A stretch of DNA of 63,341 bases from a bacterium (GTDB lineage: Bacteria > Patescibacteriota > Gracilibacteria > Peribacterales > Peribacteraceae). How positions within the stretch are numbered: the first letter of the stretch is position 1; the number at the start of each line of letters is the position of its first letter. Both the position numbers and the translations under genes were made by a program. This document shows, one piece after another, positions 1 through 63,341 of the stretch. The notes beneath the pieces are model-generated. The model searched no databases, had not been told where the DNA came from, and was given only the letters and a program-made list of their open reading frames with translations. The stretch lies in contig JAQCIJ010000003.1 of assembly GCA_027592135.1 (NCBI GenBank), positions 1 through 63,341 on the forward strand, in the 5' to 3' direction.

Positions 1-309
1 CTTGAACCTGCGCTTGAGCAAAATAGAAGGAATGCAATTCTTGGCGAGGTTTTGAAAACCGATCCGACGATTCATAGAATGAATTCCAGCATGTATCATG
101 ATGATGTTTCCACGTGTTCGTATTGGTTTGAAAACTCCGGTGAATTCAAGCGGTCTTGGGGCATTCGCAATGATACATATGTTTCTCCCGCCGTGTTTCG
201 CGATGGCGCATGGGTGGAACTGTCCGATCCTCTGAAAGATTCGCATATTGCGGATATGAATGAGCGGAAGGCAAAGAGGCTGCAACGCGAAAAAGAACGC
301 GGCAGTTGA
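1..309 (+). CDS. hypothetical protein, 5'-partial
   Basis: Frame is open from base 1 to TGA at 307-309; no recognisable motif. Confidence 0.6.
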   Translation, partial: LEPALEQNRRNAILGEVLKTDPTIHRMNSSMYHDDVSTCSYWFENSGEFKRSWGIRNDTYVSPAVFRDGAWVELSDPLKDSHIADMNERKAKRLQREKERGS

Positions 310-365
310 TCGCAATGGTTTTACGGAGGATACATCAGCGTACCGTTTGAGGTATTCTCATTTCC

Positions 366-1151
366 ATGCAGCTCTCCTTCTCTCAGCTCAACACCTACCA
401 GACCTGCCCCAAGCAATATGAATTTGCATGTGTAAAGAAAATCCCTCGACAGATTTCTGCTGGAGAGAGTTTTGGGAGCAGTGTGCATAACACCTTAAGT
501 AAGTGGGGAAAGTTAGAAGTGGATAGAGGAAAGAGAAAAGTGAAAAGTAATCAGCTGGCACTGTTTGCAGATGTTTCTGAAGAGACCCCCTTATCCCTTA
601 CTGCTAGCACCTTATCCCTATTATGGCATCAGTCATTCATCGTTCAAGGGTATGACAGTAAAGAAGATGCAGACAGTGCACGGAAAAAAGGAGAGGTACT
701 CATGCAGAAGTTTTTCGATTGGTGGGAGAAAGAGCAGCGAGAAGTACTAGTAATAGAAAAGGGGTTTTCGATAGAGGTAGATATCGATATTGTTAAAGGT
801 CGGTTCGACCGTATCGAACGTACAAATGGAAAACTGATCATTATCGACTATAAAACAGGAGGCATTCGCACACAGGAAGAAGTAGATACAGATCTCCAGC
901 TTTCTATTTATGCACTCGCATGCGAAGAGATACTCGGAGAGAAATGCGATGAGCTTGTGCTGATGTTTTTACAGGCAGATGGCATTACAGAAGTACATAC
1001 ATCACGTACAGAAGCACAGTTGAATACAGCTCGAGAAATTATTGGGTCCATATCAGAACGTATTGATGATGAGAATTTTGAGCCAACACCTTCGGAGTCT
1101 GCATGTAAACGTTGTCCTTACCGTGGTGTTTGTGCAGCTTCAGTTGTATGA
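366..1151 (+). CDS. PD-(D/E)XK nuclease family protein (RecB/AddB-like, probable Fe-S)
   Basis: N-terminal SFSQL..Y..CP, then GRFDRIE, IIDYKTG, QLSIYALA and C-terminal CKRCPYRGVC. Confidence 0.9.
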   Translation: MQLSFSQLNTYQTCPKQYEFACVKKIPRQISAGESFGSSVHNTLSKWGKLEVDRGKRKVKSNQLALFADVSEETPLSLTASTLSLLWHQSFIVQGYDSKEDADSARKKGEVLMQKFFDWWEKEQREVLVIEKGFSIEVDIDIVKGRFDRIERTNGKLIIIDYKTGGIRTQEEVDTDLQLSIYALACEEILGEKCDELVLMFLQADGITEVHTSRTEAQLNTAREIIGSISERIDDENFEPTPSESACKRCPYRGVCAASVV

Positions 1152-1160
1152 TGCGTGCCG

Positions 1161-1574
1161 ATGGATTACCTACAATTCCAACTGGCGACCTATCCGTTTA
1201 TTATTACCGTAACGGTGATGATTGCTGCAGAGATTACAAAGCATCTGTTTGAAGGTCTTACCAAAAATATTTGGTTCCAACATGGAGGAATGCCTAGTAG
1301 CCATAGTGCGTTTGTAACATCACTGATGATGGTGGTGGGTACGTACGACGGTATCGCTTCTACGACATTTGCCATTGCTACCGTGTTTGCCGGTATTGTT
1401 TGGTACGACGCTGCGTTTGTACGAAAGCAGGTAGGTCAGCAGGCAAAGGCTCTTAATATCTTGCAGCAACTCGAAGATTTCTCGGAGCGTGTAGGACATT
1501 CCACCGCAGAAGTGGCTGGAGGGATCCTCTTTGGAGGGTTTCTTACGTACTTCCTACTGACTTGGATCCAATAA
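1161..1574 (+). CDS. divergent PAP2 family (DUF212) membrane protein
   Basis: GGMPSSHSA, YDA..VR..VG.QA..LN and E.VGHS..EV.GG motifs; start is GTG 1155 or ATG 1161. Confidence 0.85.
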   Translation: MDYLQFQLATYPFIITVTVMIAAEITKHLFEGLTKNIWFQHGGMPSSHSAFVTSLMMVVGTYDGIASTTFAIATVFAGIVWYDAAFVRKQVGQQAKALNILQQLEDFSERVGHSTAEVAGGILFGGFLTYFLLTWIQ

Positions 1575-1593
1575 ATGAAGAAATGAAGCAATT

Positions 1594-1625
1594 TTGAAAT
1601 CCTGAAAATATTTTTAGGATTTCAA
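1594..1625. repeat. palindrome built of 8-mers, copy 1
   Basis: TTGAAATCCTGAAAA-TAT-TTTTAGGATTTCAA-type inverted repeat; near-identical element at 34443-34485. Confidence 0.7.
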
Positions 1626-1662
1626 CATTTCAACATTGAGTAATTTTCAGTACTCTACTGAT

Positions 1663-2916
1663 ATGTATCTCTCTCAACTCTTTACAAAGACTTCCAAAGA
1701 CACGCACGCCGATGCGAGCTCTATTAATGCAGACTTGTTGACTAGAGCTGGTTTTATCCATAAAACAATGGCTGGGGTATATTCCTACCTTCCCCTTGGA
1801 CTTGTTGTCCTTCGCAAGATCGAAAATATTGTTCGTGAAGAGATGAATGCAATTGGTGGACAAGAAATCTTAATGTCTGGTCTTTCGCCAAAAGAAAGTT
1901 GGGTAAAAAGTGGCCGATGGGAAGGATTTGATGCGCTGTTTAAAATGCCAGCTGCAGGAGACACCGAATATGGTCTTAATCCAACACACGAGGAGGTGAT
2001 TACTCCACTCGTAAAAAACTTTGTGCAGTCGTATAAAGATTTGCCATTTGGTGCGTATCAGATCCAAACAAAGTTTCGGAATGAACCTCGTGCGAAGTCT
2101 GGTGTTTTACGTGGTCGTGAGTTTTTGATGAAAGACTTGTATTCGTTTCATGCAGACCAAGAAGATCTGGATGATTACTACGAAGTCGTGCACGGTGCGT
2201 ACGATAAGATCTTTGAGCGGCTTGGACTTTCTGATATTACATATTACACGTATGCATCTGGAGGGTCTTTCTCCAAGTTCTCTCATGAGTTTCAAGTGGC
2301 ACTCAAACAAGGGGAGGATAGTATATTTGTGAGTATAGAAGCTGAGAAGCAGGGAAAGCGTATCGCTATCAATAAAGAAATATATGAAGCAGGGGCAACG
2401 GAGTGCCCAGAAACAGGAGCAAAAGATTTTCGCGAAGAGCGTGCATCCGAAGCGGCGAATATCTTTAAACTTGGGACAAAGTTCTCAGAGCCTTTTGATT
2501 TGCAATACACCGATGCAGAAGGAAAGCAGTACCCAATCCCTATGGGATGTTATGGCATAGGCGTATCACGCCTACTCGGTATTGTGGTAGAGGCACTTGC
2601 TGATGACAATGGAATGCGATGGCCAGAGAATTTAGCTCCAGCTGCAGTACATATTGTGCCAATTGCAAAATCCGAAGACGATGTCGCCTATCAAGAAGCA
2701 GTTGCTCTGTATTCAAAACTGATCAAAGCAGGAACATCTGCCATCATCGATGATCGCTTTGGTGCATCTGTTGGAGCAAAACTTGCGGATGCAGATCTAA
2801 TTGGATGCCCTAAGCGCGTCGTGATTTCGCCAAAAACTCTCGATGCAGAGGGTGCAGAGGTGAAAGATCGTATGACGGGGGAGGTGACGATGCAGGCGAT
2901 AGCATCAATTATCTGA
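1663..2916 (+). CDS. proS: proline--tRNA ligase (short form without INS editing domain)
   Basis: LTRAGFI..TMAGVYSYLPLG, PTHEE, QIQTKFRNEPR...G.LRGREFLMKDLYSF, MGCYGIGVSR. ATG 1663 is preferred (TACTCT-N6-ATG). Confidence 0.97.
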   Translation: MYLSQLFTKTSKDTHADASSINADLLTRAGFIHKTMAGVYSYLPLGLVVLRKIENIVREEMNAIGGQEILMSGLSPKESWVKSGRWEGFDALFKMPAAGDTEYGLNPTHEEVITPLVKNFVQSYKDLPFGAYQIQTKFRNEPRAKSGVLRGREFLMKDLYSFHADQEDLDDYYEVVHGAYDKIFERLGLSDITYYTYASGGSFSKFSHEFQVALKQGEDSIFVSIEAEKQGKRIAINKEIYEAGATECPETGAKDFREERASEAANIFKLGTKFSEPFDLQYTDAEGKQYPIPMGCYGIGVSRLLGIVVEALADDNGMRWPENLAPAAVHIVPIAKSEDDVAYQEAVALYSKLIKAGTSAIIDDRFGASVGAKLADADLIGCPKRVVISPKTLDAEGAEVKDRMTGEVTMQAIASII

Positions 2917-3096
2917 TTTCTCTCTCATATTTTTCCTGATATCTGGGGGAGTAAGTACATGAAAGATTCTTGCAAGCCATTTGCGTGGATCTATCGAAAC
3001 TCCGGAGTTGCCTTCTATTTGCTTTGGTAAAAATATTGTTCTTAATGGCGATTCTGCTTTTTCTTCAGATCCCTGTGGCTCTCCATTAGTACTCAT
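2905..3096 (-). CDS. small hypothetical protein
   Basis: 63-aa ORF filling the gap after proS; no motif. Confidence 0.4.
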   Translation of the reverse strand: MSTNGEPQGSEEKAESPLRTIFLPKQIEGNSGVSIDPRKWLARIFHVLTPPDIRKNMREKSDN

Positions 3097-3175
3097 AGTT
3101 ATATAGTTTACCATTCATTCTATTTCAGACGTAACATATCTCGCATTGTATTTCTCTCTGATGTATAATGAGGCC

Positions 3176-3577
3176 ATGAAAAAATTCTCTCTCCTTATCG
3201 GAACGCTCGGTGGCGCTACAGCTGGATACTTATTTAGCAACAAGAAGCTCCGTGATCAGCTTACAAATGCGAAAGATGCAGAAGAAGCTGCTCGTATACT
3301 CGGAAAGCATTTGCAGAAAGATGGAAAGAAGCTAGGAAAGCAGATTCAAGAATTTATTGAGAGTGAAGATGTACAAAAGAACTTTGCCAAAGCAAAGAAA
3401 TACGCAAAAGACACTGTTGATGAGGCACAGGCACAATTAGCAGGAACGGTAACCACAAAAATTACGAAAGCAAAGAAAAAAGCAAAATCTACAGTAAAGA
3501 AAGCTGTAAAGACTACCAAGGCCAAAGCAAAGAAAGCTACGAATAGAATGAAAACAAAAGTACGAAAACTCTCTTAG
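3176..3577 (+). CDS. hypothetical protein with N-terminal membrane anchor and Lys/Ala-rich (histone H1-like) tail
   Basis: MKKFSLLIGTLGGATAGYLF then a KAKKKAKSTVKKAVKTTKAKAKK tail; TATAAT-N6-ATG at 3164-3178. Confidence 0.75.
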   Translation: MKKFSLLIGTLGGATAGYLFSNKKLRDQLTNAKDAEEAARILGKHLQKDGKKLGKQIQEFIESEDVQKNFAKAKKYAKDTVDEAQAQLAGTVTTKITKAKKKAKSTVKKAVKTTKAKAKKATNRMKTKVRKLS

Positions 3578-3648
3578 TGTTTCCCTTGCTTATCTATTAC
3601 TAAAGACGTAGATTACGTCTCCTATATATTTTTTAACTCGTTAGTAAC

Positions 3649-4167
3649 ATGAAGATCACGCACTCACTCATCTCCGCTACATCAGCACTTGCACTTTTTG
3701 CTGGAAGTGTTTCCCCGGCTCTCGCGTACCGACGCGCAGAACCACCTGTACCTACTACTGTTCTTCGTCAGCGCGAAGAGATACGCAATCTGTATGCAGA
3801 TGCGTACTCGTCTATCCTCGAGCTTTCAAGCTCTTTCCGAGGAGTGGCTGCCAGTGACACTACTGGTCGTTCTATGCTTGCACGTTCTCAAGTTCGTGCT
3901 GCACAGCGCAACTACCGCCGTCACGTTCTTGGTTACCTCCGAGGAGTAGATTACCGTGTCTTAAACGTTGCTGGTGACACTCGTCGCCAAAACGGTGCCG
4001 TTGCTACAAAATCTTCACTTCCATTCAGTCTTATACAGACAGGTGGAAACAGTGATAACAATGGTTCATGGATGTGGGATCGTCCAACACGTCGTGATAT
4101 CCGTTCTAATTCTCACTACGGTTGCATTAACGATCGTGACATCGATATTCTTGGCTCAGGCTGCTAA
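3649..4167 (+). CDS. secreted Arg-rich hypothetical protein
   Basis: Signal peptide ending ...SPALA; followed by a terminator. Confidence 0.75.
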   Translation: MKITHSLISATSALALFAGSVSPALAYRRAEPPVPTTVLRQREEIRNLYADAYSSILELSSSFRGVAASDTTGRSMLARSQVRAAQRNYRRHVLGYLRGVDYRVLNVAGDTRRQNGAVATKSSLPFSLIQTGGNSDNNGSWMWDRPTRRDIRSNSHYGCINDRDIDILGSGC

Positions 4168-4187
4168 GTACTTCATGCTTGTTATTA

Positions 4188-4219
4188 AAGACCACCCATC
4201 TTCGGAAGGGTGGTTTTTT
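4188..4219 (+). terminator. intrinsic terminator
   Basis: AAGACCACCC-ATCTTCGGAA-GGGTGGTTTT followed by T run. Confidence 0.8.
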
Positions 4220-4296
4220 ATAGAAAACAGCTTGTTTGACTCTGGCACAGGCTTTCGTAGTGCTATACACTATCCGAGAATTTCCCCAATTGACTT

Positions 4297-6384
4297 ATGT
4301 TTCCCGTATTTGCAGATTCGTTTAGTAATTCTCTCGTAACAATCCTCTCGTCCGGAGTCCTTGCACTACTGACAGCGGCTATATTCCGTATTCTTATTAG
4401 TATGCGCAGTGCAGGAACAGAAAAGATGCAGAAGATTGCGAACCAGGTACGTATTGGTGCTATGGCATTCTTACGCCGTGAGTACCGTGTTATCGGTATC
4501 TTTGTTGTGATCGTCGGCGCACTGTTGTACGCCTTTCTTGATACTGGTATTGAGAATGTTAGATTGCAGAACTGGGGTGCACCGACAACATCTGGTAGTT
4601 TCGTTCTTGGAGCACTTTGTAGTGTTCTTGCTGGATTCATTGGCATGCGCACAGCTACAGCTGCCAACGTTCGTACGACACAAGCTGCTCGTACAAACCT
4701 AGGGTCTGCACTTCGGGTTGCATTCCTTTCTGGTGCTACGATGGGTCTTTCTGTTGTAGGGCTTGGTCTTATTGGTTTTGTTGGAGCGATGCTATATCTC
4801 ATGCAGACTATGGGACTCAGTCTTGGTGACACATTGCAGGCACTTACTGGATTCTCCTTTGGAGCGTCTACCGTTGCGTTGTTTGCTCGTGTTGGAGGAG
4901 GAATCTTTACCAAAGCTGCAGATGTAGGAGGAGACTTAGTAGGAAAAGTAGAACAGGGAATCCCAGAGGATGACCCAAGAAACCCTGCAACTATCGCAGA
5001 TAGCGTTGGAGACAACGTTGGTGATGTTGCTGGAATGGGAGCCGACCTCTTCGAAAGTTATGTTGGTTCTATCCTTGCTGCAATGCTTATTGGAATGACT
5101 GTCGAGTGGGGAAGCACCGAAGTTGCTGTGCTCTTTCCTTTGTATATTTCAGCGCTTGGAGTAGTCGCTTCTATTATTGGTACCTTTGCTGTTCGTACGG
5201 CAAAAGGTAGCTCAAATATTCATGGGGCTCTAAAGAACGGATTATTCCTCGCTTCTGCCATTGTTGTTGCTGGAACATTCTTCTTGGCAAACAACATGCT
5301 TCCAGAAGCAGTGTGGCTTGGTATTTATATTGCAATGATTAGTGGATTGGTTGTTGGATTAGTTATCGGACTTCTTACAGAGTACTACACCTCCGATCAC
5401 TACAAGCCGGTTAAGGAACTTGCTGCATCCAGTAACACCGGTGCTGGAACGATTATTATTGCAGGGCTTGCACTTGGATACAGCTCTACATTCCTCCCAG
5501 TACTCTTTATTACTATTGCTATTGGAGTAGCGTACAGCTTTGCTGGTCTCTACGGTATTGCTATCTCTGCTGTGGGAATGCTTTCGACACTTGGGATCTC
5601 TTTGGCAGTTGATGCATACGGTCCAGTTGCAGATAATGCTGGAGGTCTTGCAGAAATGGCAGGTCTTCCAAAGCAGGTACGTGCTCGAACAGATACATTA
5701 GACTCTGCAGGAAACACTACAGCTGCTATTGGAAAAGGATTCGCTATTGGGTCTGCAGCCCTTACTGCCCTTGCATTGCTTTCTGCTTTTGCAACTTCAG
5801 CAGGTCTTGAATCTATTAATCTTATGAATCCAAACACACTTATTGGTCTCTTACTTGGAGGAACACTTCCATACATTTTCTCTGCAATGACCATGAATGC
5901 CGTTGGACGTGCTGCGTACTCTGTTATCGAAGAGGTGCGCAGACAATTCAAGGAAATCAAGGGACTCATGGAAGGTACTGCAGAACCAGATGCTGCGCGA
6001 TGCGTTGATATTGTGACTGCATCTGCTCTTAAAGAGATGATGGTTCCTGGTGTTATCGCTGTTGTATCTCCTATCGCCATTGGACTTTTGCTTGGTTCAG
6101 AAGCTCTTGGAGGAATGCTGGCTGGAGCACTGGTCTCTGGTGTATTGCTCGCTATCTCTATGGCTAACAGTGGTGGAGCTTGGGACAATGCGAAGAAGTA
6201 CATCGAAGCGGGAAACCTTGGAGGAAAAGGAAGTGATGCTCATAAAGCAGCAGTTGTTGGAGACACCGTAGGAGACCCATTCAAAGATACTTCTGGTCCC
6301 TCTATTAATATCCTCGTAAAGCTGATGACTGTGGTTTCTGTTCTTACCGTTAGCCTCTACTCGGCAACAGGACTAATTGGGTAA
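4297..6384 (+). CDS. hppA: membrane-bound Na+/H+-translocating pyrophosphatase, K+-stimulated type
   Basis: GGGIFTKAADVGGDLVGKVE.GIPEDDPRNPA, DNAGGLAEM, GNTTAAIGKG (Ala variant = K+-dependent), GGAWDNAKKYIE, GDTVGDPFKDTSGP. Confidence 0.96.
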   Translation: MFPVFADSFSNSLVTILSSGVLALLTAAIFRILISMRSAGTEKMQKIANQVRIGAMAFLRREYRVIGIFVVIVGALLYAFLDTGIENVRLQNWGAPTTSGSFVLGALCSVLAGFIGMRTATAANVRTTQAARTNLGSALRVAFLSGATMGLSVVGLGLIGFVGAMLYLMQTMGLSLGDTLQALTGFSFGASTVALFARVGGGIFTKAADVGGDLVGKVEQGIPEDDPRNPATIADSVGDNVGDVAGMGADLFESYVGSILAAMLIGMTVEWGSTEVAVLFPLYISALGVVASIIGTFAVRTAKGSSNIHGALKNGLFLASAIVVAGTFFLANNMLPEAVWLGIYIAMISGLVVGLVIGLLTEYYTSDHYKPVKELAASSNTGAGTIIIAGLALGYSSTFLPVLFITIAIGVAYSFAGLYGIAISAVGMLSTLGISLAVDAYGPVADNAGGLAEMAGLPKQVRARTDTLDSAGNTTAAIGKGFAIGSAALTALALLSAFATSAGLESINLMNPNTLIGLLLGGTLPYIFSAMTMNAVGRAAYSVIEEVRRQFKEIKGLMEGTAEPDAARCVDIVTASALKEMMVPGVIAVVSPIAIGLLLGSEALGGMLAGALVSGVLLAISMANSGGAWDNAKKYIEAGNLGGKGSDAHKAAVVGDTVGDPFKDTSGPSINILVKLMTVVSVLTVSLYSATGLIG

Positions 6385-6403
6385 TATCCATTAATTGATA
6401 TCT

Positions 6404-6429
6404 AAAAGCGCTCGAAAGGGCGCTTTTTT
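6404..6429 (+). terminator. intrinsic terminator of hppA
   Basis: AAAAGCGC-TCGAAAGG-GCGCTTTTTT. Confidence 0.8.
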
Positions 6430-6468
6430 GATTGCAGAGCCATTTTAAGGGCACTAAGATCATATCTT

Positions 6469-8934
6469 ATGGTAGCAAAACCCCGTACGTATGGCGTAGC
6501 AATTGAGAGTATCGATACTCCTGATGATGGGATTGAATATGATGATTCAAAATATCATGCTCCGTATCTTGATGTATCTTTGCGGACATTGATAGAAGAT
6601 GACGAGGGGCGCGCATTATTTGGTCAGGCTTTTGAAGAGGGTGAAGATGTGCGTATGATTATTAGTTCACGCAGCGGGTGGGCTCGATTTGGTGTTGAGC
6701 TCGATGCTAATTTGATTGATATTGAGGAACTTGATAGTCGTATCATAGAAATACAGGCGCGTATTTATGCTCTTTCTAAAGAGGCAAGAGCATCATTCCT
6801 TTCTGTGCTTGCAGAAGAAGTACACACAGGCCAGCTTGTAAATGCTGGGTCATTAATACTTCTTCCACAAAGTGCGCGAATGACAAAAGAAGAAATAGCG
6901 CAGGCAATAAAGGAGAAGAAAATACTTCTCCCAGATGGAGCTGTTCTTACAGAAGATGGGAGAGTACTTATACCTATAGGTCCAGTGCATTATGAGACAG
7001 ATAGAAATCGTCGTATTTTGCGTGATGAAGTACGTAGAGTACTTGTGGAGGGGAAACATGCTCTTGATGGTATTCAGTCTCCAAAGCCAGGGTATCCAGA
7101 TGGGCAAAAAGATTTTGTTATCGGTGGTATTTCGGTTTCTCTTGGCTCTAAGATGGGTGTCTTATTGCAGGATGTACTGACTTTGAAAGATGATGGAGAA
7201 GAACAACCAACTAATTTTGAGCAGCTTAGTTCAGTACGACTTGATGAGTATCGAACCACAGGTTTTACTGATCTTACAGATTCAGATCCCAATTTCGATT
7301 GCGTTCGTCAGCTGGAATTACGTAAGACACATGGAGAAGATGATGGAGAAAACGACTTAGGTAAGGCGTATGTTCAAATGGAGATGTATCACACGGGCCC
7401 AGAAAGGCTTCCTATCACAGAGCGTGTTAACAGAGAGGGGTTAAGCCTTTTTGATTCTAGCCTCATTCGTGATCCTGAATTACTGGGTTCCGTCATGTCA
7501 CAACTTTCTATAGATAGCGATTTTAAAGATATTGGTATGTTTATCGGTCCAGGACGAGCAGTGTCTGTTCCCTATATAAAAGACAAGCAGCAGCAAGATG
7601 CTGAGATTCGTAATACTGCACTTCCAACGTTTCGAGCAGATAGCGACCCTGATGCGAATATTCTTCTTCGTGGAAATGCACTATCACCTGCAGTTCGCAC
7701 ATTAGCGGAAGAAGTTCTCGTCGATATTGGAGGTAGTCAACGTGCATCAAAAATGTATGCCACTCCCCAATTCCGTCTAGATATGCATGAGATGTATTCC
7801 GATGGTATTGGTATTTTTGTATCAAATGGATTACAGCATAAAAATGGTAGTGGAAAAGACGGAGAGGATTCTCGTCAGTACTTTACAGGCACAGAACATC
7901 ATGAGTTTCGTCAGTTGGCTGATAGAGGAGCACTAATTTGCAAACACACTATGGATCCAGATAAGAACGAGCCACACCTTGAGGTCTTCAAAAATGGTTT
8001 TTGGATAGATCCAGATCTACTAGAACGTTTTCAGAAAATATCAACATACATTGCTATGTATGGAACGCATAAAGATGAATTTATGGGGCCATTACTTGAG
8101 AGAGGGAACTTGCCAAACTTTATGGATCGCATGAACAAGCTATTTGATGGCGAAGGAGGAATAATACACGGAAAGGGGGTTGGATTTATGGGTGCAGTTA
8201 GCGTTGCGGCGAAAGAGAGTGGTATGTGGCAATCTGCTGTTGGAATTAATGCAGGCGCCAAAGGGCAAGGGTCTTCCTATGGTCAGGAGGCTTCCGTAGT
8301 ATTTGCGGCTGAAGATCGTTTGGATAGACAAAAGATGATGGATGACATGGCTACCTTCAAGATATTTGGTATTGGTGGTGGTGGAACATTAGAGGAGGCA
8401 GCGATAACAATTTGCTCTCAAAAACTGTTTAACCAAGTGCCTACCCCATTGATATTTGTAGACTTTATGCAGGAATATCGTGGGGATACAGATCATCTCT
8501 GGGAAGATCTGCGCAAACTTGTTGGCCGTTTCGCTGCAGGACAAACTCTTACATCACCAGATGGAAGTTCTGGAAAATTGCCCGAAGGCCAAGATAGTGG
8601 CAAACTTCTTAGCCTCATTGATGCGTGGGTTCCTCATAACATTAAGCTTGTTGATAGATTTGGTGCTGATGAGCAGAGTATTCGAGAAGAGGATAATTTG
8701 TCAGCTGCGACTATTATTGAGCAGTTCCATGCAAATCCTCAGCATTATTGGAAGCAGATTGGCGTTTTGCCTAGTAATTGGGGGCAGTACGATGAACTAG
8801 ATGACTCTGGTCGCTTACTGATAAATAAGCTTCAAATGTCCTATGATTCAATGCAAGAGACATTCGCAGAACGTGGTATTTCGTTCCCTCAATGGCTTTC
8901 TCAGCATAATCCAGAGGAAGTTCTAGGTGCATAG
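6469..8934 (+). CDS. large protein with C-terminal LOG/SLOG-like nucleotide-binding domain
   Basis: HGKGVGFMGAV...A, R..RQKMMD, FGIGGGGTLEE (compare LOG PGGxGTxEE), PLIFVD...LW..L. The N-terminal ~520 aa are unassigned. Confidence 0.7.
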   Translation: MVAKPRTYGVAIESIDTPDDGIEYDDSKYHAPYLDVSLRTLIEDDEGRALFGQAFEEGEDVRMIISSRSGWARFGVELDANLIDIEELDSRIIEIQARIYALSKEARASFLSVLAEEVHTGQLVNAGSLILLPQSARMTKEEIAQAIKEKKILLPDGAVLTEDGRVLIPIGPVHYETDRNRRILRDEVRRVLVEGKHALDGIQSPKPGYPDGQKDFVIGGISVSLGSKMGVLLQDVLTLKDDGEEQPTNFEQLSSVRLDEYRTTGFTDLTDSDPNFDCVRQLELRKTHGEDDGENDLGKAYVQMEMYHTGPERLPITERVNREGLSLFDSSLIRDPELLGSVMSQLSIDSDFKDIGMFIGPGRAVSVPYIKDKQQQDAEIRNTALPTFRADSDPDANILLRGNALSPAVRTLAEEVLVDIGGSQRASKMYATPQFRLDMHEMYSDGIGIFVSNGLQHKNGSGKDGEDSRQYFTGTEHHEFRQLADRGALICKHTMDPDKNEPHLEVFKNGFWIDPDLLERFQKISTYIAMYGTHKDEFMGPLLERGNLPNFMDRMNKLFDGEGGIIHGKGVGFMGAVSVAAKESGMWQSAVGINAGAKGQGSSYGQEASVVFAAEDRLDRQKMMDDMATFKIFGIGGGGTLEEAAITICSQKLFNQVPTPLIFVDFMQEYRGDTDHLWEDLRKLVGRFAAGQTLTSPDGSSGKLPEGQDSGKLLSLIDAWVPHNIKLVDRFGADEQSIREEDNLSAATIIEQFHANPQHYWKQIGVLPSNWGQYDELDDSGRLLINKLQMSYDSMQETFAERGISFPQWLSQHNPEEVLGA

Positions 8935-10704
<1,770 letters not shown>

Positions 10705-10705
10705 G

Positions 10706-11482
10706 TTATCGCGGTAGTCCAAAGAGATATTTACCTTTGTATTTCGCAAGCATTTGGAGCACTTTCAGTCCTCCTGCTTTTAGAATCTGTTTGCCTGTAG
10801 CAATGGATTCCCGAAACCCTGGTCTGCTTACACGCATTCTATGACGTTTACGTTCGAGTCGTAGCTTTGTCAGTATATCTTCTGGGGCAAGATCTTTGTC
10901 GTCTTGTATAGTATTATCAGTTGATGTGTATTGGCCATATTCATTGATATGACTATCTCCTCCAGCAATAAGCTTGAGCCTCATTTTTCTGGCAAATTCT
11001 TTTGCGATGCGGTTGATACGGGATGTCATTCTTCCATTGAGTTCTACAAGAGGGTCATGACGAGCTAATTCGTTTTGGTCGCTTAGAGAAAGCATCGTAA
11101 CACCTTCGAGTGTTCCAGGATGAGGAAGGATCACTTCGTGACCCATTTCTCGTGCCAGTCCGACAAGTTTTACTGCACTGATATTCATCTCTCCAAAGAT
11201 AGGATTATTTGGATCGACTCGATGCTCTAGTTCATAATCAAATAATTCTAGTACGGCTTCTCGTTGACCACAGACTAATATATCTACACCTTCTTGGGTT
11301 TTTACTTCTATGCCCGCACCAATCATTTGTGAAGTAAATTCCCTATGGGCTTCGACAGAATTGTGGTCTGTAACGATTATTTTTGTACGCCTACTTTTGG
11401 CAATCTCTTCAATTTGTTCTATTAAGAGCTCTCCGTCACTAGCAGTGGAATGTGCATGAGGATTAAGTCGCTGTTTTATCAT
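10706..11482 (-). CDS. PHP domain metallophosphoesterase
   Basis: HAHSTASDG, VTDHN, G.EV, PHP and GGDSH motifs. Confidence 0.8.
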   Translation of the reverse strand: MIKQRLNPHAHSTASDGELLIEQIEEIAKSRRTKIIVTDHNSVEAHREFTSQMIGAGIEVKTQEGVDILVCGQREAVLELFDYELEHRVDPNNPIFGEMNISAVKLVGLAREMGHEVILPHPGTLEGVTMLSLSDQNELARHDPLVELNGRMTSRINRIAKEFARKMRLKLIAGGDSHINEYGQYTSTDNTIQDDKDLAPEDILTKLRLERKRHRMRVSRPGFRESIATGKQILKAGGLKVLQMLAKYKGKYLFGLPR

Positions 11483-11516
11483 ACTTTTTCACTATACTCT
11501 TTGGTATGCTTTTTGC

Positions 11517-12251
11517 ATGCCTCTCCTTTCGCTCAAAGACCTCTCTCTCACGATTGATGAACATCAGATTCTTCAGGGGATCAGCTTTGACGTAGAAGAA
11601 GGGCAAATTATTGGTCTGATTGGTCCAAATGGATCAGGAAAGACGACGCTCTTTAATGTGATCTCCGGATTCCTGAAGTCTTCTGGTGGGTCTATAACTT
11701 TAGGCGGAGAAGAGATTAGTAACTTGAGCCCTTCTCAGAGAGCGAAGAGAGGAATCGGACGTGTGTTTCAAAACTTTGGCATATTTCGCGATATGACACT
11801 CGAAGAAAATATTCTTGTAGCACTCGAGGCTTTACCAAGGCAGCAGCGCAAAGACCTCGGAGACCTTAAAGAGGTCGTAGCAGGAACGCTTGATATGGTG
11901 GGCCTTTCGGATGCTGGTAAAAAGAAAGCAGGATCTCTCTCTGGAGGACAAATGCGCTTACTCGAAATTGCTCGTACGCTAAAAGCGGGTAAAGATTTGT
12001 TTTTACTGGACGAGCCGACAGCAGGTGTAAGCCCGAAGATGACAGGACAAGTCGCAGATATCATTAAAGAACTGAAGTCTAACGGGAAGACGGTTCTTAT
12101 TATCGAACATGATCTTCCGTTTATTGCGTCTATTTGTGATGAGGTTGTGGTGCTGGATGTTGGTAAGGTCGTATTGCAGGGGACTCCTGCAGAGGTTAAA
12201 GAGTCTAAAGAGCTTAAAGAGATTTACTTTGGAGCAGATCCAACTACCTGA
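11517..12251 (+). CDS. livG: branched-chain amino acid ABC transporter ATP-binding protein (LivG-like)
   Basis: GPNGSGKTT, RVFQN, LSGGQ.RLLEIAR, LLDEPTAG, IIEHD. Confidence 0.88.
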   Translation: MPLLSLKDLSLTIDEHQILQGISFDVEEGQIIGLIGPNGSGKTTLFNVISGFLKSSGGSITLGGEEISNLSPSQRAKRGIGRVFQNFGIFRDMTLEENILVALEALPRQQRKDLGDLKEVVAGTLDMVGLSDAGKKKAGSLSGGQMRLLEIARTLKAGKDLFLLDEPTAGVSPKMTGQVADIIKELKSNGKTVLIIEHDLPFIASICDEVVVLDVGKVVLQGTPAEVKESKELKEIYFGADPTT

Positions 12252-12311
12252 TTTCTTGGTTGATTCTTACGTATAATTGCCGCAGAATGGCTTCCTATTC
12301 CCATTTATTCT

Positions 12312-13445
12312 ATGAAAAGACTCCTCGCACCACTCTTTGCCCTCGGAATCCTTCTGAGCGCTTGTTCTCCTACCGCGGATAACGGTACAGGACCTATTAA
12401 AATTGGATTTATTGGGCCTCTTACGGGTGATGCGAATACATACGGATCTGACACGTATAATGGTGCACAAATGAAGGTGGATGAAATTAATGAGGCAGGA
12501 GGTATTAATGGAAGATTGATTGAGTTCATTGTTGAGGATGCAAGATGCACAGGAACAGATGCTGCATCTGCTGCTCAAAAGTTAATCAATATAGATAAAG
12601 TTGTTGCGATTAATGGTGGCCAATGCAGTGGAGAGACACTTGCAGTTGCTCCAATTGCAGAGTCTGCAAAGGTGCCTATTATTTCTGGAGGATCTACAAG
12701 TCCAGATGTAACAACAGCTGGCGATTTTGTCTTCCGCAACATTCCTAGTGATGCACTTGCCGCAGGTGCAACTGCTTCGTATTTACAGGAGAACGGATTA
12801 ACTGCTATTGCACTCATTACTGAGAACACGGACTTTGCTATTGGATTTCGTAATTCGTTGATAGAGAATATGGGAGAAGATTCTGTAGTTTTTAATGAGT
12901 TAGTTGAACCTGGAACAAAAGACTTTCGAACTTTATTAACTCGACTACAAGACGCAGAATTTGATGCGTTTATTGCCAATGGTCAGTCGGTTGCAGTAGA
13001 AGCAGCTATGGCTATGCAGTTTAGAGAACTTGGACTCGACCACCCTATCTTTAGTAACAATGCAGTTGTATCAGCTTCGCTTTCAGAAATTGCGGGAGAG
13101 GCTGTAGAAGGTTTGAAAGTGGTCATGCCACCAAGTGAAGGTGCTGATGCAAATAAATTCGATACCTTCGCAGCAGAATTTACTGCTCTTCATGGTCCTG
13201 CAGCATCGTCTATGACGTACGCAGCAAACTCATACGATATTATGGGCCTCTTGGCAAAAGCTATCGCCGAAGTTGGAACAGATGGAATTGCAATCAGGGA
13301 CTACTTGTATGGTCTTGATGGTTACGATGGAACAGTCGGACGCTTCAGTTTTGATCAAAATGGAGATGTTGTTGGAATTGCTTTAGAGCTTCAGGAAGTG
13401 CAAGACGGAGTATTCGTAAAAGTAAGCGATATTGCAGTAGAATAG
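12312..13445 (+). CDS. livK: branched-chain amino acid ABC transporter substrate-binding lipoprotein
   Basis: Lipobox LLSAC; IKIG.IGPLTG.....G, IN.AGGING, G..CS, FRNIPSD. Confidence 0.9.
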   Translation: MKRLLAPLFALGILLSACSPTADNGTGPIKIGFIGPLTGDANTYGSDTYNGAQMKVDEINEAGGINGRLIEFIVEDARCTGTDAASAAQKLINIDKVVAINGGQCSGETLAVAPIAESAKVPIISGGSTSPDVTTAGDFVFRNIPSDALAAGATASYLQENGLTAIALITENTDFAIGFRNSLIENMGEDSVVFNELVEPGTKDFRTLLTRLQDAEFDAFIANGQSVAVEAAMAMQFRELGLDHPIFSNNAVVSASLSEIAGEAVEGLKVVMPPSEGADANKFDTFAAEFTALHGPAASSMTYAANSYDIMGLLAKAIAEVGTDGIAIRDYLYGLDGYDGTVGRFSFDQNGDVVGIALELQEVQDGVFVKVSDIAVE

Positions 13446-13449
13446 TTCT

Positions 13450-14331
13450 ATGATGCAACTCCTCATAAACGGACTTATAGCAGGTTCACTCGCAGCACTA
13501 ATCGCGGGAGGGCTTGCTTTGGTATATGGAGTACTCGGGGTTTTTAATATGGCATTGGGGCAGATGGCACTTATTACAGGGTATTGCACTTGGTGGTTTC
13601 ATCAGGTGCTACATTTACCCCTTGGAATTAGTGTTATTTGTGGGCTTATAGTTGGAGGTCTTGTTTCGTGGTTTGTGTTTGAAATTTTTGTAAATCCTTT
13701 CTATAAAAGGCATCGTTTCCTTCCTCTTGTCACAACGATTGCTCTTAGTATGATTTTAGATGGTCTTATCTTACTGATTTTTGAAGAACAGCCTCATGCC
13801 ATTATTCCTGGCATAAAAGACACGTTTCAAGTTATGGGTGCTTGGGTGTCTTCAATGCAGATTCTATTGGTGTTGCTTACAGTTCTCTTAATGATGATCA
13901 TGGGGTATGTTCTGCATTCAACGTCATTCGGAAGAAAGATACGTGCAGTTGTACAGCACGATCAAGCTGCAATGAGCCTTGGAATAAAAGCTCCGTTGCT
14001 ACATAGGTACATCTTTATTATGAGTGGGGTACTTGCAGGCCTCGGTGGTATTTATTTAGGGATAGATCAAAGCCTGACTCCTGTCTTTGCTTTTCCAATT
14101 ACCATTAAAGCGTATGCAGCAATCATCGCAGGAGGCAAAGGAAATATTTGGGGTGCGATTCTTTGTGCATACCTCATTGCATTCCTAGAGCAGTTTGCTG
14201 TTGGCATACATTGGTTTGGACTTTTTTATATTCCAGCAGGATATCAACAAGCTGTAGCGTTACTTTTCATTATTTTCTTTCTCCTCTTTAGGCCCAATGG
14301 TCTTTTTGCCGGGAGAGCTCGTACTGCTTAA
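13450..14331 (+). CDS. livH: branched-chain amino acid ABC transporter permease
   Basis: QLLINGL..GS..ALIA.GL.LVYG...FN.A.G, T.FGRKIRAV......A..LGI. Confidence 0.9.
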   Translation: MMQLLINGLIAGSLAALIAGGLALVYGVLGVFNMALGQMALITGYCTWWFHQVLHLPLGISVICGLIVGGLVSWFVFEIFVNPFYKRHRFLPLVTTIALSMILDGLILLIFEEQPHAIIPGIKDTFQVMGAWVSSMQILLVLLTVLLMMIMGYVLHSTSFGRKIRAVVQHDQAAMSLGIKAPLLHRYIFIMSGVLAGLGGIYLGIDQSLTPVFAFPITIKAYAAIIAGGKGNIWGAILCAYLIAFLEQFAVGIHWFGLFYIPAGYQQAVALLFIIFFLLFRPNGLFAGRARTA

Positions 14332-14334
14332 GAT

Positions 14335-15189
14335 ATGGATTTCTTTCTACACATCATCGTGCTCATCGGAACATTTTTGCCTACTATCCTTGGGTACAAC
14401 TTGGTTTTTGGAAAGGGGAAAATACTACACTTTGGCCCTATGGGAGTTTCTGTCATTACCGGTTATTGTTTTATTGTTACTCTAAAATCTACAGGTAGCT
14501 TCTCACTTGCAATCTTATCTGGATTAATAGCTGTAACACTGATATCACTCCTCTTTGCATGGCTTTCTTTGCGACTTAATCAAGATGCCTTTGGCGTAAT
14601 GTCTATTGCAGTCCATCTTTCTGCTCTTGCAGTTGTTCTCAATTGGAATTCCCTTACAAGAGGCGCTCTTGGTATTCCTCAAATTCCTCGCCCAGAATTC
14701 CTTTCTTCAGTAGCTGACTTTGCTATCGCCGCAATTATTCTAAGTATAGTGACAGTATACATTGTTCGAAAGATTGATAAGAGTAGCTTTGGTAGGCAGT
14801 TGCAGGCACTTGCAGAACATGAATGGCATGCAAAATCACTTGGTATAGATCGAAATCGAGTACATGTATTAGCTTTTATTATTTGTGGAATTGGAATTTT
14901 CTTATCAAATCTTATTTACCTTCCATACCTTACTTTGCTTCATCCAAATGATTACCAATTTGCAGGAATGGTATTCTATGTGATGATCGTTGTTGCTGGG
15001 ATGCCAGGCAGTGTATGGGGAGCAACTCTTTCAACGGTTCTTCTCTTGGCGCTTAGAGAAGCTGTACGTTTTGCACCTCTTTCAGCATCTGTTCTTGGAC
15101 CGGTCCGTCTCATGCTCTTCGGCTTCATTCTCTTTGTAGCAGTCTATTACCGCAGAGATACGTTATTCCCTAAGCAGAGGAGTATTTAA
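14335..15189 (+). CDS. livM: branched-chain amino acid ABC transporter permease
   Basis: GYNLVFG..K.LHFG, LRL..D.F, LTRG.LGI..IPRP, S.FGR.L.AL.E.E..A..LG. Confidence 0.88.
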   Translation: MDFFLHIIVLIGTFLPTILGYNLVFGKGKILHFGPMGVSVITGYCFIVTLKSTGSFSLAILSGLIAVTLISLLFAWLSLRLNQDAFGVMSIAVHLSALAVVLNWNSLTRGALGIPQIPRPEFLSSVADFAIAAIILSIVTVYIVRKIDKSSFGRQLQALAEHEWHAKSLGIDRNRVHVLAFIICGIGIFLSNLIYLPYLTLLHPNDYQFAGMVFYVMIVVAGMPGSVWGATLSTVLLLALREAVRFAPLSASVLGPVRLMLFGFILFVAVYYRRDTLFPKQRSI

Positions 15190-15258
15190 AGGTATTGACA
15201 AAAAAGTATTTATAGTTCATATTATTTATAATGAGTGTAGACCACCTTCACCCTTCAT

Positions 15259-15444
15259 ATGACATCACCAGAAACATTATCGGAGCTTGCACTGAGAGTG
15301 AGACCTGTTATAGATGCCATGGCAGAGAGAAGTATGCAACATATGGAAGGTATGGATTCTGATGAGCAGCGCATACATATTAGTTATATGATGAATATGA
15401 TTTATCAGACTACTTGGAAACATCTAAACGAGAATCGTATATGA
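15259..15444 (+). CDS. small hypothetical protein
   Basis: 61-aa ORF downstream of a TTGACA at 15196; helical-looking sequence. Confidence 0.45.
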   Translation: MTSPETLSELALRVRPVIDAMAERSMQHMEGMDSDEQRIHISYMMNMIYQTTWKHLNENRI

Positions 15445-15485
15445 TCTATTCGCGAATAGCATGGCTTTACGGTACGATACTACCG

Positions 15486-16430
15486 ATGAACCTCTCCCAA
15501 ACTGTGCTCGGCATCACCTTCGACAACCCGACGGTGTTGGTTTCTGGAATCTTGGGAATCACTTCTTCTACATGGAAAGACGTAGCGAAAAAAGGAGCAG
15601 GAGGAATCACCACAAAATCGCTCTGGGCAAAAGAACACAGAGGACATCCGAATCCGACTATTATCGAAACAGAGTATTGGATGCTGAATGCTGTAGGACT
15701 TCCGGATGCAGGCCCTGAGAAAGCAAAAGAGGAGATAGGAGATTTTATGAAAGATCACCCCGTCCCACTTATCGCAAATATCGTTGCAGGGCAGATCGAA
15801 GAGTTTGCAGAAGCCGCGAAGTATATTGCCCCACTCGGGCCAGATGCCTTTGAAGTAAATATCAGTTGCCCGAATGTCGAAGACGAATTTGGTAAACCCT
15901 TTGCTTGTAGTGCACCCGACGCGGCAAAAGTAACCGCTGCAGTACGTAAGGTGATTGGTGACACACCCATGTTTGTTAAGCTTTCTCCGAATGTCGATAA
16001 TATCGGGGAGATTGCTAAGGCTTGCCAGGCCGAAGGTGCTGATGGATTTACGGTTATCAATACCGTAGGACCTGGAATGGCGATAGACCTGCGTAGTCGC
16101 ATGCCAATTCTTGCCAATAAAGTAGGAGGACTCTCTGGAAGAGCTATCAAGCCTATTGCCGTAAAGTGCATTGCCGATGTCTACGCAGCGACCGATGGAA
16201 AATGTCCGATTATTGGAACAGGAGGTGTGTATACAGGAGAGGATGCCATCGAGATGATGCTCGCAGGTGCTACTTTGATTGGTATTGGGTCTGCAATATC
16301 ACGACACGGTGCGGAAGTCTTTGCGCAGGTGTGTGAAGGCATGCAGTACTGGTGTACAAATGAGGGTATTGATACTATTGCAGACCTCATAGGAGGTATG
16401 CATAAAGAACTCGCAACTCGTAAATCGTAA
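15486..16430 (+). CDS. pyrD: dihydroorotate dehydrogenase B, catalytic subunit
   Basis: TTKS, MLNAVGL, EVNISCPN, VKLSPN, INT, GGLSG.AIKP, IIGTGG. Start at MNLSQTV (TACGAT-N7-ATG). Confidence 0.95.
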   Translation: MNLSQTVLGITFDNPTVLVSGILGITSSTWKDVAKKGAGGITTKSLWAKEHRGHPNPTIIETEYWMLNAVGLPDAGPEKAKEEIGDFMKDHPVPLIANIVAGQIEEFAEAAKYIAPLGPDAFEVNISCPNVEDEFGKPFACSAPDAAKVTAAVRKVIGDTPMFVKLSPNVDNIGEIAKACQAEGADGFTVINTVGPGMAIDLRSRMPILANKVGGLSGRAIKPIAVKCIADVYAATDGKCPIIGTGGVYTGEDAIEMMLAGATLIGIGSAISRHGAEVFAQVCEGMQYWCTNEGIDTIADLIGGMHKELATRKS

Positions 16431-16437
16431 CTCGTTT

Positions 16438-17277
16438 ATGTCTTCTATCTCTCTTCAATCTCGGCTACCTAAGACCTATCGCATCAAAGCGATAACGCAG
16501 GAAACAGAGATGGTCCGGACCTATACGTTTGATGGTTCACTCGGAGCAAAGCCTGGACAGTTTTTGATGCTATGGCTTCCGGGAGTAGATGAAAAACCGT
16601 TCTCGGTTGCGTTTGATGATGGATCAGAAACAAAGATTACCTTCTTTGCCGTAGGACCGATGAGTGAAGCCCTAGCACAGTCGAGGGTAGGGGATTTGGT
16701 AGGGTTGCGTGGACCATTTGGAACGTCGTATGAGTGGGAGGCTGGAGATCATATCGTACTTGTTGCAGGTGGGTATGGAGCTGCACCGATGTACTTTGTA
16801 GCTTCCGAAGCGGTAAAGCATGGTTGTACGCTAGAGGCGATTGTTGGTGCACGGGGAAAAGAGCACTTGCTGTACCTTAAAGAACTTGAATCTCTCAAGC
16901 ATGTGTCATTACATGTTTCTACGGATGATGGATCAGTTGGACACAAAGGGTATAACACCGAAGTGCTTGATCAACTTCTCGAAGCATCTGCAGATCCCGA
17001 TGCTGCGGACCCTCCTATCGATAAAGTGTTTGCTTGTGGACCAGAGATGATGTTGAAATCTGTGCTTACCGTGTCAGAAAAACACAGTGTACCCTGTCAG
17101 CTTTCACTGGAGAGATATATGAAGTGTGGATTCGGTATCTGTGGAAACTGTGTGATGGACCCGACAGGCCAGAGGCTCTGTATTGATGGCCCTGTTGTTC
17201 CTGGGCATATTTGCAAAAAAATTACAGAGTTTGGTAAATATCACCGAGATGATATCGGGAAGAAACATGAGTTCTAA
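16438..17277 (+). CDS. pyrK: dihydroorotate dehydrogenase electron transfer subunit
   Basis: PGQF.MLW, KPFS, RGPFG, VAGGYGAAP, ACGP, MKCG.G.CG.C...CIDGPV. Confidence 0.95.
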   Translation: MSSISLQSRLPKTYRIKAITQETEMVRTYTFDGSLGAKPGQFLMLWLPGVDEKPFSVAFDDGSETKITFFAVGPMSEALAQSRVGDLVGLRGPFGTSYEWEAGDHIVLVAGGYGAAPMYFVASEAVKHGCTLEAIVGARGKEHLLYLKELESLKHVSLHVSTDDGSVGHKGYNTEVLDQLLEASADPDAADPPIDKVFACGPEMMLKSVLTVSEKHSVPCQLSLERYMKCGFGICGNCVMDPTGQRLCIDGPVVPGHICKKITEFGKYHRDDIGKKHEF

Positions 17278-17661
17278 CTAGAGACGAATAGTTCGTTCTA
17301 CCCAAATAACCTCCATTTGTTTACGAGAATTCCTAGCCTCTCCCTTCGGTGTACGTTTTTGCTTTACGGGGATCTCTACTGGAGTTTCTTGTTTTTTACG
17401 AAGAGTCCATAGTGCATGAAGCCCGAATCCGATCAGCATCATCAGCATTCCAAAGGCGAGTACTCCAGCTGGGTTACTGGATTCTATGCTGGCAGCGGGG
17501 AGGATAATTTCTTGGTTGATCCACATAGGCTCACCCGCTTGCTTCGTCCCTAGGTAGGCACCCTGGTTTGTTAGGCTCGCGTTTAAAGACATCTGCGAGC
17601 CAATAGTAACGACTATTGCTCCAAGTGCGATGAATGATGTACTTATTGTTTTGTGTGTCAT
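17278..17661 (-). CDS. hypothetical membrane protein
   Basis: Two hydrophobic segments and a basic tail; TGTTATAAT -10 element upstream on the minus strand. Confidence 0.65.
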   Translation of the reverse strand: MTHKTISTSFIALGAIVVTIGSQMSLNASLTNQGAYLGTKQAGEPMWINQEIILPAASIESSNPAGVLAFGMLMMLIGFGLHALWTLRKKQETPVEIPVKQKRTPKGEARNSRKQMEVIWVERTIRL

Positions 17662-17702
17662 ATATTATAGTTATTATAACATATTTCCTTATAACATACA
17701 AA

Positions 17703-17777
17703 TGGTAGCCTCAAGGGGAATTGAACCCCTGTTACCAGGATGAAAACCTGGCGTCCTAACCACTAGACGATGAGGCC
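17703..17777 (-). tRNA. tRNA-Glu(UUC)
   Basis: GGCCTCA/TGAGGCT acceptor stem, CCAGG-TT-TTC-AT-CCTGG anticodon arm, GGTTCAATTCC T-loop, encoded CCA. Confidence 0.97.
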
Positions 17778-17852
17778 TACTGGGCAAATTTAACCATAAA
17801 TTTATCTTTGCTGCCATACTGATTACGCTGAAAAATTCTCTATACTACGCTT

Positions 17853-18104
17853 ATGTCCCACTATTTTTACCTAGCTCGCTGTAGTGACAACTCTCTCTAT
17901 TCGGGTTACTGCAAAGATATTAATACAAGAGAGGCTATGCACAATGCAGGTAAGGGGGCTAAATATACCCGTGCACATCTTCCCATCGAGATTATCTACT
18001 TCGAAGAGTTTGAGACTTTGTCAGAGGCTTTACAGCGCGAGGCTGAGGTAAAAAAATTTACGAAGGCAAAGAAAGAAGCATTAGTGAATACAGCACTTTC
18101 TTGA
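17853..18104 (+). CDS. GIY-YIG nuclease family protein (UPF0213/YazA-like)
   Basis: YLARCSDNSLYSGY......R...HN.GKGAKYTR...P.....EEF....EA..RE..VK. Confidence 0.9.
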   Translation: MSHYFYLARCSDNSLYSGYCKDINTREAMHNAGKGAKYTRAHLPIEIIYFEEFETLSEALQREAEVKKFTKAKKEALVNTALS

Positions 18105-18116
18105 TATCGTTTTGGT

Positions 18117-19688
18117 ATGAGCCTCTCTCGAATATTGCGCTATAGCTTCTATCTAGTGGTAGCACTTACCCTTTGTAAGGGGTTGTATCATCTTGCGTCT
18201 CAGGCATGGTATTTTTTTGAAGGGGCGTATGCGGGTGACGCAAAGTATTACTGGACTGTTGGTAAGGGAATGCTGAATGGACATGTGTTGTACACCGATA
18301 TTTTTGATACAAAGCCACCCGGGATTTATCTTCTCAGTGCATTGTCTCTGTGGATGTTTGACGATGGGACACTTGGATTTTGGATCAATGCCCTTATGGT
18401 AGTTGCATACCCTGTTCTTTTTGGGTGTGCTGCACACATCATAGTTCGTGATCTTTCTCGTAATAGACGTTTGTATATCATTCTTTCTTCTCTTCTCTTT
18501 GGATCACTTATTTCTTTGTACGCAGGGTTCCAGGGAGAGGCTTGGCAGGTAGAGTGGTATGGTGCCTTCTTTGGTTCACTCTATGCGTTGGCACTTGTGT
18601 GTTTACCGTGGAGGAATAGTCGTAGCGCTCTCGCTATTTTGAGCATATGTATGATTCTTAGTATAGGATTTAAAGAGCCGTTTGCACTCTCACTTATTGG
18701 AGTAGGACTGCTTTTGTTGCCGAAAAAGAAGGACTTGTTATCTGGGCTCGCTGTACCCCTTGGGATTACTACTGCTGTTGGAGTAGTAGGGTTATTACTA
18801 TTTGGCTATGCACACGGATATTTTACGACGTATCTCCCATCGCATTTTGGTCATAATCTTATCCGCTCGACTCCTCTGTGGCAGCGTGGTTTGTATATCG
18901 ATATACTTTTTCGGTTTCTTTGGGAGTTCTCGTACCTCTTTTCTGCACTGATTGCAGCTCTATTGACACATGCACTTCTTCGGAGCCGGCAATACCCTCG
19001 TCCCATAGTACGGGTCCTTCTTGTTCTGTTTGCATTCTATCTTGCTCTTACAGCGGGGAACCTTAGAGGATATCCAGTTTCTAATCACTTTGTTGTTCTT
19101 GTTCCTCTCTATACAGCCCTCTTTTTGCTATTACTGCAGCATGTTATTGCCAATGGTTATCATCGTATTTTTCATACGTGCATGGGGTTAATGATGTTTA
19201 CACTTCTTACTCTTCCTATGAAGGATGGGATACCACACTATTCCGTAGTTCTTTCTGCAAATAAGGAAGGTGTAGTTGAACACAGAGAAACCGCACAGCA
19301 GCTCGATGAAATCTTGGATGCATGTGATGTTGAACGATACTTCTTTGTGGAGGAAAAGCCTTTTATGGAATATATGAATCATAGCCCGTTGAACTTTTTC
19401 GTCTACACAGGGTCAGAGGCTATCGTGTATTACCACCCTGTTCTTATCGAAAAGCAGCTCCAATCATTTTCTAACGCAAAGATTGTTATTGCTCGTGGTG
19501 AATCCTATGAGATATCTCAAGATCCAGCAAAAAAAAATCTTTCCGAAATGACATTCCGGTACCTCGCAAATAACTTTACTATTATTCCTTGGAGTTGCGC
19601 AGAAGGGTTGCCAATTCCTGTGGGATATTCAGTACTGTTTCGTAAAGACCCAGACAATATGAAACCATTTTTATTTAAGATGAAATAA
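18117..19688 (+). CDS. polytopic membrane protein, GT-C (ArnT/PMT-like) glycosyltransferase-like
   Basis: D..YY...G...L.G..LY.D.FDTKPPGIY, many TM helices, K(E)P in a loop. Confidence 0.7.
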   Translation: MSLSRILRYSFYLVVALTLCKGLYHLASQAWYFFEGAYAGDAKYYWTVGKGMLNGHVLYTDIFDTKPPGIYLLSALSLWMFDDGTLGFWINALMVVAYPVLFGCAAHIIVRDLSRNRRLYIILSSLLFGSLISLYAGFQGEAWQVEWYGAFFGSLYALALVCLPWRNSRSALAILSICMILSIGFKEPFALSLIGVGLLLLPKKKDLLSGLAVPLGITTAVGVVGLLLFGYAHGYFTTYLPSHFGHNLIRSTPLWQRGLYIDILFRFLWEFSYLFSALIAALLTHALLRSRQYPRPIVRVLLVLFAFYLALTAGNLRGYPVSNHFVVLVPLYTALFLLLLQHVIANGYHRIFHTCMGLMMFTLLTLPMKDGIPHYSVVLSANKEGVVEHRETAQQLDEILDACDVERYFFVEEKPFMEYMNHSPLNFFVYTGSEAIVYYHPVLIEKQLQSFSNAKIVIARGESYEISQDPAKKNLSEMTFRYLANNFTIIPWSCAEGLPIPVGYSVLFRKDPDNMKPFLFKMK

Positions 19689-19691
19689 ACA

Positions 19692-19716
19692 AAAAGGCGA
19701 CGAGATCGTCACCTTA
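19692..19716 (-). terminator. terminator between convergent genes
   Basis: Minus strand AAGGTGACGA-TC-TCGTCGCCTT followed by T run. Confidence 0.6.
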
Positions 19717-19760
19717 TTTGTTTTTGTTTTTCTGCTCTAAAGGTCGACCCTTAGATTAGT

Positions 19761-20225
19761 TTAATAATCTGTAGGGAAGTAGTTTGCTTCGTAAACTTCA
19801 TTATTGATGTACGCTTCTAGACAGTGTGTGTAACGCTGTCCTGAGTATTGAGAACATCCAGGAATATGTTGACGACGCGCAGCAGGAGCACCACGTACAG
19901 TTCCAGTAGTAGGAGCTGCAAAGTGACGAATATCCTGACTTTCACGAAGTACACGACGACGGTCTACATTGGTATTAATGCTCGATCGACGAGGAGCTGT
20001 GAGCCTAAAGTTGAAACCATTTCTGGCATCAAGGGTAGCTTCTTCGCTACGTGAGCGGAAGATTCCACCTGCGGCTCGTAGGTTATCCATGTTACGGACG
20101 GATTCGGCATTTGGGTTGTGTCCCGAAAACGAGACGAGGTCAGCACGCTGAGCAGATGAAGCGCCTACAACCATTCCAACCAATACACCGAGTGCACCGA
20201 TAACATATGTTTGGCGGTTAGCCAT
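19761..20225 (-). CDS. secreted or membrane-anchored Arg-rich hypothetical protein
   Basis: N-terminal hydrophobic helix; C-terminal C-x9-C pair. Confidence 0.7.
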   Translation of the reverse strand: MANRQTYVIGALGVLVGMVVGASSAQRADLVSFSGHNPNAESVRNMDNLRAAGGIFRSRSEEATLDARNGFNFRLTAPRRSSINTNVDRRRVLRESQDIRHFAAPTTGTVRGAPAARRQHIPGCSQYSGQRYTHCLEAYINNEVYEANYFPTDY

Positions 20226-20341
20226 AACGAATGTGGTAAGGAAATAAAATTTGTGTATGTATATATTATAACATATTTACATATATTGTACAATACTCAT
20301 CATTGGCTATATTTAGGCTTATTCTCTAACATATTCTGTAT

Positions 20342-20878
20342 ATGCAGCCTTTAGACGTACTTATCGCATTTCTTGTACTTTGGGTGTTTGCCATGGTTCT
20401 TATGGTGGTGAGTTCCATCTTCTTAAGGGCTCCATATGTTCCTACCCCTATGAAGATCACTAAGAAAATGGTGAAATTTGCCGATTTACAGGGGAAGGAA
20501 GTAGTCTACGATCTTGGCGCTGGAGATGGAAGACTTCTGATTGAAGCAAAGAGATGTCACCCTGGAGTTACGGCCAAAGGATTTGAGCTTTCACCTCCTG
20601 TGTTTTTTTTAGGCCTCTTTTTGATTTGGAAATCGAGCGTAGAAGTGACGCTAAGAATGAAGAATCTGTTCCATCAAGATGTCTCTGATGCGGACTGTAT
20701 TTTCCTTTATCTCATGCCAGGTGCTATGAAGACTTTACAGAAGAAGTTCGAAAAAGAGCTTAAACCTGGAACAAAAATCATCTCTCATGCATTTAAGTTT
20801 CCGGGGAAAGAGCCTGTAAAGAGCATGCCTGTACCCTGGCTGCAAGGGCAGAAGGAGCTGCGGCTCTACATATGGTAA
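20342..20878 (+). CDS. class I SAM-dependent methyltransferase with N-terminal membrane anchor
   Basis: APYVPTP, YDLGAGDGR, GFEL, IFLYL, ELKPGT.IISHAF. Confidence 0.88.
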   Translation: MQPLDVLIAFLVLWVFAMVLMVVSSIFLRAPYVPTPMKITKKMVKFADLQGKEVVYDLGAGDGRLLIEAKRCHPGVTAKGFELSPPVFFLGLFLIWKSSVEVTLRMKNLFHQDVSDADCIFLYLMPGAMKTLQKKFEKELKPGTKIISHAFKFPGKEPVKSMPVPWLQGQKELRLYIW

Positions 20879-20926
20879 AAGAAGTAGATAGAGGATAAAG
20901 ATTGTGAGAAGATCATGTAAAAATAG

Positions 20927-22258
20927 TTAATCATGGGTTTTTCTCTGTAATACATAAATAATGAATCCGTAATAGGGGATAAGCGTCCATGTCGGTATAT
21001 CTATTTGTATAGAAGCAAAAGGAATAGCATTGCAAATATACGCAACGATTATTATCCATTCGAGACAACTCCATCCAAGATAGGAAACAAGTTGCCCTAA
21101 TGGGAATAGTCCAAAGCTCAGTAGGGTTCCGACTGCACCAAAAAGCATAGCGAGGGGAATCGCAGGTGCAATGAGGAGGTTTGCTATTGGTGCTATAAGT
21201 GAAAACCGCTTAAAGAGAATGATTATCAGTGGTACTGCTGCAATCTGTGCTGCCACTGTCATCTGTAATGACTCTCGTATGGCGAGTGTTTTGGGTACGC
21301 GCTGGAATACTTTTTCTAGCAATGTTCCAAGTTCAGTAAGCCCGATAACAGCCAGAAATGACAGTTGAAACCCCGCGTCGTACCACAGAACTTTGGGGTT
21401 CCAAGCGATCATGAAAAACGCTGTCCACAATATCGAAAGCCTTACAGTAGTAGTCCGTCCGTTTTGTAGTGCTAGAAGCCCCAGTATTCCCATGATGGCA
21501 GCACGAACAACCGCTGCACTTGCACCGACAAATATTGTAAAGCAGACAATGGCTATAGTTGCTGGAAAGAATCGTACTTTCAGTGGTAGCCAAAAGAGAA
21601 GACTCGAGATAATCGCTATAACAATAGTAATGTTATATCCAGATATTGCGATAATATGCGTGAGTCCTGTCGCAGCAAACGCTTCGAGGAGATCTTCTGG
21701 TATCCCTCTGCGAGACCCTGTAAGTAAGCCTGCCATAAATGATGCATGTGGCTCTGGATAGAGACGGTTTATTTGGGATTCGAAGGATTTTTTAAGGCTA
21801 TAGAGAGTCCTTCGTAATTCTGTAGAAGTTGTTGGTTGTCGGTTGTTGGTTTTTATTTGGAATGATCCTCGGTACATGACGCTGTAAATATCGTATCTGG
21901 AGAGATAGTGCTCATAGTGAAATTCTTCAATTTGTTCGGGTTTTTCTAGTACGCCAAATACTGCAACGCGATCTCCGAATTGATATTCTGGCCACTGCCT
22001 TCGGTCTGTTGCGAGCACATTCCCTTGTAACCCTTTGATGAGCGTTCCAGATCCATCAATGAATTGATCTACTGCAATCGTGTAGAGCGTCTTCATCGGG
22101 CGCTTGTCCGGCTCTGTAGATACTACTCCTTCCACAGAGACACTCTGTGTTGTTGTATACCAATCAACGGTGTTTGGTGTACGTGTATGTGTTGTACGTA
22201 TGACACACACAAGCGCAGTTAGTACACCCAGAAGCAGTGCTACTAATTTCCCCACCAT
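20927..22258 (-). CDS. comEC: ComEC/Rec2 competence channel (OB + competence domain, no MBL domain); 5' end frameshifted
   Basis: GLLTG, G..HIIAISGYNI, SAAVVRAAIMG, DAGFQLSFLA, PIANL. An upstream out-of-frame segment lies at 22243-22317. Confidence 0.9.
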   Translation of the reverse strand: MVGKLVALLLGVLTALVCVIRTTHTRTPNTVDWYTTTQSVSVEGVVSTEPDKRPMKTLYTIAVDQFIDGSGTLIKGLQGNVLATDRRQWPEYQFGDRVAVFGVLEKPEQIEEFHYEHYLSRYDIYSVMYRGSFQIKTNNRQPTTSTELRRTLYSLKKSFESQINRLYPEPHASFMAGLLTGSRRGIPEDLLEAFAATGLTHIIAISGYNITIVIAIISSLLFWLPLKVRFFPATIAIVCFTIFVGASAAVVRAAIMGILGLLALQNGRTTTVRLSILWTAFFMIAWNPKVLWYDAGFQLSFLAVIGLTELGTLLEKVFQRVPKTLAIRESLQMTVAAQIAAVPLIIILFKRFSLIAPIANLLIAPAIPLAMLFGAVGTLLSFGLFPLGQLVSYLGWSCLEWIIIVAYICNAIPFASIQIDIPTWTLIPYYGFIIYVLQRKTHD

Positions 22259-22322
22259 TGCAGGAGAAATGTTGTTGTCAAAAAAGAGCCTAAGAACCAG
22301 TAGGCGTAGATATGCATAGCGA

Positions 22323-23150
22323 CTAATTCTGCCCTGCCATCTTTGCCACTGCTATCCACTCATCAACAGAAAGTGTTTGTGGGCGGCGTGTTTCGTCTAT
22401 ACCTGCAGCAGAAAGGAGTTCCAAACCCTCGGGGAACGTCCCGAAACTATTGCGCAGCATCTTCCTCTTTTGGGAGAATCCAATCTTCGTCAGCTTAAGC
22501 ACCTTTTCTATGGTTGCTGCATCCGCAAGAGGCGAATCGTAGCAATCTATATGGATAACAGCAGAGTCGACTTTTGGTGGGGGAAGAAAAGCTTTGGGTG
22601 GTACGTTAATCACTTTAGTCGCTTTACCAAAGAGGGCTACAATTACGGTCAGCATGCTGGCATTTTTGGTATCACAGATTCTGTCTGCTACTTCTTTCTG
22701 AATCAGCAGCGTCATCGAAGTCGGGTAGGTTGCAGACTCCAAAAATACATGCTGTAAAAGAGGCGAAGTAATGTGATAGGGGATATTTGCTACGATTTTG
22801 TAGGGAGTTGTTGGCATTGGTGTTTTTAGTGCGTTGTCTTGGATTAACGTTAATTCGTTAACTCGTTGGTTCGTTGGTTCGTTGGTTCGCATGTATTCTC
22901 TTATTAGCGGGATCATACGATCATCGAGCTCTATAGCTGTAACGTGTCCTGCCCTCTTTAGTAGTTCTTTAGTAAGTACGCCGATACCTGGGCCTATTTC
23001 TACAATATGATCTGTCGATTCTATCTTCGCTGCATTGACGATCTCATCGAGAATCGGTTGATCGACCAAGAAATGTTGCCCCAAGTCGGTATTTAGGCGT
23101 AAAAGATAGGTAGAGCAGAACTGCCGAATTTGGGTTTTAAGGTCAGACAT
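22323..23150 (-). CDS. rsmA: 16S rRNA m6,2A1518/1519 dimethyltransferase
   Basis: LGQHFL, VEIGPG.G.LT, IELD, VANIPYHITSP, QKEVA.R, F.PPPKVDSA, FSQKRKML.N. Confidence 0.96.
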   Translation of the reverse strand: MSDLKTQIRQFCSTYLLRLNTDLGQHFLVDQPILDEIVNAAKIESTDHIVEIGPGIGVLTKELLKRAGHVTAIELDDRMIPLIREYMRTNEPTNQRVNELTLIQDNALKTPMPTTPYKIVANIPYHITSPLLQHVFLESATYPTSMTLLIQKEVADRICDTKNASMLTVIVALFGKATKVINVPPKAFLPPPKVDSAVIHIDCYDSPLADAATIEKVLKLTKIGFSQKRKMLRNSFGTFPEGLELLSAAGIDETRRPQTLSVDEWIAVAKMAGQN

Positions 23151-23158
23151 ATATTTAG

Positions 23159-23186
23159 TTGACATTACACAGTATAGCAGTAGAAT
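23159..23186 (+). promoter_or_regulatory. sigma70 promoter of the aro leader
   Basis: TTGACA-N16-TAGAAT. Confidence 0.65.
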
Positions 23187-23197
23187 CGTGAAGTCTT

Positions 23198-23263
23198 ATG
23201 ACTTCTAATATGTTTTTTAACGGCTATTGGAGCTTCGCATTCTGTGCGAGGACTGTGCTGTAA
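23198..23263 (+). CDS. aromatic amino acid leader peptide MTSNMFFNGYWSFAFCARTVL
   Basis: Six aromatic codons (F,F,Y,W,F,F) within ten codons; lies between the promoter and a terminator ahead of DAHP synthase. Confidence 0.8.
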   Translation: MTSNMFFNGYWSFAFCARTVL

Positions 23264-23293
23264 ACGTATCTGAAGTTAACCAATCGTTTAAGC

Positions 23294-23324
23294 TCTCTCC
23301 TCAAGCAGACGGAGAGATTTTTTT
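23294..23324 (+). terminator. attenuator terminator of the DAHP synthase leader
   Basis: TCTCTCC-TCAAGCAGAC-GGAGAGA-TTTTTTT. Confidence 0.8.
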
Positions 23325-23340
23325 CTATTTATTTCTATTT

Positions 23341-24357
23341 ATGATCATGAATGCAGATATTATCGGCTTATTACCTACTCCAGAGGGGTTGCAAGAGCTT
23401 TATCCAGTTACAAAAGAGCATAAGATAGACGAGCATCGTAGAGAAATCGAACGTGTGCTTTCTAGACAAGATTCTAGACGTCTTATTATTGCTGGCCCTT
23501 GCTCAGCGTACCCTTTTTCAACAGTTGATGAATATGCGGATCGCTTCGCTAGGCTGCGTGAAGAACTTTCTGAAAAGCTTCTTCTTGTTCAGCGGGTATA
23601 CATACAGAAGCCTCGTACCATATCAGGATGGACTGGCCCTTCTATATTTCCAGATCCTAAAAAATCTGCTGATATTGCTCAGGGTATTTTTTCTTGCAGA
23701 GAGATGATGTGTAGAGTTGCTCTTAGGAATCCTATTTACGATGAAATGCTTCATATAGAGAATCACGATAGTATCTCTCCTGTTTTAAGTGGTGCCGCAA
23801 TTGGTGCTCGTAGTACAGAGAATGCAGATCATCGTAGCGTAGCCTCTGGTATGGATATGCCCATTGGCATAAAAAATCCTACCAGTGGAGATATAACGAT
23901 TGGAGTCAATGGTGTTCGTGCAGCGCAGATGCCTAGAGACTTTCCGTACAAAGGTAAACATCTTCGCACGCATGGAAATCCGTACGCTCATCTTATTCTA
24001 CGTGGAGGTATAGATGGCCCTAACTACTCACCTTACCATATTGCTCAGGCAGATATGCAGCTAAGAGAACATGTGCAAAATCCTGCTATTATTGTTGATG
24101 CTAGTCATGACAATTCATTGAATGGACATGGAAAGGATCCTACATTGCAAGAGCATGTTCTTTTAGATGTGACAAATGGTATACAGCTTCAAAGAGAGGA
24201 ATATGAATTAGTTGCAGGGTTCATGCTGGAATCTAATATCAAAGGAGGAAAACAGGGTGTGTCTGATAATATGGACCCTCATGTCTCTATAACAGATGCC
24301 TGCTTATCCTTTGAAGATACAGAGCGAGTACTTCGTGAATTAGCTAATAAACTGTAA
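23341..24357 (+). CDS. aroF: 3-deoxy-7-phosphoheptulonate (DAHP) synthase, class I-alpha (AroF/G/H family)
   Basis: AGPCS, RVY..KPRT..GW.G, AIGARSTE, KNPT.G, H.ILRGG, VDASH.NS, G.MLES, SITDAC. True start is ATG 23341 or 23347, not 23227; the isozyme label is uncertain. Confidence 0.9.
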   Translation: MIMNADIIGLLPTPEGLQELYPVTKEHKIDEHRREIERVLSRQDSRRLIIAGPCSAYPFSTVDEYADRFARLREELSEKLLLVQRVYIQKPRTISGWTGPSIFPDPKKSADIAQGIFSCREMMCRVALRNPIYDEMLHIENHDSISPVLSGAAIGARSTENADHRSVASGMDMPIGIKNPTSGDITIGVNGVRAAQMPRDFPYKGKHLRTHGNPYAHLILRGGIDGPNYSPYHIAQADMQLREHVQNPAIIVDASHDNSLNGHGKDPTLQEHVLLDVTNGIQLQREEYELVAGFMLESNIKGGKQGVSDNMDPHVSITDACLSFEDTERVLRELANKL

Positions 24358-24363
24358 GAATTT

Positions 24364-24390
24364 CGTCGCTCGCGAAAGCGAGCGGCGTTT
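24364..24390 (+). terminator. terminator after DAHP synthase
   Basis: CGTCGCTCGC-GAAA-GCGAGCGGCG-TTT. Confidence 0.7.
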
Positions 24391-24423
24391 GACATTCCTA
24401 ATTTTTAAAGTATATTTTGGTTA

Positions 24424-24492
24424 ATGTTTACCCAGAACCTCCCACTGGCTCCAAGCCTTAGGCCGCCTATGGTGGGGGAGATTTCTGTGTGA
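24424..24492 (+). CDS. putative Pro-rich leader peptide MFTQNLPLAPSLRPPMVGEISV
   Basis: TTGACA-N16-TATATT-N7-ATG; followed by alternative antiterminator and terminator hairpins. Confidence 0.6.
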   Translation: MFTQNLPLAPSLRPPMVGEISV

Positions 24493-24514
24493 TCCTATAA
24501 ATAGATCAACAATT

Positions 24515-24544
24515 TCCCCCAAGCAAACGTACGGGGGATTTTTT
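24515..24544 (+). terminator. attenuator-type terminator
   Basis: TCCCCC-AAGCAAACGTAC-GGGGGA-TTTTTT; its 5' arm can instead pair with GGGGGAGATT (24474-24483). Confidence 0.7.
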
Positions 24545-24565
24545 GTATCTATTCATTTTTCTATC

Positions 24566-24829
24566 ATGGAACAGACTCAATCAGCATTAAATATCGATCA
24601 GCGTCCTTCAGTAGATCGTAGTGACCTAGAAACGCAAACAATTCTTTTTCGACAGCACGTTGAGGGGTTACTGAAGCAGAATTCAGATCGTCTACGGCAA
24701 ATATGTTCAGACAAAGGAGTCATCGGAGACTCTGCTACAGAACTTGTGGATGGCTTAGTGCAATTATTTGCTAATGAACCACATTATAAGCGTAGAAATA
24801 AGTTAACAAACCTGGTTTCTCAGCGGTAA
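24566..24829 (+). CDS. hypothetical protein
   Basis: 87-aa ORF directly after the attenuator. Confidence 0.6.
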   Translation: MEQTQSALNIDQRPSVDRSDLETQTILFRQHVEGLLKQNSDRLRQICSDKGVIGDSATELVDGLVQLFANEPHYKRRNKLTNLVSQR

Positions 24830-24853
24830 CTATGCTTGTAAAATGGCTTCCTT

Positions 24854-25771
24854 ATGCGCATTTTCCTTATCTTCTGCCTTCTCTGGAGTTCTGTGCCTCA
24901 GGCTCAGGCATATCCCGAGTATCCAGCGTTTGAGCAGACTCAGTTTGCAGAGGATTTTGGCATGTTCCGCTGGTGGGAGAGTTGCTGGTGGAGGGTATTT
25001 GATCCATACGTCTATGTCCTCTGTCAGCCCGATGGTGATATTTTGTTAGTCTATCCAGATGGATCGACACTCCCTGCATCGCAGGAGGATCTTGCAAGAC
25101 TGTTCTCTCTTGATGGAAGAAGAGGAGTTGGGGGTATAGGAGGAGTAGGAGTAGGAGCAGGAGGACTACGAGGGAGATCTGGAGCCAATAGACTAGGGCT
25201 TTTCCGCCCACCTACAGGACCACGAACTACCTCTCGTCCAACAGCAAGACGTCTTAGTCCTGCACCTGGTGATGGATTTCGTTTGAGTGATGTGTATGGT
25301 GGGAAGTTTACGCGGTTTGATGGATCTGGTTTTCCAGAGTTTCGTGTACCATCTGGTACTGGAATATTTAGCTTTGATGGATCAGGAAATCCTCTTGATA
25401 TTGATTTTGGTTCTCTGAATCAAGGAAACAGAAATACTGATTCTGGTAATAGAGGAAGTGGAAGTAGTAGCAGTACCGGTAATGGTTCTCGCTTTCGATT
25501 CGGGCAGGGGAGCAGTAGCTCTAGGGGGTTTTCTATAGGTGACCGTGATGCAGAAGGTCGTTCCAATATCGGATTGATAGAGTATTTACGGCAGAACGGT
25601 TCTGGTAATGCATTTGCAGACCCTAATGGCGGAACACGTATGCATGATATTTTCTATAAGCCCATTATAGGTAGATGTAGAAGTATCTACGATTTTATAG
25701 ATGGCGGCATATTTGGGCCCATTCCTTGCACGTCACATCCATGGGGAAATCACCAAAGCTTTGCACAATGA
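24854..25771 (+). CDS. secreted Gly/Ser/Arg-rich low-complexity protein
   Basis: Signal peptide ...PQAQA; G/S-rich middle; Cys pairs near both ends. Confidence 0.65.
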   Translation: MRIFLIFCLLWSSVPQAQAYPEYPAFEQTQFAEDFGMFRWWESCWWRVFDPYVYVLCQPDGDILLVYPDGSTLPASQEDLARLFSLDGRRGVGGIGGVGVGAGGLRGRSGANRLGLFRPPTGPRTTSRPTARRLSPAPGDGFRLSDVYGGKFTRFDGSGFPEFRVPSGTGIFSFDGSGNPLDIDFGSLNQGNRNTDSGNRGSGSSSSTGNGSRFRFGQGSSSSRGFSIGDRDAEGRSNIGLIEYLRQNGSGNAFADPNGGTRMHDIFYKPIIGRCRSIYDFIDGGIFGPIPCTSHPWGNHQSFAQ

Positions 25772-25785
25772 TGTATAATACTGAC

Positions 25786-27438
25786 ATGAAATATTCATGG
25801 ATTCTTACAGGCCTTTTTCTCCCGGTTTCTGTATTTGCTCTCACATTTGAGGCAAACACATTGCCGTACTCCGATTCTCCTTCCGATCTTCCAACACAGA
25901 TTGCCATTAGTACTTTAACAGAACTGGAGATAGTGACAGGAAATCCTGATGGTACATTTAGGCCAGGTGTTTCTATCAATAGAGCAGAGTTTATAAAGAT
26001 TGCGATGGGGTTACTTCCTCCAGAGACTGTGCGAGTGGCTACACGCTGTTTTCCAGATATCGATGAAAACATCTGGTTTGCGGCTCCTGTCTGCCGCGCA
26101 AAAGCATTGGGAATTGTCAGTGGTAATTCTGTAGCGGAAGTACCTGCAGAGCAATGGAAATTTGAACCAACACGATCGGTAAAATACGAAGAAGCTCTTA
26201 AAATTCTCTCACAGATTTATGGAACTCCACTACTGACAGTTAAAGGAGAATGGTACGAAAAGTACGTTCGTAGTGCAGAGAACCTTGGAATAGATCTTAA
26301 AGACTCAGCCCCTGGATCTGGTCTTACACGCGGACAAATGGCACGGCTTGTTGTAGGCTTCTTGGCGTATTCTCAAGGAGAACTTGATGATTTACGTTAT
26401 GCAGAAACACATCCGTTTATTCCTGTTCGCACAGTATTCGAACCAAAATCGTCTTCTTCTATATCCTCTGTATCCTCCATTTCTTCTGAGTCATCTGACA
26501 TATACGATGCATTGATTCATGATACTACAACAGATGATGCTGTCTTAGTTCTTGGAAAGACAACACACATTTTAGGGTCTGCAGAACTATTTGCTGATGC
26601 AGAGCCTATACAGGTGCAGTATTTCCTGATAGATCTCGTTGCTGCAAACAATTCTTTAGATGCCATGAATGTCTATGACGATCGCGGTAAACTTATTGGT
26701 CGTGCCACAGTTGATTCTTCTGTTGTAGGAAAGACTCGCTACAAATTGGGTGTAAAAAATAAGAATATCGTATTACCTCGAAGAGATGAGTACAGTTTTT
26801 ATGTTCGAGGCCTACTGCGTTCACAAGATAGTGGAGGTGTTAGCGGCGGTAGCATTCAGGTTTCGGAAATGGGCATAGACGGTATAGGAGTATGGAGTAA
26901 TAGAAATTACAGCGTAATGACAAGTGGTGAGACATTTGCAAAAACTTCAGTTGCACGCAGTGCTATTACTTCTATTGCCAATGCAGGAGATGACAGGTCT
27001 ATTCTTCTACAGGGGGAAGAGATTGAAATTGGCGCATTTCGGTTCGAAGGTGTTACAGGACACAGTGCAGCACGCTTACAGATTACTGCACTAGATTTTC
27101 AGATAGGTGCGGTGGGAGGTGTCACCATTAGTAATGCACTTATCCGTGTAGATGGAAGTTCTGAGAGGCACAACTGTAGCATTGCTAGTACGACACTGAC
27201 CTGTAGTAGCTTGCCAGATACCTATGGACGCCTTGATGATGGACCTCGCGTCTTAAGAGTGTATGCAGATGTTAGTGTTCCAAGTGAATCAGTGCATGCA
27301 GGTATGCAAATTTCAATAAATGACCCAGGATCTATAGGATCTGCAGGTTCCATAACATGGACAGACGGCGTTACCGTCTTTACATGGGTAGATTCCCTCA
27401 ATACGCCTGTGGCTCGTGGAACATACTATTCCTACTAA
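25786..27438 (+). CDS. S-layer homology (SLH) domain protein
   Basis: Signal peptide; G.PDGTFRPG.SINRAEF.KI, FPDI....WFA, P...V.YEEALK, LTRGQMA. Confidence 0.88.
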   Translation: MKYSWILTGLFLPVSVFALTFEANTLPYSDSPSDLPTQIAISTLTELEIVTGNPDGTFRPGVSINRAEFIKIAMGLLPPETVRVATRCFPDIDENIWFAAPVCRAKALGIVSGNSVAEVPAEQWKFEPTRSVKYEEALKILSQIYGTPLLTVKGEWYEKYVRSAENLGIDLKDSAPGSGLTRGQMARLVVGFLAYSQGELDDLRYAETHPFIPVRTVFEPKSSSSISSVSSISSESSDIYDALIHDTTTDDAVLVLGKTTHILGSAELFADAEPIQVQYFLIDLVAANNSLDAMNVYDDRGKLIGRATVDSSVVGKTRYKLGVKNKNIVLPRRDEYSFYVRGLLRSQDSGGVSGGSIQVSEMGIDGIGVWSNRNYSVMTSGETFAKTSVARSAITSIANAGDDRSILLQGEEIEIGAFRFEGVTGHSAARLQITALDFQIGAVGGVTISNALIRVDGSSERHNCSIASTTLTCSSLPDTYGRLDDGPRVLRVYADVSVPSESVHAGMQISINDPGSIGSAGSITWTDGVTVFTWVDSLNTPVARGTYYSY

Positions 27439-29705
27439 AGAAGCTTCAAAGGCGCAATACTCATTACCAGAGTCTTCTTCTGCCCAATATCGAAGTTAAT
27501 TTCGACTATGTCTCCACGAAGTGTCATAACCGTTCCTTTTCCAAATGTCGGATGTTCGACCCGGCTTCCTTCTGCGAGTTCATTGTCTTGATTAAAATTA
27601 CCGGAAGAAAAGTCTGTATCTTGATCAAATTCGATCGTGATATCATCACTCTTTTGTTTATATGGCTGCACTCCACTACCAGATCGCTGTTCTCCTTTTT
27701 GGCTTGCCCAAGAGAATGCAGAGAGCAGTTCATCACTCCGTCGTTCGGTTACTGCATCTGGTATGTCATCCAAGAACCTACTAGGAGCATTAGATTGTGT
27801 TTGCCCCCATAACATGCGCGTTCTTGCATATGTCATACGCAGATGTTTTTTTGCTCTTGTCATGCCGACGTACATAATGCGACGCTCCTCTTCGAGTTGG
27901 TCTTTATCAAATAAACTATTGGCGTGTGGAAAAATACCCTCTTCACATCCCGCCATTATCACGTGTTCAAATTCTAATCCTTTACACAGATGCAGGGTCA
28001 TCAATGTCAGTGCATCGGAAGCTTGGTCTTGGAGTTTATCCACCTCAGATACCAATGCTACTTCTTCAAGAAAGCTCATCAAACTAGACTGGGCCTCTAG
28101 TGCATCGTACTTGTGCATAACGCTTAAGAGTTCCTGTACGTTTCCCCAGCGGTTCTCACCTTCTTCGGTGTCGTCTTTTAGCCAGTGCTCGATATCAATA
28201 GCGTGAATCAGATGGCCACTAAGCTCAGCGACTACTTCGGTTTTTGACTTCTCTTGATATTGCAGGATCAACTCTACAAATTTTTGGAGGTGTTCTTTTG
28301 TTGGCTCATTAATCTCCTGTATTTGATGCACAATGTTTAAGGTATCCCACAAAGTCATATCGTTGCTCGAAGCAAAGACCTGTAGTTTTGCAATTGTTGT
28401 TAGTCCGATCTTTCGTGATGGGATATTGATGATCCTCAGAAGGGAAATTGTGTCATAGGGATTTAAAATCACATGGAGATACGACAAAATATCTTTTACT
28501 TCTTTACGAGCGTAGAATTTTACACCGCCAAGAATACGGTAGGGGATGCCGTTTTTAAGACAGGCTTCTTCAAACAGGCGAGACTGTGCGTTTGTCCGAT
28601 ATACAATAACTTGATCACTAAGGTTAATACCTTTTTTACGATGCATTTCATCTGCGGCTTTTACAGCTTCCAGCGCTTCTTTCTTTTCGTCACTCAGTTC
28701 TTGGATTATGACATTCGAACCCTCTGTGTTTTCTGTCCACATTTTCTTTTCTGGCCTGTTTGGGTTCGCATCAATAACTCCGTCGGCAGCATCCAGAATT
28801 GGTTGAGTGGATCTGTAGTTTTGTTCGAGCTTAATACGCTTTGCGTTTGGGTATTCTTTTTCGAACTCCATAATATTGCGAATGTCTGCTCCACGGAATG
28901 CATAAATCGATTGATCTGGGTCTCCAATGACACAAAGGTTTTGGTGCTTCTTTGCAAGCAATGTAATGAGAAGATACTGCACGTGGTTTGTATCTTGATA
29001 CTCATCTACATGGATATACTTCCAAGTATTTTGGTAGCGTTCTAAGACTTCTGGTACTTCGGTAAAGATCCGAACGGTCTCGAGGAGTATATCGTCAAAG
29101 TCGAGTGCATTAGCATCAGAAAGCGCTTTCTGGTACTTCTTGTATGCCGTTACCACATGTTGCATACGCGGAGTTGAGGCTTGCGCTTCTGCTTGCTTTG
29201 GGCTGAGTGCTTCGCTCTTAAATCGGCTGATGTATCCGAGAGCAGCTTTTGGTTTTAGTTCTTGTTCATCGACATTCATTTCTCTAAGCACCTCTTTCAT
29301 CAATCGTTTCTGGTCATCAGTATCGTAAATTACAAATGTTCTATCACGACCAATTTTATCGATATCACGCCGCAATATTCTTGCACACACAGAGTGGAAG
29401 GTTCCCATAACGGGCATTTTTCCTGCGTTCATATGCCACTGAGAAAGCTCTGTGCCTTCTGTAATGTGCAGAAGGTTTTCTATGCGCTCTTTCATTTCGG
29501 TTGCTGCTTTATTCGTAAATGTTACCGCAAGAATCTGCCACGGTGGAACGCCATCATCAATGAGTTTTGCAATACGATGTGTGAGCGCACGGGTTTTTCC
29601 ACTACCAGCTCCCGCTAAAATAAGTACAGGACCCTCTGTTTGCATTACCGCTTGACATTGCGGTTTATTAAGGTTTGCGGTGATGAGTTCTTTTGCAGTT
29701 GGCAC
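27435..29705 (-). CDS. pcrA: ATP-dependent DNA helicase PcrA/UvrD
   Basis: LAGAGSGKT, TFTNKAA, GTFHS, VDEYQDTN, GDPDQSIY.FRGA, LEQNYRS, EEERR..YVG.TRA, C-terminal Tudor-like domain. Confidence 0.96.
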   Translation of the reverse strand: MPTAKELITANLNKPQCQAVMQTEGPVLILAGAGSGKTRALTHRIAKLIDDGVPPWQILAVTFTNKAATEMKERIENLLHITEGTELSQWHMNAGKMPVMGTFHSVCARILRRDIDKIGRDRTFVIYDTDDQKRLMKEVLREMNVDEQELKPKAALGYISRFKSEALSPKQAEAQASTPRMQHVVTAYKKYQKALSDANALDFDDILLETVRIFTEVPEVLERYQNTWKYIHVDEYQDTNHVQYLLITLLAKKHQNLCVIGDPDQSIYAFRGADIRNIMEFEKEYPNAKRIKLEQNYRSTQPILDAADGVIDANPNRPEKKMWTENTEGSNVIIQELSDEKKEALEAVKAADEMHRKKGINLSDQVIVYRTNAQSRLFEEACLKNGIPYRILGGVKFYARKEVKDILSYLHVILNPYDTISLLRIINIPSRKIGLTTIAKLQVFASSNDMTLWDTLNIVHQIQEINEPTKEHLQKFVELILQYQEKSKTEVVAELSGHLIHAIDIEHWLKDDTEEGENRWGNVQELLSVMHKYDALEAQSSLMSFLEEVALVSEVDKLQDQASDALTLMTLHLCKGLEFEHVIMAGCEEGIFPHANSLFDKDQLEEERRIMYVGMTRAKKHLRMTYARTRMLWGQTQSNAPSRFLDDIPDAVTERRSDELLSAFSWASQKGEQRSGSGVQPYKQKSDDITIEFDQDTDFSSGNFNQDNELAEGSRVEHPTFGKGTVMTLRGDIVEINFDIGQKKTLVMSIAPLKLL

Positions 29706-29722
29706 GTAGGAATTGTACCGTG

Positions 29723-30886
29723 TTACGACACATTTCCTAGATCTTCTTTGCTGATTTTTGCTTTTGGCTGCACAAGTTCGAGTAATTGCTGTGCAACGTG
29801 TTTTGGATTCGTCACAAGCTCTTTAATCTCTGCAGTGTTCGTGTTGAGGTTACGCATTTTTGCTTTTTTAACGAGTGCTTCTGCTATAAGTTCTGGATGT
29901 ACTTGCTCTGCCTTGGCTAGGGTTTCTAGTCCGTGCATGAGCATGCCTACTTCGTGTGCGTTTCTTGTGGAGATGTGAAAATGGAACGCAGCAATAAGGT
30001 CTACAATGTTCTCGCGCTCTTGAGGGTCCATTGCTTCGGCAAACTCGTAGTGTTCTATACGTTTAAATCCTGCAAGGATAGGCTCTAGGCTTTCTGGAGA
30101 TACGACGTAGAACGTAAATCCTTCTTCATAGTACGATATTTGCTTAAGAGATTGCACTGCATCTGTCGGAACGACAAGGAACACTGTGGAGTAGATTTTC
30201 TGGTTTCCTTTTATCTTGGTCGCAGTCTTCTTTACCGATTCTTTGATATAGTGTTGCAAATCTTGTGAACGTGATACCTTTGCATCAAAGATAATGTATT
30301 GCTCTAAGAAGCCGATCATAAAATCAGGCTTTAAGCTGCCACTAAATTCCTCTGGCAGATTGGTATTACTATAAGAGGGGAACGCGCAGTGTTCTTTTTT
30401 GGTAAGGCCATCCATTAGAGCAACAACATCTTGCTCGTGGTCGTTCCACATACGGTCGCGTTCTTCCATCAGTTGTTTTTGACGCTCTTCATCTTCTCTG
30501 CGGATACGTATTTTTTCATCTTCGAGTGCAGATTTTGCTTCTTCGAGTTTTGTTGCCATGTCCTCGTGGCGCTTTTGCTTTTGCTCCTGATCTGCTTCGA
30601 ACTTGGTTACACGGGTAGAGAGACCTTCGCGCTCTTTCATGAGCGCTTTATGATCTGATTCCACGTTCTTTAACTGAGCAAACATATTCTTGCCGTTTGT
30701 TGCGAGTTCATTCTTCTCTGTTTTCATTTGCTCTAGTTGGTTCTTTAATTCACCGATCTCCTCAGTACGTCGATTAAGTTCTGCTTTGAGGCGTGGATCA
30801 CCATCAGTTTGAGCTTTTTGTAGCTGAAAGGCGATATAGCCAATTCCAGCGAGTACAATTCCTGTGAGTATGTAGAGGGGAGTCAT
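29723..30886 (-). CDS. rmuC: DNA recombination protein RmuC family
   Basis: N-terminal TM helix, long coiled coil, LKPDF...IIFDAK nuclease-like motif, FLVVP.D. Confidence 0.75.
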   Translation of the reverse strand: MTPLYILTGIVLAGIGYIAFQLQKAQTDGDPRLKAELNRRTEEIGELKNQLEQMKTEKNELATNGKNMFAQLKNVESDHKALMKEREGLSTRVTKFEADQEQKQKRHEDMATKLEEAKSALEDEKIRIRREDEERQKQLMEERDRMWNDHEQDVVALMDGLTKKEHCAFPSYSNTNLPEEFSGSLKPDFMIGFLEQYIIFDAKVSRSQDLQHYIKESVKKTATKIKGNQKIYSTVFLVVPTDAVQSLKQISYYEEGFTFYVVSPESLEPILAGFKRIEHYEFAEAMDPQERENIVDLIAAFHFHISTRNAHEVGMLMHGLETLAKAEQVHPELIAEALVKKAKMRNLNTNTAEIKELVTNPKHVAQQLLELVQPKAKISKEDLGNVS

Positions 30887-30907
30887 AGGAGCGTATTGTA
30901 TCATATG

Positions 30908-30923
30908 GTAGACACTCGTCCAC
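30908..30923. promoter_or_regulatory. putative LexA operator upstream of rmuC
   Basis: GTAGAC-ACTC-GTCCAC, matching two boxes at the lexA promoter. Confidence 0.6.
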
Positions 30924-30975
30924 CCTATTATAGAGAATAGAGAGTAGATCAGAGAGAAGAAATATGGTGTTCTAG

Positions 30976-31084
30976 TTGCAATACTAGTTTCCTTGACTAT
31001 ACTGACGCAGTCCTCGCTGATTGGGTGGCTTTGAGACCCCCTTCCTGGCGCGGCGCAACGTTCTATTTGTGTACCCCTCTACCT
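30976..31084 (+). promoter_or_regulatory. rpsO promoter and structured 5' UTR (possible S15 autoregulatory leader)
   Basis: TTGCAA-N16-TATACT, then a GC-rich hairpin CGCTG..TTGGG...CCTGG..CGGCG. Confidence 0.45.
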
Positions 31085-31354
31085 ATGTCTATCGCTCATA
31101 AGTCAAAAAAAACCCTCATTACAAAGCATCAAATGCACAAGAAAGATACTGGTTCCCCTCAGGTTCAAGTGGCTATTCTCTCTAAAGAAATTACCTTGCT
31201 TACAAAGCACTTACAAGAGCACAAAGGTGATAATTCAGGACGAAAAGGCCTTCTTGGTAAGGTTGCCCGCCGTCGCACACTCTTAAATTATCTGAAGATG
31301 CACACTCCAGATGAGTATCAAAAGGTATTGGATGCGAACAAGCTGAAGAAATAG
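31085..31354 (+). CDS. rpsO: 30S ribosomal protein S15
   Basis: H.KDTGSPQVQVAIL...I..LT.HL..HK.D.S.R.GLL..V.RRR.LL.YL. Confidence 0.96.
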   Translation: MSIAHKSKKTLITKHQMHKKDTGSPQVQVAILSKEITLLTKHLQEHKGDNSGRKGLLGKVARRRTLLNYLKMHTPDEYQKVLDANKLKK

Positions 31355-31368
31355 GGTATACTTTTTGT

Positions 31369-31650
31369 ATGTCTGTACCGCCACAGCATCTTCGGGATCT
31401 GTATGCATTACTTGCTTCTATTAAAGACGAGAAAGAGGCAAAGCTGCTTATCGATGATCTTCTAACCCCTCAAGAAGTCGCCTCTCTTGCCGAGCGGTGG
31501 CAGCTTGTTCGGGAGCTGGATAAAGGCACTCCACAACGCGATATTTCTCAGAAATTGGGTATAAGTATCAGTAAGATAACCAGAGGATCTCGTATGCTGC
31601 AGTTTGGATCTGGGGGATTTGACCATTTCTTAAAGAAGCTGAAAAATTAG
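31369..31650 (+). CDS. TrpR-like (YerC/YecD) HTH protein
   Basis: DLLTPQE...LAERW..V..L..G.PQR.I...LG.SI.KITRGSR.L. Confidence 0.85.
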   Translation: MSVPPQHLRDLYALLASIKDEKEAKLLIDDLLTPQEVASLAERWQLVRELDKGTPQRDISQKLGISISKITRGSRMLQFGSGGFDHFLKKLKN

Positions 31651-31708
31651 GTTTTTTTGGAAAATGGTGTTGACTTTGCATGCGTGGAGTGTAACGATGT
31701 AACGGTAC

Positions 31709-31885
31709 ATGGAATCATTACATCAAGAGTTACCGGCAGAGGATTCATCAGAAGTTCCTGTGGTCCCAGAAACCCCTGCAGTTCAATCGGAAGTCCAAAG
31801 AGTAGCAGCAGCTCTTGAGGATGTTAGGCATATTCAAGACTCATTTCCTAAGACTCCAACATCAACAGCAAGAGGGTGGTCGTGA
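31709..31885 (+). CDS. small acidic hypothetical protein (58 aa, below the ORF-track cutoff)
   Basis: MESLHQELPAEDSSEVPVVPETPAVQSEVQRVAAALEDVRHIQDSFPKTPTSTARGWS; TTGACT lies upstream. Confidence 0.5.
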   Translation: MESLHQELPAEDSSEVPVVPETPAVQSEVQRVAAALEDVRHIQDSFPKTPTSTARGWS

Positions 31886-31982
31886 AACGCGCAAGCGTTA
31901 GTGACCTGCTTTCTATCTTTATCGGCTTAAGAATCTGTGGTGGCGTAAAGCCATAGATAGTACGGCGCTCTGACGATGATTG
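31871..31982 (+). ncRNA. structured RNA element with hammerhead-like core
   Basis: GAAAC-GC-GCAA-GC-GTT then AGTG/CGCT stem and CTGACGA; stem II is imperfect. Confidence 0.3.
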
Positions 31983-31983
31983 A

Positions 31984-32026
31984 AAGGCCCCTTCTTATGA
32001 TATTTTTGTAAGAAAGGGGCTTTTTT
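31984..32026 (+). terminator. intrinsic terminator
   Basis: AAGGCCCCT-TCTTATGA...TTGTAAGA-A-AGGGGCTTT followed by T run. Confidence 0.8.
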
Positions 32027-32056
32027 AATACCAATTAATGAGTATACTACGCGCAG

Positions 32057-32167
32057 CTCCTTCCTTCTATCGCCGCTTTACTTTGCTGGGTTTACGTAAG
32101 AATTCTCTCTCTATAGAGGCTTGCTATGTGAATCCACATCAGTAACGAAAAGCGTTGGAGGAAAGAG
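32057..32167 (+). promoter_or_regulatory. long hairpin in the pnp 5' UTR (probable RNase III site)
   Basis: CTCCTTCCTTC/GGAGGAAAGAG, CGCTTT/AAAGCG, TTGCTG/CAGTAA, GGGTTTACGTA/TATGTGAATCC; -10 TATACT at 32043. Confidence 0.65.
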
Positions 32168-32194
32168 ATATTCTATCTTTTTCTCAACTTAAGT

Positions 32195-34429
32195 ATGTTT
32201 GGTAATAAATCAGGTGGTAGCTCTGCTATCGCTGTAGATAAGGAATACACCGTCGATGTCGGTGATCAGAAATTCGTCTTTAAGACGGGTATGCTTGCCG
32301 CGCAAGCAAACGCAACTGTTGTAGCCCAATCGGGTGACACGGTTTGTATGAGTAACTGTACGACCAGCCGCACTGCTCGTGCTGGAGTTTCATTTTTACC
32401 TCTTCAGGTTGTGTATCAGGAGAAGTTTTATGCAGCTGGTAAGGTAGCAGGTTCTCGCTTCCGTAAGCGTGAAGGACGCCCAGCAGATAGCTTTGTGCTT
32501 ACAGCACGTGTTATCGACCGTGGTCTTCGCCCAATGTTTGCAAAGACTATTCATAATGATATACAGGTATTCTGTACGGTCTTAAGTTACGACTTCATTG
32601 CAGAGCACGATATCGTTTCTGCAAACGCTGCATCGTTGGCCGTCGCACTTTCTGACTGTCCTGCAGATGGACCTGTCGGAACAGTACGTGTAGGGCTGCT
32701 TGATGGAAATCTTGTCCTTAACCCAACACACGAAGATCGAGAAAAATGTGAATTGGATATGATTGTTACGGCAACAGAGGATCGTGTAGTCATGATCGAT
32801 GCAGCTGCAAATCAAGTTCCAGAAGCAAAAATGCTTGAGGCTATTTTATTTGGTCAGGAAGCTGCCCAAAAGATTGCAAAAGCTTTCGCAGATATTCAGA
32901 AAGAAATTGGTTCAGAAAAATGGGAAGCACCTGCTTCATTCGAGCATGCAGAAGGGTTTGAAGTACTAAAGGGTAGTGCACTTGCGCAGATCAACAAAGC
33001 AATCCTTGATCCTATGGATAAGTTGGCCCGCAGAGCGTTCTTTGGTGAACTTGCAGACTCCGCAGCTGCAGTCCTCGAAGAGAAGTATGGATCTGCAGAA
33101 GGAAACGATGCCCTTACAGAGCTGTACGCTAATGCAGGGGATATGATGAACAACGTGATAACTGGAGAGGTACGTCGATTAGTTCTTGAAGAAGGAAAGC
33201 GCATGAGCGGACGTACTCCAGACGAGATCCGACCTGTCGGATGTATCGTTGATATTCTTCCTGCTCGTGTTCACGGATCAGCTCTCTTCCAGAGAGGTGA
33301 AACACAGGGGCTTACTACGTGTACTCTTGGTGCTCCTGGAGACAAGCTTATGACAGAAGGAATGATGGGAGAGAAATTAGATCGTTACTTCCACCACTAC
33401 AACTTCCCACCGTTCTCTGTAGGAGAAACTTCTAACCGTCTCTTTACAGGTAACCGAGAAATTGGACATGGTTACCTTGCTCAGAAAGCTTTGGAGCCTG
33501 TGCTTCCACCTGAGGAAGTATTCCCGTACACCATCCGTACAGTAACAGAGATCCTCGAAAGTAATGGATCCTCTTCTATGGCTGCAACATGTGGTTCTAC
33601 ACTCGCGTTGATGGCTGCAGGTGTCCCTATTTCTGCTCCTGTATCTGGAATTGCTATGGGACTTATGTCTGACCCTTCTGGAAAGTTTGTCGTTCTCTCG
33701 GATCTTCAAGACGAAGAGGACTTCGGAGGAGATATGGACTTTAAGGTAACAGGAACAGCTGCTGGAGTTACTGCTATCCAAATGGATATCAAGGTAAAAG
33801 GACTTCCAGATGGTGTCTTTAAAGAAGCACTAGAAAAAGCAAAAATCGGACGTGCATCTATCCTTAAGGATATGCTCTCAGCTATCCCTGAAGTCCGTAG
33901 TGAGCTTAGCAAGTACGCTCCACGTATCGAGACTATCAATATCGATCCAGATGATATCCGCCTCGTTATTGGTAAAGGTGGAGAAACTATCCAGGGAATT
34001 ACCAAAGAGTTTGGTGTAAATATTGATATCGAAGATAGTGGAATGGTGTTTGTTACAGCACCTGATGGAGAGTCTATGGCAGGAGCATCTGCTCGGATCT
34101 TAAACATCGTTGCGAAGCCTGAAGTCGGTACAACCTACGATTGTAAGATCGTTCGTGTCATCGATGGTATTGGCGCAATTGCAGAGTTCCTTGGTGGTAA
34201 AGACGGTATGATTCACATCTCAGAACTCCAGTGGAGTCGCACAGAGAATGTTGAAGATATCGTCAAAGTAGGAGACGAAGTCAAAGCCCTCTGTGTTGAA
34301 TACAGCAAGATGGATGGTAAGACTCGCCTTTCTATTAAGCAGCTACAAGATAAGCCAGAAGGCTACGTCGAAAGAGCGCCTCGTCCGCCACGTTCAGGTG
34401 GGGATAGAAGAGGGCCACCACGACGATAA
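32195..34429 (+). CDS. pnp: polyribonucleotide nucleotidyltransferase (PNPase)
   Basis: FLPL.V.Y.EK.YAAGK, RVIDR.LRP.F, HGSALFQRGETQ, HYNFPPFSVGE, REIGHG, ESNGSSSMA, DMDFKV; KH and S1 domains. Confidence 0.98.
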   Translation: MFGNKSGGSSAIAVDKEYTVDVGDQKFVFKTGMLAAQANATVVAQSGDTVCMSNCTTSRTARAGVSFLPLQVVYQEKFYAAGKVAGSRFRKREGRPADSFVLTARVIDRGLRPMFAKTIHNDIQVFCTVLSYDFIAEHDIVSANAASLAVALSDCPADGPVGTVRVGLLDGNLVLNPTHEDREKCELDMIVTATEDRVVMIDAAANQVPEAKMLEAILFGQEAAQKIAKAFADIQKEIGSEKWEAPASFEHAEGFEVLKGSALAQINKAILDPMDKLARRAFFGELADSAAAVLEEKYGSAEGNDALTELYANAGDMMNNVITGEVRRLVLEEGKRMSGRTPDEIRPVGCIVDILPARVHGSALFQRGETQGLTTCTLGAPGDKLMTEGMMGEKLDRYFHHYNFPPFSVGETSNRLFTGNREIGHGYLAQKALEPVLPPEEVFPYTIRTVTEILESNGSSSMAATCGSTLALMAAGVPISAPVSGIAMGLMSDPSGKFVVLSDLQDEEDFGGDMDFKVTGTAAGVTAIQMDIKVKGLPDGVFKEALEKAKIGRASILKDMLSAIPEVRSELSKYAPRIETINIDPDDIRLVIGKGGETIQGITKEFGVNIDIEDSGMVFVTAPDGESMAGASARILNIVAKPEVGTTYDCKIVRVIDGIGAIAEFLGGKDGMIHISELQWSRTENVEDIVKVGDEVKALCVEYSKMDGKTRLSIKQLQDKPEGYVERAPRPPRSGGDRRGPPRR

Positions 34430-34442
34430 TAATACAATTCTA

Positions 34443-34485
34443 AAATGTTGAAATGCTGAAAAATACTTTCAGGATTTCAACATTT
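34443..34485. repeat. palindrome built of 8-mers, copy 2 (possible bidirectional terminator)
   Basis: AAATGTTGAAATGCTGAAA-AATAC-TTTCAGGATTTCAACATTT. Confidence 0.7.
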
Positions 34486-34504
34486 CTTTATTTCTTTATT
34501 AAAA

Positions 34505-35377
34505 TTATGAAATTGATTTCATAATTCTAAGGCGCATTCTCTCCTTCATTTGAATGATATCTTCAAATGCTTCGTGTGCTTTATACGGGCTGCGAAATTT
34601 CCAGAGAGGAGTAACATCCGTCACGATGCGAACCATTTCGTTTACCTCCTTCATTACATCTTCTTTTGATGCCCAATCAATATCATGCGCACTGAGCGTA
34701 TCGAACATTTGGTTTACGCGGTGTAATGTACGGTGCACAGCTTCTAGTAAGAGTTGTTCACGTTTTTCATCGAGGTTGTAGTGGTGAATCTCATTTTCGT
34801 AGAAGTCGGGGATCTCTTCGAGGAGAGTCTGTAACTGCCGAAAGGCAATAATCATATTCTCCCAATGTTCAGAATCGATATCTCCATGTTTTTTTACTTC
34901 ACGTATAATATGATCGAAGTCTTTTCGGGCGATGTACATGCCTTCACGGGTGTTGTGGAACACATCCTCAAATGTAAGACGGTGCACTTCTGTTAGCGTC
35001 ATTTCCTGCTGATGCGATACAAGCTTTGTGACAAAGATCGCAAACACGAGCAGTGCTGAGATGCTCTGAATACTTGCAAGTACTTTCGAAAACCCTTCTG
35101 GCGTGATGTCTCCATACCCTGTAGAAGTTGCCGTGATAATGCTGTAGTACAGAGCGTTTGCAAATCGCATTGCAGGGTCTGCAATATTCGCGAGACTTGT
35201 AGGGGCATGCTCTAGTCCTGCTCCCATGTAACTTAAGCCCCAGTAAGCAACAGCAAAAACTATTGCCATCGATGCCCAGATAATAAATAGTGTGGTATAC
35301 GATAGGTTCGTAAGGAGCTCAATGACAATGAATGCCTTAGGGGTCTTTGCGCTTTTTGGAAGTGGTCGAGGGCTCAT
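34505..35377 (-). CDS. potassium channel family protein (2TM/1P) with helical C-terminal domain
   Basis: ALYYSIITATSTGYGDITP selectivity filter. Confidence 0.88.
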   Translation of the reverse strand: MSPRPLPKSAKTPKAFIVIELLTNLSYTTLFIIWASMAIVFAVAYWGLSYMGAGLEHAPTSLANIADPAMRFANALYYSIITATSTGYGDITPEGFSKVLASIQSISALLVFAIFVTKLVSHQQEMTLTEVHRLTFEDVFHNTREGMYIARKDFDHIIREVKKHGDIDSEHWENMIIAFRQLQTLLEEIPDFYENEIHHYNLDEKREQLLLEAVHRTLHRVNQMFDTLSAHDIDWASKEDVMKEVNEMVRIVTDVTPLWKFRSPYKAHEAFEDIIQMKERMRLRIMKSIS

Positions 35378-35399
35378 AGGGGAGAGTATAGCGTACGGC

Positions 35400-35612
35400 T
35401 TATACGGTTTTCTTAAAGGAGTTTTTACCAGTTACTACCATTTGTATTCCTTTATAAGCGAAGAATAGTCCACCAACGAGAAATGCAGTGTTTGCTGCAA
35501 TACTTGCGATGTTAAGTGCACCAGAACCCATAGATTCCCGTAATACATTCAAGCTTCCAGCTGTAGATACGCTTTCAACGCCGCCTGTGCTTAGTGTTTC
35601 TGTTAGTGCCAT
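35400..35612 (-). CDS. small single-TM protein
   Basis: 70 aa with C-terminal TM and basic tail; TATAAT just upstream. Confidence 0.6.
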   Translation of the reverse strand: MALTETLSTGGVESVSTAGSLNVLRESMGSGALNIASIAANTAFLVGGLFFAYKGIQMVVTGKNSFKKTV

Positions 35613-35683
35613 ATTTACTCTTATATTATACAATAAATATCAAAATTGAGCAATAATCCAATTCTCTCTTAAATATAGGGTTT

Positions 35684-35809
35684 TTAGTTACTATTTCCGG
35701 TTGCTCTTCTTACAGCCCAGCGTGTAACTCCAATAAACGCTGCTATGCCAATAGCGCCTACAACAAGCTCTGGGCCTGTAAATCCGAAGGCGAGTGCTTC
35801 TCCTTCCAT
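35684..35809 (-). CDS. small single-TM protein (41 aa, not in the ORF track)
   Basis: MEGEALAFGFTGPELVVGAIGIAAFIGVTRWAVRRATGNSN; starts 1 nt after the upstream stop. Confidence 0.6.
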   Translation of the reverse strand: MEGEALAFGFTGPELVVGAIGIAAFIGVTRWAVRRATGNSN

Positions 35810-35810
35810 A

Positions 35811-36143
35811 TTAGTTATTTATAGCGTTACCTATCTGTTCTCTTGTAAATCCTTGTAGATTATTCGGTGTATTTGCATGGTCTCCTGCAGCGATAGTAAG
35901 TGGATCTGTTATTAGGCCGTCATAGGCAACATCAAATAGAGAGGTGACACCATTTGCTAGTGTTCCAATTGGATTTCTTTCTGTAAAGAGCCGTGGAATT
36001 GTAGAAAGTACCTCAACGACATCAGCTCTCGTTTGGCCGAAAATACCTGCATATGCTGCCCGCTTTTCTTTTCCTGTAACAAAGGCAGCAGCGTCATTTC
36101 CGATTTTTCCAACGTGCCTAGCCACTTGAGCTAATGCCCCCAT
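35811..36143 (-). CDS. hypothetical protein (110 aa)
   Basis: Start reassigned to ATG 36143 (TACGAT-N6-ATG); the longer ORF-track version overlaps a structured RNA. Confidence 0.6.
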   Translation of the reverse strand: MGALAQVARHVGKIGNDAAAFVTGKEKRAAYAGIFGQTRADVVEVLSTIPRLFTERNPIGTLANGVTSLFDVAYDGLITDPLTIAAGDHANTPNNLQGFTREQIGNAINN

Positions 36144-36233
36144 TCCATGATCGTAGATTCCATTATTGTTAACTCTGTGGATAGAGTTATCCGCTATTGT
36201 TTGACCAAAACTACCCTCCCATCGTGTTTTATA

Positions 36234-36437
36234 GATGAGTCGTTTCTCTCGTGCCGATGGGCGACGGAATGCGATTCTCATTTCGCCTCTATTATACATA
36301 TTCTGCATAATTTGTCCTCTATTTTTACCATTAACTTGCATTAGATTACGTGGGTGTGTAATCTTCTGCGGCTTTGCCTAATGGCGAAACATTCGTTCTT
36401 TTCATCACTTGAAACCGCCTCTACCGGCGGTTTTTTT
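36234..36437 (+). ncRNA. candidate ~200-nt rod-shaped small RNA (6S-like or unassigned)
   Basis: Nested helices with plus-strand G-U pairs, followed by the terminator AAACCGCC-TCTACC-GGCGGTTTTTTT. Confidence 0.5.
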
Positions 36438-36518
36438 AATTTCCACAAGAGCGAGCGAAGCGAGCCGCGGTGGAAATTACCCTAAGCGAGTCCGCCGCAG
36501 CGGGCGAGTCGAATGGGT
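36438..36518. repeat. REP-like palindromes
   Basis: AATTTCCAC..GCGAGCGAAGCGAGC..GTGGAAATT and TCCGC-CGCA-GCGGG. Confidence 0.5.
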
Positions 36519-36569
36519 TCTTCCAATAGTTTTTGTGGATCTCAAGCGTTTATCTTGTAGAATCTCTTT

Positions 36570-39251
36570 ATGCTTCCAAAAGCGTACGATCCAGGCTCAA
36601 CAGAAGACCGCATTTACAATATGTGGGAGGAGAGTGGGGCGTTTATTGCGGATAACACTACAGATAAAGAGCCTTTTACCATAAGTATGCCTCCGCCAAA
36701 TGCGACAGGGCAGCTTCATCTAGGACATGCGGTGATGCTTGCTCTTGAAGATATCTTTATTCGGTACGCTCGTATGCAGGGCAAAGAAGCACTTTGGGTA
36801 CCTGGGACAGACCATGCAGCGATTGCCACGGAGAATGTGGTTATTAAGAAGTTAAAAGACGGTGGTATGAAAGATCCACGAGAGGAAATGGGACGCGAGA
36901 AACTTGTCGATGCTATCAAAGAGTTTGTTGGAGAAAGCCAAGATACTATCCGCGGACAGATCAGAAAAATGGGATGTAGTTGCGACTGGTCACGCGAGGC
37001 GTACACGATGGATGAACCGAGGCATCGCATAGTTAAAGAGATCTTTTGTAAGATGTTTGCTGACGATCTTATCTATCGCGGTCACCGCATTGTAAACTGG
37101 GATCCTAAGCTTCAGACGAATGTGTCTGATGATGAACTGGATCACCAAGAACGTACAGATCCATTTTTTACTTTTCAATACGGACCATTCGAGATTGGTA
37201 CCGTGCGCCCAGAGACAAAATTTGGTGATAAGTATGTTGTTATGCACCCAGATGACAAACGCTATGCACAGTACAAGCACGGAGATACCTTCGATTGCGA
37301 ATGGATCAATGGACCGATTTCTGCAACCATCATCAAGGATGAATCCGTAGATCCAGAAATGGGTACAGGAGTAATGACGATAACCCCATGGCACAGTGGT
37401 GTGGATTTTGAGATTGCACAGCGTCATGGACTCGATAAAGAGCAGATCATCGACTTTGCTGGAAAGCTCCTTCCAATAGCAGGGGAGTTTGCCGGCATGA
37501 AGATTGAAGATGCGCGAGCAAAGATTGTTGAGAAGCTTGATAAAAAAGGCTTGCTCGTAAAGACAGATGAGAAGTACGAACACACGGTTGCACTCAATAG
37601 CCGTGGAGGAGGAATGATAGAGCCACAGATTAAATTGCAGTGGTTTATTGATGTAAACCGCGAAGCTGTTGAATGGAAAGGAAAGAAGATGAGTCTAAAG
37701 CAGGTAATGCAGGACACCGTAAAGAGTGGTGATATCAAAATCATTCCAGAACGGTTCGAGAAAACCTACTTCCACTGGATTGATAACCTTCGTGACTGGT
37801 GTATCTCTCGCCAAATCTGGTGGGGACATCAGATCCCTGTGTACTACAAAGGAGCTGAAGAGTTTGCAGGGGTGTTGCCTCCAGAAGGAGACGGTTGGGT
37901 GCAAGACCCAGATACACTCGATACATGGTTTTCTTCTGCTCTGTGGACATGGAGCACGCTCGTAGACCCGAAGCTTACCGAGGACTACTCACTCACGTTG
38001 AAAGAGATGATAGACGGTAGTCCGGACATCCAGAAGTTCCACCCGACACAGGTAATGGAAACAGGGTATGACATTATCTTCTTCTGGGTAGCCCGTATGA
38101 TTTTGATGACGACATACAGTATCGGACAAGTGCCATTTGATACGGTCTACTTGCACGGAATGATCCGCGCACGAGACGGAAAGAAGATGAGTAAATCGAA
38201 TCCAGAGGGGACGATCGATCCACTCGATATTATCGAGAAGTACGGGACAGATGCCTTGCGTATGTCGATGATCGTAGGACAAAGCCCAGGGAACGACCAA
38301 AAGCTCTACGAAGAGAAGATCGCTGGATACAGAAACTTTATTAATAAGCTGTGGAATGCGTCGCGGTTTGTATTGATGCAGTGTGAAGAGGCAGGGGTTG
38401 ATCCGCACGTTGTAGGGGGTAGGGAGTTGGAGTTAGGGAGTAAGGATTTATCTTTAGCAGACAAGGCACTTCTTTCATCACTGCAAGATTTGATAACAGA
38501 TGTGACAGATGGAATGGCGAACTATCGCTTAAGTGAAACAGGAGAGAGGCTGTATAGCTTCACGTGGGATTATTTCTGCGACTGGTACTTAGAACTCTCT
38601 AAAGGTGAAGCAAACCCTACAGTGCTTATTCATACACTCCGCACACTTGTTACACTTCTTCATCCGTACTGTCCGTTTGTGACAGAGGAGTTGTGGGATG
38701 CCATCAAGCATAAAGATGCAGGAATGTTAATAAATGAACAATGGCCAATGACCAATGATCAAATCAGGGATCAGGTTACACAAGATCAACTACAAGTGGT
38801 TATCGATGTTATCTCTGCTATTCGTAGCCTTCGTAGCGGTCAAGGAATAGAGCCAGGAAAGAAAGTGACTGTTACATTACTTACGCGGTCTCAGGGAATG
38901 TTACTTGAAGCACAGAACGAACATATCAAGAGGCTCGCAAAAGTAGAAAGCCTGACAATTGATACAAATCCCGATGCTACTAAGCCTGAAAATGCTGCAA
39001 GTGCAGTACTCAAAGACGTAGAGATATTCCTCTCTCTTGATGGTCTTATTGATAAAGACAAAGAACTTGCGAAGCTTGGAGTTGAGAAACAAAAACTCGA
39101 AGGATTCATTAAAGGTATTACTGCAAAGCTTGATAATAAATCTTTTGTTGAGAATGCAAAAGAAGAGGTAGTTGCACTTGAGCGAGAGAAGCTGGAGAGT
39201 GCAGAGGGGAAGCTTGTTAAGGTGAATGAGAGAATCATAAGTCTCAACTAG
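36570..39251 (+). CDS. valS: valine--tRNA ligase
   Basis: PPPNATG.LHLGH, PGTDHA.IAT, DWCISRQIWWGH, DTLDTWFSS, TGYDIIFFWVARM, KMSKS, C-terminal coiled coil. Confidence 0.98.
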   Translation: MLPKAYDPGSTEDRIYNMWEESGAFIADNTTDKEPFTISMPPPNATGQLHLGHAVMLALEDIFIRYARMQGKEALWVPGTDHAAIATENVVIKKLKDGGMKDPREEMGREKLVDAIKEFVGESQDTIRGQIRKMGCSCDWSREAYTMDEPRHRIVKEIFCKMFADDLIYRGHRIVNWDPKLQTNVSDDELDHQERTDPFFTFQYGPFEIGTVRPETKFGDKYVVMHPDDKRYAQYKHGDTFDCEWINGPISATIIKDESVDPEMGTGVMTITPWHSGVDFEIAQRHGLDKEQIIDFAGKLLPIAGEFAGMKIEDARAKIVEKLDKKGLLVKTDEKYEHTVALNSRGGGMIEPQIKLQWFIDVNREAVEWKGKKMSLKQVMQDTVKSGDIKIIPERFEKTYFHWIDNLRDWCISRQIWWGHQIPVYYKGAEEFAGVLPPEGDGWVQDPDTLDTWFSSALWTWSTLVDPKLTEDYSLTLKEMIDGSPDIQKFHPTQVMETGYDIIFFWVARMILMTTYSIGQVPFDTVYLHGMIRARDGKKMSKSNPEGTIDPLDIIEKYGTDALRMSMIVGQSPGNDQKLYEEKIAGYRNFINKLWNASRFVLMQCEEAGVDPHVVGGRELELGSKDLSLADKALLSSLQDLITDVTDGMANYRLSETGERLYSFTWDYFCDWYLELSKGEANPTVLIHTLRTLVTLLHPYCPFVTEELWDAIKHKDAGMLINEQWPMTNDQIRDQVTQDQLQVVIDVISAIRSLRSGQGIEPGKKVTVTLLTRSQGMLLEAQNEHIKRLAKVESLTIDTNPDATKPENAASAVLKDVEIFLSLDGLIDKDKELAKLGVEKQKLEGFIKGITAKLDNKSFVENAKEEVVALEREKLESAEGKLVKVNERIISLN

Positions 39252-39370
39252 TTTCCTTTGCCACAGATGTGGCAGACGAGGCAGACTGCCTGATTTTTTT
39301 GGTTCGTTTTTGCATCAAGGCAAAAATGAAGAAGAAGATAGCGAAGCTTACTTTTGTCATACATGTCTTG

Positions 39371-40561
39371 TTATTCAATAATCTCCAAATGCGGTTTCTT
39401 AGCATTATTTACAGCCATAGCGCTACCGCGCTTTATGCTCTCTCGCCCGTACTTTTTATGGAGGTCATCCATAGCTGCTTGAATATTTTCTACTTCTTGA
39501 GTGTTCTTTGGATTCTCGAATAACGAATACTGCGTGCCACCTTTGGGGTTAAGTCCATAAAGCCCGAGTCCCACTTGTGTGTACCGGCTTCCTTGTTCAT
39601 ACAGTCGATCGAAACACTGGTGCACATACGGCAGCACTTGTTCTTCGGTATCTGCAGCTTGTGGCAGCTTATTTTCTTTTTGGTCGAAGGTGTACGCGTC
39701 ACTGCGCAGCCATACACTTACGACACTTGTTGCCAACCCCAGACGCCTCATTTTTAGCATGGTGTAGGTCAAATGATGCAAGAGATGTGCGTACACCATT
39801 GCGCGATCACGGGTGGGCAGGAAGCTTCTTGTACGTGAAATAGATTTAGGAAGTGGAATTTCAGTTTCTATCTTTTCGACCATTTCTCCAAGAAGTTCTC
39901 GTTGCATGGCAAGCCCCGGGCGACCAAAGAGCTTTTGTACTTTTTCTTTATCGGCGTACGCAATGTCGTAGGCGGTTTTCCATCCTTGCGCTTCTGTGTG
40001 GAGTGCTCTGCGCCTGCCAATACCGGGAATAGCTTCTGCTGATCTGTCGCGTAAAAATGTATCGATAGAACTACGAAAGATGATCGTGACTCCTTCGGGT
40101 TTTACGTACTCACTCGCCATTTTTGCAAGGAGTTTGCTTGGTCCTATTCCTATCGAAACTGTCAGATCGACAGATCGCTTTACTGTCTCTTGGAGTTCGA
40201 GTGCCCAGTGTTTGATGTTATCGGGTAAACCTCCTGTAAGACTCTTAAGATCCAAGAACCATTCATCCACACTGTACCGCTGAATAATCGGGCAACGGTT
40301 TTTGAGGATCTGTTCTATTTGACGAGAGGCGAGCAGTGCTTCGTCGAAGTCCGAAGGAAGTGCGATGGCACCTTTGCAAAGTTTGCGAGCCTCGCTGAGA
40401 CGCATCCCTGTCTTTACTCCGCATGCCTTTGCCTCGTAGCTTGCAGCAATTACACAACCACCTCCCATCCCAAGAGCGAGTAGGGGTTTACCTTTAAGGT
40501 CTGGCCGTTTTCGCTGGAGTGCAGAGGCGAAGAAAGCGTCTGCGTCGATGTGAGCAAGCAT
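39371..40561 (-). CDS. dinB: Y-family DNA polymerase (DinB/UmuC-like)
   Basis: HIDADAFFAS, IAASYEAK..GVKTGM, YSVDEWF, SIGIG.SKLLAKMAS, IPGIG, KSISR.RSF. Confidence 0.93.
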   Translation of the reverse strand: MLAHIDADAFFASALQRKRPDLKGKPLLALGMGGGCVIAASYEAKACGVKTGMRLSEARKLCKGAIALPSDFDEALLASRQIEQILKNRCPIIQRYSVDEWFLDLKSLTGGLPDNIKHWALELQETVKRSVDLTVSIGIGPSKLLAKMASEYVKPEGVTIIFRSSIDTFLRDRSAEAIPGIGRRRALHTEAQGWKTAYDIAYADKEKVQKLFGRPGLAMQRELLGEMVEKIETEIPLPKSISRTRSFLPTRDRAMVYAHLLHHLTYTMLKMRRLGLATSVVSVWLRSDAYTFDQKENKLPQAADTEEQVLPYVHQCFDRLYEQGSRYTQVGLGLYGLNPKGGTQYSLFENPKNTQEVENIQAAMDDLHKKYGRESIKRGSAMAVNNAKKPHLEIIE

Positions 40562-40583
40562 GACGAGGGGTAAGGGGTAGTAG

Positions 40584-40680
40584 TTAGTAGCTGGTAGTTC
40601 GGGATTGTATAGACCTTAGTAATCCATTTATCAGTTTTGCAACAGTCACCGTTTGCTCTGCTAGCCCATCGAAATCATCA
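40584..40680 (-). pseudogene. C-terminal remnant of a four-helix-bundle (23S rRNA IVP/Avd-like) gene
   Basis: Reads DDFDGLAEQTVTVAKLINGLLRSIQSRTTSY* with no convincing start; flanked by inverted heptamer arrays. Confidence 0.5.
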
Positions 40681-40713
40681 AAAAAGAAGACGAATAATAA
40701 TGACTCAAATTTT

Positions 40714-40752
40714 CCCCTAACCCCTAACCCCTAACCCCTAGCTACTAACTCC
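40714..40752. repeat. heptamer tandem repeat (CCCCTAA)3-CCCCTAG-CTACTAA
   Basis: Read directly; a complementary array GAGGGGTAAGGGGTAGTAGTTAGTAGCTGG lies at 40565-40594. Confidence 0.85.
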
Positions 40753-41361
40753 CTAATACTTTCTAATCATTCCTTCCATAACTCCTGCAACTTGCAATTC
40801 TTCTACGGCATACATATCCGGATAGTTGGCATTTTCTGCTTGGAGATAGTATTTACCTTTATCGCGTTTTAGGCGTTTGAGGGTAAATTCTCCATCCAGA
40901 GAGCCAACGACAATATCGTTAAGCTTTGGTGTTTTGTTACGGTTTACGACTATAACATCCTCTTCGAGTATTCCTGCATCTATCATGCTGTCACCTTTTA
41001 CACGCAAAAGGAATGTCGATGCTCTATCACCAATAAGATATGCATCAAGCGAGATCATTTCTTCTGCTTGCTCTTCTACGGGGGCTGCAAACCCTGCGGA
41101 GATTGGACCGAAGAGTGGGAGCATCATTGGTTGTGCGAAGCCGTCGTCTCCATCTCCTACTTCCATAATTTTAATACGTCCCTTCGGATCTTTTTCGAGT
41201 TGCCCTTCGCGCACCAATACATTTACCACTTTTGCGACGGCGTTTTTACTACTGACACCAAAGGCTAACGCAAGGTCTGCCAGAGAAGGGGAGTATCCGC
41301 GTTTGCGTTGGAATTCTCCTATATAATTAAGCACGGTGCGTTGGTGTGGTGTAAGGGTCAT
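40753..41361 (-). CDS. lexA: SOS transcriptional repressor LexA
   Basis: LT..Q..VL.YI......GYSPS HTH, ISAGF cleavage site, LRVKGDSM (catalytic Ser), FTLKR (catalytic Lys). Confidence 0.93.
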   Translation of the reverse strand: MTLTPHQRTVLNYIGEFQRKRGYSPSLADLALAFGVSSKNAVAKVVNVLVREGQLEKDPKGRIKIMEVGDGDDGFAQPMMLPLFGPISAGFAAPVEEQAEEMISLDAYLIGDRASTFLLRVKGDSMIDAGILEEDVIVVNRNKTPKLNDIVVGSLDGEFTLKRLKRDKGKYYLQAENANYPDMYAVEELQVAGVMEGMIRKY

Positions 41362-41376
41362 GAGAAAAAATGGAAA

Positions 41377-41422
41377 AAGTACATTCGTCCACCATAGTAG
41401 GTGTACGAGTGTGCACTGTCAA
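41377..41422 (-). promoter_or_regulatory. lexA promoter with two putative operators
   Basis: TTGACA-N17-TACTAT; the spacer holds GTGCAC-ACTC-GTACAC (41401-41416) and a second box lies at 41377-41392. Confidence 0.7.
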
Positions 41423-41426
41423 GAAT

Positions 41427-41461
41427 AAGTTATGAGTTATGAGTTATGAGTTATGGATTAG
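41427..41461. repeat. heptamer tandem repeat (GAGTTAT)n
   Basis: AAGTTAT GAGTTAT GAGTTAT GAGTTAT GGATTAG. Confidence 0.85.
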
Positions 41462-41490
41462 CCAAAATCAGGTATTGCATTTTTTGTTTT

Positions 41491-42684
41491 CTACTGTGGA
41501 ATCTTATTCCACACAAAGCTCATGCTGAAGAATGTAGTCACAAGTAGTACACCACCAATAATACCGGTGATGAGTATGGCTTGATTGATGGTGAGGACAT
41601 CTGCCATGTATCCAAGGAATGGAGAGGCGAGTGTAAACATGCTACGGAATACGAACGAACGTATGGATAGTACGGTTGCTCGAATATCAGAAGTGGTCAT
41701 GCGATTAATAATATTATTAGTGAGTGGCGACAGGATACCCCAGGCGATGCGTGCCAATCCAAAGAAGATCAGTCCCCATAGCGACGATATACTGCCAAGG
41801 GCTATGCAGGAACCAAACACTACGAGTGCAATACCGGTAAGTAGCAAGCGGTCATCAGCAAACCGCTCCATGGTGTAGGTATATTTAGAGGCAACAGCCC
41901 CAACAAGAACGATCACAGAATGCGTAATACCAAAATACATCAGTGGTAACCCGACACTTGTTTGGTAGATTTGCGTATACCAAAAGAGCGACATAGTCAT
42001 CATGGCAATAATGCTGTGAAGAATAATAATACTGCGCAGCGGCACGTTATGGATGATGCTTTGCTTGGTGATACGCCACATGGTCTTAAGATGTCTGCCT
42101 TCTTGCATTTTGTGTCTGCGTGGTTCTGTAAGCAATAGTGTAACAATACAGGCAATTCCATAGGGAATGAGTGTCATCTGTACAGGGAGTCGCAAGCTAT
42201 AGACTACGAGAAACCCTCCCACAATACTCATGAGTGCCTCTGCTCCAAAGTGTGCAAATGCTAAGTTTCCACTGATGCGTTTATAGGAATTCGTATCATC
42301 TAGCTCCAAAAGAGAATCAAATGCGAGTGCCTCTAATGTTCCTGAATAGAAGCTTACTCCTATGCCAAGAAATATTTCTCCTATAAAGAATGTCATAAAA
42401 TTATAGCTTGTTGCATAAAGCAATACGCCAATAAATCCAGCAATTCCGCCAACAATAGCAGTATTTTTTCGACCCCATTTATCTGATGCATAACCGGATG
42501 GTATTTCGAGTAGAACTGCGCTTAATGTGAATACTCCTTGTAAAATAAATATTTGCTGCAGGCTCAATTTAGCACTGAGCATGAAGGGGATAATGATAGG
42601 AATGAACAATATCGATCCATTCAAAAAATGGAGGATATATAACTTCCAAATATTTGCCTGCATCTTTTGTAGGTAGCTCTCCAT
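41491..42684 (-). CDS. MFS transporter
   Basis: EIPSGY.SDKWGRK, SGT.EAL..DSL, RATVLS; about 12 TM helices. Confidence 0.92.
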   Translation of the reverse strand: MESYLQKMQANIWKLYILHFLNGSILFIPIIIPFMLSAKLSLQQIFILQGVFTLSAVLLEIPSGYASDKWGRKNTAIVGGIAGFIGVLLYATSYNFMTFFIGEIFLGIGVSFYSGTLEALAFDSLLELDDTNSYKRISGNLAFAHFGAEALMSIVGGFLVVYSLRLPVQMTLIPYGIACIVTLLLTEPRRHKMQEGRHLKTMWRITKQSIIHNVPLRSIIILHSIIAMMTMSLFWYTQIYQTSVGLPLMYFGITHSVIVLVGAVASKYTYTMERFADDRLLLTGIALVVFGSCIALGSISSLWGLIFFGLARIAWGILSPLTNNIINRMTTSDIRATVLSIRSFVFRSMFTLASPFLGYMADVLTINQAILITGIIGGVLLVTTFFSMSFVWNKIPQ

Positions 42685-42706
42685 GCATAGAGTTTACACT
42701 ATCTAT

Positions 42707-43633
42707 TTATAAGTCTTCTGGGCTATCTGTGATGACATCAAGATCTTTAAGTCGGCTGAGTTCTAGATAGGTAATCGTCCAGACAGTCTGCTTAAAGACT
42801 GTGACGTAGGCAAAGAAGTAGCTGGCTGCGACAGTCATAATAAGACCTAAAATACTTCCGATGCTATAACTGACAGCAGGTGATAAGAATTTGGTGAGCA
42901 GAAGACCTGTTCCGATAACGATACCAGGAACAAGTAAGATCATTACAATATTAATAATGATACGTAGGCTGATAACAAAGAGAAGAATCAGTAAGAAGAC
43001 GACGTGTCCGAGGTGGCTAATGATCAGCTTCATACTTTTTCCGATAGCAGCAAATGGCCCAAGCTTGTGAATAACAATGGCCTCTTCGGCAAATGCTGCA
43101 AAAAATTGTAGGATATTACTCAGCACCCAGAAGAGTCCGAGCAGTCCAAGAGGTAGTAGCAGGAAGTCTCCACCTGGACCGTAGCGAATCATGAGTGAAC
43201 CAATAGTAATTACTGTAGAGATACCTCCTAATACAAAGAGTTCGTGCACAATAAAGATTGGTACACAGTTATAGAGTGCCAAGATCAGTCCGCCTTTAAC
43301 TTCTTGTTTGGTGTGAGATTTTGCAGCGAGTCCGATAATTGCACCTTTCGCAAAGTGTGGGAAGACAAGCTCTATAGCTACCATCGAAAATATAATAATA
43401 ATTAATGTCCACGCAGCCGCTTCTGGCATTATTTCTAGCAGAAGCTCTTCCATAGCAAAGAAGCTAATTGTTTCTCCTTTGATTACGTACAAGTAGAAGA
43501 ACCATGACTGATAGACCAAGAGTTTAATGTTGAGTAATGTTTCGAGTAATGCAGAAGAGAATCCCCAGCGGCGAAGCTGCTTTTCTTTCTTGGTCATGGC
43601 CCATGCCTTGGCGATAATTTCGCGGGGGGTCAT
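42707..43633 (-). CDS. hypothetical polytopic membrane protein
   Basis: Start MTPREIIAKAW; about 6 TM helices. The ORF-track extension to 43723 is repeat-derived. Confidence 0.75.
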   Translation of the reverse strand: MTPREIIAKAWAMTKKEKQLRRWGFSSALLETLLNIKLLVYQSWFFYLYVIKGETISFFAMEELLLEIMPEAAAWTLIIIIFSMVAIELVFPHFAKGAIIGLAAKSHTKQEVKGGLILALYNCVPIFIVHELFVLGGISTVITIGSLMIRYGPGGDFLLLPLGLLGLFWVLSNILQFFAAFAEEAIVIHKLGPFAAIGKSMKLIISHLGHVVFLLILLFVISLRIIINIVMILLVPGIVIGTGLLLTKFLSPAVSYSIGSILGLIMTVAASYFFAYVTVFKQTVWTITYLELSRLKDLDVITDSPEDL

Positions 43634-43640
43634 TATGGAT

Positions 43641-45272
43641 TTAGGAAATAGGGGGAATAAAAGAAATAGGGGCAATAAAGGATCCCATATTTCCCTTATT
43701 AATCTTATTGCCCCTATTTCCATTCCAAGAGGTGGATGTATTTTTCATAAGATTTTTTACAAGATCCTGCAACGGAGTATATCGGTAGTCTTTTCCAAGG
43801 AGTATTGTAGCACGTTCTCGTTGCTGTGTGGGTAAATCTAGAGGAGCAGGATTTGCCTCTATTCCGAGCATAGTGCTAAAAAAATCAACTACAGCATCTG
43901 GCTCTGGCGGGGCAACAATCATTGAAGATTCTCGTTTTTCCGTATCCCCATTTTCCACTGTTACGACGGTAAATCCAAAGCGTATCAGTTCTGTTGCAAG
44001 TTTTCTGGCAGACCCAGGAGCGGCCCCTGCATTGAGAATGGAAACGTTTGGTTTTTCGAGGTAGATAGTACGGTTACGGAAGATAAGTTCTGCAAAAGAT
44101 TTCGGCTGCTTCCAGGTAACAGGGAACTCAGGGATCGAAACAGGAAGCAATACAGATGCTCCCTCGAAGAGGTTGCGTGGAGGTGTGTACATCATGCCGC
44201 CTGGCTCGATAATATAATCGTAGAGTGCATTACGGTCGTTTAATTGCATGCTTATGATATTCCCTTTATTAATTTTTTGACCGAGTTCTGCAGCTCCTAT
44301 GAGTTCGCGAAGTGTCATCGTCGACTCGACGTTTTCACTCATGATTTTCATAAATGATGTAATAGCTGCAGGGTCACTGAGGACACCTTCTTCTTTTGCT
44401 GTATGTGCCATGGCACCGAGAAGCTGTTGTTGACGGGCAGAGCGTCCGAAGTCGCTAGAGGTGTGACGGCTGCGTGCGTACTTCAGCGCAGTGGCGCCAT
44501 CGAGATGTCGCGGACCTGCACGAATAATAAATGGTTCGAATCCGAAGGTCTCATTTGGATATTCGTAATCCTCTATATCGTAAGGTACATCAATATCCAA
44601 ACCTCCCAATACATCAATGGCTCGTGTGAAAGCGATAAAGTCTACTTTGATGGTGTGGTGAATTTCTATTTCTAGCTTGCTGCTGATTTCTTCTGCCAGA
44701 TATTCCAATGCTTCTTTAGAAGCGATTTCTGGTTCGACTCCTTTTTGGAAAATCAGGTAACTGCGGAAGTCGCGGTACATTGTGTTTAACTTTCCTTTGC
44801 CCATTTTTTCTGTATTAAGGAAGTATGTATCGCGGGGGAGTGAAAGTAGAACTACACTTTGTGTACTTGGGTCGATACTCGCAATCATGATGGTATCGGT
44901 GAGGTTTTTTCCATCGTGATCTGCATCACCTTGTCCCATCAGTAGAAAGTTGGTGTGTCCATGTTCATCTTTCGGTAAATTTACTCCAGCAATATTGATA
45001 ATGTTCCGCACTCCAAGGCTGCGCACAGACATCATTGCTTTCCCAATGCCTGCAAGAAGCAGGAGTGCGATAAATACTGCAATTAAAATAGTGAGTGTAC
45101 GTTTGAGGATACCGAGACGGTGCTCTTTTTTCTGTGAACGTGTGTGTAATTTTTTCCATTGATGATACACACCCATTACTGGCTGAGCGACAGTAAGTAG
45201 TACTGCAGCACGACCGGCCCAGAGTTGTTTCTTGCTCGGTTTGTCACGAAGTTTACGGACACTAAAAGACAT
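43641..45272 (-). CDS. LCP (LytR-CpsA-Psr) family protein with LytR_C domain
   Basis: LTDTIMIA, LLSLPRDT, VDF..F...ID.LGG, LDG.TALKYARSRH.SSDFGRS.RQQ, ILNA....G.A. Confidence 0.92.
   Translation of the reverse strand: MSFSVRKLRDKPSKKQLWAGRAAVLLTVAQPVMGVYHQWKKLHTRSQKKEHRLGILKRTLTILIAVFIALLLLAGIGKAMMSVRSLGVRNIINIAGVNLPKDEHGHTNFLLMGQGDADHDGKNLTDTIMIASIDPSTQSVVLLSLPRDTYFLNTEKMGKGKLNTMYRDFRSYLIFQKGVEPEIASKEALEYLAEEISSKLEIEIHHTIKVDFIAFTRAIDVLGGLDIDVPYDIEDYEYPNETFGFEPFIIRAGPRHLDGATALKYARSRHTSSDFGRSARQQQLLGAMAHTAKEEGVLSDPAAITSFMKIMSENVESTMTLRELIGAAELGQKINKGNIISMQLNDRNALYDYIIEPGGMMYTPPRNLFEGASVLLPVSIPEFPVTWKQPKSFAELIFRNRTIYLEKPNVSILNAGAAPGSARKLATELIRFGFTVVTVENGDTEKRESSMIVAPPEPDAVVDFFSTMLGIEANPAPLDLPTQQRERATILLGKDYRYTPLQDLVKNLMKNTSTSWNGNRGNKINKGNMGSFIAPISFIPPIS
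43644..43721. repeat. inverted 9-mer array encoding the LCP C-terminus
   Basis: GGAAATAGG-type units followed by their complement CCTATTTCC. Confidence 0.75.
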
Positions 45273-45381
45273 GGACGTAGCTTACCGTACAGCAACTATT
45301 CATCATAGTGTTTTTTCGTACACCTTGTATGGTGTACGGGCGTATCTTTAGAGGATAGTGGATAATGTCATAGTATTGGTA

Positions 45382-45831
45382 ATGGCTTCCATTGTTTTTC
45401 TCCAAGTAGATTCCGAAGATACAGATTGTGTAGCTCAGGAGTTTCCTGAAGCGACGATTAAAGAGACGCACCATATGATAGATGCGGATGCATTTGCCAA
45501 GATGAAAGATGGTGTATGCCTAGTGAATACTGCTCGCGGAGAACTGATTGATTCTGATGCACTGCTCGATGCACTCAATTCTGGCAAAGTGAAGCATGCA
45601 CTATTGGACGTACTGGAACATGAGCACAACTTTGAAGAGAATAAAGCGTTGATTACCCATAAAAGTGTGATCTCTACTCCGCACATCGCATTTTATGCAG
45701 AAGAGAGTATGCGCAATATGTATGAGGATGCATTTGTATCTATTCACGAATATTTGCGTGGTGACAAACCAGAACATACGGTGAAGCCACCAACAGTGAT
45801 TTACGAATTACCAGGCATTAGAAGAGGATAG
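45382..45831 (+). pseudogene. D-isomer 2-hydroxyacid dehydrogenase with large in-frame internal deletion
   Basis: About 26 N-terminal residues joined to KETHHMID...VNTARG...LDVLE.E...TPHIAFY; no GxGxxG motif. Confidence 0.7.
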
Positions 45832-45880
45832 TAGCTGTGTGACTCTGTTACGCAGACTCCGCCAAACGCGGAGAAAATCA

Positions 45881-46528
45881 TCATAAAACCACATAGAGAA
45901 TCCCGAGTACTATCGGTTGGTGGATCATGTAAATTAGCAGGGCGTGTTTTCCGGGAAACACAGCATACTGCAGCGCGGGCATCCCTGCCCGCATTGTCAT
46001 GTATCGAAGATTATTTCTGATATACAGGTAATGTCCGAGGCCTGCACCAATGAGCATGAGTCCAAACCAGGGGAGGAGAGGGTAGTAGTCGAGAGTAGGG
46101 CGATCGAAAAGTGGATAGTGGATAGTGGATAGTGGATAAAGAATTACCATGAGGCCGAGTATGATATTCCACTCTCTAATTTTCTTGAGCAGAATCAGCA
46201 AAAGCATTCCTACTCCGATGCAATGCAGGATTCCAAAGTAGATAAATGTACTGGAGTCATAGGCGTAGGTAACAACAGAAATCAGAAATGCACATGCAAT
46301 AACTACCAATGCACGTTTCAGTGGTCTACTAGAAAAGTTTGTAGAAACCCCTGCGAGTATCAAAAAGAGCGATGCAGTCAGTATTCGTAATACCTGCCAC
46401 TGCGTCCCCCAGATATCTATCTGCCAATCGTAAAAAGCCCACAAATCAAATGCAGCATGAAAGATAACCATCAAGACAATAGCGAGTGACCGCAGAAGGT
46501 CTATTTCGATGATGCGTTCTTTGGCCAT
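45881..46528 (-). CDS. DUF1624 / HGSNAT-like membrane acyltransferase domain protein
   Basis: RI.EID.LR..AI.LMVIFH, F...AGVS, YFGILH.IG, DYYPLLPW, GKHAL.IY.IHQP. Confidence 0.88.
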   Translation of the reverse strand: MAKERIIEIDLLRSLAIVLMVIFHAAFDLWAFYDWQIDIWGTQWQVLRILTASLFLILAGVSTNFSSRPLKRALVVIACAFLISVVTYAYDSSTFIYFGILHCIGVGMLLLILLKKIREWNIILGLMVILYPLSTIHYPLFDRPTLDYYPLLPWFGLMLIGAGLGHYLYIRNNLRYMTMRAGMPALQYAVFPGKHALLIYMIHQPIVLGILYVVL

Positions 46529-46938
46529 AGCATGATTGTACTCACAATAAGCAAGAACATCACGATGACCCGTAGAAGAGGCAGGAACGGTGCGAGGAAT
46601 GTCAGGCTAAGACTGATACCAAAGAGAGAGATAGGTATCAGCAGGCAGGCAGGACAGAGCAGTGTGACGATACCCAGACTTCCTGCAATAGTAGATGCAC
46701 GCTTAGCGCCAACAGGACATGTACCTTGTTTTAGACGAAAGAACACGAGGCCTGCATCAAAGGAAAGTAGTGCAACGAGTACGCAAGTGTAGAGTAGTTC
46801 AAATTGTGTCGGGCTAGGCCGAGAGAGACGCGGTAGCATGTCACCAAAGTATCCAAGTTCCCAGGCAAAAAACGCACTAAGAGATAGCGCGCATAGTAGT
46901 AATGGGCTCCAGAAGTGTTTGGAATGTAGAAATGTCAT
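46501..46938 (-). CDS. hypothetical 4-TM protein with CPAC motif
   Basis: GTCP...LLCPACLL within TM segments. Confidence 0.65.
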   Translation of the reverse strand: MTFLHSKHFWSPLLLCALSLSAFFAWELGYFGDMLPRLSRPSPTQFELLYTCVLVALLSFDAGLVFFRLKQGTCPVGAKRASTIAGSLGIVTLLCPACLLIPISLFGISLSLTFLAPFLPLLRVIVMFLLIVSTIMLWPKNASSK

Positions 46939-46942
46939 ACAT

Positions 46943-47176
46943 CTATGATGCCTCGTTAAGACAGAATGGACAACCATTGCATTCACTCATGCTGCACGCC
47001 TCAGAATTGGTACATCCAATTTTCGTACATTGATCTTCTACAGGGCAGAAATAGTTATTTATAGAAGCGAGCTCGCCGTTTTTATTCAGGTATACCGTGT
47101 AGCCAATTGTCATGACGGCAATGGCTAAAACAACACTAAACCACGGTGACTGGAGCGCTTTGTTCATCTCTACCAT
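46943..47176 (-). CDS. small membrane-anchored Cys-rich protein
   Basis: One TM helix then seven Cys in the last 34 aa; TATTCT-N6-ATG. Confidence 0.6.
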   Translation of the reverse strand: MVEMNKALQSPWFSVVLAIAVMTIGYTVYLNKNGELASINNYFCPVEDQCTKIGCTNSEACSMSECNGCPFCLNEAS

Positions 47177-47276
47177 TTTAGCAGAATACTCCTCTTCTTA
47201 CAATGAAGCTCAAAAGGAAAAGAAGCTAAGGATTTACTCTTTAGCTTCTTTGTACTCCTTAACTTCTTCATCTTCT

Positions 47277-47687
47277 TTACTTAAGGGTAACGGTTGCACC
47301 GGCAGCCTCAAGGGTTGCTTTCATTGTAGCTGCATCGTCTTTTGGAACACCTTCCTTAATTACTTTCGGTGCACCATCAACTGCTGCTTTTGCTTCTCCA
47401 AGAGGGAGTCCTGTGATCTCACGAACCGCTTTAATAACAGCGATTTTCTGACCACCGGCTTCTGTGAGCTCTACGTCGTAGCTGTTCTTTTCTTCAGCAC
47501 CGCCTGCGTCTCCGCCAGCTGGTGCCCCTGCTGCCACTGCGACTGGTGCAGCTGCAGAAATGCCGTACTCTTCCTCCATGAACTTTACGACGTTGTTTAG
47601 TTGTACAACGTTAAGCTTCTCGACTGCGTCGATAACTGCTTTCTCCTCTTTGGAGAGTTCTCTTGTTGCTGTTGTGTCATCAGCCAT
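47277..47687 (-). CDS. rplL: 50S ribosomal protein L7/L12
   Basis: [20 protein letters not shown]...[23 protein letters not shown]. Confidence 0.97.
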
Positions 47688-47717
47688 GATGGATTAGGGG
47701 AAAAAAATAAATCAAAA

Positions 47718-48374
47718 TTAGGATGCTGTATCTTCTGACTCAGCAGGTGCTTCATCAGTTTTTGGTTCTTCAGTTAGTGGGGTCTCTTCTTGAGAGGATT
47801 CAGAAGTCTCTGTTACCTCTGCACTTTCTTTTTTAGCTTCCTCTTTTACAAATCCTCCTTTCTCTGCCATCTGATCTAGTGCACGTGCAAATCCTCCAAG
47901 TGGAGAAGTACAGATGCTTGCGAAGCTGACCAGTGGTGCGTTAAGCAATCCAACAAACATACCAAGAAGTTGTTCGCGTCCTGGCATCTGTGCAAGTTCC
48001 ATAGATTCATCAGCGCTCAGAAGTTTTCCATCGTATACACCTCCTACAAGTTTCACTTTGTTGTTTTGCTTACTAAACTTGAAAGCGGTCTGCGCACCAG
48101 AGAGAGGATCTTCATAACTCATAATACATGCGATAGGACCATCAATATCCTTTGGAGTGATATCTGGCAAACCTGCTTCTTTAAATGCTAGCTTGATGAG
48201 TGTCTTTTTCATTACCTTCATCTCTGATCCATTTTCACGCAGTTGATTACGTAAATCACTAACATCACTAACAGTTAATCCAATGAAGTGGCCAAACATT
48301 ACAGACTTCGTATCTTTGAGTTTTGTCGTAAGCTCTTTAATTTGTGCGGTCTTTTGATCTTTAGTGAGTGCCAT
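47718..48374 (-). CDS. rplJ: 50S ribosomal protein L10
   Basis: MALTK.QK, GLTV....LR..LR, V.KKTL..LA, LA.MP.REQL; acidic C-terminal extension. Confidence 0.95.
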   Translation of the reverse strand: MALTKDQKTAQIKELTTKLKDTKSVMFGHFIGLTVSDVSDLRNQLRENGSEMKVMKKTLIKLAFKEAGLPDITPKDIDGPIACIMSYEDPLSGAQTAFKFSKQNNKVKLVGGVYDGKLLSADESMELAQMPGREQLLGMFVGLLNAPLVSFASICTSPLGGFARALDQMAEKGGFVKEEAKKESAEVTETSESSQEETPLTEEPKTDEAPAESEDTAS

Positions 48375-48414
48375 AATTAGGGAATAGGGAGTTTGGAGTA
48401 GGGAAGGAGAGTTT

Positions 48415-48560
48415 AAAAAAAGTCTCCTGGGATGACCGGGAGACCAGCGAGGTAGACGACACGACTCAGCAAGCTAAAAGCCGACTGAACGATGCTGTAT
48501 ACCTCGGAGGGTCTAATTTGGGGCCATCAGCCTTGCGCCCTCGGTCTTCGGTCTTTACGG
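48415..48560 (-). promoter_or_regulatory. L10 leader RNA with terminator hairpin
   Basis: Minus strand AGACCGAAGACCGAGGG...CCCTCCGAGG...CCTCG..GGTCT, then GTCTCC..GGAGAC-TTTTT. Confidence 0.75.
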
Positions 48561-48615
48561 GATTTTATAGTATGCTTTTGTTTTAGCAAGTAAATACAGC
48601 TATATTTTATGCACT

Positions 48616-49059
48616 ATGAAAGTTCTTTTACAAAAAGTGACTACAGCATCGGTAACTGTCGATTCTGAACTTGTCGGTCAGATTGGTGTTGGATATCTCC
48701 TCTTTATTGGTATTGTCCGAGGGGATACATCTGCTCAGGCAGAGCTTATTGCAGAGAAGATTGTCAAAATACGCCTATTTGATGGTCCTGATGGAAAGAT
48801 CAACGATACATCTATACTGGATGCTGAAGGATCAATCTTAGTAATTTCACAGTTCACACTGGCTGGGAGGCTCGAAAAGGGGAATAGGCCAGACTATAGC
48901 CAGGCTGCTCTTCCAGAAGATGCAAAAGTACTCTATGAATATTTCATACGAAAATTAGAACAATTAGGTGTCGAGAAGGTGGAAAGTGGGGAATTTGGAG
49001 CATATATGGAGGTTTCGTTAGTAAATGATGGGCCGGTGACATTGATAGTAGAGAAATAG
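48616..49059 (+). CDS. dtd: D-aminoacyl-tRNA deacylase
   Basis: SQFTL, KGNRP, G.FGA.M.V.LVNDGPVT. Confidence 0.95.
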   Translation: MKVLLQKVTTASVTVDSELVGQIGVGYLLFIGIVRGDTSAQAELIAEKIVKIRLFDGPDGKINDTSILDAEGSILVISQFTLAGRLEKGNRPDYSQAALPEDAKVLYEYFIRKLEQLGVEKVESGEFGAYMEVSLVNDGPVTLIVEK

Positions 49060-49102
49060 GGGAGATAAGAGGAATAAGGGAAATAAGGGAAATAAGGGAA
49101 AT
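49056..49102. repeat. 9-mer tandem repeat (ATAAGGGAA-like)
   Basis: ATAGGGGAG ATAAGAGGA ATAAGGGAA ATAAGGGAA ATAAGGGAA. Confidence 0.8.
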
Positions 49103-49161
49103 ATCTGAAACCTCTGTATTTAATAGTCAGCCTGCATAAATATTGCTAGTATTCAAGTTCA

Positions 49162-51075
49162 ATGGCAAACGTCGTGAGTATTCAGTTGGCCCCAGTTCTC
49201 GATCGACTTGGTGAGTCTGGTGCATCGTATGATATCAAGAGGCTAGAGCTTGCATTTTCTACTGCTCAGTCTGCTTATGGTGATAGTGTTCACTGGACAG
49301 GTAAAACTGTTTTAGATCACACGCTTGGTATCCTTGAGGAAATTTCTCCATTTGAACCCGATGAAGATACGGTGGTGGCATGTTTGCTGCATCACGTTCT
49401 CGAGCAAAAGGCGATGACACTTGTAGAGCTTGAAGAGCAATTTGGTCCAAAGGTCCGATCTCTTGTTTCGGGAATTCATTTACTTTCGCATATCACACTC
49501 GAAGGTCGTCGCAGATCTATAGAAGATCTGCGTATTATGCTCCTTTCTGTTTCGGATGATATTCGTGTACTTCTTGTGATCTTCTGTGATCGTTCGCGCT
49601 GTTTTACATCTATAAAAACAATTGAACCCGCTCGTGCAAAGCGTCTTGCACAAGACGTATTACAACTCTTTGCACCAGTTGCTGCGCGTCTTGGTATTTA
49701 CAGTCTTAAGCACAGTCTTGAGAGTGAGGCTTTTCCGGTGCTCTATACATATGATTACGATCGTATTACCGAGCAACTGGAGCGCGTGTATCGAGAACGG
49801 CCAAATTTTTTACAACAATCACGAGATATATTGAAGAAGTTTCTTGCTGACCAAGGAATAGAAGCTGAAGTGGATTCACGTGAGAAGTATGCGTACAGTA
49901 TTTTTCAGAAGATGCGCCGCAAGTCACTAACAAACATAGAGGATATTTACGATCTCTTTGCCTTGCGTGTCATTGTTAAGAATGAAGAGGATTGTTATCG
50001 CGTCCTTGGTTTATTGCATAGACTTGGGAGGCCTTTGGCGAATAGATTTAAAGATTATATTGCATTCCCAAAGCCAAACGGATATCAGAGTTTACACACT
50101 ACGCTAGCAGGATTTGCAGACCTCCCAGAAAACTGTTATATGGAGGTGCAGATTCGTACTGCCAAAATGCATCGTCAAGCGCTATTTGGTGTGGCTGCTC
50201 ACTGGAGTTATAAAGAAAATGGTGCTACTGCAAGAGCCATAGAAAATGTGCAGCTGCATTCAATGCTTCTCAGCCAAGAGTCTGTTGATGGTGAAGGTGA
50301 AGATAGAGAAACCCAATCATTTGCGGATCATATTTTCGTTCTTACTCCTCGTGGAGATGTAGTAGAGTTGCCCGAAGGGGCTACACCTCTCGACTTTGCA
50401 TTCCAGGTACATACAGATTTGGGTCTTTCGTTTCGTGGTGCCAATGTAAATGGATCTATTGTTTCTATGGATTACCAGTTGGAAAACGGAGACGTAATCG
50501 AGATTCAAAAATACTCTTCTCCGAAACCCTCTACACAATGGATGCAAAATCTTCGTATGGCGAGTAGCCGTAGTAAGCTTCGAAGGTACTTGTATGCACA
50601 AGAGCGTCCACATCTTATATCTGTTGGAAAAGAGTTACTCGCTGCAGAGTTTAAGAAGAGGGGTATATCGCCACTGACCACAGACTTATCTATATTACGA
50701 TTGTGTGATGGTGAGACACTGAGTCTTTCAAAGCGAGAGGATGTACTTATGAAGATCGGCCAAGGATCAGAACGAGCAGCTTCCCTGATTCCACGCCTCG
50801 GACTTCTTACCGAAGAGCAAAGGGCAGTAGATGAAAATGAAAAACAGCCAGAAGAAAAGACAGATCGACTCCAGAGAAATGATTCATTGATCGCTATTGA
50901 AGGAGGATTGTCTATGCCCCTTAGGTATGCTAAATGCTGCTCTCCTCAAGACTGGCCTCATGAGCATATTGCAGGAAACATCAATCGTTTTGGTGAAGTG
51001 ATGGTACACAGGTCTCCTTGTCGTATGTACACAAACACCAATCCTGATAGACGGATTGCAGTTTCTTGGAAATAG
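49162..51075 (+). CDS. relA: RelA/SpoT homolog (p)ppGpp synthetase with degenerate hydrolase, TGS and ZFD but no ACT domain
   Basis: APVA.RLG, REK..YSIF.KM, DLFALRV, RFKDYI..PK.NGYQSLH, EVQIRT, GVAAHW.YK, GATPLDFAF.VH, AKCC.P. Confidence 0.9.
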   Translation: MANVVSIQLAPVLDRLGESGASYDIKRLELAFSTAQSAYGDSVHWTGKTVLDHTLGILEEISPFEPDEDTVVACLLHHVLEQKAMTLVELEEQFGPKVRSLVSGIHLLSHITLEGRRRSIEDLRIMLLSVSDDIRVLLVIFCDRSRCFTSIKTIEPARAKRLAQDVLQLFAPVAARLGIYSLKHSLESEAFPVLYTYDYDRITEQLERVYRERPNFLQQSRDILKKFLADQGIEAEVDSREKYAYSIFQKMRRKSLTNIEDIYDLFALRVIVKNEEDCYRVLGLLHRLGRPLANRFKDYIAFPKPNGYQSLHTTLAGFADLPENCYMEVQIRTAKMHRQALFGVAAHWSYKENGATARAIENVQLHSMLLSQESVDGEGEDRETQSFADHIFVLTPRGDVVELPEGATPLDFAFQVHTDLGLSFRGANVNGSIVSMDYQLENGDVIEIQKYSSPKPSTQWMQNLRMASSRSKLRRYLYAQERPHLISVGKELLAAEFKKRGISPLTTDLSILRLCDGETLSLSKREDVLMKIGQGSERAASLIPRLGLLTEEQRAVDENEKQPEEKTDRLQRNDSLIAIEGGLSMPLRYAKCCSPQDWPHEHIAGNINRFGEVMVHRSPCRMYTNTNPDRRIAVSWK

Positions 51076-51097
51076 AGACGTGGCCAGTGGCACGTCG

Positions 51098-52375
51098 TTA
51101 CTCCAGCATTCCTGCGAGCGCTTTTTCAACCTTTTTTTGCCACTTAAGCTGCTCGTATGCTTGAGCACCTTTTTGATATGCAGACTCTACTTCTCTGCGT
51201 TGATCAGGAGTTGCTTGCCCTAAGAATCCTTCGACAATTTGATCCATTTCCTCATCAGTAATATCGATATTCTTCTCTTCGACAAGTTGCTGCATCCCAA
51301 GGCGTAGTGTAAGACGTTGACTTGCTTGTTTTTTCATATCAGCGACAACTTCTTCTGGCTTTTTTCCGGAAGCTTGCATCCATTGCTCCATGTTCATTCC
51401 TTGCGTTGATAGCTGTTGCTCGAATTCGCCAACCATTTGTCGTGTCTCTTCATCAATCAATTCTTCTGCAAGATCTACTTTAGTACATTTTGTCAGTTCA
51501 TCCATAAGGACACGTTCGCGACGATTGTTCTCGAAAGACATCTCTTGCTGAACCATAGATTCTCGCATTTGTGTTTTAAAGTGTTCTACAGAGTCTGACT
51601 GTAGTTCTTTTTTTGCAAATTCATCGGTAAGTTCTGGTGTACTGACCTCTTCGATTTTTACGACAGTGACATGGAACGTTACAGGCTTGTTTTGTAACTG
51701 CTCTGCGTGATATTTCTCGGGGAAGGTAAGGGTGAACGCTTTCTCTTCACCTTTCTTTGTTCCTTTTAGGTTATCTTCGAACCCAGGGATCAGTACTTTT
51801 GATCCAATTTCTACCTCGTGTCCTTCTGTACGGATACCGTCGATTTCTTTCTTGTCTTCATCTGTTCCGTAGAAGTTCATGGTAATACGGTCTCCTGCTT
51901 TTGCTTCGCGATCTACTTCTGTCATCACTTTGTGCTTGTCTAACATGAAGTCGATCATCTTTTGAAATTCTTTATCGTCAACTTCTGGCTTTTTCTTTTC
52001 GATCTTGATTTTATCAACACCCTTTAGGGTAATGGTTGGCTTTTCGATGAAGATGATTTTTAGTGTGAGTGGTTCACGGCTAATAGCTTCTATTCTTGGG
52101 TGAATAATAGGTTTGATGTCGTGATCGGTGATCAGCTTTTCAAACGTAGGAGGTAAGATGTGGTGAACAGTTGCCTCAAATAACTTTTGAGGGTCGATCT
52201 TCTTTTTTGCCTGATCCATAGGAACGTTTCCTTTTCGAAACCCTGGTAGCTCTATATCACGACTGAGTTCGTGCAGAGCTTTTTCCTCTGCAGGAGTGAT
52301 TTGCGCTTCGGTGAACGTAACGGTACATTCGATGCGTCCACCTTTCAATTTTTTGATATCAGGAGTGTTAGACAT
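51098..52375 (-). CDS. tig: trigger factor
   Basis: PGFRKG.VP, FKBP domain LIPGFE..L.G, FPE.YHA..L..K.V.F.V. Confidence 0.95.
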   Translation of the reverse strand: MSNTPDIKKLKGGRIECTVTFTEAQITPAEEKALHELSRDIELPGFRKGNVPMDQAKKKIDPQKLFEATVHHILPPTFEKLITDHDIKPIIHPRIEAISREPLTLKIIFIEKPTITLKGVDKIKIEKKKPEVDDKEFQKMIDFMLDKHKVMTEVDREAKAGDRITMNFYGTDEDKKEIDGIRTEGHEVEIGSKVLIPGFEDNLKGTKKGEEKAFTLTFPEKYHAEQLQNKPVTFHVTVVKIEEVSTPELTDEFAKKELQSDSVEHFKTQMRESMVQQEMSFENNRRERVLMDELTKCTKVDLAEELIDEETRQMVGEFEQQLSTQGMNMEQWMQASGKKPEEVVADMKKQASQRLTLRLGMQQLVEEKNIDITDEEMDQIVEGFLGQATPDQRREVESAYQKGAQAYEQLKWQKKVEKALAGMLE

Positions 52376-52387
52376 GGTGAAGAGGGG

Positions 52388-53281
52388 TTAATTTTTCTTC
52401 TTCCAGTACACCAAGAGAGGAGTCGCGAGGAAGAGGGAAGAGTAGGTACCAATACTGGCACCAACGATGAGTGTAAGGACGAACCATCGTACACTCTCGG
52501 ATCCAAGAATAAAGAGACACGAAAGCATGATCAGTGTAGACACAGAAGTATTTACTGAACGCATAATACTCTGGCTAAGACTCCTATCTGCTACTGATGA
52601 AAACGCTTCTTTGCGACCCTGTTCTTGGAGATTATCTCGAATACGGTCGAAGATCACGATGGTGTCGTTAACGGAGTACCCAATAATTGTGAGGAGTGCA
52701 GTAATAAAGAGCGTATCAAACTCAAATGAGGTTACCTGGCTGATCAGAATAAAGATTCCTACAGTAATAAGAACGTCATGAATCAGGGTGACAACAGCGA
52801 TAATTCCAAATCTCCACGGAGAAAGCTTTCGAGGAACTTTACGGAAGGCAAAAGCGACGTAGAGAACAATGGCGATAGCAGCGATTCCGAGTGCCCAGAA
52901 TGATCGTTTCTTTAGTGACGCACCCACAGTCGGCCCGATAGTCGTAAATTGGAGCTCTCGGATGTTGCCGAGCTCTTTTCCAAGATGCTGCTGCAATGCA
53001 ATGTGCTCTGGGTTGCTGATATCACGCATACGCATAAGTACAGTACTGTCTTTTGTAAGAGAAAGGGCTACGTTTCCTAGCGGAGTCTCACTTTCAAATG
53101 CTGCTAGAGCGTCTTCTACAGTTATCTTCTCTGTTCCTGCTGGAAGACTAATTTCCATCATTGTTCCTCCAGTGAAATCAATACTCAGTTTTGGTCCTGG
53201 TACAAACAAAACAGCTACGCTTGTAACCATAAGTGCTGTAGACAGTCCTAGGAAGAATTTTGCTGGCTTGAGAAGTGACAT
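52388..53281 (-). CDS. secF: protein translocase subunit SecF
   Basis: SIDFTGG, IGPTVG, HDV, LTIIGYSVNDTIVIFDRIR, RSVNTS, GTYSS.F.A.P. Confidence 0.95.
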   Translation of the reverse strand: MSLLKPAKFFLGLSTALMVTSVAVLFVPGPKLSIDFTGGTMMEISLPAGTEKITVEDALAAFESETPLGNVALSLTKDSTVLMRMRDISNPEHIALQQHLGKELGNIRELQFTTIGPTVGASLKKRSFWALGIAAIAIVLYVAFAFRKVPRKLSPWRFGIIAVVTLIHDVLITVGIFILISQVTSFEFDTLFITALLTIIGYSVNDTIVIFDRIRDNLQEQGRKEAFSSVADRSLSQSIMRSVNTSVSTLIMLSCLFILGSESVRWFVLTLIVGASIGTYSSLFLATPLLVYWKKKN

Positions 53282-53330
53282 GAGAGTTACGAGTTACGAG
53301 TTACGAGAAAAATTCTGATTCAGTATCTAG

Positions 53331-54656
53331 TTATTCTCCAAGGATTTCCAGTAGTTGGAGGGGATTTTTAGAGGTTTTTAGAGAGACCTTTCGTATGGTT
53401 CCTTCGTGCTTTGAGGTGACAGTAAGCGTTCCTGTGCCAAATCTGCTATGAATATCTTTTTGTGTGATCGCGAGATAGGGAAGGATTTCGTCGATCTTTG
53501 AGAGATCTATTACTATTTTTGTAGAGTAGAGCACTTCTTCTATCCTCTGATGAGCAATAGCATGGGTAATTGCTGCCGCAGTAGAGCTCAGAAGATACGC
53601 ACTCCCCCTCGTTGCAGTGACAAGGCCTCTTTTTCTCCCCGAAAGCATGGTACTGCGAATGAGCCAACCATTTGTGGTGTATTGGTTTCGCTCTAGCATA
53701 GTGTCGTCATGTCGAATATCAATAGAGCTAAACCGTTTGTCGAGAATACGTTTTGTAATTGTCGATGAAGGCAGAGAGCTTTCGTACGCTGTATGCACTC
53801 TATCAAGTATGGTTTGTAGTTGGATAGTGTCATCCATCGATCCATCAATTAGGACATTAAGTAGAGATCCTGAACTATCAATTTGGATAGTGGAAGGTTG
53901 CTCCAGTAATGGAAGAAGGTCGTAACGAAAGCTTACGCGCTCTCCAAGTGTGGTGAGTGTTGTAGCCAGCACTCCTTCGAGAATTACTGCATCGTCTTCC
54001 GGTAGATTGTTCATTAGTGTATAAAAAGACCCCGCGAAGTTCCTTCCTGAAGCTCTTAGAAAAGCATCAGGCATGTTTGGAATTCTCATTGGGGTATTGG
54101 CAAACCCCGATCGATCTTGTGTGTGTGCGATATGTATTGCGTCACCATCGTACGTGACTGCAATGGCATTGCTGTCTTCTACAAGTAGCGCTTTACTTAT
54201 GCGAGAAAGTATATTTACACTTTGCCGTAGAGAAGAAGAGGGGAGGTATGTCCATGGTGTACCGTACCCCTGCTCTATCGCAAGCTTTCTAAATGTCGTA
54301 TCAGTGTTCAGGGAGTCTTGTTGATGATGCACTTGTTGCAGCACTTCTGGGCTGCTTGCATTGAGAGCATACGGGCTCGTCGGATCTGCAGAGAATATCA
54401 CAGCATCGAAACTTTCGAAGATCGCTATTGCTTGAGTATCTGTGGGTATCTGCTCTTCGATAAATGGGAATTGCCTGAGGGAATGCTCTGTTGGATGAAA
54501 GATAACCGCATGCACTCCCTCTTTTGGTAGGAAGTCAGCAGGGCCTTTTCCGAGTAAATTTACGTTCCATATAGCGCCAAAAAGACCCGCCACTATGAGG
54601 GCACTTGCAACCATTGCTGCAACAATCAAAATAGCTGTACGAAGCGAATGATTCAT
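53331..54656 (-). CDS. hypothetical membrane-anchored protein
   Basis: N-terminal TM helix and 441-aa open frame; TATGCT-N6-ATG. Confidence 0.7.
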   Translation of the reverse strand: MNHSLRTAILIVAAMVASALIVAGLFGAIWNVNLLGKGPADFLPKEGVHAVIFHPTEHSLRQFPFIEEQIPTDTQAIAIFESFDAVIFSADPTSPYALNASSPEVLQQVHHQQDSLNTDTTFRKLAIEQGYGTPWTYLPSSSLRQSVNILSRISKALLVEDSNAIAVTYDGDAIHIAHTQDRSGFANTPMRIPNMPDAFLRASGRNFAGSFYTLMNNLPEDDAVILEGVLATTLTTLGERVSFRYDLLPLLEQPSTIQIDSSGSLLNVLIDGSMDDTIQLQTILDRVHTAYESSLPSSTITKRILDKRFSSIDIRHDDTMLERNQYTTNGWLIRSTMLSGRKRGLVTATRGSAYLLSSTAAAITHAIAHQRIEEVLYSTKIVIDLSKIDEILPYLAITQKDIHSRFGTGTLTVTSKHEGTIRKVSLKTSKNPLQLLEILGE

Positions 54657-54688
54657 AGAATCAGCATAGCGTATTGCTAGGCCTCTGC

Positions 54689-55184
54689 TGAGGGGAGTGA
54701 ATAATAAATGTATTCATAACATCATCTTGTCGTACGTCCATTTCAATTGATTGCAGGTTTCGCTTATGCCACGTACAATAATCTGATTTGCTTCAAAAGG
54801 CGAATCAGACACAAAAACAGATCATTTACAACACACCAATACAAACAGAAACAAGGCCCCGGGAGGGCACTGCGCATGGACAACCGTGCTCACTGCCCTC
54901 TCTGCTCTGTGATGTCGTCTTATAGATGAGAGGTTGCTCTATAAGATGCTTCCCCTAATTCTCTATGGTTCCCTTAGCTCACGCTTTGTCTTGGAGTCTG
55001 TTCCGGAGGACTCGTCGGGTAGCGAGTATAAACGAGATACCGTAACAAGGCAGGAGTTCGAGATTACCTCATCTCACTATATCTTTCTTAGGCTCGTGAC
55101 TCCCTTCACTTAGAATAGTTACAGATAGCTACCGAAAGATTCAATGCAAAGAAGGCCAGAGTGTATAAGTTCTGGTCTTTTTTG
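54689..55184 (+). ncRNA. candidate large multi-domain structured RNA, family unknown
   Basis: Long-range closing helix, at least eight internal helices with plus-strand G-U pairs, and its own terminator. Confidence 0.55.
55148..55184 (+). terminator. intrinsic terminator, possibly bidirectional
   Basis: AAAGAAGGCCAGA-GTGTATAAGT-TCTGGTCTTTTTT. Confidence 0.8.
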
Positions 55185-55234
55185 TTTTATATACATGCGG
55201 GTGGGAACACCTGCGCTGCGAGAAAAAATATTTT

Positions 55235-56491
55235 TTACAACGCCAACAATTTCTCCTTCACCCCTGGAAGCGAGGGATTCATCTCGAGTGCTTTTTGCCA
55301 TGCTGCTTTTGCTTCGGATGTTTTTTCGAGTTGGGCAGCGATTGTTCCGAGCAGTTCAAAACTGCGTGCGTTGTCTGGCCATTTTTCTGTAGCAAGTTTT
55401 GCTTTAGCGAGGGCTGCTTCTGCTTGTCCAAGTGCAGCTGCTGCGGTCACATACCCCTGGAAGCTTTCGAAGGTCGCATCTGGGTCATTGGTTAATGCAT
55501 CGTATTGATCGAGTGCGAGTCCTGCGTTGCCAATTTCTAATGCATAGCGTGCTATAAGTCTGCGCACTTCACCTTGTGGAGCAAAACCGTTTGTCAGTGC
55601 ATATTCGAAGAATGTAATAGCATTTTGATATTCATGTAGAGCTGCGTACGACCTTGCAAGGAAGTATTGAATCTCTGGCTTTTGTGGATCGAGGGAATAC
55701 GCCTGCTCGAGAGATGCAAGTGCTTGCTCTGGCCTCTCAGATGTAAGTTCGCAGTATCCTTGTACTACCCAGGCGTCACGATAGTCTTCTTTAGAAGATG
55801 TGACCTGAATAAGAAGTGGGAGAGCCAATTCACATTCTTGTACTTGGGCTAATGCACGGGAGAGCAGAGTGATCAGATGAATATCTGTACCACTAGGGAA
55901 CAGGGCAAATTCATCATAGGCTGCCTGGAGTGTTCGGGCATAACTTCGCAGAACTGGATCCCATCCATTAGTGGTAAGAGCGATTTCCTGCATTGCTCGA
56001 TCGTGACTTCCTTGGATAAGAGCGAGCAGCGCAAGCCCGTAGTGTTTTTGTGGAGAATCTTCTGCACTATCTAACACCTTTTTTGCTTCGACTAATTCTC
56101 CAGATCGCAGTTGAATAATCACTTCAATAAGTAGTATATCTTCTGGTCTGGCTCCTGCACTTTTCATCTGTTTTACTGTAGAACGAATTCCTTTGATGTC
56201 TCTCCGTTGCAGTTGTGCCTTCGCAAGTTTACGCAGTGCCACTAAGCCACCTTCACTTTTTACAGCTTTTTGATATTGTTCCTCGGCCTCCGACCATTCT
56301 CCACGCAGAGCAAATATATCTCCTTGTCGTAAGTGCAGTAACGAAGCATCTCCATGATCCATAGGAATAGTATTTATTATAGGGATAGGTGCACCCAGTA
56401 GATCTGTATCCACAAATTGTTGCCCTCCAAGCTGCAGAGTGGACTGTGTTATCTGCCACCAGAGGAATGCTATCAAGAGACCAGCACACAT
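55235..56491 (-). CDS. tetratricopeptide repeat protein with N-terminal anchor
   Basis: Repeated A...Y..A..L.P TPR patterns; YRDAW...GY. Confidence 0.85.
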   Translation of the reverse strand: MCAGLLIAFLWWQITQSTLQLGGQQFVDTDLLGAPIPIINTIPMDHGDASLLHLRQGDIFALRGEWSEAEEQYQKAVKSEGGLVALRKLAKAQLQRRDIKGIRSTVKQMKSAGARPEDILLIEVIIQLRSGELVEAKKVLDSAEDSPQKHYGLALLALIQGSHDRAMQEIALTTNGWDPVLRSYARTLQAAYDEFALFPSGTDIHLITLLSRALAQVQECELALPLLIQVTSSKEDYRDAWVVQGYCELTSERPEQALASLEQAYSLDPQKPEIQYFLARSYAALHEYQNAITFFEYALTNGFAPQGEVRRLIARYALEIGNAGLALDQYDALTNDPDATFESFQGYVTAAAALGQAEAALAKAKLATEKWPDNARSFELLGTIAAQLEKTSEAKAAWQKALEMNPSLPGVKEKLLAL

Positions 56492-56548
56492 TGCTGCTAG
56501 TAGTATTGGTGCGATGATTCGGGGAGGAATTTTTATGGCAGTTAGGGG

Positions 56549-57175
56549 TTAGTCATTTGGGTCAACTGCTGGACTCAACTCTCCATCTTCACTTGATGCA
56601 GCTCCTACAGTTGCCATAGCTGCTGCATCTGCAACATGTTTGGGGATCACTGCTTCTATAGCTGCCCACGTTGCTTCTATGTTTTCTGGTAAAAGCATAG
56701 TGATTTGGTCACCAACTTCTGCACGGTAGAATGTTACGGATGCAAGAAGAACTCGGTAGACTTTTCCTCCTGCAAGGATTTTGTACTGTCCATCTTCTTG
56801 GATAAGTACACCTAGTGCAGTTTTTCTATTAATTGGTGAAATTTGCTTGTAGACGAACTTTCCTTCATCGGTAATGGTAAGTTTCATTCCATCTCCTTCT
56901 ACCAGCTTACTTTTCGAAGCGTAGTTGGCAGGGATAGGATATCCTTGCCCTTCGCCATCAATCATATTTTGCCCATCAAAGATTCCTTCAACGACTTTAC
57001 CCTCTGTACTTATTGATGGAGACCTAGATTCTGCACTTGCACGAACTGTAAAACGCTCTTTGTCAGTGTCAATAATGCCAGTCAAATCTCGCATCAACGC
57101 ATTTGCTGTCTTAAGAGAGGAGGAAGCGCTATTTATGAGATCTTGTATTTGGAGGAGTTTATCATCTGACATCAT
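56549..57175 (-). CDS. conserved hypothetical protein of a type common in CPR genomes
   Basis: VEG.FDGQ.M...G..YP.PANYASKSKLVEGD..KLTI...G.F.YKQI.P. Confidence 0.75.
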   Translation of the reverse strand: MMSDDKLLQIQDLINSASSSLKTANALMRDLTGIIDTDKERFTVRASAESRSPSISTEGKVVEGIFDGQNMIDGEGQGYPIPANYASKSKLVEGDGMKLTITDEGKFVYKQISPINRKTALGVLIQEDGQYKILAGGKVYRVLLASVTFYRAEVGDQITMLLPENIEATWAAIEAVIPKHVADAAAMATVGAASSEDGELSPAVDPND

Positions 57176-57176
57176 A

Positions 57177-58172
57177 TTATAGGGGAACAGAAGTGACATG
57201 GAGATCTGTTGTTTCTAGCCGTGATCTGATCTCGATGTCTGTTAGCAGTGCAGATTGTGCCCCGATGGCTCCCACTACACTTGCGGCATTTATACTACCT
57301 GTTTTTAGGGCATCTTGCAATGAAAGACCCTCTAGCAGCCCCCATGTCATACCTGTTCCAAATGCATCTCCTGCCCCTGTGGTATCTACAATCTCAATTC
57401 CAGAAACCACTGGACATCTGTAGATTGTATTGCCATCACTGGCAGCTACCCCTCTTCTTCCATTAGTAATAGCGACATTTGCTACTCCTGCAGCCAATAA
57501 CTTCTTGATCGCAGATTCGATATCGGTGGTTTTGGTAAATGTTAAAGCCTCTTCTTTGTTGAGAAGAAGTAGATCGGTATGCGCTAGAAGTTCACTGTTA
57601 TTCTTTGGCTCTAGGCCAGCATCTATTTGGCATCCCCCTGGATTCCAGGTGAGCTTTGGGCCTCCGTTTACGGCCAGCATTTCTACGATATCATCTTGGA
57701 TCTCGCAGCTGTCTTCTTGGATGTGATTTAAATAGACCCAGTCGACATCGGAGAGCTTTTTTTTATCAAACGTACTATCTTGTAAATGAGAGTTTGTACC
57801 GGCTTCATACAAAATTACACGCTCTCCACTAGAGCCTGAGAGAATAATAGAGAAGCTACTCACTTCATCTTCGACAACCGTAACGCAGCTGGTATCCACT
57901 CCTTCTGCTTGTAGTGTCTGCATCAGTTTCTCTCCCCACTGATCTGAACTGACAATACCTTCGAAGCATGCAGTACATCCAAGTCTAGAGAAGCCTACTG
58001 AGGTATTACTTGCTCCGCCTCCACAGGTTTCTATGAGCTGGTCTACACGAATCTTTGCCCCTAGTGGAAGTGCAAACGATGCAGTCTCTTTGCATTCATG
58101 GACGGTGTCCTTTGGCAATCGAACAAAAAGATCGTAGGTTGCCCCACCGATGGATAACGTTTTCTTTCCCAT
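57177..58172 (-). CDS. PfkB family carbohydrate kinase
   Basis: GGGASN....SRLG, WNPG, LNKEEA, DTTGAGDAFG.G. Confidence 0.92.
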   Translation of the reverse strand: MGKKTLSIGGATYDLFVRLPKDTVHECKETASFALPLGAKIRVDQLIETCGGGASNTSVGFSRLGCTACFEGIVSSDQWGEKLMQTLQAEGVDTSCVTVVEDEVSSFSIILSGSSGERVILYEAGTNSHLQDSTFDKKKLSDVDWVYLNHIQEDSCEIQDDIVEMLAVNGGPKLTWNPGGCQIDAGLEPKNNSELLAHTDLLLLNKEEALTFTKTTDIESAIKKLLAAGVANVAITNGRRGVAASDGNTIYRCPVVSGIEIVDTTGAGDAFGTGMTWGLLEGLSLQDALKTGSINAASVVGAIGAQSALLTDIEIRSRLETTDLHVTSVPL

Positions 58173-58176
58173 AACA

Positions 58177-60654
58177 TTATTGATGATACCGTGATTCCAT
58201 TGCCTGAAGAAAGGCTACGGTCATTTGGTTGTCTTTACGACGACGAAGGTATAGGTGATAGAGAGCTCCGCTCACTCCCAGAATGCTCCAAAGCATCCAC
58301 ATGGGAATTCCTTCATCAGAGAGAGGCATTTCTTTTATAGGCCTAGGTGTAGGCGGCGCGCTTCCCCGAAGGTCAAACGGTACAGGGTCGGATGTACCTG
58401 CCGTAAATCCTGCTCCAATTGGTGTGCCTTGTCCCAAAGCCGCAAGGTCTTCTAGTGCCTCACCGGTAGTCGTAATAGGGGTAAGCTTGAGGTAGTACGT
58501 AATACCATTCATAAGATCACGAAGGGTAAAAGCTCGTAGTTCTCCATTAAGTGTTTTCTTCTCTACCATGTCTTCTTTACTTGGATCACCAAGTGCTTCG
58601 ATTTCTGTACTATATTCTAGGATGAAGTTCGCAAGAGGGATTTCTTGCTGCAAAGAAGTCCACTCAACAAAGAGGGAACCGTCACCTGGGGTAACTTCGA
58701 GTTGTACACCGAGCACTGTTGCATCAGCAATATCACTCTTCTCATCACTTTCTCGTGGGCCTTCTAATGCAGTGACTCCAAAGTAGTATGTTGTTCCAGG
58801 GCGCAATCCTGCAACGGTAGCTGCTGCTGTAGGTCTATCAGTATCGAGAGTGTAGATAAACTCGTCAGGCGCTGTCCCTACATAGATACGGTATGCATCA
58901 ATCGTATCATCAGTGATGGGATCCCAGCTGAGAGCAATTGCATTGATTTGTCCTTCCGCTACTACACTTTGGACTTGTGGAAGTCCTCGTAACTCTACCG
59001 GTAATGACTTCTTCTGTTCTGATGCATTTCCCTGGGCATCTGCAGCGTTTACGATAGCATCGTACGACCCTGCTTCTGGAGTAAAGAGCAGTACTTGATA
59101 CTTACCAGAGGTTTTGTCCGAGCTTGTCATTGTAAAAGTCTCTCCGTTAAATGTCATAGTGATATCTTCAAGACCTGGCTCGGATTGAACAATCGCAAGA
59201 ACATCAGTTTCTTCTAATGGGTTTTCTGGAGTAAAGGTGATGCTGATAATTTCTGGTGGGGTGATATCAATAGAGAAGGCAACTTCATCAATATTTGTAT
59301 TGGCGTCTTTGTCCTCTACAGAGATGACGTGATCGACTTTTGTAGGATCGAGTGTAATAGGAATCGAGAAGTTTCCTTCGCGGTCGGTCTCTCCTTCGAA
59401 ATCTTTTTTACCACCGCGAATGATAATGTTAACAAATGATGGACCCCTTCCTTCTATGAGTACTTCGGTTTCTGCAAAGAGATCATTTTCTCTCGGAGCA
59501 TCAATCGTAATTTTTTGGGCTGCTTGCTGCACAACTTCTTTTTGTATTACATCTACAGTAAGGCTTCCTAGTGCAAGAGAAAGGTCTGCAGGGATTTCAT
59601 CTGGACTGTCTGTAAGCACCATCTGTTGTCGACCTTTTTCCGCAAACTTCAGTCCAAGAGTAAACATTTTACTTCCCTCGTCTTCGAATATAAATTCGTA
59701 TACACCAAAAGCGGGGAGTGTTGCGTTTGAATCTGTTGTTGCAAGATACACGTAGCCAGAAAAATCGAGATACCGGTTTCCGTATTGATCGTATGCAGTA
59801 AGCATCATACTTTCTGCTTTCTGTTGTTCCATATCAATAACCGTAATCAGTCTTCCATCTGGACCTATTTCTTCACGTGGAGTTTTTCCAACTACTTCAA
59901 TTTCTATGTGGTCGAATCGTGGTGGGTCTCCTGCAGCTTGTGCACGGTATTGTGATCCATTATTTAGTATGCTTGCAGCGTAGGGGTTTCCTCGATAGAA
60001 CTGCTGCTGAGCGATTGGTCCGCCAACTCCTCCACGAAGATCTCCTGCAGCAATCTCTGTTGCGCTGCGTAGGGCCTGTCCGGAGATGAGATCAATTGCT
60101 CGTAGAGAAAGTGGACCAGGGGCAGTAGCACGTACAAGGAACTGCTGTTCTCCATAGTCATCTGTTTCTCGAGTAAGTGCTTGAACAAGATCATCTGCTC
60201 TACTCGAAACAAGTTCTGCACTGCGACCGGAGAGGGCATTGCCGAATCGATCTGTGAGTACCACTGTTACGGTTATTTCTTCCCCAACGGCTACTGCTGT
60301 TTTAGGAGCGTCTACAAAACTTGCGACAAGGTCTACAGTATCTGGATGAACAGTAAGTGTGTCTGTTAATGCTCCGTCTATGATCAGTGTATATTCTCCT
60401 GCTACTTGTAGATCATTTCCCGCTACCCATGTGTGAGCAATTCCTTGATCACCTACATTGAGTGTATGTGAGAAGCTTTCTCCGATAGGAGAATGGATTG
60501 TCAATTGTGTTTGCGTGTCCGGAGTAAGCTCTTCGATAACAATTTCTGTCGCAATACCTGCAATCGTATCAAGTGCATCAACTGTCGCTGCCTGTACGCC
60601 CGTAGGAAGTAGTAGCAAGAGACTCCAAAGAAGTGTGTGTATGTGTTTTTGCAT
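58177..60654 (-). CDS. large surface protein with Ig-like and fibronectin type III domains and C-terminal TM anchor
   Basis: Signal peptide; D.FGN Ig repeats; LSW......Y.IY.G...GL.PGTTYYFGVTA; L.NG.TYY. Confidence 0.85.
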   Translation of the reverse strand: MQKHIHTLLWSLLLLLPTGVQAATVDALDTIAGIATEIVIEELTPDTQTQLTIHSPIGESFSHTLNVGDQGIAHTWVAGNDLQVAGEYTLIIDGALTDTLTVHPDTVDLVASFVDAPKTAVAVGEEITVTVVLTDRFGNALSGRSAELVSSRADDLVQALTRETDDYGEQQFLVRATAPGPLSLRAIDLISGQALRSATEIAAGDLRGGVGGPIAQQQFYRGNPYAASILNNGSQYRAQAAGDPPRFDHIEIEVVGKTPREEIGPDGRLITVIDMEQQKAESMMLTAYDQYGNRYLDFSGYVYLATTDSNATLPAFGVYEFIFEDEGSKMFTLGLKFAEKGRQQMVLTDSPDEIPADLSLALGSLTVDVIQKEVVQQAAQKITIDAPRENDLFAETEVLIEGRGPSFVNIIIRGGKKDFEGETDREGNFSIPITLDPTKVDHVISVEDKDANTNIDEVAFSIDITPPEIISITFTPENPLEETDVLAIVQSEPGLEDITMTFNGETFTMTSSDKTSGKYQVLLFTPEAGSYDAIVNAADAQGNASEQKKSLPVELRGLPQVQSVVAEGQINAIALSWDPITDDTIDAYRIYVGTAPDEFIYTLDTDRPTAAATVAGLRPGTTYYFGVTALEGPRESDEKSDIADATVLGVQLEVTPGDGSLFVEWTSLQQEIPLANFILEYSTEIEALGDPSKEDMVEKKTLNGELRAFTLRDLMNGITYYLKLTPITTTGEALEDLAALGQGTPIGAGFTAGTSDPVPFDLRGSAPPTPRPIKEMPLSDEGIPMWMLWSILGVSGALYHLYLRRRKDNQMTVAFLQAMESRYHQ

Positions 60655-60801
60655 AAATCATAGTATTCTACCATTATTTTTTGTTTTGCTCAATTCTGGA
60701 GGTGCTTCTATAAACAATAATCATACTTTTGTCTACTTAGATATTTCCCAGAGCTCATGGCGCGCTTGGTACCTTCGTCACCTTTGTCTATGCTAGAGGC
60801 A

Positions 60802-61362
60802 GTGCAAAAGCGAATGCTCCTCTTAACGGCTAGTATCTTTCTTGTCTCTTGTGGAGGTTCGGGTGACGGAGTTGTTTGTGATCAAAAGTACTGGGATGGC
60901 ACTGTGGGTACTTGTCTCCCTGATAATTGGGAAATTTTGAACGATGAGACTCTTCGGCAGCGCGGTATCCCAGAGGAGACCATTGCTGCTTTCCAGTCTT
61001 CAGAATCCTTTTCTGGACAGTTTCCTACTGTTGCAGTGACGAGAGAGCGACTTGCAAATGTAGTGGAACCCATTCAATACAGTAATGCCAATATGCGATC
61101 TGTAGAAGTTTTAGATGGATATGAGCATATTGATACACGAGAAGCATCTATAGATGGGGCAAAGATCAATATGCATGTCTTTACTGGGCAACCTATAGAA
61201 GGGGAGCCACGGAGAAGGTTTTACCAGATAAGTACCACTGTAGGAGACATAGGGTACACGGTGACTGCAGTCTCTCCTGTTTCTATCGATAAAGAACTTG
61301 AGGAGAGTTTGTTATTGATACTCGAACAGGTCACATTTACAGAGCCTGTAGTAGAAGAGTAA
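60802..61362 (+). CDS. lipoprotein, PsbP/DcrB-like fold (tentative)
   Basis: Lipobox FLVSC; LP.NW, V..E.L, GY.VTA. Start is GTG 60802 or ATG 60790. Confidence 0.65.
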   Translation: MQKRMLLLTASIFLVSCGGSGDGVVCDQKYWDGTVGTCLPDNWEILNDETLRQRGIPEETIAAFQSSESFSGQFPTVAVTRERLANVVEPIQYSNANMRSVEVLDGYEHIDTREASIDGAKINMHVFTGQPIEGEPRRRFYQISTTVGDIGYTVTAVSPVSIDKELEESLLLILEQVTFTEPVVEE

Positions 61363-61418
61363 AAATCATAGAGGATAGTGGATAGTGGTACATCAATCTG
61401 TTACCATTTCGACCTCAA

Positions 61419-61493
<75 letters not shown>

Positions 61494-61499
61494 AAGTTG

Positions 61500-61625
61500 A
61501 ATTCGAGCTGAATGCAAGCTCGAAGAGCGAAGCATGAAGCCGAAGATACTTTGCCCCTCGAAGCTCTGAGGAACGCAGTGACGAAGAGCGAAGTGGGGCA
61601 GACGCAGCGAAGGTTGGCAAGCCAA
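61500..61625. repeat. REP-like palindromic cluster downstream of tRNA-Cys
   Basis: TTCGAGCT..AGCTCGAA, TTTGCCCC..GGGGCAGA, and GAAGAGCGAAG twice. Confidence 0.5.
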
Positions 61626-61798
61626 GTAAAAGCGAAGGTAAGTCCAAAATCATTCGAGAATTCGGCTTTTAGTATATTTTTTGTTTGCAAATAGCATTCA
61701 ATAGATACAGTAGAGCGCACAAAAGGGCTACAAAAGATGAGAAATGAACAAGTATCAATTCTTGCTTAAGTGAATGGTGATTATGCTAAAGTACTTAT

Positions 61799-62521
61799 AT
61801 GAGAAAAGTAGTTCCTTGGTTAATTCCTTGGCTAGTATTTATTGCCACTATTGGAGCGTTCATAGTATTTTTAACAACTCACTTTGCTGAGTCGTGGAAG
61901 CCTTTACGTGTCTTTGAATTTTTATTTCTCATTCTTGGACCGATTTTTATTGGTTTTGGATTACATCGTTCGTGGAAATTCTCGAGTAGAATGGCATTGT
62001 CTTTTGGTATTATCTACTGCCTGATTGGCACTGCTATAACGGTACTGTATTGGTCAATTTCTCGTCATTGGCCAGCATTTTCTTCGGTGCAAGTTACTGT
62101 ACAAACAGAAGATGGCGTCCCCATACCAGATAGTACCGTTAAAGTGTTTTATGCGTGTGAAATGATGGGAATGGAAAACAACATGTCCTTGTATACTATT
62201 GCATCAAAGAAACAGCAAACCGATACACTCGGTATTGCTTCTTTTTCTCCTTATCAAGCACTCCTTCCGATTAGTGGCGCGTATTATTTTCGTACTTCCC
62301 GTCCCTGCGGTAAATACATCTTTGTTGGAAAGAATGGATATTGTGCGTATGGATCATGCGCTAAGAAAAATGCAGGATTTGCGTTAATTAATAAGAGTAT
62401 CGTTCTCAAGGGTGGCGGGTATAACTCATTTTCAGCTGTAAGAGATTACCAAGGGGTTTTTTATTTTGCTCGTATTGATGCAGATTCTCTTCAAATAGAT
62501 GTAAAATTACATCGAGAATAA
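61799..62521 (+). CDS. hypothetical membrane protein (3 TM plus extracellular beta domain with Cys)
   Basis: AT-rich ORF between tRNA-Cys and IS200. Confidence 0.65.
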   Translation: MRKVVPWLIPWLVFIATIGAFIVFLTTHFAESWKPLRVFEFLFLILGPIFIGFGLHRSWKFSSRMALSFGIIYCLIGTAITVLYWSISRHWPAFSSVQVTVQTEDGVPIPDSTVKVFYACEMMGMENNMSLYTIASKKQQTDTLGIASFSPYQALLPISGAYYFRTSRPCGKYIFVGKNGYCAYGSCAKKNAGFALINKSIVLKGGGYNSFSAVRDYQGVFYFARIDADSLQIDVKLHRE

Positions 62522-62530
62522 TTACCCCCA

Positions 62531-63160
62531 GTAAACCACCGGCTCTGCCGGTGAGACTCCACGGTGTTCTACAATTCCCGCGTTTGCTACTCTTGTAACG
62601 GGGAAAGCCCTCTATCGAAGGGGTATTTCTTTACCTCTTTTTTTCTATGTCTAGCACGACTACCTCTCAATCTCACGTGAAGTGGGATTGTATCTATCAC
62701 ATTGTGATCGTACCCAAATACAGAAAGAAACACTTGTATGGCCAAGTACGACAACGCCTCAGAGAAATCATCCGTGAGCTTCTACGACAGAAGAGCATTG
62801 AGATGATAGAAGGTGCTGTCAAACCCGACCATGTGCATATGGTACTCCGTATCCCACCACGATTCAGCGTGTCTACAATCGTAGGTTTTCTCAAGGGCAA
62901 GAGTGCCATTCGTCTACACAACGAGTTCTCCAAAAAGAAATCTGTGACACAAAAATCCTTCTGGGCTCGTGGTTACTTTGTCCGAACCATAGGAATCGAT
63001 CAACAAATGGTTGAAGAATATGTTCGAAAGCAAACAGAAGAAGACAAACGTCAGGACAACAACCCTCAGATGGAGTTCAAATGGAATTAACCTCTGAGTC
63101 TCTTTAGCAACCCCCTTCTAGGGGGTTTCCCCAAATTACCTGCTCTGCAGGTAGTTATTG
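62531..63160 (+). mobile_element. IS200/IS605 family element, tnpA only
   Basis: End hairpins CACCGGC-TCT-GCCGGTG (left) and TACCTGC-TCT-GCAGGTA (right) flank tnpA. Confidence 0.9.
62647..63090 (+). CDS. tnpA: IS200 Y1 HUH transposase
   Basis: YHIV.VPKYRKK, DHVHM (HUH), LKGKS, FWARGYFV, catalytic Y in EEYVRKQ. Confidence 0.96.
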   Translation: MSSTTTSQSHVKWDCIYHIVIVPKYRKKHLYGQVRQRLREIIRELLRQKSIEMIEGAVKPDHVHMVLRIPPRFSVSTIVGFLKGKSAIRLHNEFSKKKSVTQKSFWARGYFVRTIGIDQQMVEEYVRKQTEEDKRQDNNPQMEFKWN

Positions 63161-63244
63161 ATTTTCAAAGAGACGGTTCTTACTAGTTCGATAGACAAGA
63201 AGTACCTGCGCTATGGGTCTAAATCTTAGGCTTTAGTCTTTGTA

Positions 63245-63341
63245 CTACCCAAACGTCAAAAGATGCGGAGCGAAGATGAGAAGAAGTCCCAATGCGTACA
63301 TCAGTATTCCTCCGAAGATCAGCGTGAAGCGTCGGTATTTG
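63245..63341 (-). CDS. membrane protein C-terminus, partial
   Basis: ...KYRRFTLIFGGILMYALGLLLIFAPHLLTFG*; runs off the window end. Confidence 0.65.
   Translation of the reverse strand, partial: KYRRFTLIFGGILMYALGLLLIFAPHLLTFG

Follow-up and report, generated by a model that had tools for sequence, protein, structure and literature searches.

The window examined here, that is the whole stretch of 63,341 nucleotides, is contig 52 of a host genome that measures 1.12 Mb in 54 contigs and is 98.3% complete; the class to which it belongs includes families that read TGA as sense. On its plus strand the window carries a sigma-70-like promoter, a short upstream open reading frame (uORF), an intrinsic terminator and a gene encoding DAHP synthase, all of which lie where an earlier note on this DNA had placed them. 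The promoter (23159-23186) consists of TTGACA at 23159-23164, a spacer of 16 nucleotides and TAGAAT at 23181-23186, and scores 11 out of 12. This match taken alone is not beyond chance, because the surrounding 3 kb contain five promoter-like sites where 6.3 are expected and are thus not enriched. The divergent gene upstream of the leader is ksgA/rsmA (22323-23165, minus strand), in which the 8-nucleotide unit CGTTGGTT occurs in three tandem copies in frame (window 22864-22889).

The -10 box ends 11 nucleotides before the AUG of the uORF. No Shine-Dalgarno motif precedes this AUG, and the transcript probably has a 5' UTR as short as about 5 nucleotides. The uORF (23198-23263, plus strand) comprises 21 codons and encodes the putative leader peptide MTSNMFFNGYWSFAFCARTVL, of which six residues are aromatic (four Phe, one Tyr and one Trp). 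The run of aromatic control codons extends from Phe6 to Phe15 (FFNGYWSFAF, 23213-23242), and the stall simulation described below places the sensitive codons at Asn8 to Trp11. Further downstream lies the intrinsic terminator (23294-23324), with arms TCTCTCC (23294-23300) and GGAGAGA (23311-23317) followed by seven T residues (23318-23324). In the transcript RNAfold adds two pairs, giving UCUCUCC(UC) and (GA.)GGAGAGA ahead of U7, with a folding energy of -10.8 kcal/mol. A pattern scan missed this terminator since its loop is longer than 8 nucleotides.

The DAHP synthase gene, of type I-alpha (aroFGH family), runs on the plus strand from an ATG at either 23341 or 23347 to 24357. Its product matches PF00793 with E=6.8e-45 and TIGR00034 (aroFGH) with 262.6 bits against a cut-off of 173.2, and its best match in the PDB is E. 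coli AroF (6agm, E=6.7e-61). The T-run ends 16 nucleotides before the start codon, and there is no space for a separate promoter. A second strong promoter-like site, TTGACA-16-TATATT (11/12), follows directly after the gene (window 24389-24829), and behind it lies an ORF of 87 amino acids (24566-24829) that matches no Pfam family and occupies the same position in a related genome (G001; L003 2688-2963). The region 24854-27438 encodes a Gly/Ser-rich, secreted-looking protein of 305 amino acids, again matching no Pfam family, and then an SLH-domain protein. The 305-residue protein is conserved after DAHP synthase in G001 and G005.

Predicted folding of the leader

The leader (23185-23345) folds more stably than expected from its composition, with a z-score of -3.42 and none of 200 shuffled sequences folding equally well. 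Folding places hairpin 1:2, AGCUUCGCAU with GUGCGAGG.CU, at 23231-23254 and the terminator 3:4 at the downstream end. Between them an antiterminator 2:3 can form (23241-23309), which is made of four segments pairing UCUGU (23241-45) with GCAGA (23305-09), GAGGA (23248-52) with UCCUC (23298-302), GCU (23257-59) with AGC (23291-93) and UAAACG (23261-66) with CGUUUA (23285-90). This structure is the minimum-energy state when a ribosome is positioned at Tyr10 or Trp11, and it also emerges from the RNAalifold consensus and from pair counts.

The effect of a ribosome was modelled as an unpaired footprint reaching from -15 to +12 nucleotides around the A-site codon, and the probability of the terminator stem was computed for each position. 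The terminator is predicted to form in the free RNA (probability 0.95) and with the ribosome at the stop codon (0.93), and it persists with the ribosome at Phe6 or Phe7 (0.87). The value falls to 0.46 at Asn8, 0.20 at Gly9 and 0.00 at Tyr10 and Trp11, and returns to 0.94-0.95 at Phe13 and Phe15. Only stalls at Tyr10 and Trp11 thus fully release the window terminator in the model, with Phe7 being borderline. Alternative footprints shift the sensitive positions by about one codon, and with a footprint extended to +15 the value at Phe7 becomes 0.46. In silico, stalling of the ribosome on the control codons releases the antiterminator, which excludes the terminator. When the sequence upstream of the terminator was dinucleotide-shuffled, 0 of 150 versions combined a terminator that forms in the free RNA and with the ribosome on the stop codon with its loss at some other codon. 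In the family, the dip over the aromatic run is seen in the model for 14 of 14 leaders. A strict definition of the switch is satisfied by 30 of the 51 leaders identified in the class (see below) compared to 10 of 153 shuffled sequences, leaving 21 of 51 that do not behave in this way. In one of the closest relatives (L003) the terminator does not form in the model at all, with a probability of 0.01 for the free RNA.

An alignment of 13 leaders of the family yields the region 2:3 helix as the sole RNAalifold consensus, with 89% of cells paired and three of seven pairs changed on both sides; the window has an A-U pair where the 12 others have G-C. The values for this helix are equalled by shuffles in 13, 2 and 4 of 500 trials. 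The covariation support is nevertheless modest, since a conserved purine/pyrimidine tract makes up the helix and slid registers still pair: slid by -1, 78% of the cells remain paired, and slid by -3 the covariation score is 0.211 compared to 0.201 in the true register. Covariation of the terminator was left uncounted on alignment A1, and terminators were judged one sequence at a time, because their 3' arms are out of register between the rows. Read by eye, hairpin 1:2 of the second close relative (L004) carries a compensatory change from CGC/GCG to CAC/GUG. In most members of the family region 1 is made up of Phe codons (UUC UUC UUU), region 2 is GGGGAAGG, region 3 is CCUUCCCC and region 4 is GGAAGG.

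The earlier note had proposed that the alternative structure is a pairing between GAGCTT (23230-35) and AAGCTC (23290-95), and that TAAACG (23261-66) and CGTTTA (23285-90) form another hairpin. All four motifs are found at these positions. The first pairing is absent from every minimum-energy state of the window and from the RNAalifold consensus. Judged by eye, it is disrupted in L003 (GGAGCTT opposite AAGTGCC), and in the proximal leader of L004 a compensatory change preserves it. The conserved antiterminator instead pairs GAGGA with UCCUC together with the flanking segments. TAAACG and CGTTTA are predicted to pair as the top of this antiterminator.

It is proposed that the locus is a ribosome-mediated, i.e. 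leader-peptide, transcription attenuator of the DAHP synthase gene, a reading already suggested in the earlier note, to which we assign a probability of roughly 0.8 and which, in this small-genome lineage, is supported by folding and comparative evidence together. Transcription is predicted to begin a few bases before the AUG of the uORF, and the mRNA from which the leader peptide would be made is therefore probably almost leaderless. With an ample supply of charged Phe, Tyr and Trp tRNAs the ribosome would run through the uORF, and region 2 would be occupied either by hairpin 1:2, which may form when no ribosome covers region 1 and would keep region 2 from region 3, or by the ribosome itself. 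The terminator (23294-23317 with U7) would then form and RNA polymerase would halt about 20 nucleotides before the start of the DAHP synthase gene. When aromatic aminoacyl-tRNA is short the ribosome would stall in FFNGYW and cover region 1, so that region 2 (UCUGUGCGAGGA...UAAACG) could pair with region 3, which comprises the 5' arm and the loop of the terminator, and transcription would continue into the gene. We infer from these sequence features that the uORF is translated and that the locus responds to amino-acid starvation.

Conservation of the leader among relatives

Nine of 61 close relatives and, at E<=1e-20, 108 of the 401 genomes examined in the class have the type I-alpha enzyme. 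A protein search with the window enzyme returned a single irrelevant match of 20 residues from genome contigs and none from metagenome contigs. The set of DAHP synthase genes compared here comprises 112 genes in 111 loci, excluding the fragment L009 and the gene of G324, which lies at a contig start. The upstream layout seen very often in the class is an open frame rich in Phe, Tyr and Trp, then a hairpin and, about 20-40 nucleotides before the start codon, a T-run. Of 110 DAHP synthase genes, 51 are preceded by a uORF with at least five aromatic residues in ten together with a terminator, compared to six of 110 reverse-complement controls, and with at least six in ten the numbers are 48 and two of 110, respectively. 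These counts leave out two genes with fewer than 300 nucleotides of upstream sequence, one of which (L029) does carry such a leader. Homologous upstream regions thus keep the uORF, the aromatic codons and the hairpins, in agreement with the conservation that the earlier note had put forward as a check. Within the clade formed by the window's family, 11 of 14 genes had a leader called by the script, two more have one with four aromatic residues and one (L071) received no call.

A scan of both strands of the whole 1.12 Mb genome found just two ATG-initiated uORFs with at least six aromatic residues in ten followed by a terminator, namely the window leader and a site at C15:3877-3951. In G266, a relative that has the full pathway, a leader of this kind precedes an operon comprising chorismate mutase, DAHP synthase, aroQ, aroA, aroE, aroC and pheA, which ties this leader family to aromatic synthesis. 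The other-type DAHP synthase loci of pathway-bearing family members show a candidate aromatic leader in one of six cases, with flanks of only 1.5 kb each. It is hardly credible, given these data, that the locus is merely a leaky terminator, or the terminator of a small gene whose product is a functional hydrophobic micropeptide, and involves no regulation. The peptide is indeed hydrophobic, but such an arrangement would leave DAHP synthase without a promoter of its own, and it leaves unexplained that an antiterminator overlapping the terminator is conserved, that the switch behaviour is missing in shuffles and that the leader associates specifically with DAHP synthase and aro operons.

Phe and Tyr occur in all 51 leaders and Trp in 31 of them, and putative sensing of all three aromatic amino acids by one leader is plausible. 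The peptides of the closest relatives are MTSYTFFYGYWSFAFSAGTVL (L003) and MINQTFFYGSWRFTYSVGSVL (L004), and within the aromatic run they differ from the window mostly by synonymous exchanges between TTT and TTC and between TAT and TAC. The leaders are also better conserved than the gene they precede, with nucleotide identities of 0.95 compared to 0.69 in an example pair and of 0.82 compared to 0.66 between the window and L003. Two loci of the same genus (L015 and L020) have leaders that are 95% identical in nucleotide sequence, with three differences in the uORF that all read as synonymous and hence an identical peptide, and DAHP synthase proteins that are 57% identical; this similarity reflects either very strong constraint or recent exchange. 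Some leaders have a more elaborate context. G005 carries two aromatic leaders in series (L004 910-1489), the first before an ORF of 98 amino acids and the second before DAHP synthase, and in G265 (L016 986-1489) and G343 (L020, oriented 988-1489) one leader is followed by an ORF of about 105 amino acids and then by the enzyme. Searches with the 98-residue ORF of L004 and the ORFs of about 105 residues of L016 and L020 gave no Pfam family and no usable Atlas match.

An RNA element that responds directly to a ligand or a protein, such as a riboswitch or a TRAP-like or T-box-like structure, with the uORF being incidental, would account for the strong folding (z=-3.42) and the high nucleotide conservation of the leader. 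Such an element is very improbable in view of how the leaders vary: between families their sequences have almost nothing in common apart from an open frame with runs of Phe, Tyr and Trp codons, and most changes inside the run are synonymous or exchange one aromatic residue for another. The modelled structural switch moreover depends on the position of a ribosome, and no Rfam family is matched. A cmscan of 22900-23600 at E<=10 returned just two chance-level matches to unrelated families, and neither Phe_leader nor Trp_leader was among them.

The nascent peptide itself might alternatively be the sensor, arresting the ribosome in response to a free aromatic amino acid in the manner of TnaC and not to the charging of tRNA. 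The recurrence of one peptide pattern in the family (aromatic, x, Gly, x, aromatic, Trp/Phe), with a Gly codon that is invariant in 13 of 13 leaders, lends this idea some appeal. The invariant GGC, however, sits in the stem of hairpin 1:2, and outside the family the peptides range from 12 to about 30 residues and are alike only in aromatic content, with no conservation of the stop-codon context. TnaC logic would also switch expression on in response to abundant amino acid, the opposite of what a biosynthetic enzyme requires, and we regard an arrest peptide as highly unlikely here.

As in the window, the sensor peptide of these relatives is probably made from a nearly leaderless mRNA, because promoter spacing is short and Shine-Dalgarno sequences are rare: a good promoter ends 8-13 nucleotides (mode 11) before the uORF AUG in 21 of 50 class leaders, and a Shine-Dalgarno-like tetramer occurs in two of 50. 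For the window uORF, too, it is the promoter spacing that points to probable translation from such a transcript.

The DAHP synthase and its pathway

In the 98.3% complete genome that carries the window, the searches recovered no shikimate-pathway gene other than DAHP synthase. Profile searches of this genome with PF01264, PF01761, PF01202, PF01220, PF01487 and PF01959 gave no match, and accordingly neither chorismate synthase, DHQ synthase, shikimate kinase, dehydroquinase I or II nor DHQ synthase II was found; the same holds for prephenate dehydratase, and PF08501 (the N-domain of shikimate dehydrogenase) had no match above cut-off. The sole match in the genome to PF00275, the EPSP-synthase family, is MurA, and a tblastn search with the proteins of a relative's aro operon recovered DAHP synthase and MurA alone. 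An archaeal-type entry route was considered and discarded, with DHQ synthase II (PF01959) absent from G000, G343 and three pathway-bearing relatives. The premise of the earlier note that DAHP synthase feeds all three aromatic pathways does not hold in the host genome, where the enzyme feeds no aromatic pathway because no later shikimate enzyme was found. That the gene under control would have no downstream pathway in this genome is odd for a biosynthetic attenuator. The same genome contains, at G000:C49:3376-3570 (L120 1489-1719, minus strand), an ORF of 76 amino acids that is weakly chorismate-mutase-like, below the cut-off, and adjoins a gene for a PilT-like ATPase.

This genome is not alone in this respect. 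Of the 401 genomes examined in the class, 165 possess chorismate synthase, and in the window's family 14 genomes have the type I-alpha enzyme and 14 have chorismate synthase with no overlap between the two groups. The former comprise 11 sampled genomes together with G000, G005 and G024, all lacking chorismate synthase, and have only this enzyme, with an aromatic leader and mostly beside ksgA; the latter have a different PF00793 DAHP synthase about 5 kb from chorismate synthase. The 14 orphan loci of the family share no conserved neighbour except ksgA upstream and lineage-specific genes. Across the class, 28 of the 39 enzymes from genomes that lack chorismate synthase have the leader upstream, compared to 23 of the 71 from genomes that possess it. 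In G328, which also lacks chorismate synthase, a cluster at C2:7699-12000 comprises DAHP synthase, a weak PDT-like gene, PDT and DHQ synthase (aroB), and looks like an intermediate stage of operon loss. In G024 a PDT-ACT gene and in G125 an aminotransferase gene directly follow DAHP synthase.

These observations raise the question of whether attenuator and enzyme are a decaying, functionless relic of a lost pathway. The missing pathway, the intermediate states in relatives (G328, G024) and the long branches of the family's type I-alpha enzymes, which form one clade with a support of 99, would all fit with such decay. It is nonetheless improbable, considering the constraint that acts on the gene: dN/dS is 0.10 for the orphan pair L003/L004 and thus as low as in pairs with the full pathway (0.105 and 0.075), and the leaders are even better conserved. 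The orphan state is moreover found in at least eight genera of the family and several other families, single-contig genomes included. The Cys, Lys, Arg, His, Glu and Asp residues of the GPCS, KPRT, IGAR, SHxNS, ESN and TDAC motifs, which we take to be catalytic on the basis of E. coli structures, are invariant in 112 of 112 class enzymes, among them 39 of 39 from genomes without chorismate synthase. Judging from these sequence comparisons the orphan enzyme looks catalytically intact, and dN/dS indicates that it is under purifying selection and not decaying. At the positions aligned with P148, Q152 and S181 of AroF, which are presumably feedback-site positions, the window enzyme has I, D and D, respectively. 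No feedback-site signal specific to orphans was found, as these positions vary equally in genomes with and without chorismate synthase.

One speculative reading, which is unlikely as it stands, is that the attenuator keeps the orphan DAHP synthase under aromatic-starvation control and that the enzyme serves aromatic supply via another cell. If this were true, a starved bacterium would make DAHP or its dephosphorylated form and a host or neighbour would complete the pathway; a committed precursor that is normally gated by feedback would be handed over, with the dependent partner holding the throttle. A less radical variant is that the orphan genomes encode unrecognised enzymes that consume DAHP. 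In either case the orphan context poses a testable question, namely what purpose DAHP serves in an auxotroph and whether the pathway is shared with a host. The proposed attenuator also implies that tiny genomes described as 'regulation-poor' retain intricate cis-regulation, in which the sensor peptide is probably made by leaderless translation.

Comparison with known attenuators

The proposed device shares its architecture with the E. coli pheL-pheA and trpL-trp attenuators, which likewise have four regions with 1:2, 2:3 and 3:4 pairings, place their control codons in region 1 and use an intrinsic terminator. Each of the E. coli leaders, however, holds codons for one amino acid and controls genes of a terminal branch and not the first common step. 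The pheL and trpL uORFs are led by a Shine-Dalgarno sequence, unlike the window uORF, and the window leader differs further in having no Rfam match.

A literature search found no paper on leader-peptide attenuation in Patescibacteria or on shikimate in Peregrinibacteria, and on comparative leader-peptide or terminator control of DAHP synthase it found nothing beyond Corynebacterium glutamicum. A metabolic map of Gracilibacteria includes shikimate intermediates, as a figure legend shows (PMC9166423). In mycobacteria, leaderless short ORFs encoding polycysteine are reported to be Cys-responsive attenuators (bioRxiv 10.1101/834739). They resemble the proposed device in that expression of downstream genes is attenuated through a short, leaderless ORF that senses an amino acid, and they differ in the amino acid and in the phylum; leaderless initiation in the window is moreover deduced from promoter spacing.

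The closest known case is the aroR leader of C. glutamicum, which contains Phe-Tyr-Phe and precedes aroF, a DAHP synthase gene (PMC11802643; PMC4046766; original description by Neshat et al. 2014). There, limitation of Phe but not of Tyr is reported to have raised transcription (PMC11802643). Both systems place a short mixed-aromatic leader peptide ahead of DAHP synthase, with ribosome stalling raising transcription, as is predicted for the window. The window belongs to another phylum, its leader has six aromatic codons including Trp, its uORF is probably nearly leaderless and its enzyme is without a downstream pathway. A mixed-aromatic leader before DAHP synthase therefore already has a precedent. 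Since attenuation is textbook knowledge and an aromatic leader before DAHP synthase is known in Corynebacterium, the device adds a lineage and not a principle. What is new compared to these systems is the combination of a putative amino-acid-sensing switch with an apparently intact first enzyme that is under purifying selection in many genomes without the remaining pathway.

Follow-up and report, generated by a model that had tools for sequence, protein, structure and literature searches.

Evidence for a large structured RNA with a doubly knotted core in Peribacteraceae genomes

Locus and limits of the RNA gene

We examined a window of 63,341 nt, by which we mean the whole stretch of DNA presented here, in which two minus-strand open reading frames (53331-54656 and 55235-56491) flank the 578-nt gap at 54657-55234 that an earlier note on this DNA had singled out. 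The first frame encodes a 441 aa protein with no Pfam or NCBIfam match and the second a 418 aa TPR protein. The 441-aa gene stands first in a minus-strand row at 51098-54656 that continues with secF and then the trigger factor gene (tig); a RelA/SpoT gene lies at 49162-51075 (+), and an IS200/IS605-family transposase (TnpA) gene at 62647-63090 (+), near the contig end. The TPR protein is single-copy and unusually conserved, with 38-61% identity across the Peribacteraceae genomes of our class sample and 84-88% among the closest relatives found; the 441-aa neighbour is only 22-50% identical.

Stops or frame changes break the three small plus-strand ORFs in the gap (45-60 aa) in most or all of six same-genus orthologues, in agreement with the note, which had seen no credible ORF, and since these frames are not kept we rejected a protein-coding reading of the gap. 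On the plus strand, the region 54680-55190 folds far better than its shuffled versions (z = -3.95, 0/100 shuffles as good), against z = -0.56 on the minus strand, and the contrast persists within the refined limits 54785-55188 (z = -3.68, again with 0/100 shuffles as good, and +0.17 on the minus strand); the plus polarity read by the note from its G-U pairs is thus borne out. Conservation in alignment A1, made of seven orthologues from the same genus (our copy and six others), begins near 54703 and stops at the terminator. The features that delimit the gene are the following:

54751..54779, plus strand: promoter-like element, with -35 hexamer TTGCAG at 54751-56, a variable 17-nt spacer and -10 hexamer TACAAT at 54774-79
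54785..55188, plus strand: predicted whole transcript of ~404 nt, running from the promoter pattern to the terminator and supported by the fold z-scores
55146..55188, plus strand: intrinsic terminator, a 17-pair stem (55146-55185) preceded by an A/C-rich stretch and followed by a T run

The two hexamers are conserved in A1 and the spacer between them is not; conserved hexamers on either side of an unconserved spacer of fixed length argue for a promoter rather than a helix. The pattern TTGNNN-N16-19-TANNNT-N4-8-GATTT[GA] precedes the core at 46 of 53 homologous loci, and the conserved GAUUUGC begins at 54785 in the window copy, so that we place the probable transcription start at ~54785. A generic scan for sigma-70 promoters flagged no site in the region, having missed 54751-54779 because the -35 matches in only three of six letters. 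The terminator proposed in the note was recovered by our scan on the plus strand (55146-55185), and it is kept both in the genus orthologues of A1 and across the family Peribacteraceae. From these elements we infer that the gene spans ~54785-55188 (+), about 404 nt, both ends being placed from sequence, and these limits replace the 54689-55184 given in the note. In homologues the distance between the GATTTG motif and the T run is about 360-800 nt, and the differences in length fall almost wholly within the 5' region.

The segment 54703-54725, which separates the RNA promoter from the divergent 441-aa gene, is almost invariant in 7/7 genus orthologues (A1) and partly palindromic (TGAATA/TATTCA); it looks like a control site acting at the DNA level or a promoter of the minus-strand operon.

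A knotted core and its flanking domains

Covariation among homologues shows that the ~180-nt core of the RNA combines five nested helices with two tertiary pairings, one forming an H-type pseudoknot and the other joining two loops. RNAalifold applied to 20 sequences gave 39 pairs, with compensatory changes in 20, and extension by hand brought the core (54896-55077) to 58 base pairs. We judged these on two alignments: A3, a MAFFT alignment of 21 sequences fitted to no structure, and A4, comprising 51 sequences fitted to the covariance model, from which helix S2 and the loop-loop helix are absent. The elements of the core are the following:

54899..54910 with 55045..55056, plus strand: long-range helix H1, 94% of cells paired, with double changes
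54914..54949, plus strand: hairpin H2, double changes at 7/8 stem pairs (A4)
54930-54934 (GAGGU) with 55066-55070 (ACCUC), plus strand: loop-loop pairing of the H2 loop with the H6 loop, 89-90% of cells paired
54960-64 with 55005-09, plus strand: helix H3, enclosing H4 and H5, 97-99% paired, double changes at 3-5/5 pairs
54967-72 with 54993-98, plus strand: helix H4, with many double changes; 62-86% paired (range for H4 and H5), in a part where the alignment is poorer
54973-88, plus strand: hairpin H5, with many double changes; pairing range and poorer alignment as for H4
55011..55041, plus strand: H-type pseudoknot formed by S1 and S2, with an A-rich third loop at 55027-37
55011-15 with 55022-26, plus strand: S1, 98-99% paired, both sides changing in distant homologues
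55018-21 with 55038-41, plus strand: S2, crossing S1, 98.5-100% paired
55060..55075, plus strand: hairpin H6, stem 99.6-100% paired, double changes at 5/5 pairs (A4) and 3/5 (A3)

Across all 58 pairs, A3 has 90.0% of its cells paired; shuffles give 79.5% and slid partners 44-49%, and 0/500 shuffles reach the observed value, a significance that is overstated because the sequences are kin. The corresponding figures for A4 are 89.6%, 77.9% and 40-51%, and double changes are found at 29/58 pairs in A3 and 45/58 in A4; a measure of further pair types on A3 did not rise above shuffles (132/500). Three pairs of H1 carry double changes (UA/AU, GC/AU and CG/UA). S2 and the loop-loop helix, both outside the search model, are 89-100% paired: one S2 pair occurs in A4 as UA in 25 sequences, AU in 12 and CG in 9, and the loop-loop helix varies by G-C to A-U and U-A to C-G changes. 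The junction letters of the core are invariant.

The helices drawn in the note fared unevenly: four are kept by covariation, and the others lie outside the RNA or compete with covarying helices. TCTGATTTGCTT/AGGCGAATCAGA survives as the 5'-terminal hairpin, and GGGAGGGCA../..TGCCCTCTC, GTCTTATAG/CTATAAGAT and GAGAT/ATCTC are each sustained by covariation, so that the 5' hairpin, P2, H2, H6 and the terminator are retained from that first description. The helix thought to close the molecule (54689-98/55099-108) does consist of letters that can pair, but its 5' arm lies upstream of the promoter and differs in 6/6 orthologues (A1); no 420-nt outer helix closes the RNA, and an architecture built on a single closing helix around 420 nt is unsupported. 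TGAATA/TATTCA and GTACGT/ACGTAC also fall in the promoter or ahead of it, and GTACGT/ACGTAC has an unconserved first arm; GAGTCT/GGACTC and TCACG/CGTGA clash with the covarying pairings 54967-72/54993-98, 54960-64/55005-09 and 55011-15/55022-26. TTTGTCTTG/CAAGGCAGG competes with the better-supported H1 (54899-54910/55045-55056): in the group of paralogues described below, H1 is kept by double changes and the TTTGTCTTG/CAAGGCAGG pairing breaks.

The core is flanked on both sides by further predicted structure:

54785..54806, plus strand: 5'-terminal hairpin opening with the conserved GAUUUGC; GATTT[GA] follows the -10 hexamer in 46/53 loci
54807..54858, plus strand: A/C-rich, G-poor linker, predicted to be single-stranded
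54861..54902, plus strand: hairpin P2 (GGGAGGGCA... / ...UGCCCUCUC), abutting the core, with compensatory changes in A1
55081..55140, plus strand: 3' domain of three helices, P7-P8-P9, from single-sequence folds and the pairing of P8
55081-87 with 55134-40, plus strand: P7, a shape that recurs among homologues with different letters
55091-94 with 55127-30, plus strand: P8, paired in 36-40 of 41 homologues, with GC, GU and AU variants
55096-100 with 55118-22, plus strand: hairpin P9, from single-sequence folds

In most of the loci with the promoter pattern the first 40 nt fold as a terminal hairpin whose partner letters vary. P2 is kept with compensatory changes among the seven genus orthologues and is present in both the MFE and the centroid folds. 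The A/C-rich linker that the note had placed at 54810-54854 is real (A26 C12 T5 G2), and its A+C richness is a trait of the family: across 46 homologues, A and C make up a median of 75% of the letters predicted to be unpaired in the 5' regions, so that composition is conserved where the sequence and length of the linker are not. The idea that the linker serves as a template finds no support, since we saw no conserved gene, whatever its type, next to the RNA. At the 3' end, single-sequence folds of homologues with the GAUAGC motif mostly give the same P7-P8-P9 shape with different letters in P7; P7 and P9 were judged by such per-sequence folds, and their low counts on MAFFT columns reflect misalignment.

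The 5' region ranges from ~66 to ~517 nt among homologues. We considered whether an upstream strand might compete for the 5' strand of H1 and act as a structural switch, and rejected this, given that above-shuffle complementarity occurs in only 3/49 homologues, the median for the upstream strand being -8.7 kcal/mol (equal to the control), where the true H1 partner gave -15.4.

Distribution, neighbourhood and known RNA families

A DNA search found matches in 20 of 61 related genomes, including 7/7 of the same genus. A 182-position covariance model built from the core (54896-55077) extended the family to 141 of 151 Peribacteraceae genomes and 81 of 84 genera, with 1-3 matches in each genome, and to 117 of the 123 Peribacteraceae genomes that are at least 90% complete. 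Within the class sample, the first model matched all 15 Peribacteraceae genomes and 3/135 others, and a second one, with distant matches added, found weak relatives in 6/135 other class genomes. The phylum sample yielded matches in Peribacteraceae genomes only, with 0/5 in other class genomes and 0/143 in genomes from other classes. A shortened calibration underlies the model E-values, and with strict filters these counts may miss weak relatives.

Our genome carries a paralogue on another contig (G000:C34:12723-12904), a core copy 76% identical by DNA search (G000:C34:12778-12903), which lies in an ORF-free gap of ~820 nt and has its own promoter pattern and terminator. The two paralogues differ in their loop pairs, GAGGU/ACCUC in one and AGGC/GCCU in the other. 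In at least 10 genomes from several genera (G005, G007, G017, G018, G095, G106, G111, G118, G031 and G123), two copies face each other on one contig, 24-33 kb apart; those of our genome are on different contigs, C52 and C34. In genome G052, which belongs to a different family of the class, a distant homologue is present as two copies ~91% identical over ~800 nt (L077, on the reverse strand at ~760-1000, and L078), and its 5' region contains about five tandem units of ~46 nt each.

Copies of the window type usually lie, in many genera of Peribacteraceae, between the 441-aa gene and the TPR gene, and those of the paralogue type between genes for an S-layer-homology protein and a 191-aa secreted protein; in our genome a 191-aa gene lies downstream of the paralogue on the same strand. 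The distant homologues outside Peribacteraceae have unrelated neighbours (photolyase, Lgt, DUF881, racemase, serine dehydratase), and we found no neighbour that they share. The lack of neighbour conservation outside Peribacteraceae fits action in trans, and to judge from its genomic surroundings the gene looks autonomous and trans-acting. The TPR protein was considered as a partner of the RNA and rejected: it is class-wide (117/151 genomes), not specific to genomes with the RNA, and not adjacent in distant homologues. A mobile or viral origin was likewise rejected. Phage and plasmid collections yielded no relative, and the one viral contig that fits a 20-letter pattern does not fit the model, its match lying within coding sequence.

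The only sequencing runs that contain part of the stretch are RNA libraries, with small shares of its words. Six contigs of 160-250 nt from four runs in four studies, placed at 80% likeness, cover 54897-55141 at 90-95% likeness, from which we take them to be a relative's version of the core. They give a weak hint of expression that carries no strand, ends or level, and such libraries can contain DNA; no such contig fell on the flanking genes, which is no evidence either way, because the contigs come from relatives whose flanks may be too divergent to be placed.

The note had seen no hallmark of tmRNA, RNase P RNA, SRP RNA or an intron, and searches of known families agree. At gathering thresholds, the 4227 models of Rfam 15 match only two tRNAs in the whole window, and ARAGORN likewise reports two tRNAs and no tmRNA there. 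The cmscan comparison proposed in the note thus gave no family for the RNA region: at E <= 10, 54500-55400 has three chance-level matches only, the best (E = 1.3) on the terminator, and 11 homologous loci gave no match at E <= 0.5. RNase P RNA (RF00010; G000:C8:1326-1722, 131 bits, with no match in the window) and tmRNA (RF00023; G000:C38:21432-21850, 75 bits) are encoded elsewhere in the genome, and the RNA described here has neither a tRNA-like end nor a tag reading frame. Literature searches, which included parts of the Peribacteria genome paper (PMC4736985), turned up no description of such an RNA. As far as Rfam and these searches reach, the family is new.

The bacterial SRP RNA model RF00169 has no match in our genome at E <= 10, nor RF01854 at E <= 1, and RF00169 is found in 0/151 class genomes; 6S RNA (RF00013) has no match in our genome at E <= 1. 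This absence of SRP RNA, together with the adjacency of secF and tig, prompted us to consider the RNA as SRP RNA, an identity that we rejected because SRP54-type GTPases are missing as well: neither the SRP54 M domain (PF02978) nor the SRP54 GTPase domain (PF00448) was found in the genome (98% complete), and 14/14 control genomes matched. In the class sample, 3/151 genomes have a match above the Pfam cut-off; these and the matches below it reach at most ~24 bits and extend no further than the initial part of the profile, and we read them as likeness of the nucleotide-binding loop. The phylum sample has an SRP54 match at E <= 1e-10 in 0/151 genomes. Many CPR bacteria lack two SRP subunits according to PMC8080830, so that the absence of SRP is at least partly known already. 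The RNA and the absence of SRP RNA do not go together, the RNA being confined to Peribacteraceae and a few relatives.

Candidate modes of action and significance

We consider it very probable that the gap holds a member of a real, independent family of structured non-coding RNA. The note's "undescribed large ncRNA" is supported by covariation, by the promoter pattern and terminator, by near-universality in the family and by the lack of an Rfam match or a literature description; the locus has what is expected of an independent structured RNA gene, namely a promoter (recognised by conservation only), a terminator, covariation and no conserved ORF.

The function is a separate question. The anatomy of the RNA and its near-universal retention in very small genomes point to a stable folded particle working through its shape, and it would then act as such a particle, with no need to pair with a target over its length. 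The working part would be the compact, knotted core, which would most likely bind one or more conserved proteins, forming an RNA-protein scaffold in the manner of OLE RNA; the 5' hairpin and the terminator hairpin may shield the RNA ends, and the A/C-rich linkers and variable 5' hairpin modules could be flexible spacers or additional platforms for binding. We identified no partner protein, and none stays adjacent beyond Peribacteraceae. Protein binding as the mode of action is a tentative proposal. Taken whole, the statement that this is an independent gene for a stable, trans-acting, structured Peribacteraceae RNA working as a protein-binding scaffold falls, in our judgement, just short of an even chance. 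We rank the scaffold first, then a ribozyme, then a sponge for protein and lastly an RNA-only oligomer; present data do not tell a protein scaffold apart from catalysis or from RNA-only assembly.

Core complexity of the kind seen here is typical of large ribozymes, and the doubly knotted conserved core might itself be a catalytic centre, processing its own transcript or acting on other RNA. In it, helices meet at a multi-way junction, the H-type pseudoknot has a third loop rich in A, and two distant loops pair with each other; its junction letters are invariant, and the RNA is near-universal in small genomes of 1.0-1.4 Mb. Against this, no Rfam ribozyme family was matched, we identified neither a cleavage site nor a substrate or processing signal, and the genome already has RNase P RNA; we regard catalysis as unlikely.

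The 5' hairpin modules and A/C-rich strands might instead titrate an RNA-binding protein, making the RNA a sponge or regulator like CsrB or CrcZ, and the unpaired parts of the 5' region do stay at ~75% A+C while its length goes from ~66 to ~517 nt, the homologue with ~five tandem units of ~46 nt offering an example of such modularity. RNAs of the CsrB/RsmZ/CrcZ type, however, carry many copies of a short protein-binding motif and no complex conserved core. The Peribacteraceae RNA resembles them in its variable-length modular region, its hairpins and its single strands of biased composition, but its best-conserved part is the knotted 3' core and not the linkers, homologues have no repeated short binding motif in common, and no candidate protein was identified, all of which leaves titration with a small likelihood.

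If the H2-loop/H6-loop pairing formed between molecules, the RNA could assemble by itself into dimers or larger homo-oligomers. The pairing covaries, and covariation is blind to whether a contact is intra- or intermolecular; the differing loop pairs of the two paralogues in our genome would keep the two apart. Oligomers have been reported for the large bacterial RNAs OLE, ROOL and GOLLD (PMC12286853). The two loops, however, are ~135 nt apart on either side of H1, which makes a contact within one molecule the simpler account, and we think an RNA-only assembly distinctly improbable.

Two further explanations have little left to stand on. A cis-acting leader, attenuator or antisense regulator of the 441-aa/secF/tig operon or of the TPR gene would be in keeping with the two flanking genes shared by many genera of Peribacteraceae, and the same-strand 191-aa gene follows the paralogue; a riboswitch or cis leader, however, lies on the same strand as, and upstream of, the gene it controls, and here both window neighbours are encoded on the opposite strand, clear of the RNA, which has its own promoter pattern and terminator and keeps unrelated company in distant homologues, so that this role is very improbable. 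Hardly credible at all is a very divergent SRP RNA, 6S RNA, RNase P RNA or tmRNA: SRP RNA and 6S RNA were not found in the genome, which leaves two slots formally empty, but neither the region (E <= 10) nor the 11 loci (E <= 0.5) gave a match, RNase P RNA and tmRNA are accounted for elsewhere, an SRP RNA would have no partner given that the SRP54 components were not found, the covarying structure is branched and knotted and not the rod of 6S RNA, and there are 1-3 copies per genome.

To our knowledge, very few large bacterial RNAs have complex tertiary folds, roughly rRNA, RNase P RNA, tmRNA, group I and II introns, OLE, ROOL, GOLLD and raiA. Each known large bacterial RNA has taught new RNA biology. 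Like tmRNA and RNase P RNA, the Peribacteraceae RNA comes from an independent gene bounded by a promoter and a terminator, contains several pseudoknots and is near-universal in its lineage; it differs in lacking a tRNA-like end or tag frame, and both of these RNAs are encoded elsewhere in the genome. OLE, the ornate large extremophilic RNA, is known for the properties of a folded particle, and ROOL and GOLLD are often phage- or tRNA-associated. Like OLE, the RNA is large (hundreds of nt), ornate, lineage-restricted, conserved and chromosomal, and would form a folded particle; unlike OLE, it lives in another host lineage (the candidate phyla radiation), has no Rfam match to OLE and no linked partner genes, and often occurs in 2-3 copies per genome. 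Its likeness to ROOL and GOLLD is that of large multi-domain orphan RNAs, in which loop-loop contacts matter through oligomers (PMC12286853), and it is set apart from them by the lack of an Rfam match and of any phage, plasmid or viral-contig relative in our searches, and by vertical, near-universal occurrence within one family.

An RNA of 360-800 nt with at least two pseudoknots is near-universal in a whole family whose genomes measure ~1-1.5 Mb, where non-coding DNA is scarce. It could be the core of a new Peribacteria-specific machine, a new class of large functional RNA that is either catalytic or forms RNA-only oligomers via the H2 and H6 loops, which we hold to be the less likely outcome, if one with a real chance; were it true, 1-3 copies would be kept in ~1.1 Mb genomes because the cell depends on the RNA. 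The RNA is a good target for structure determination, and its covariance model provides an annotation marker for the lineage. The hosts are uncultured bacteria in which many genes lack an explanation, and a conserved RNA that is probably abundant in them would give a handle on lineage-specific biology.
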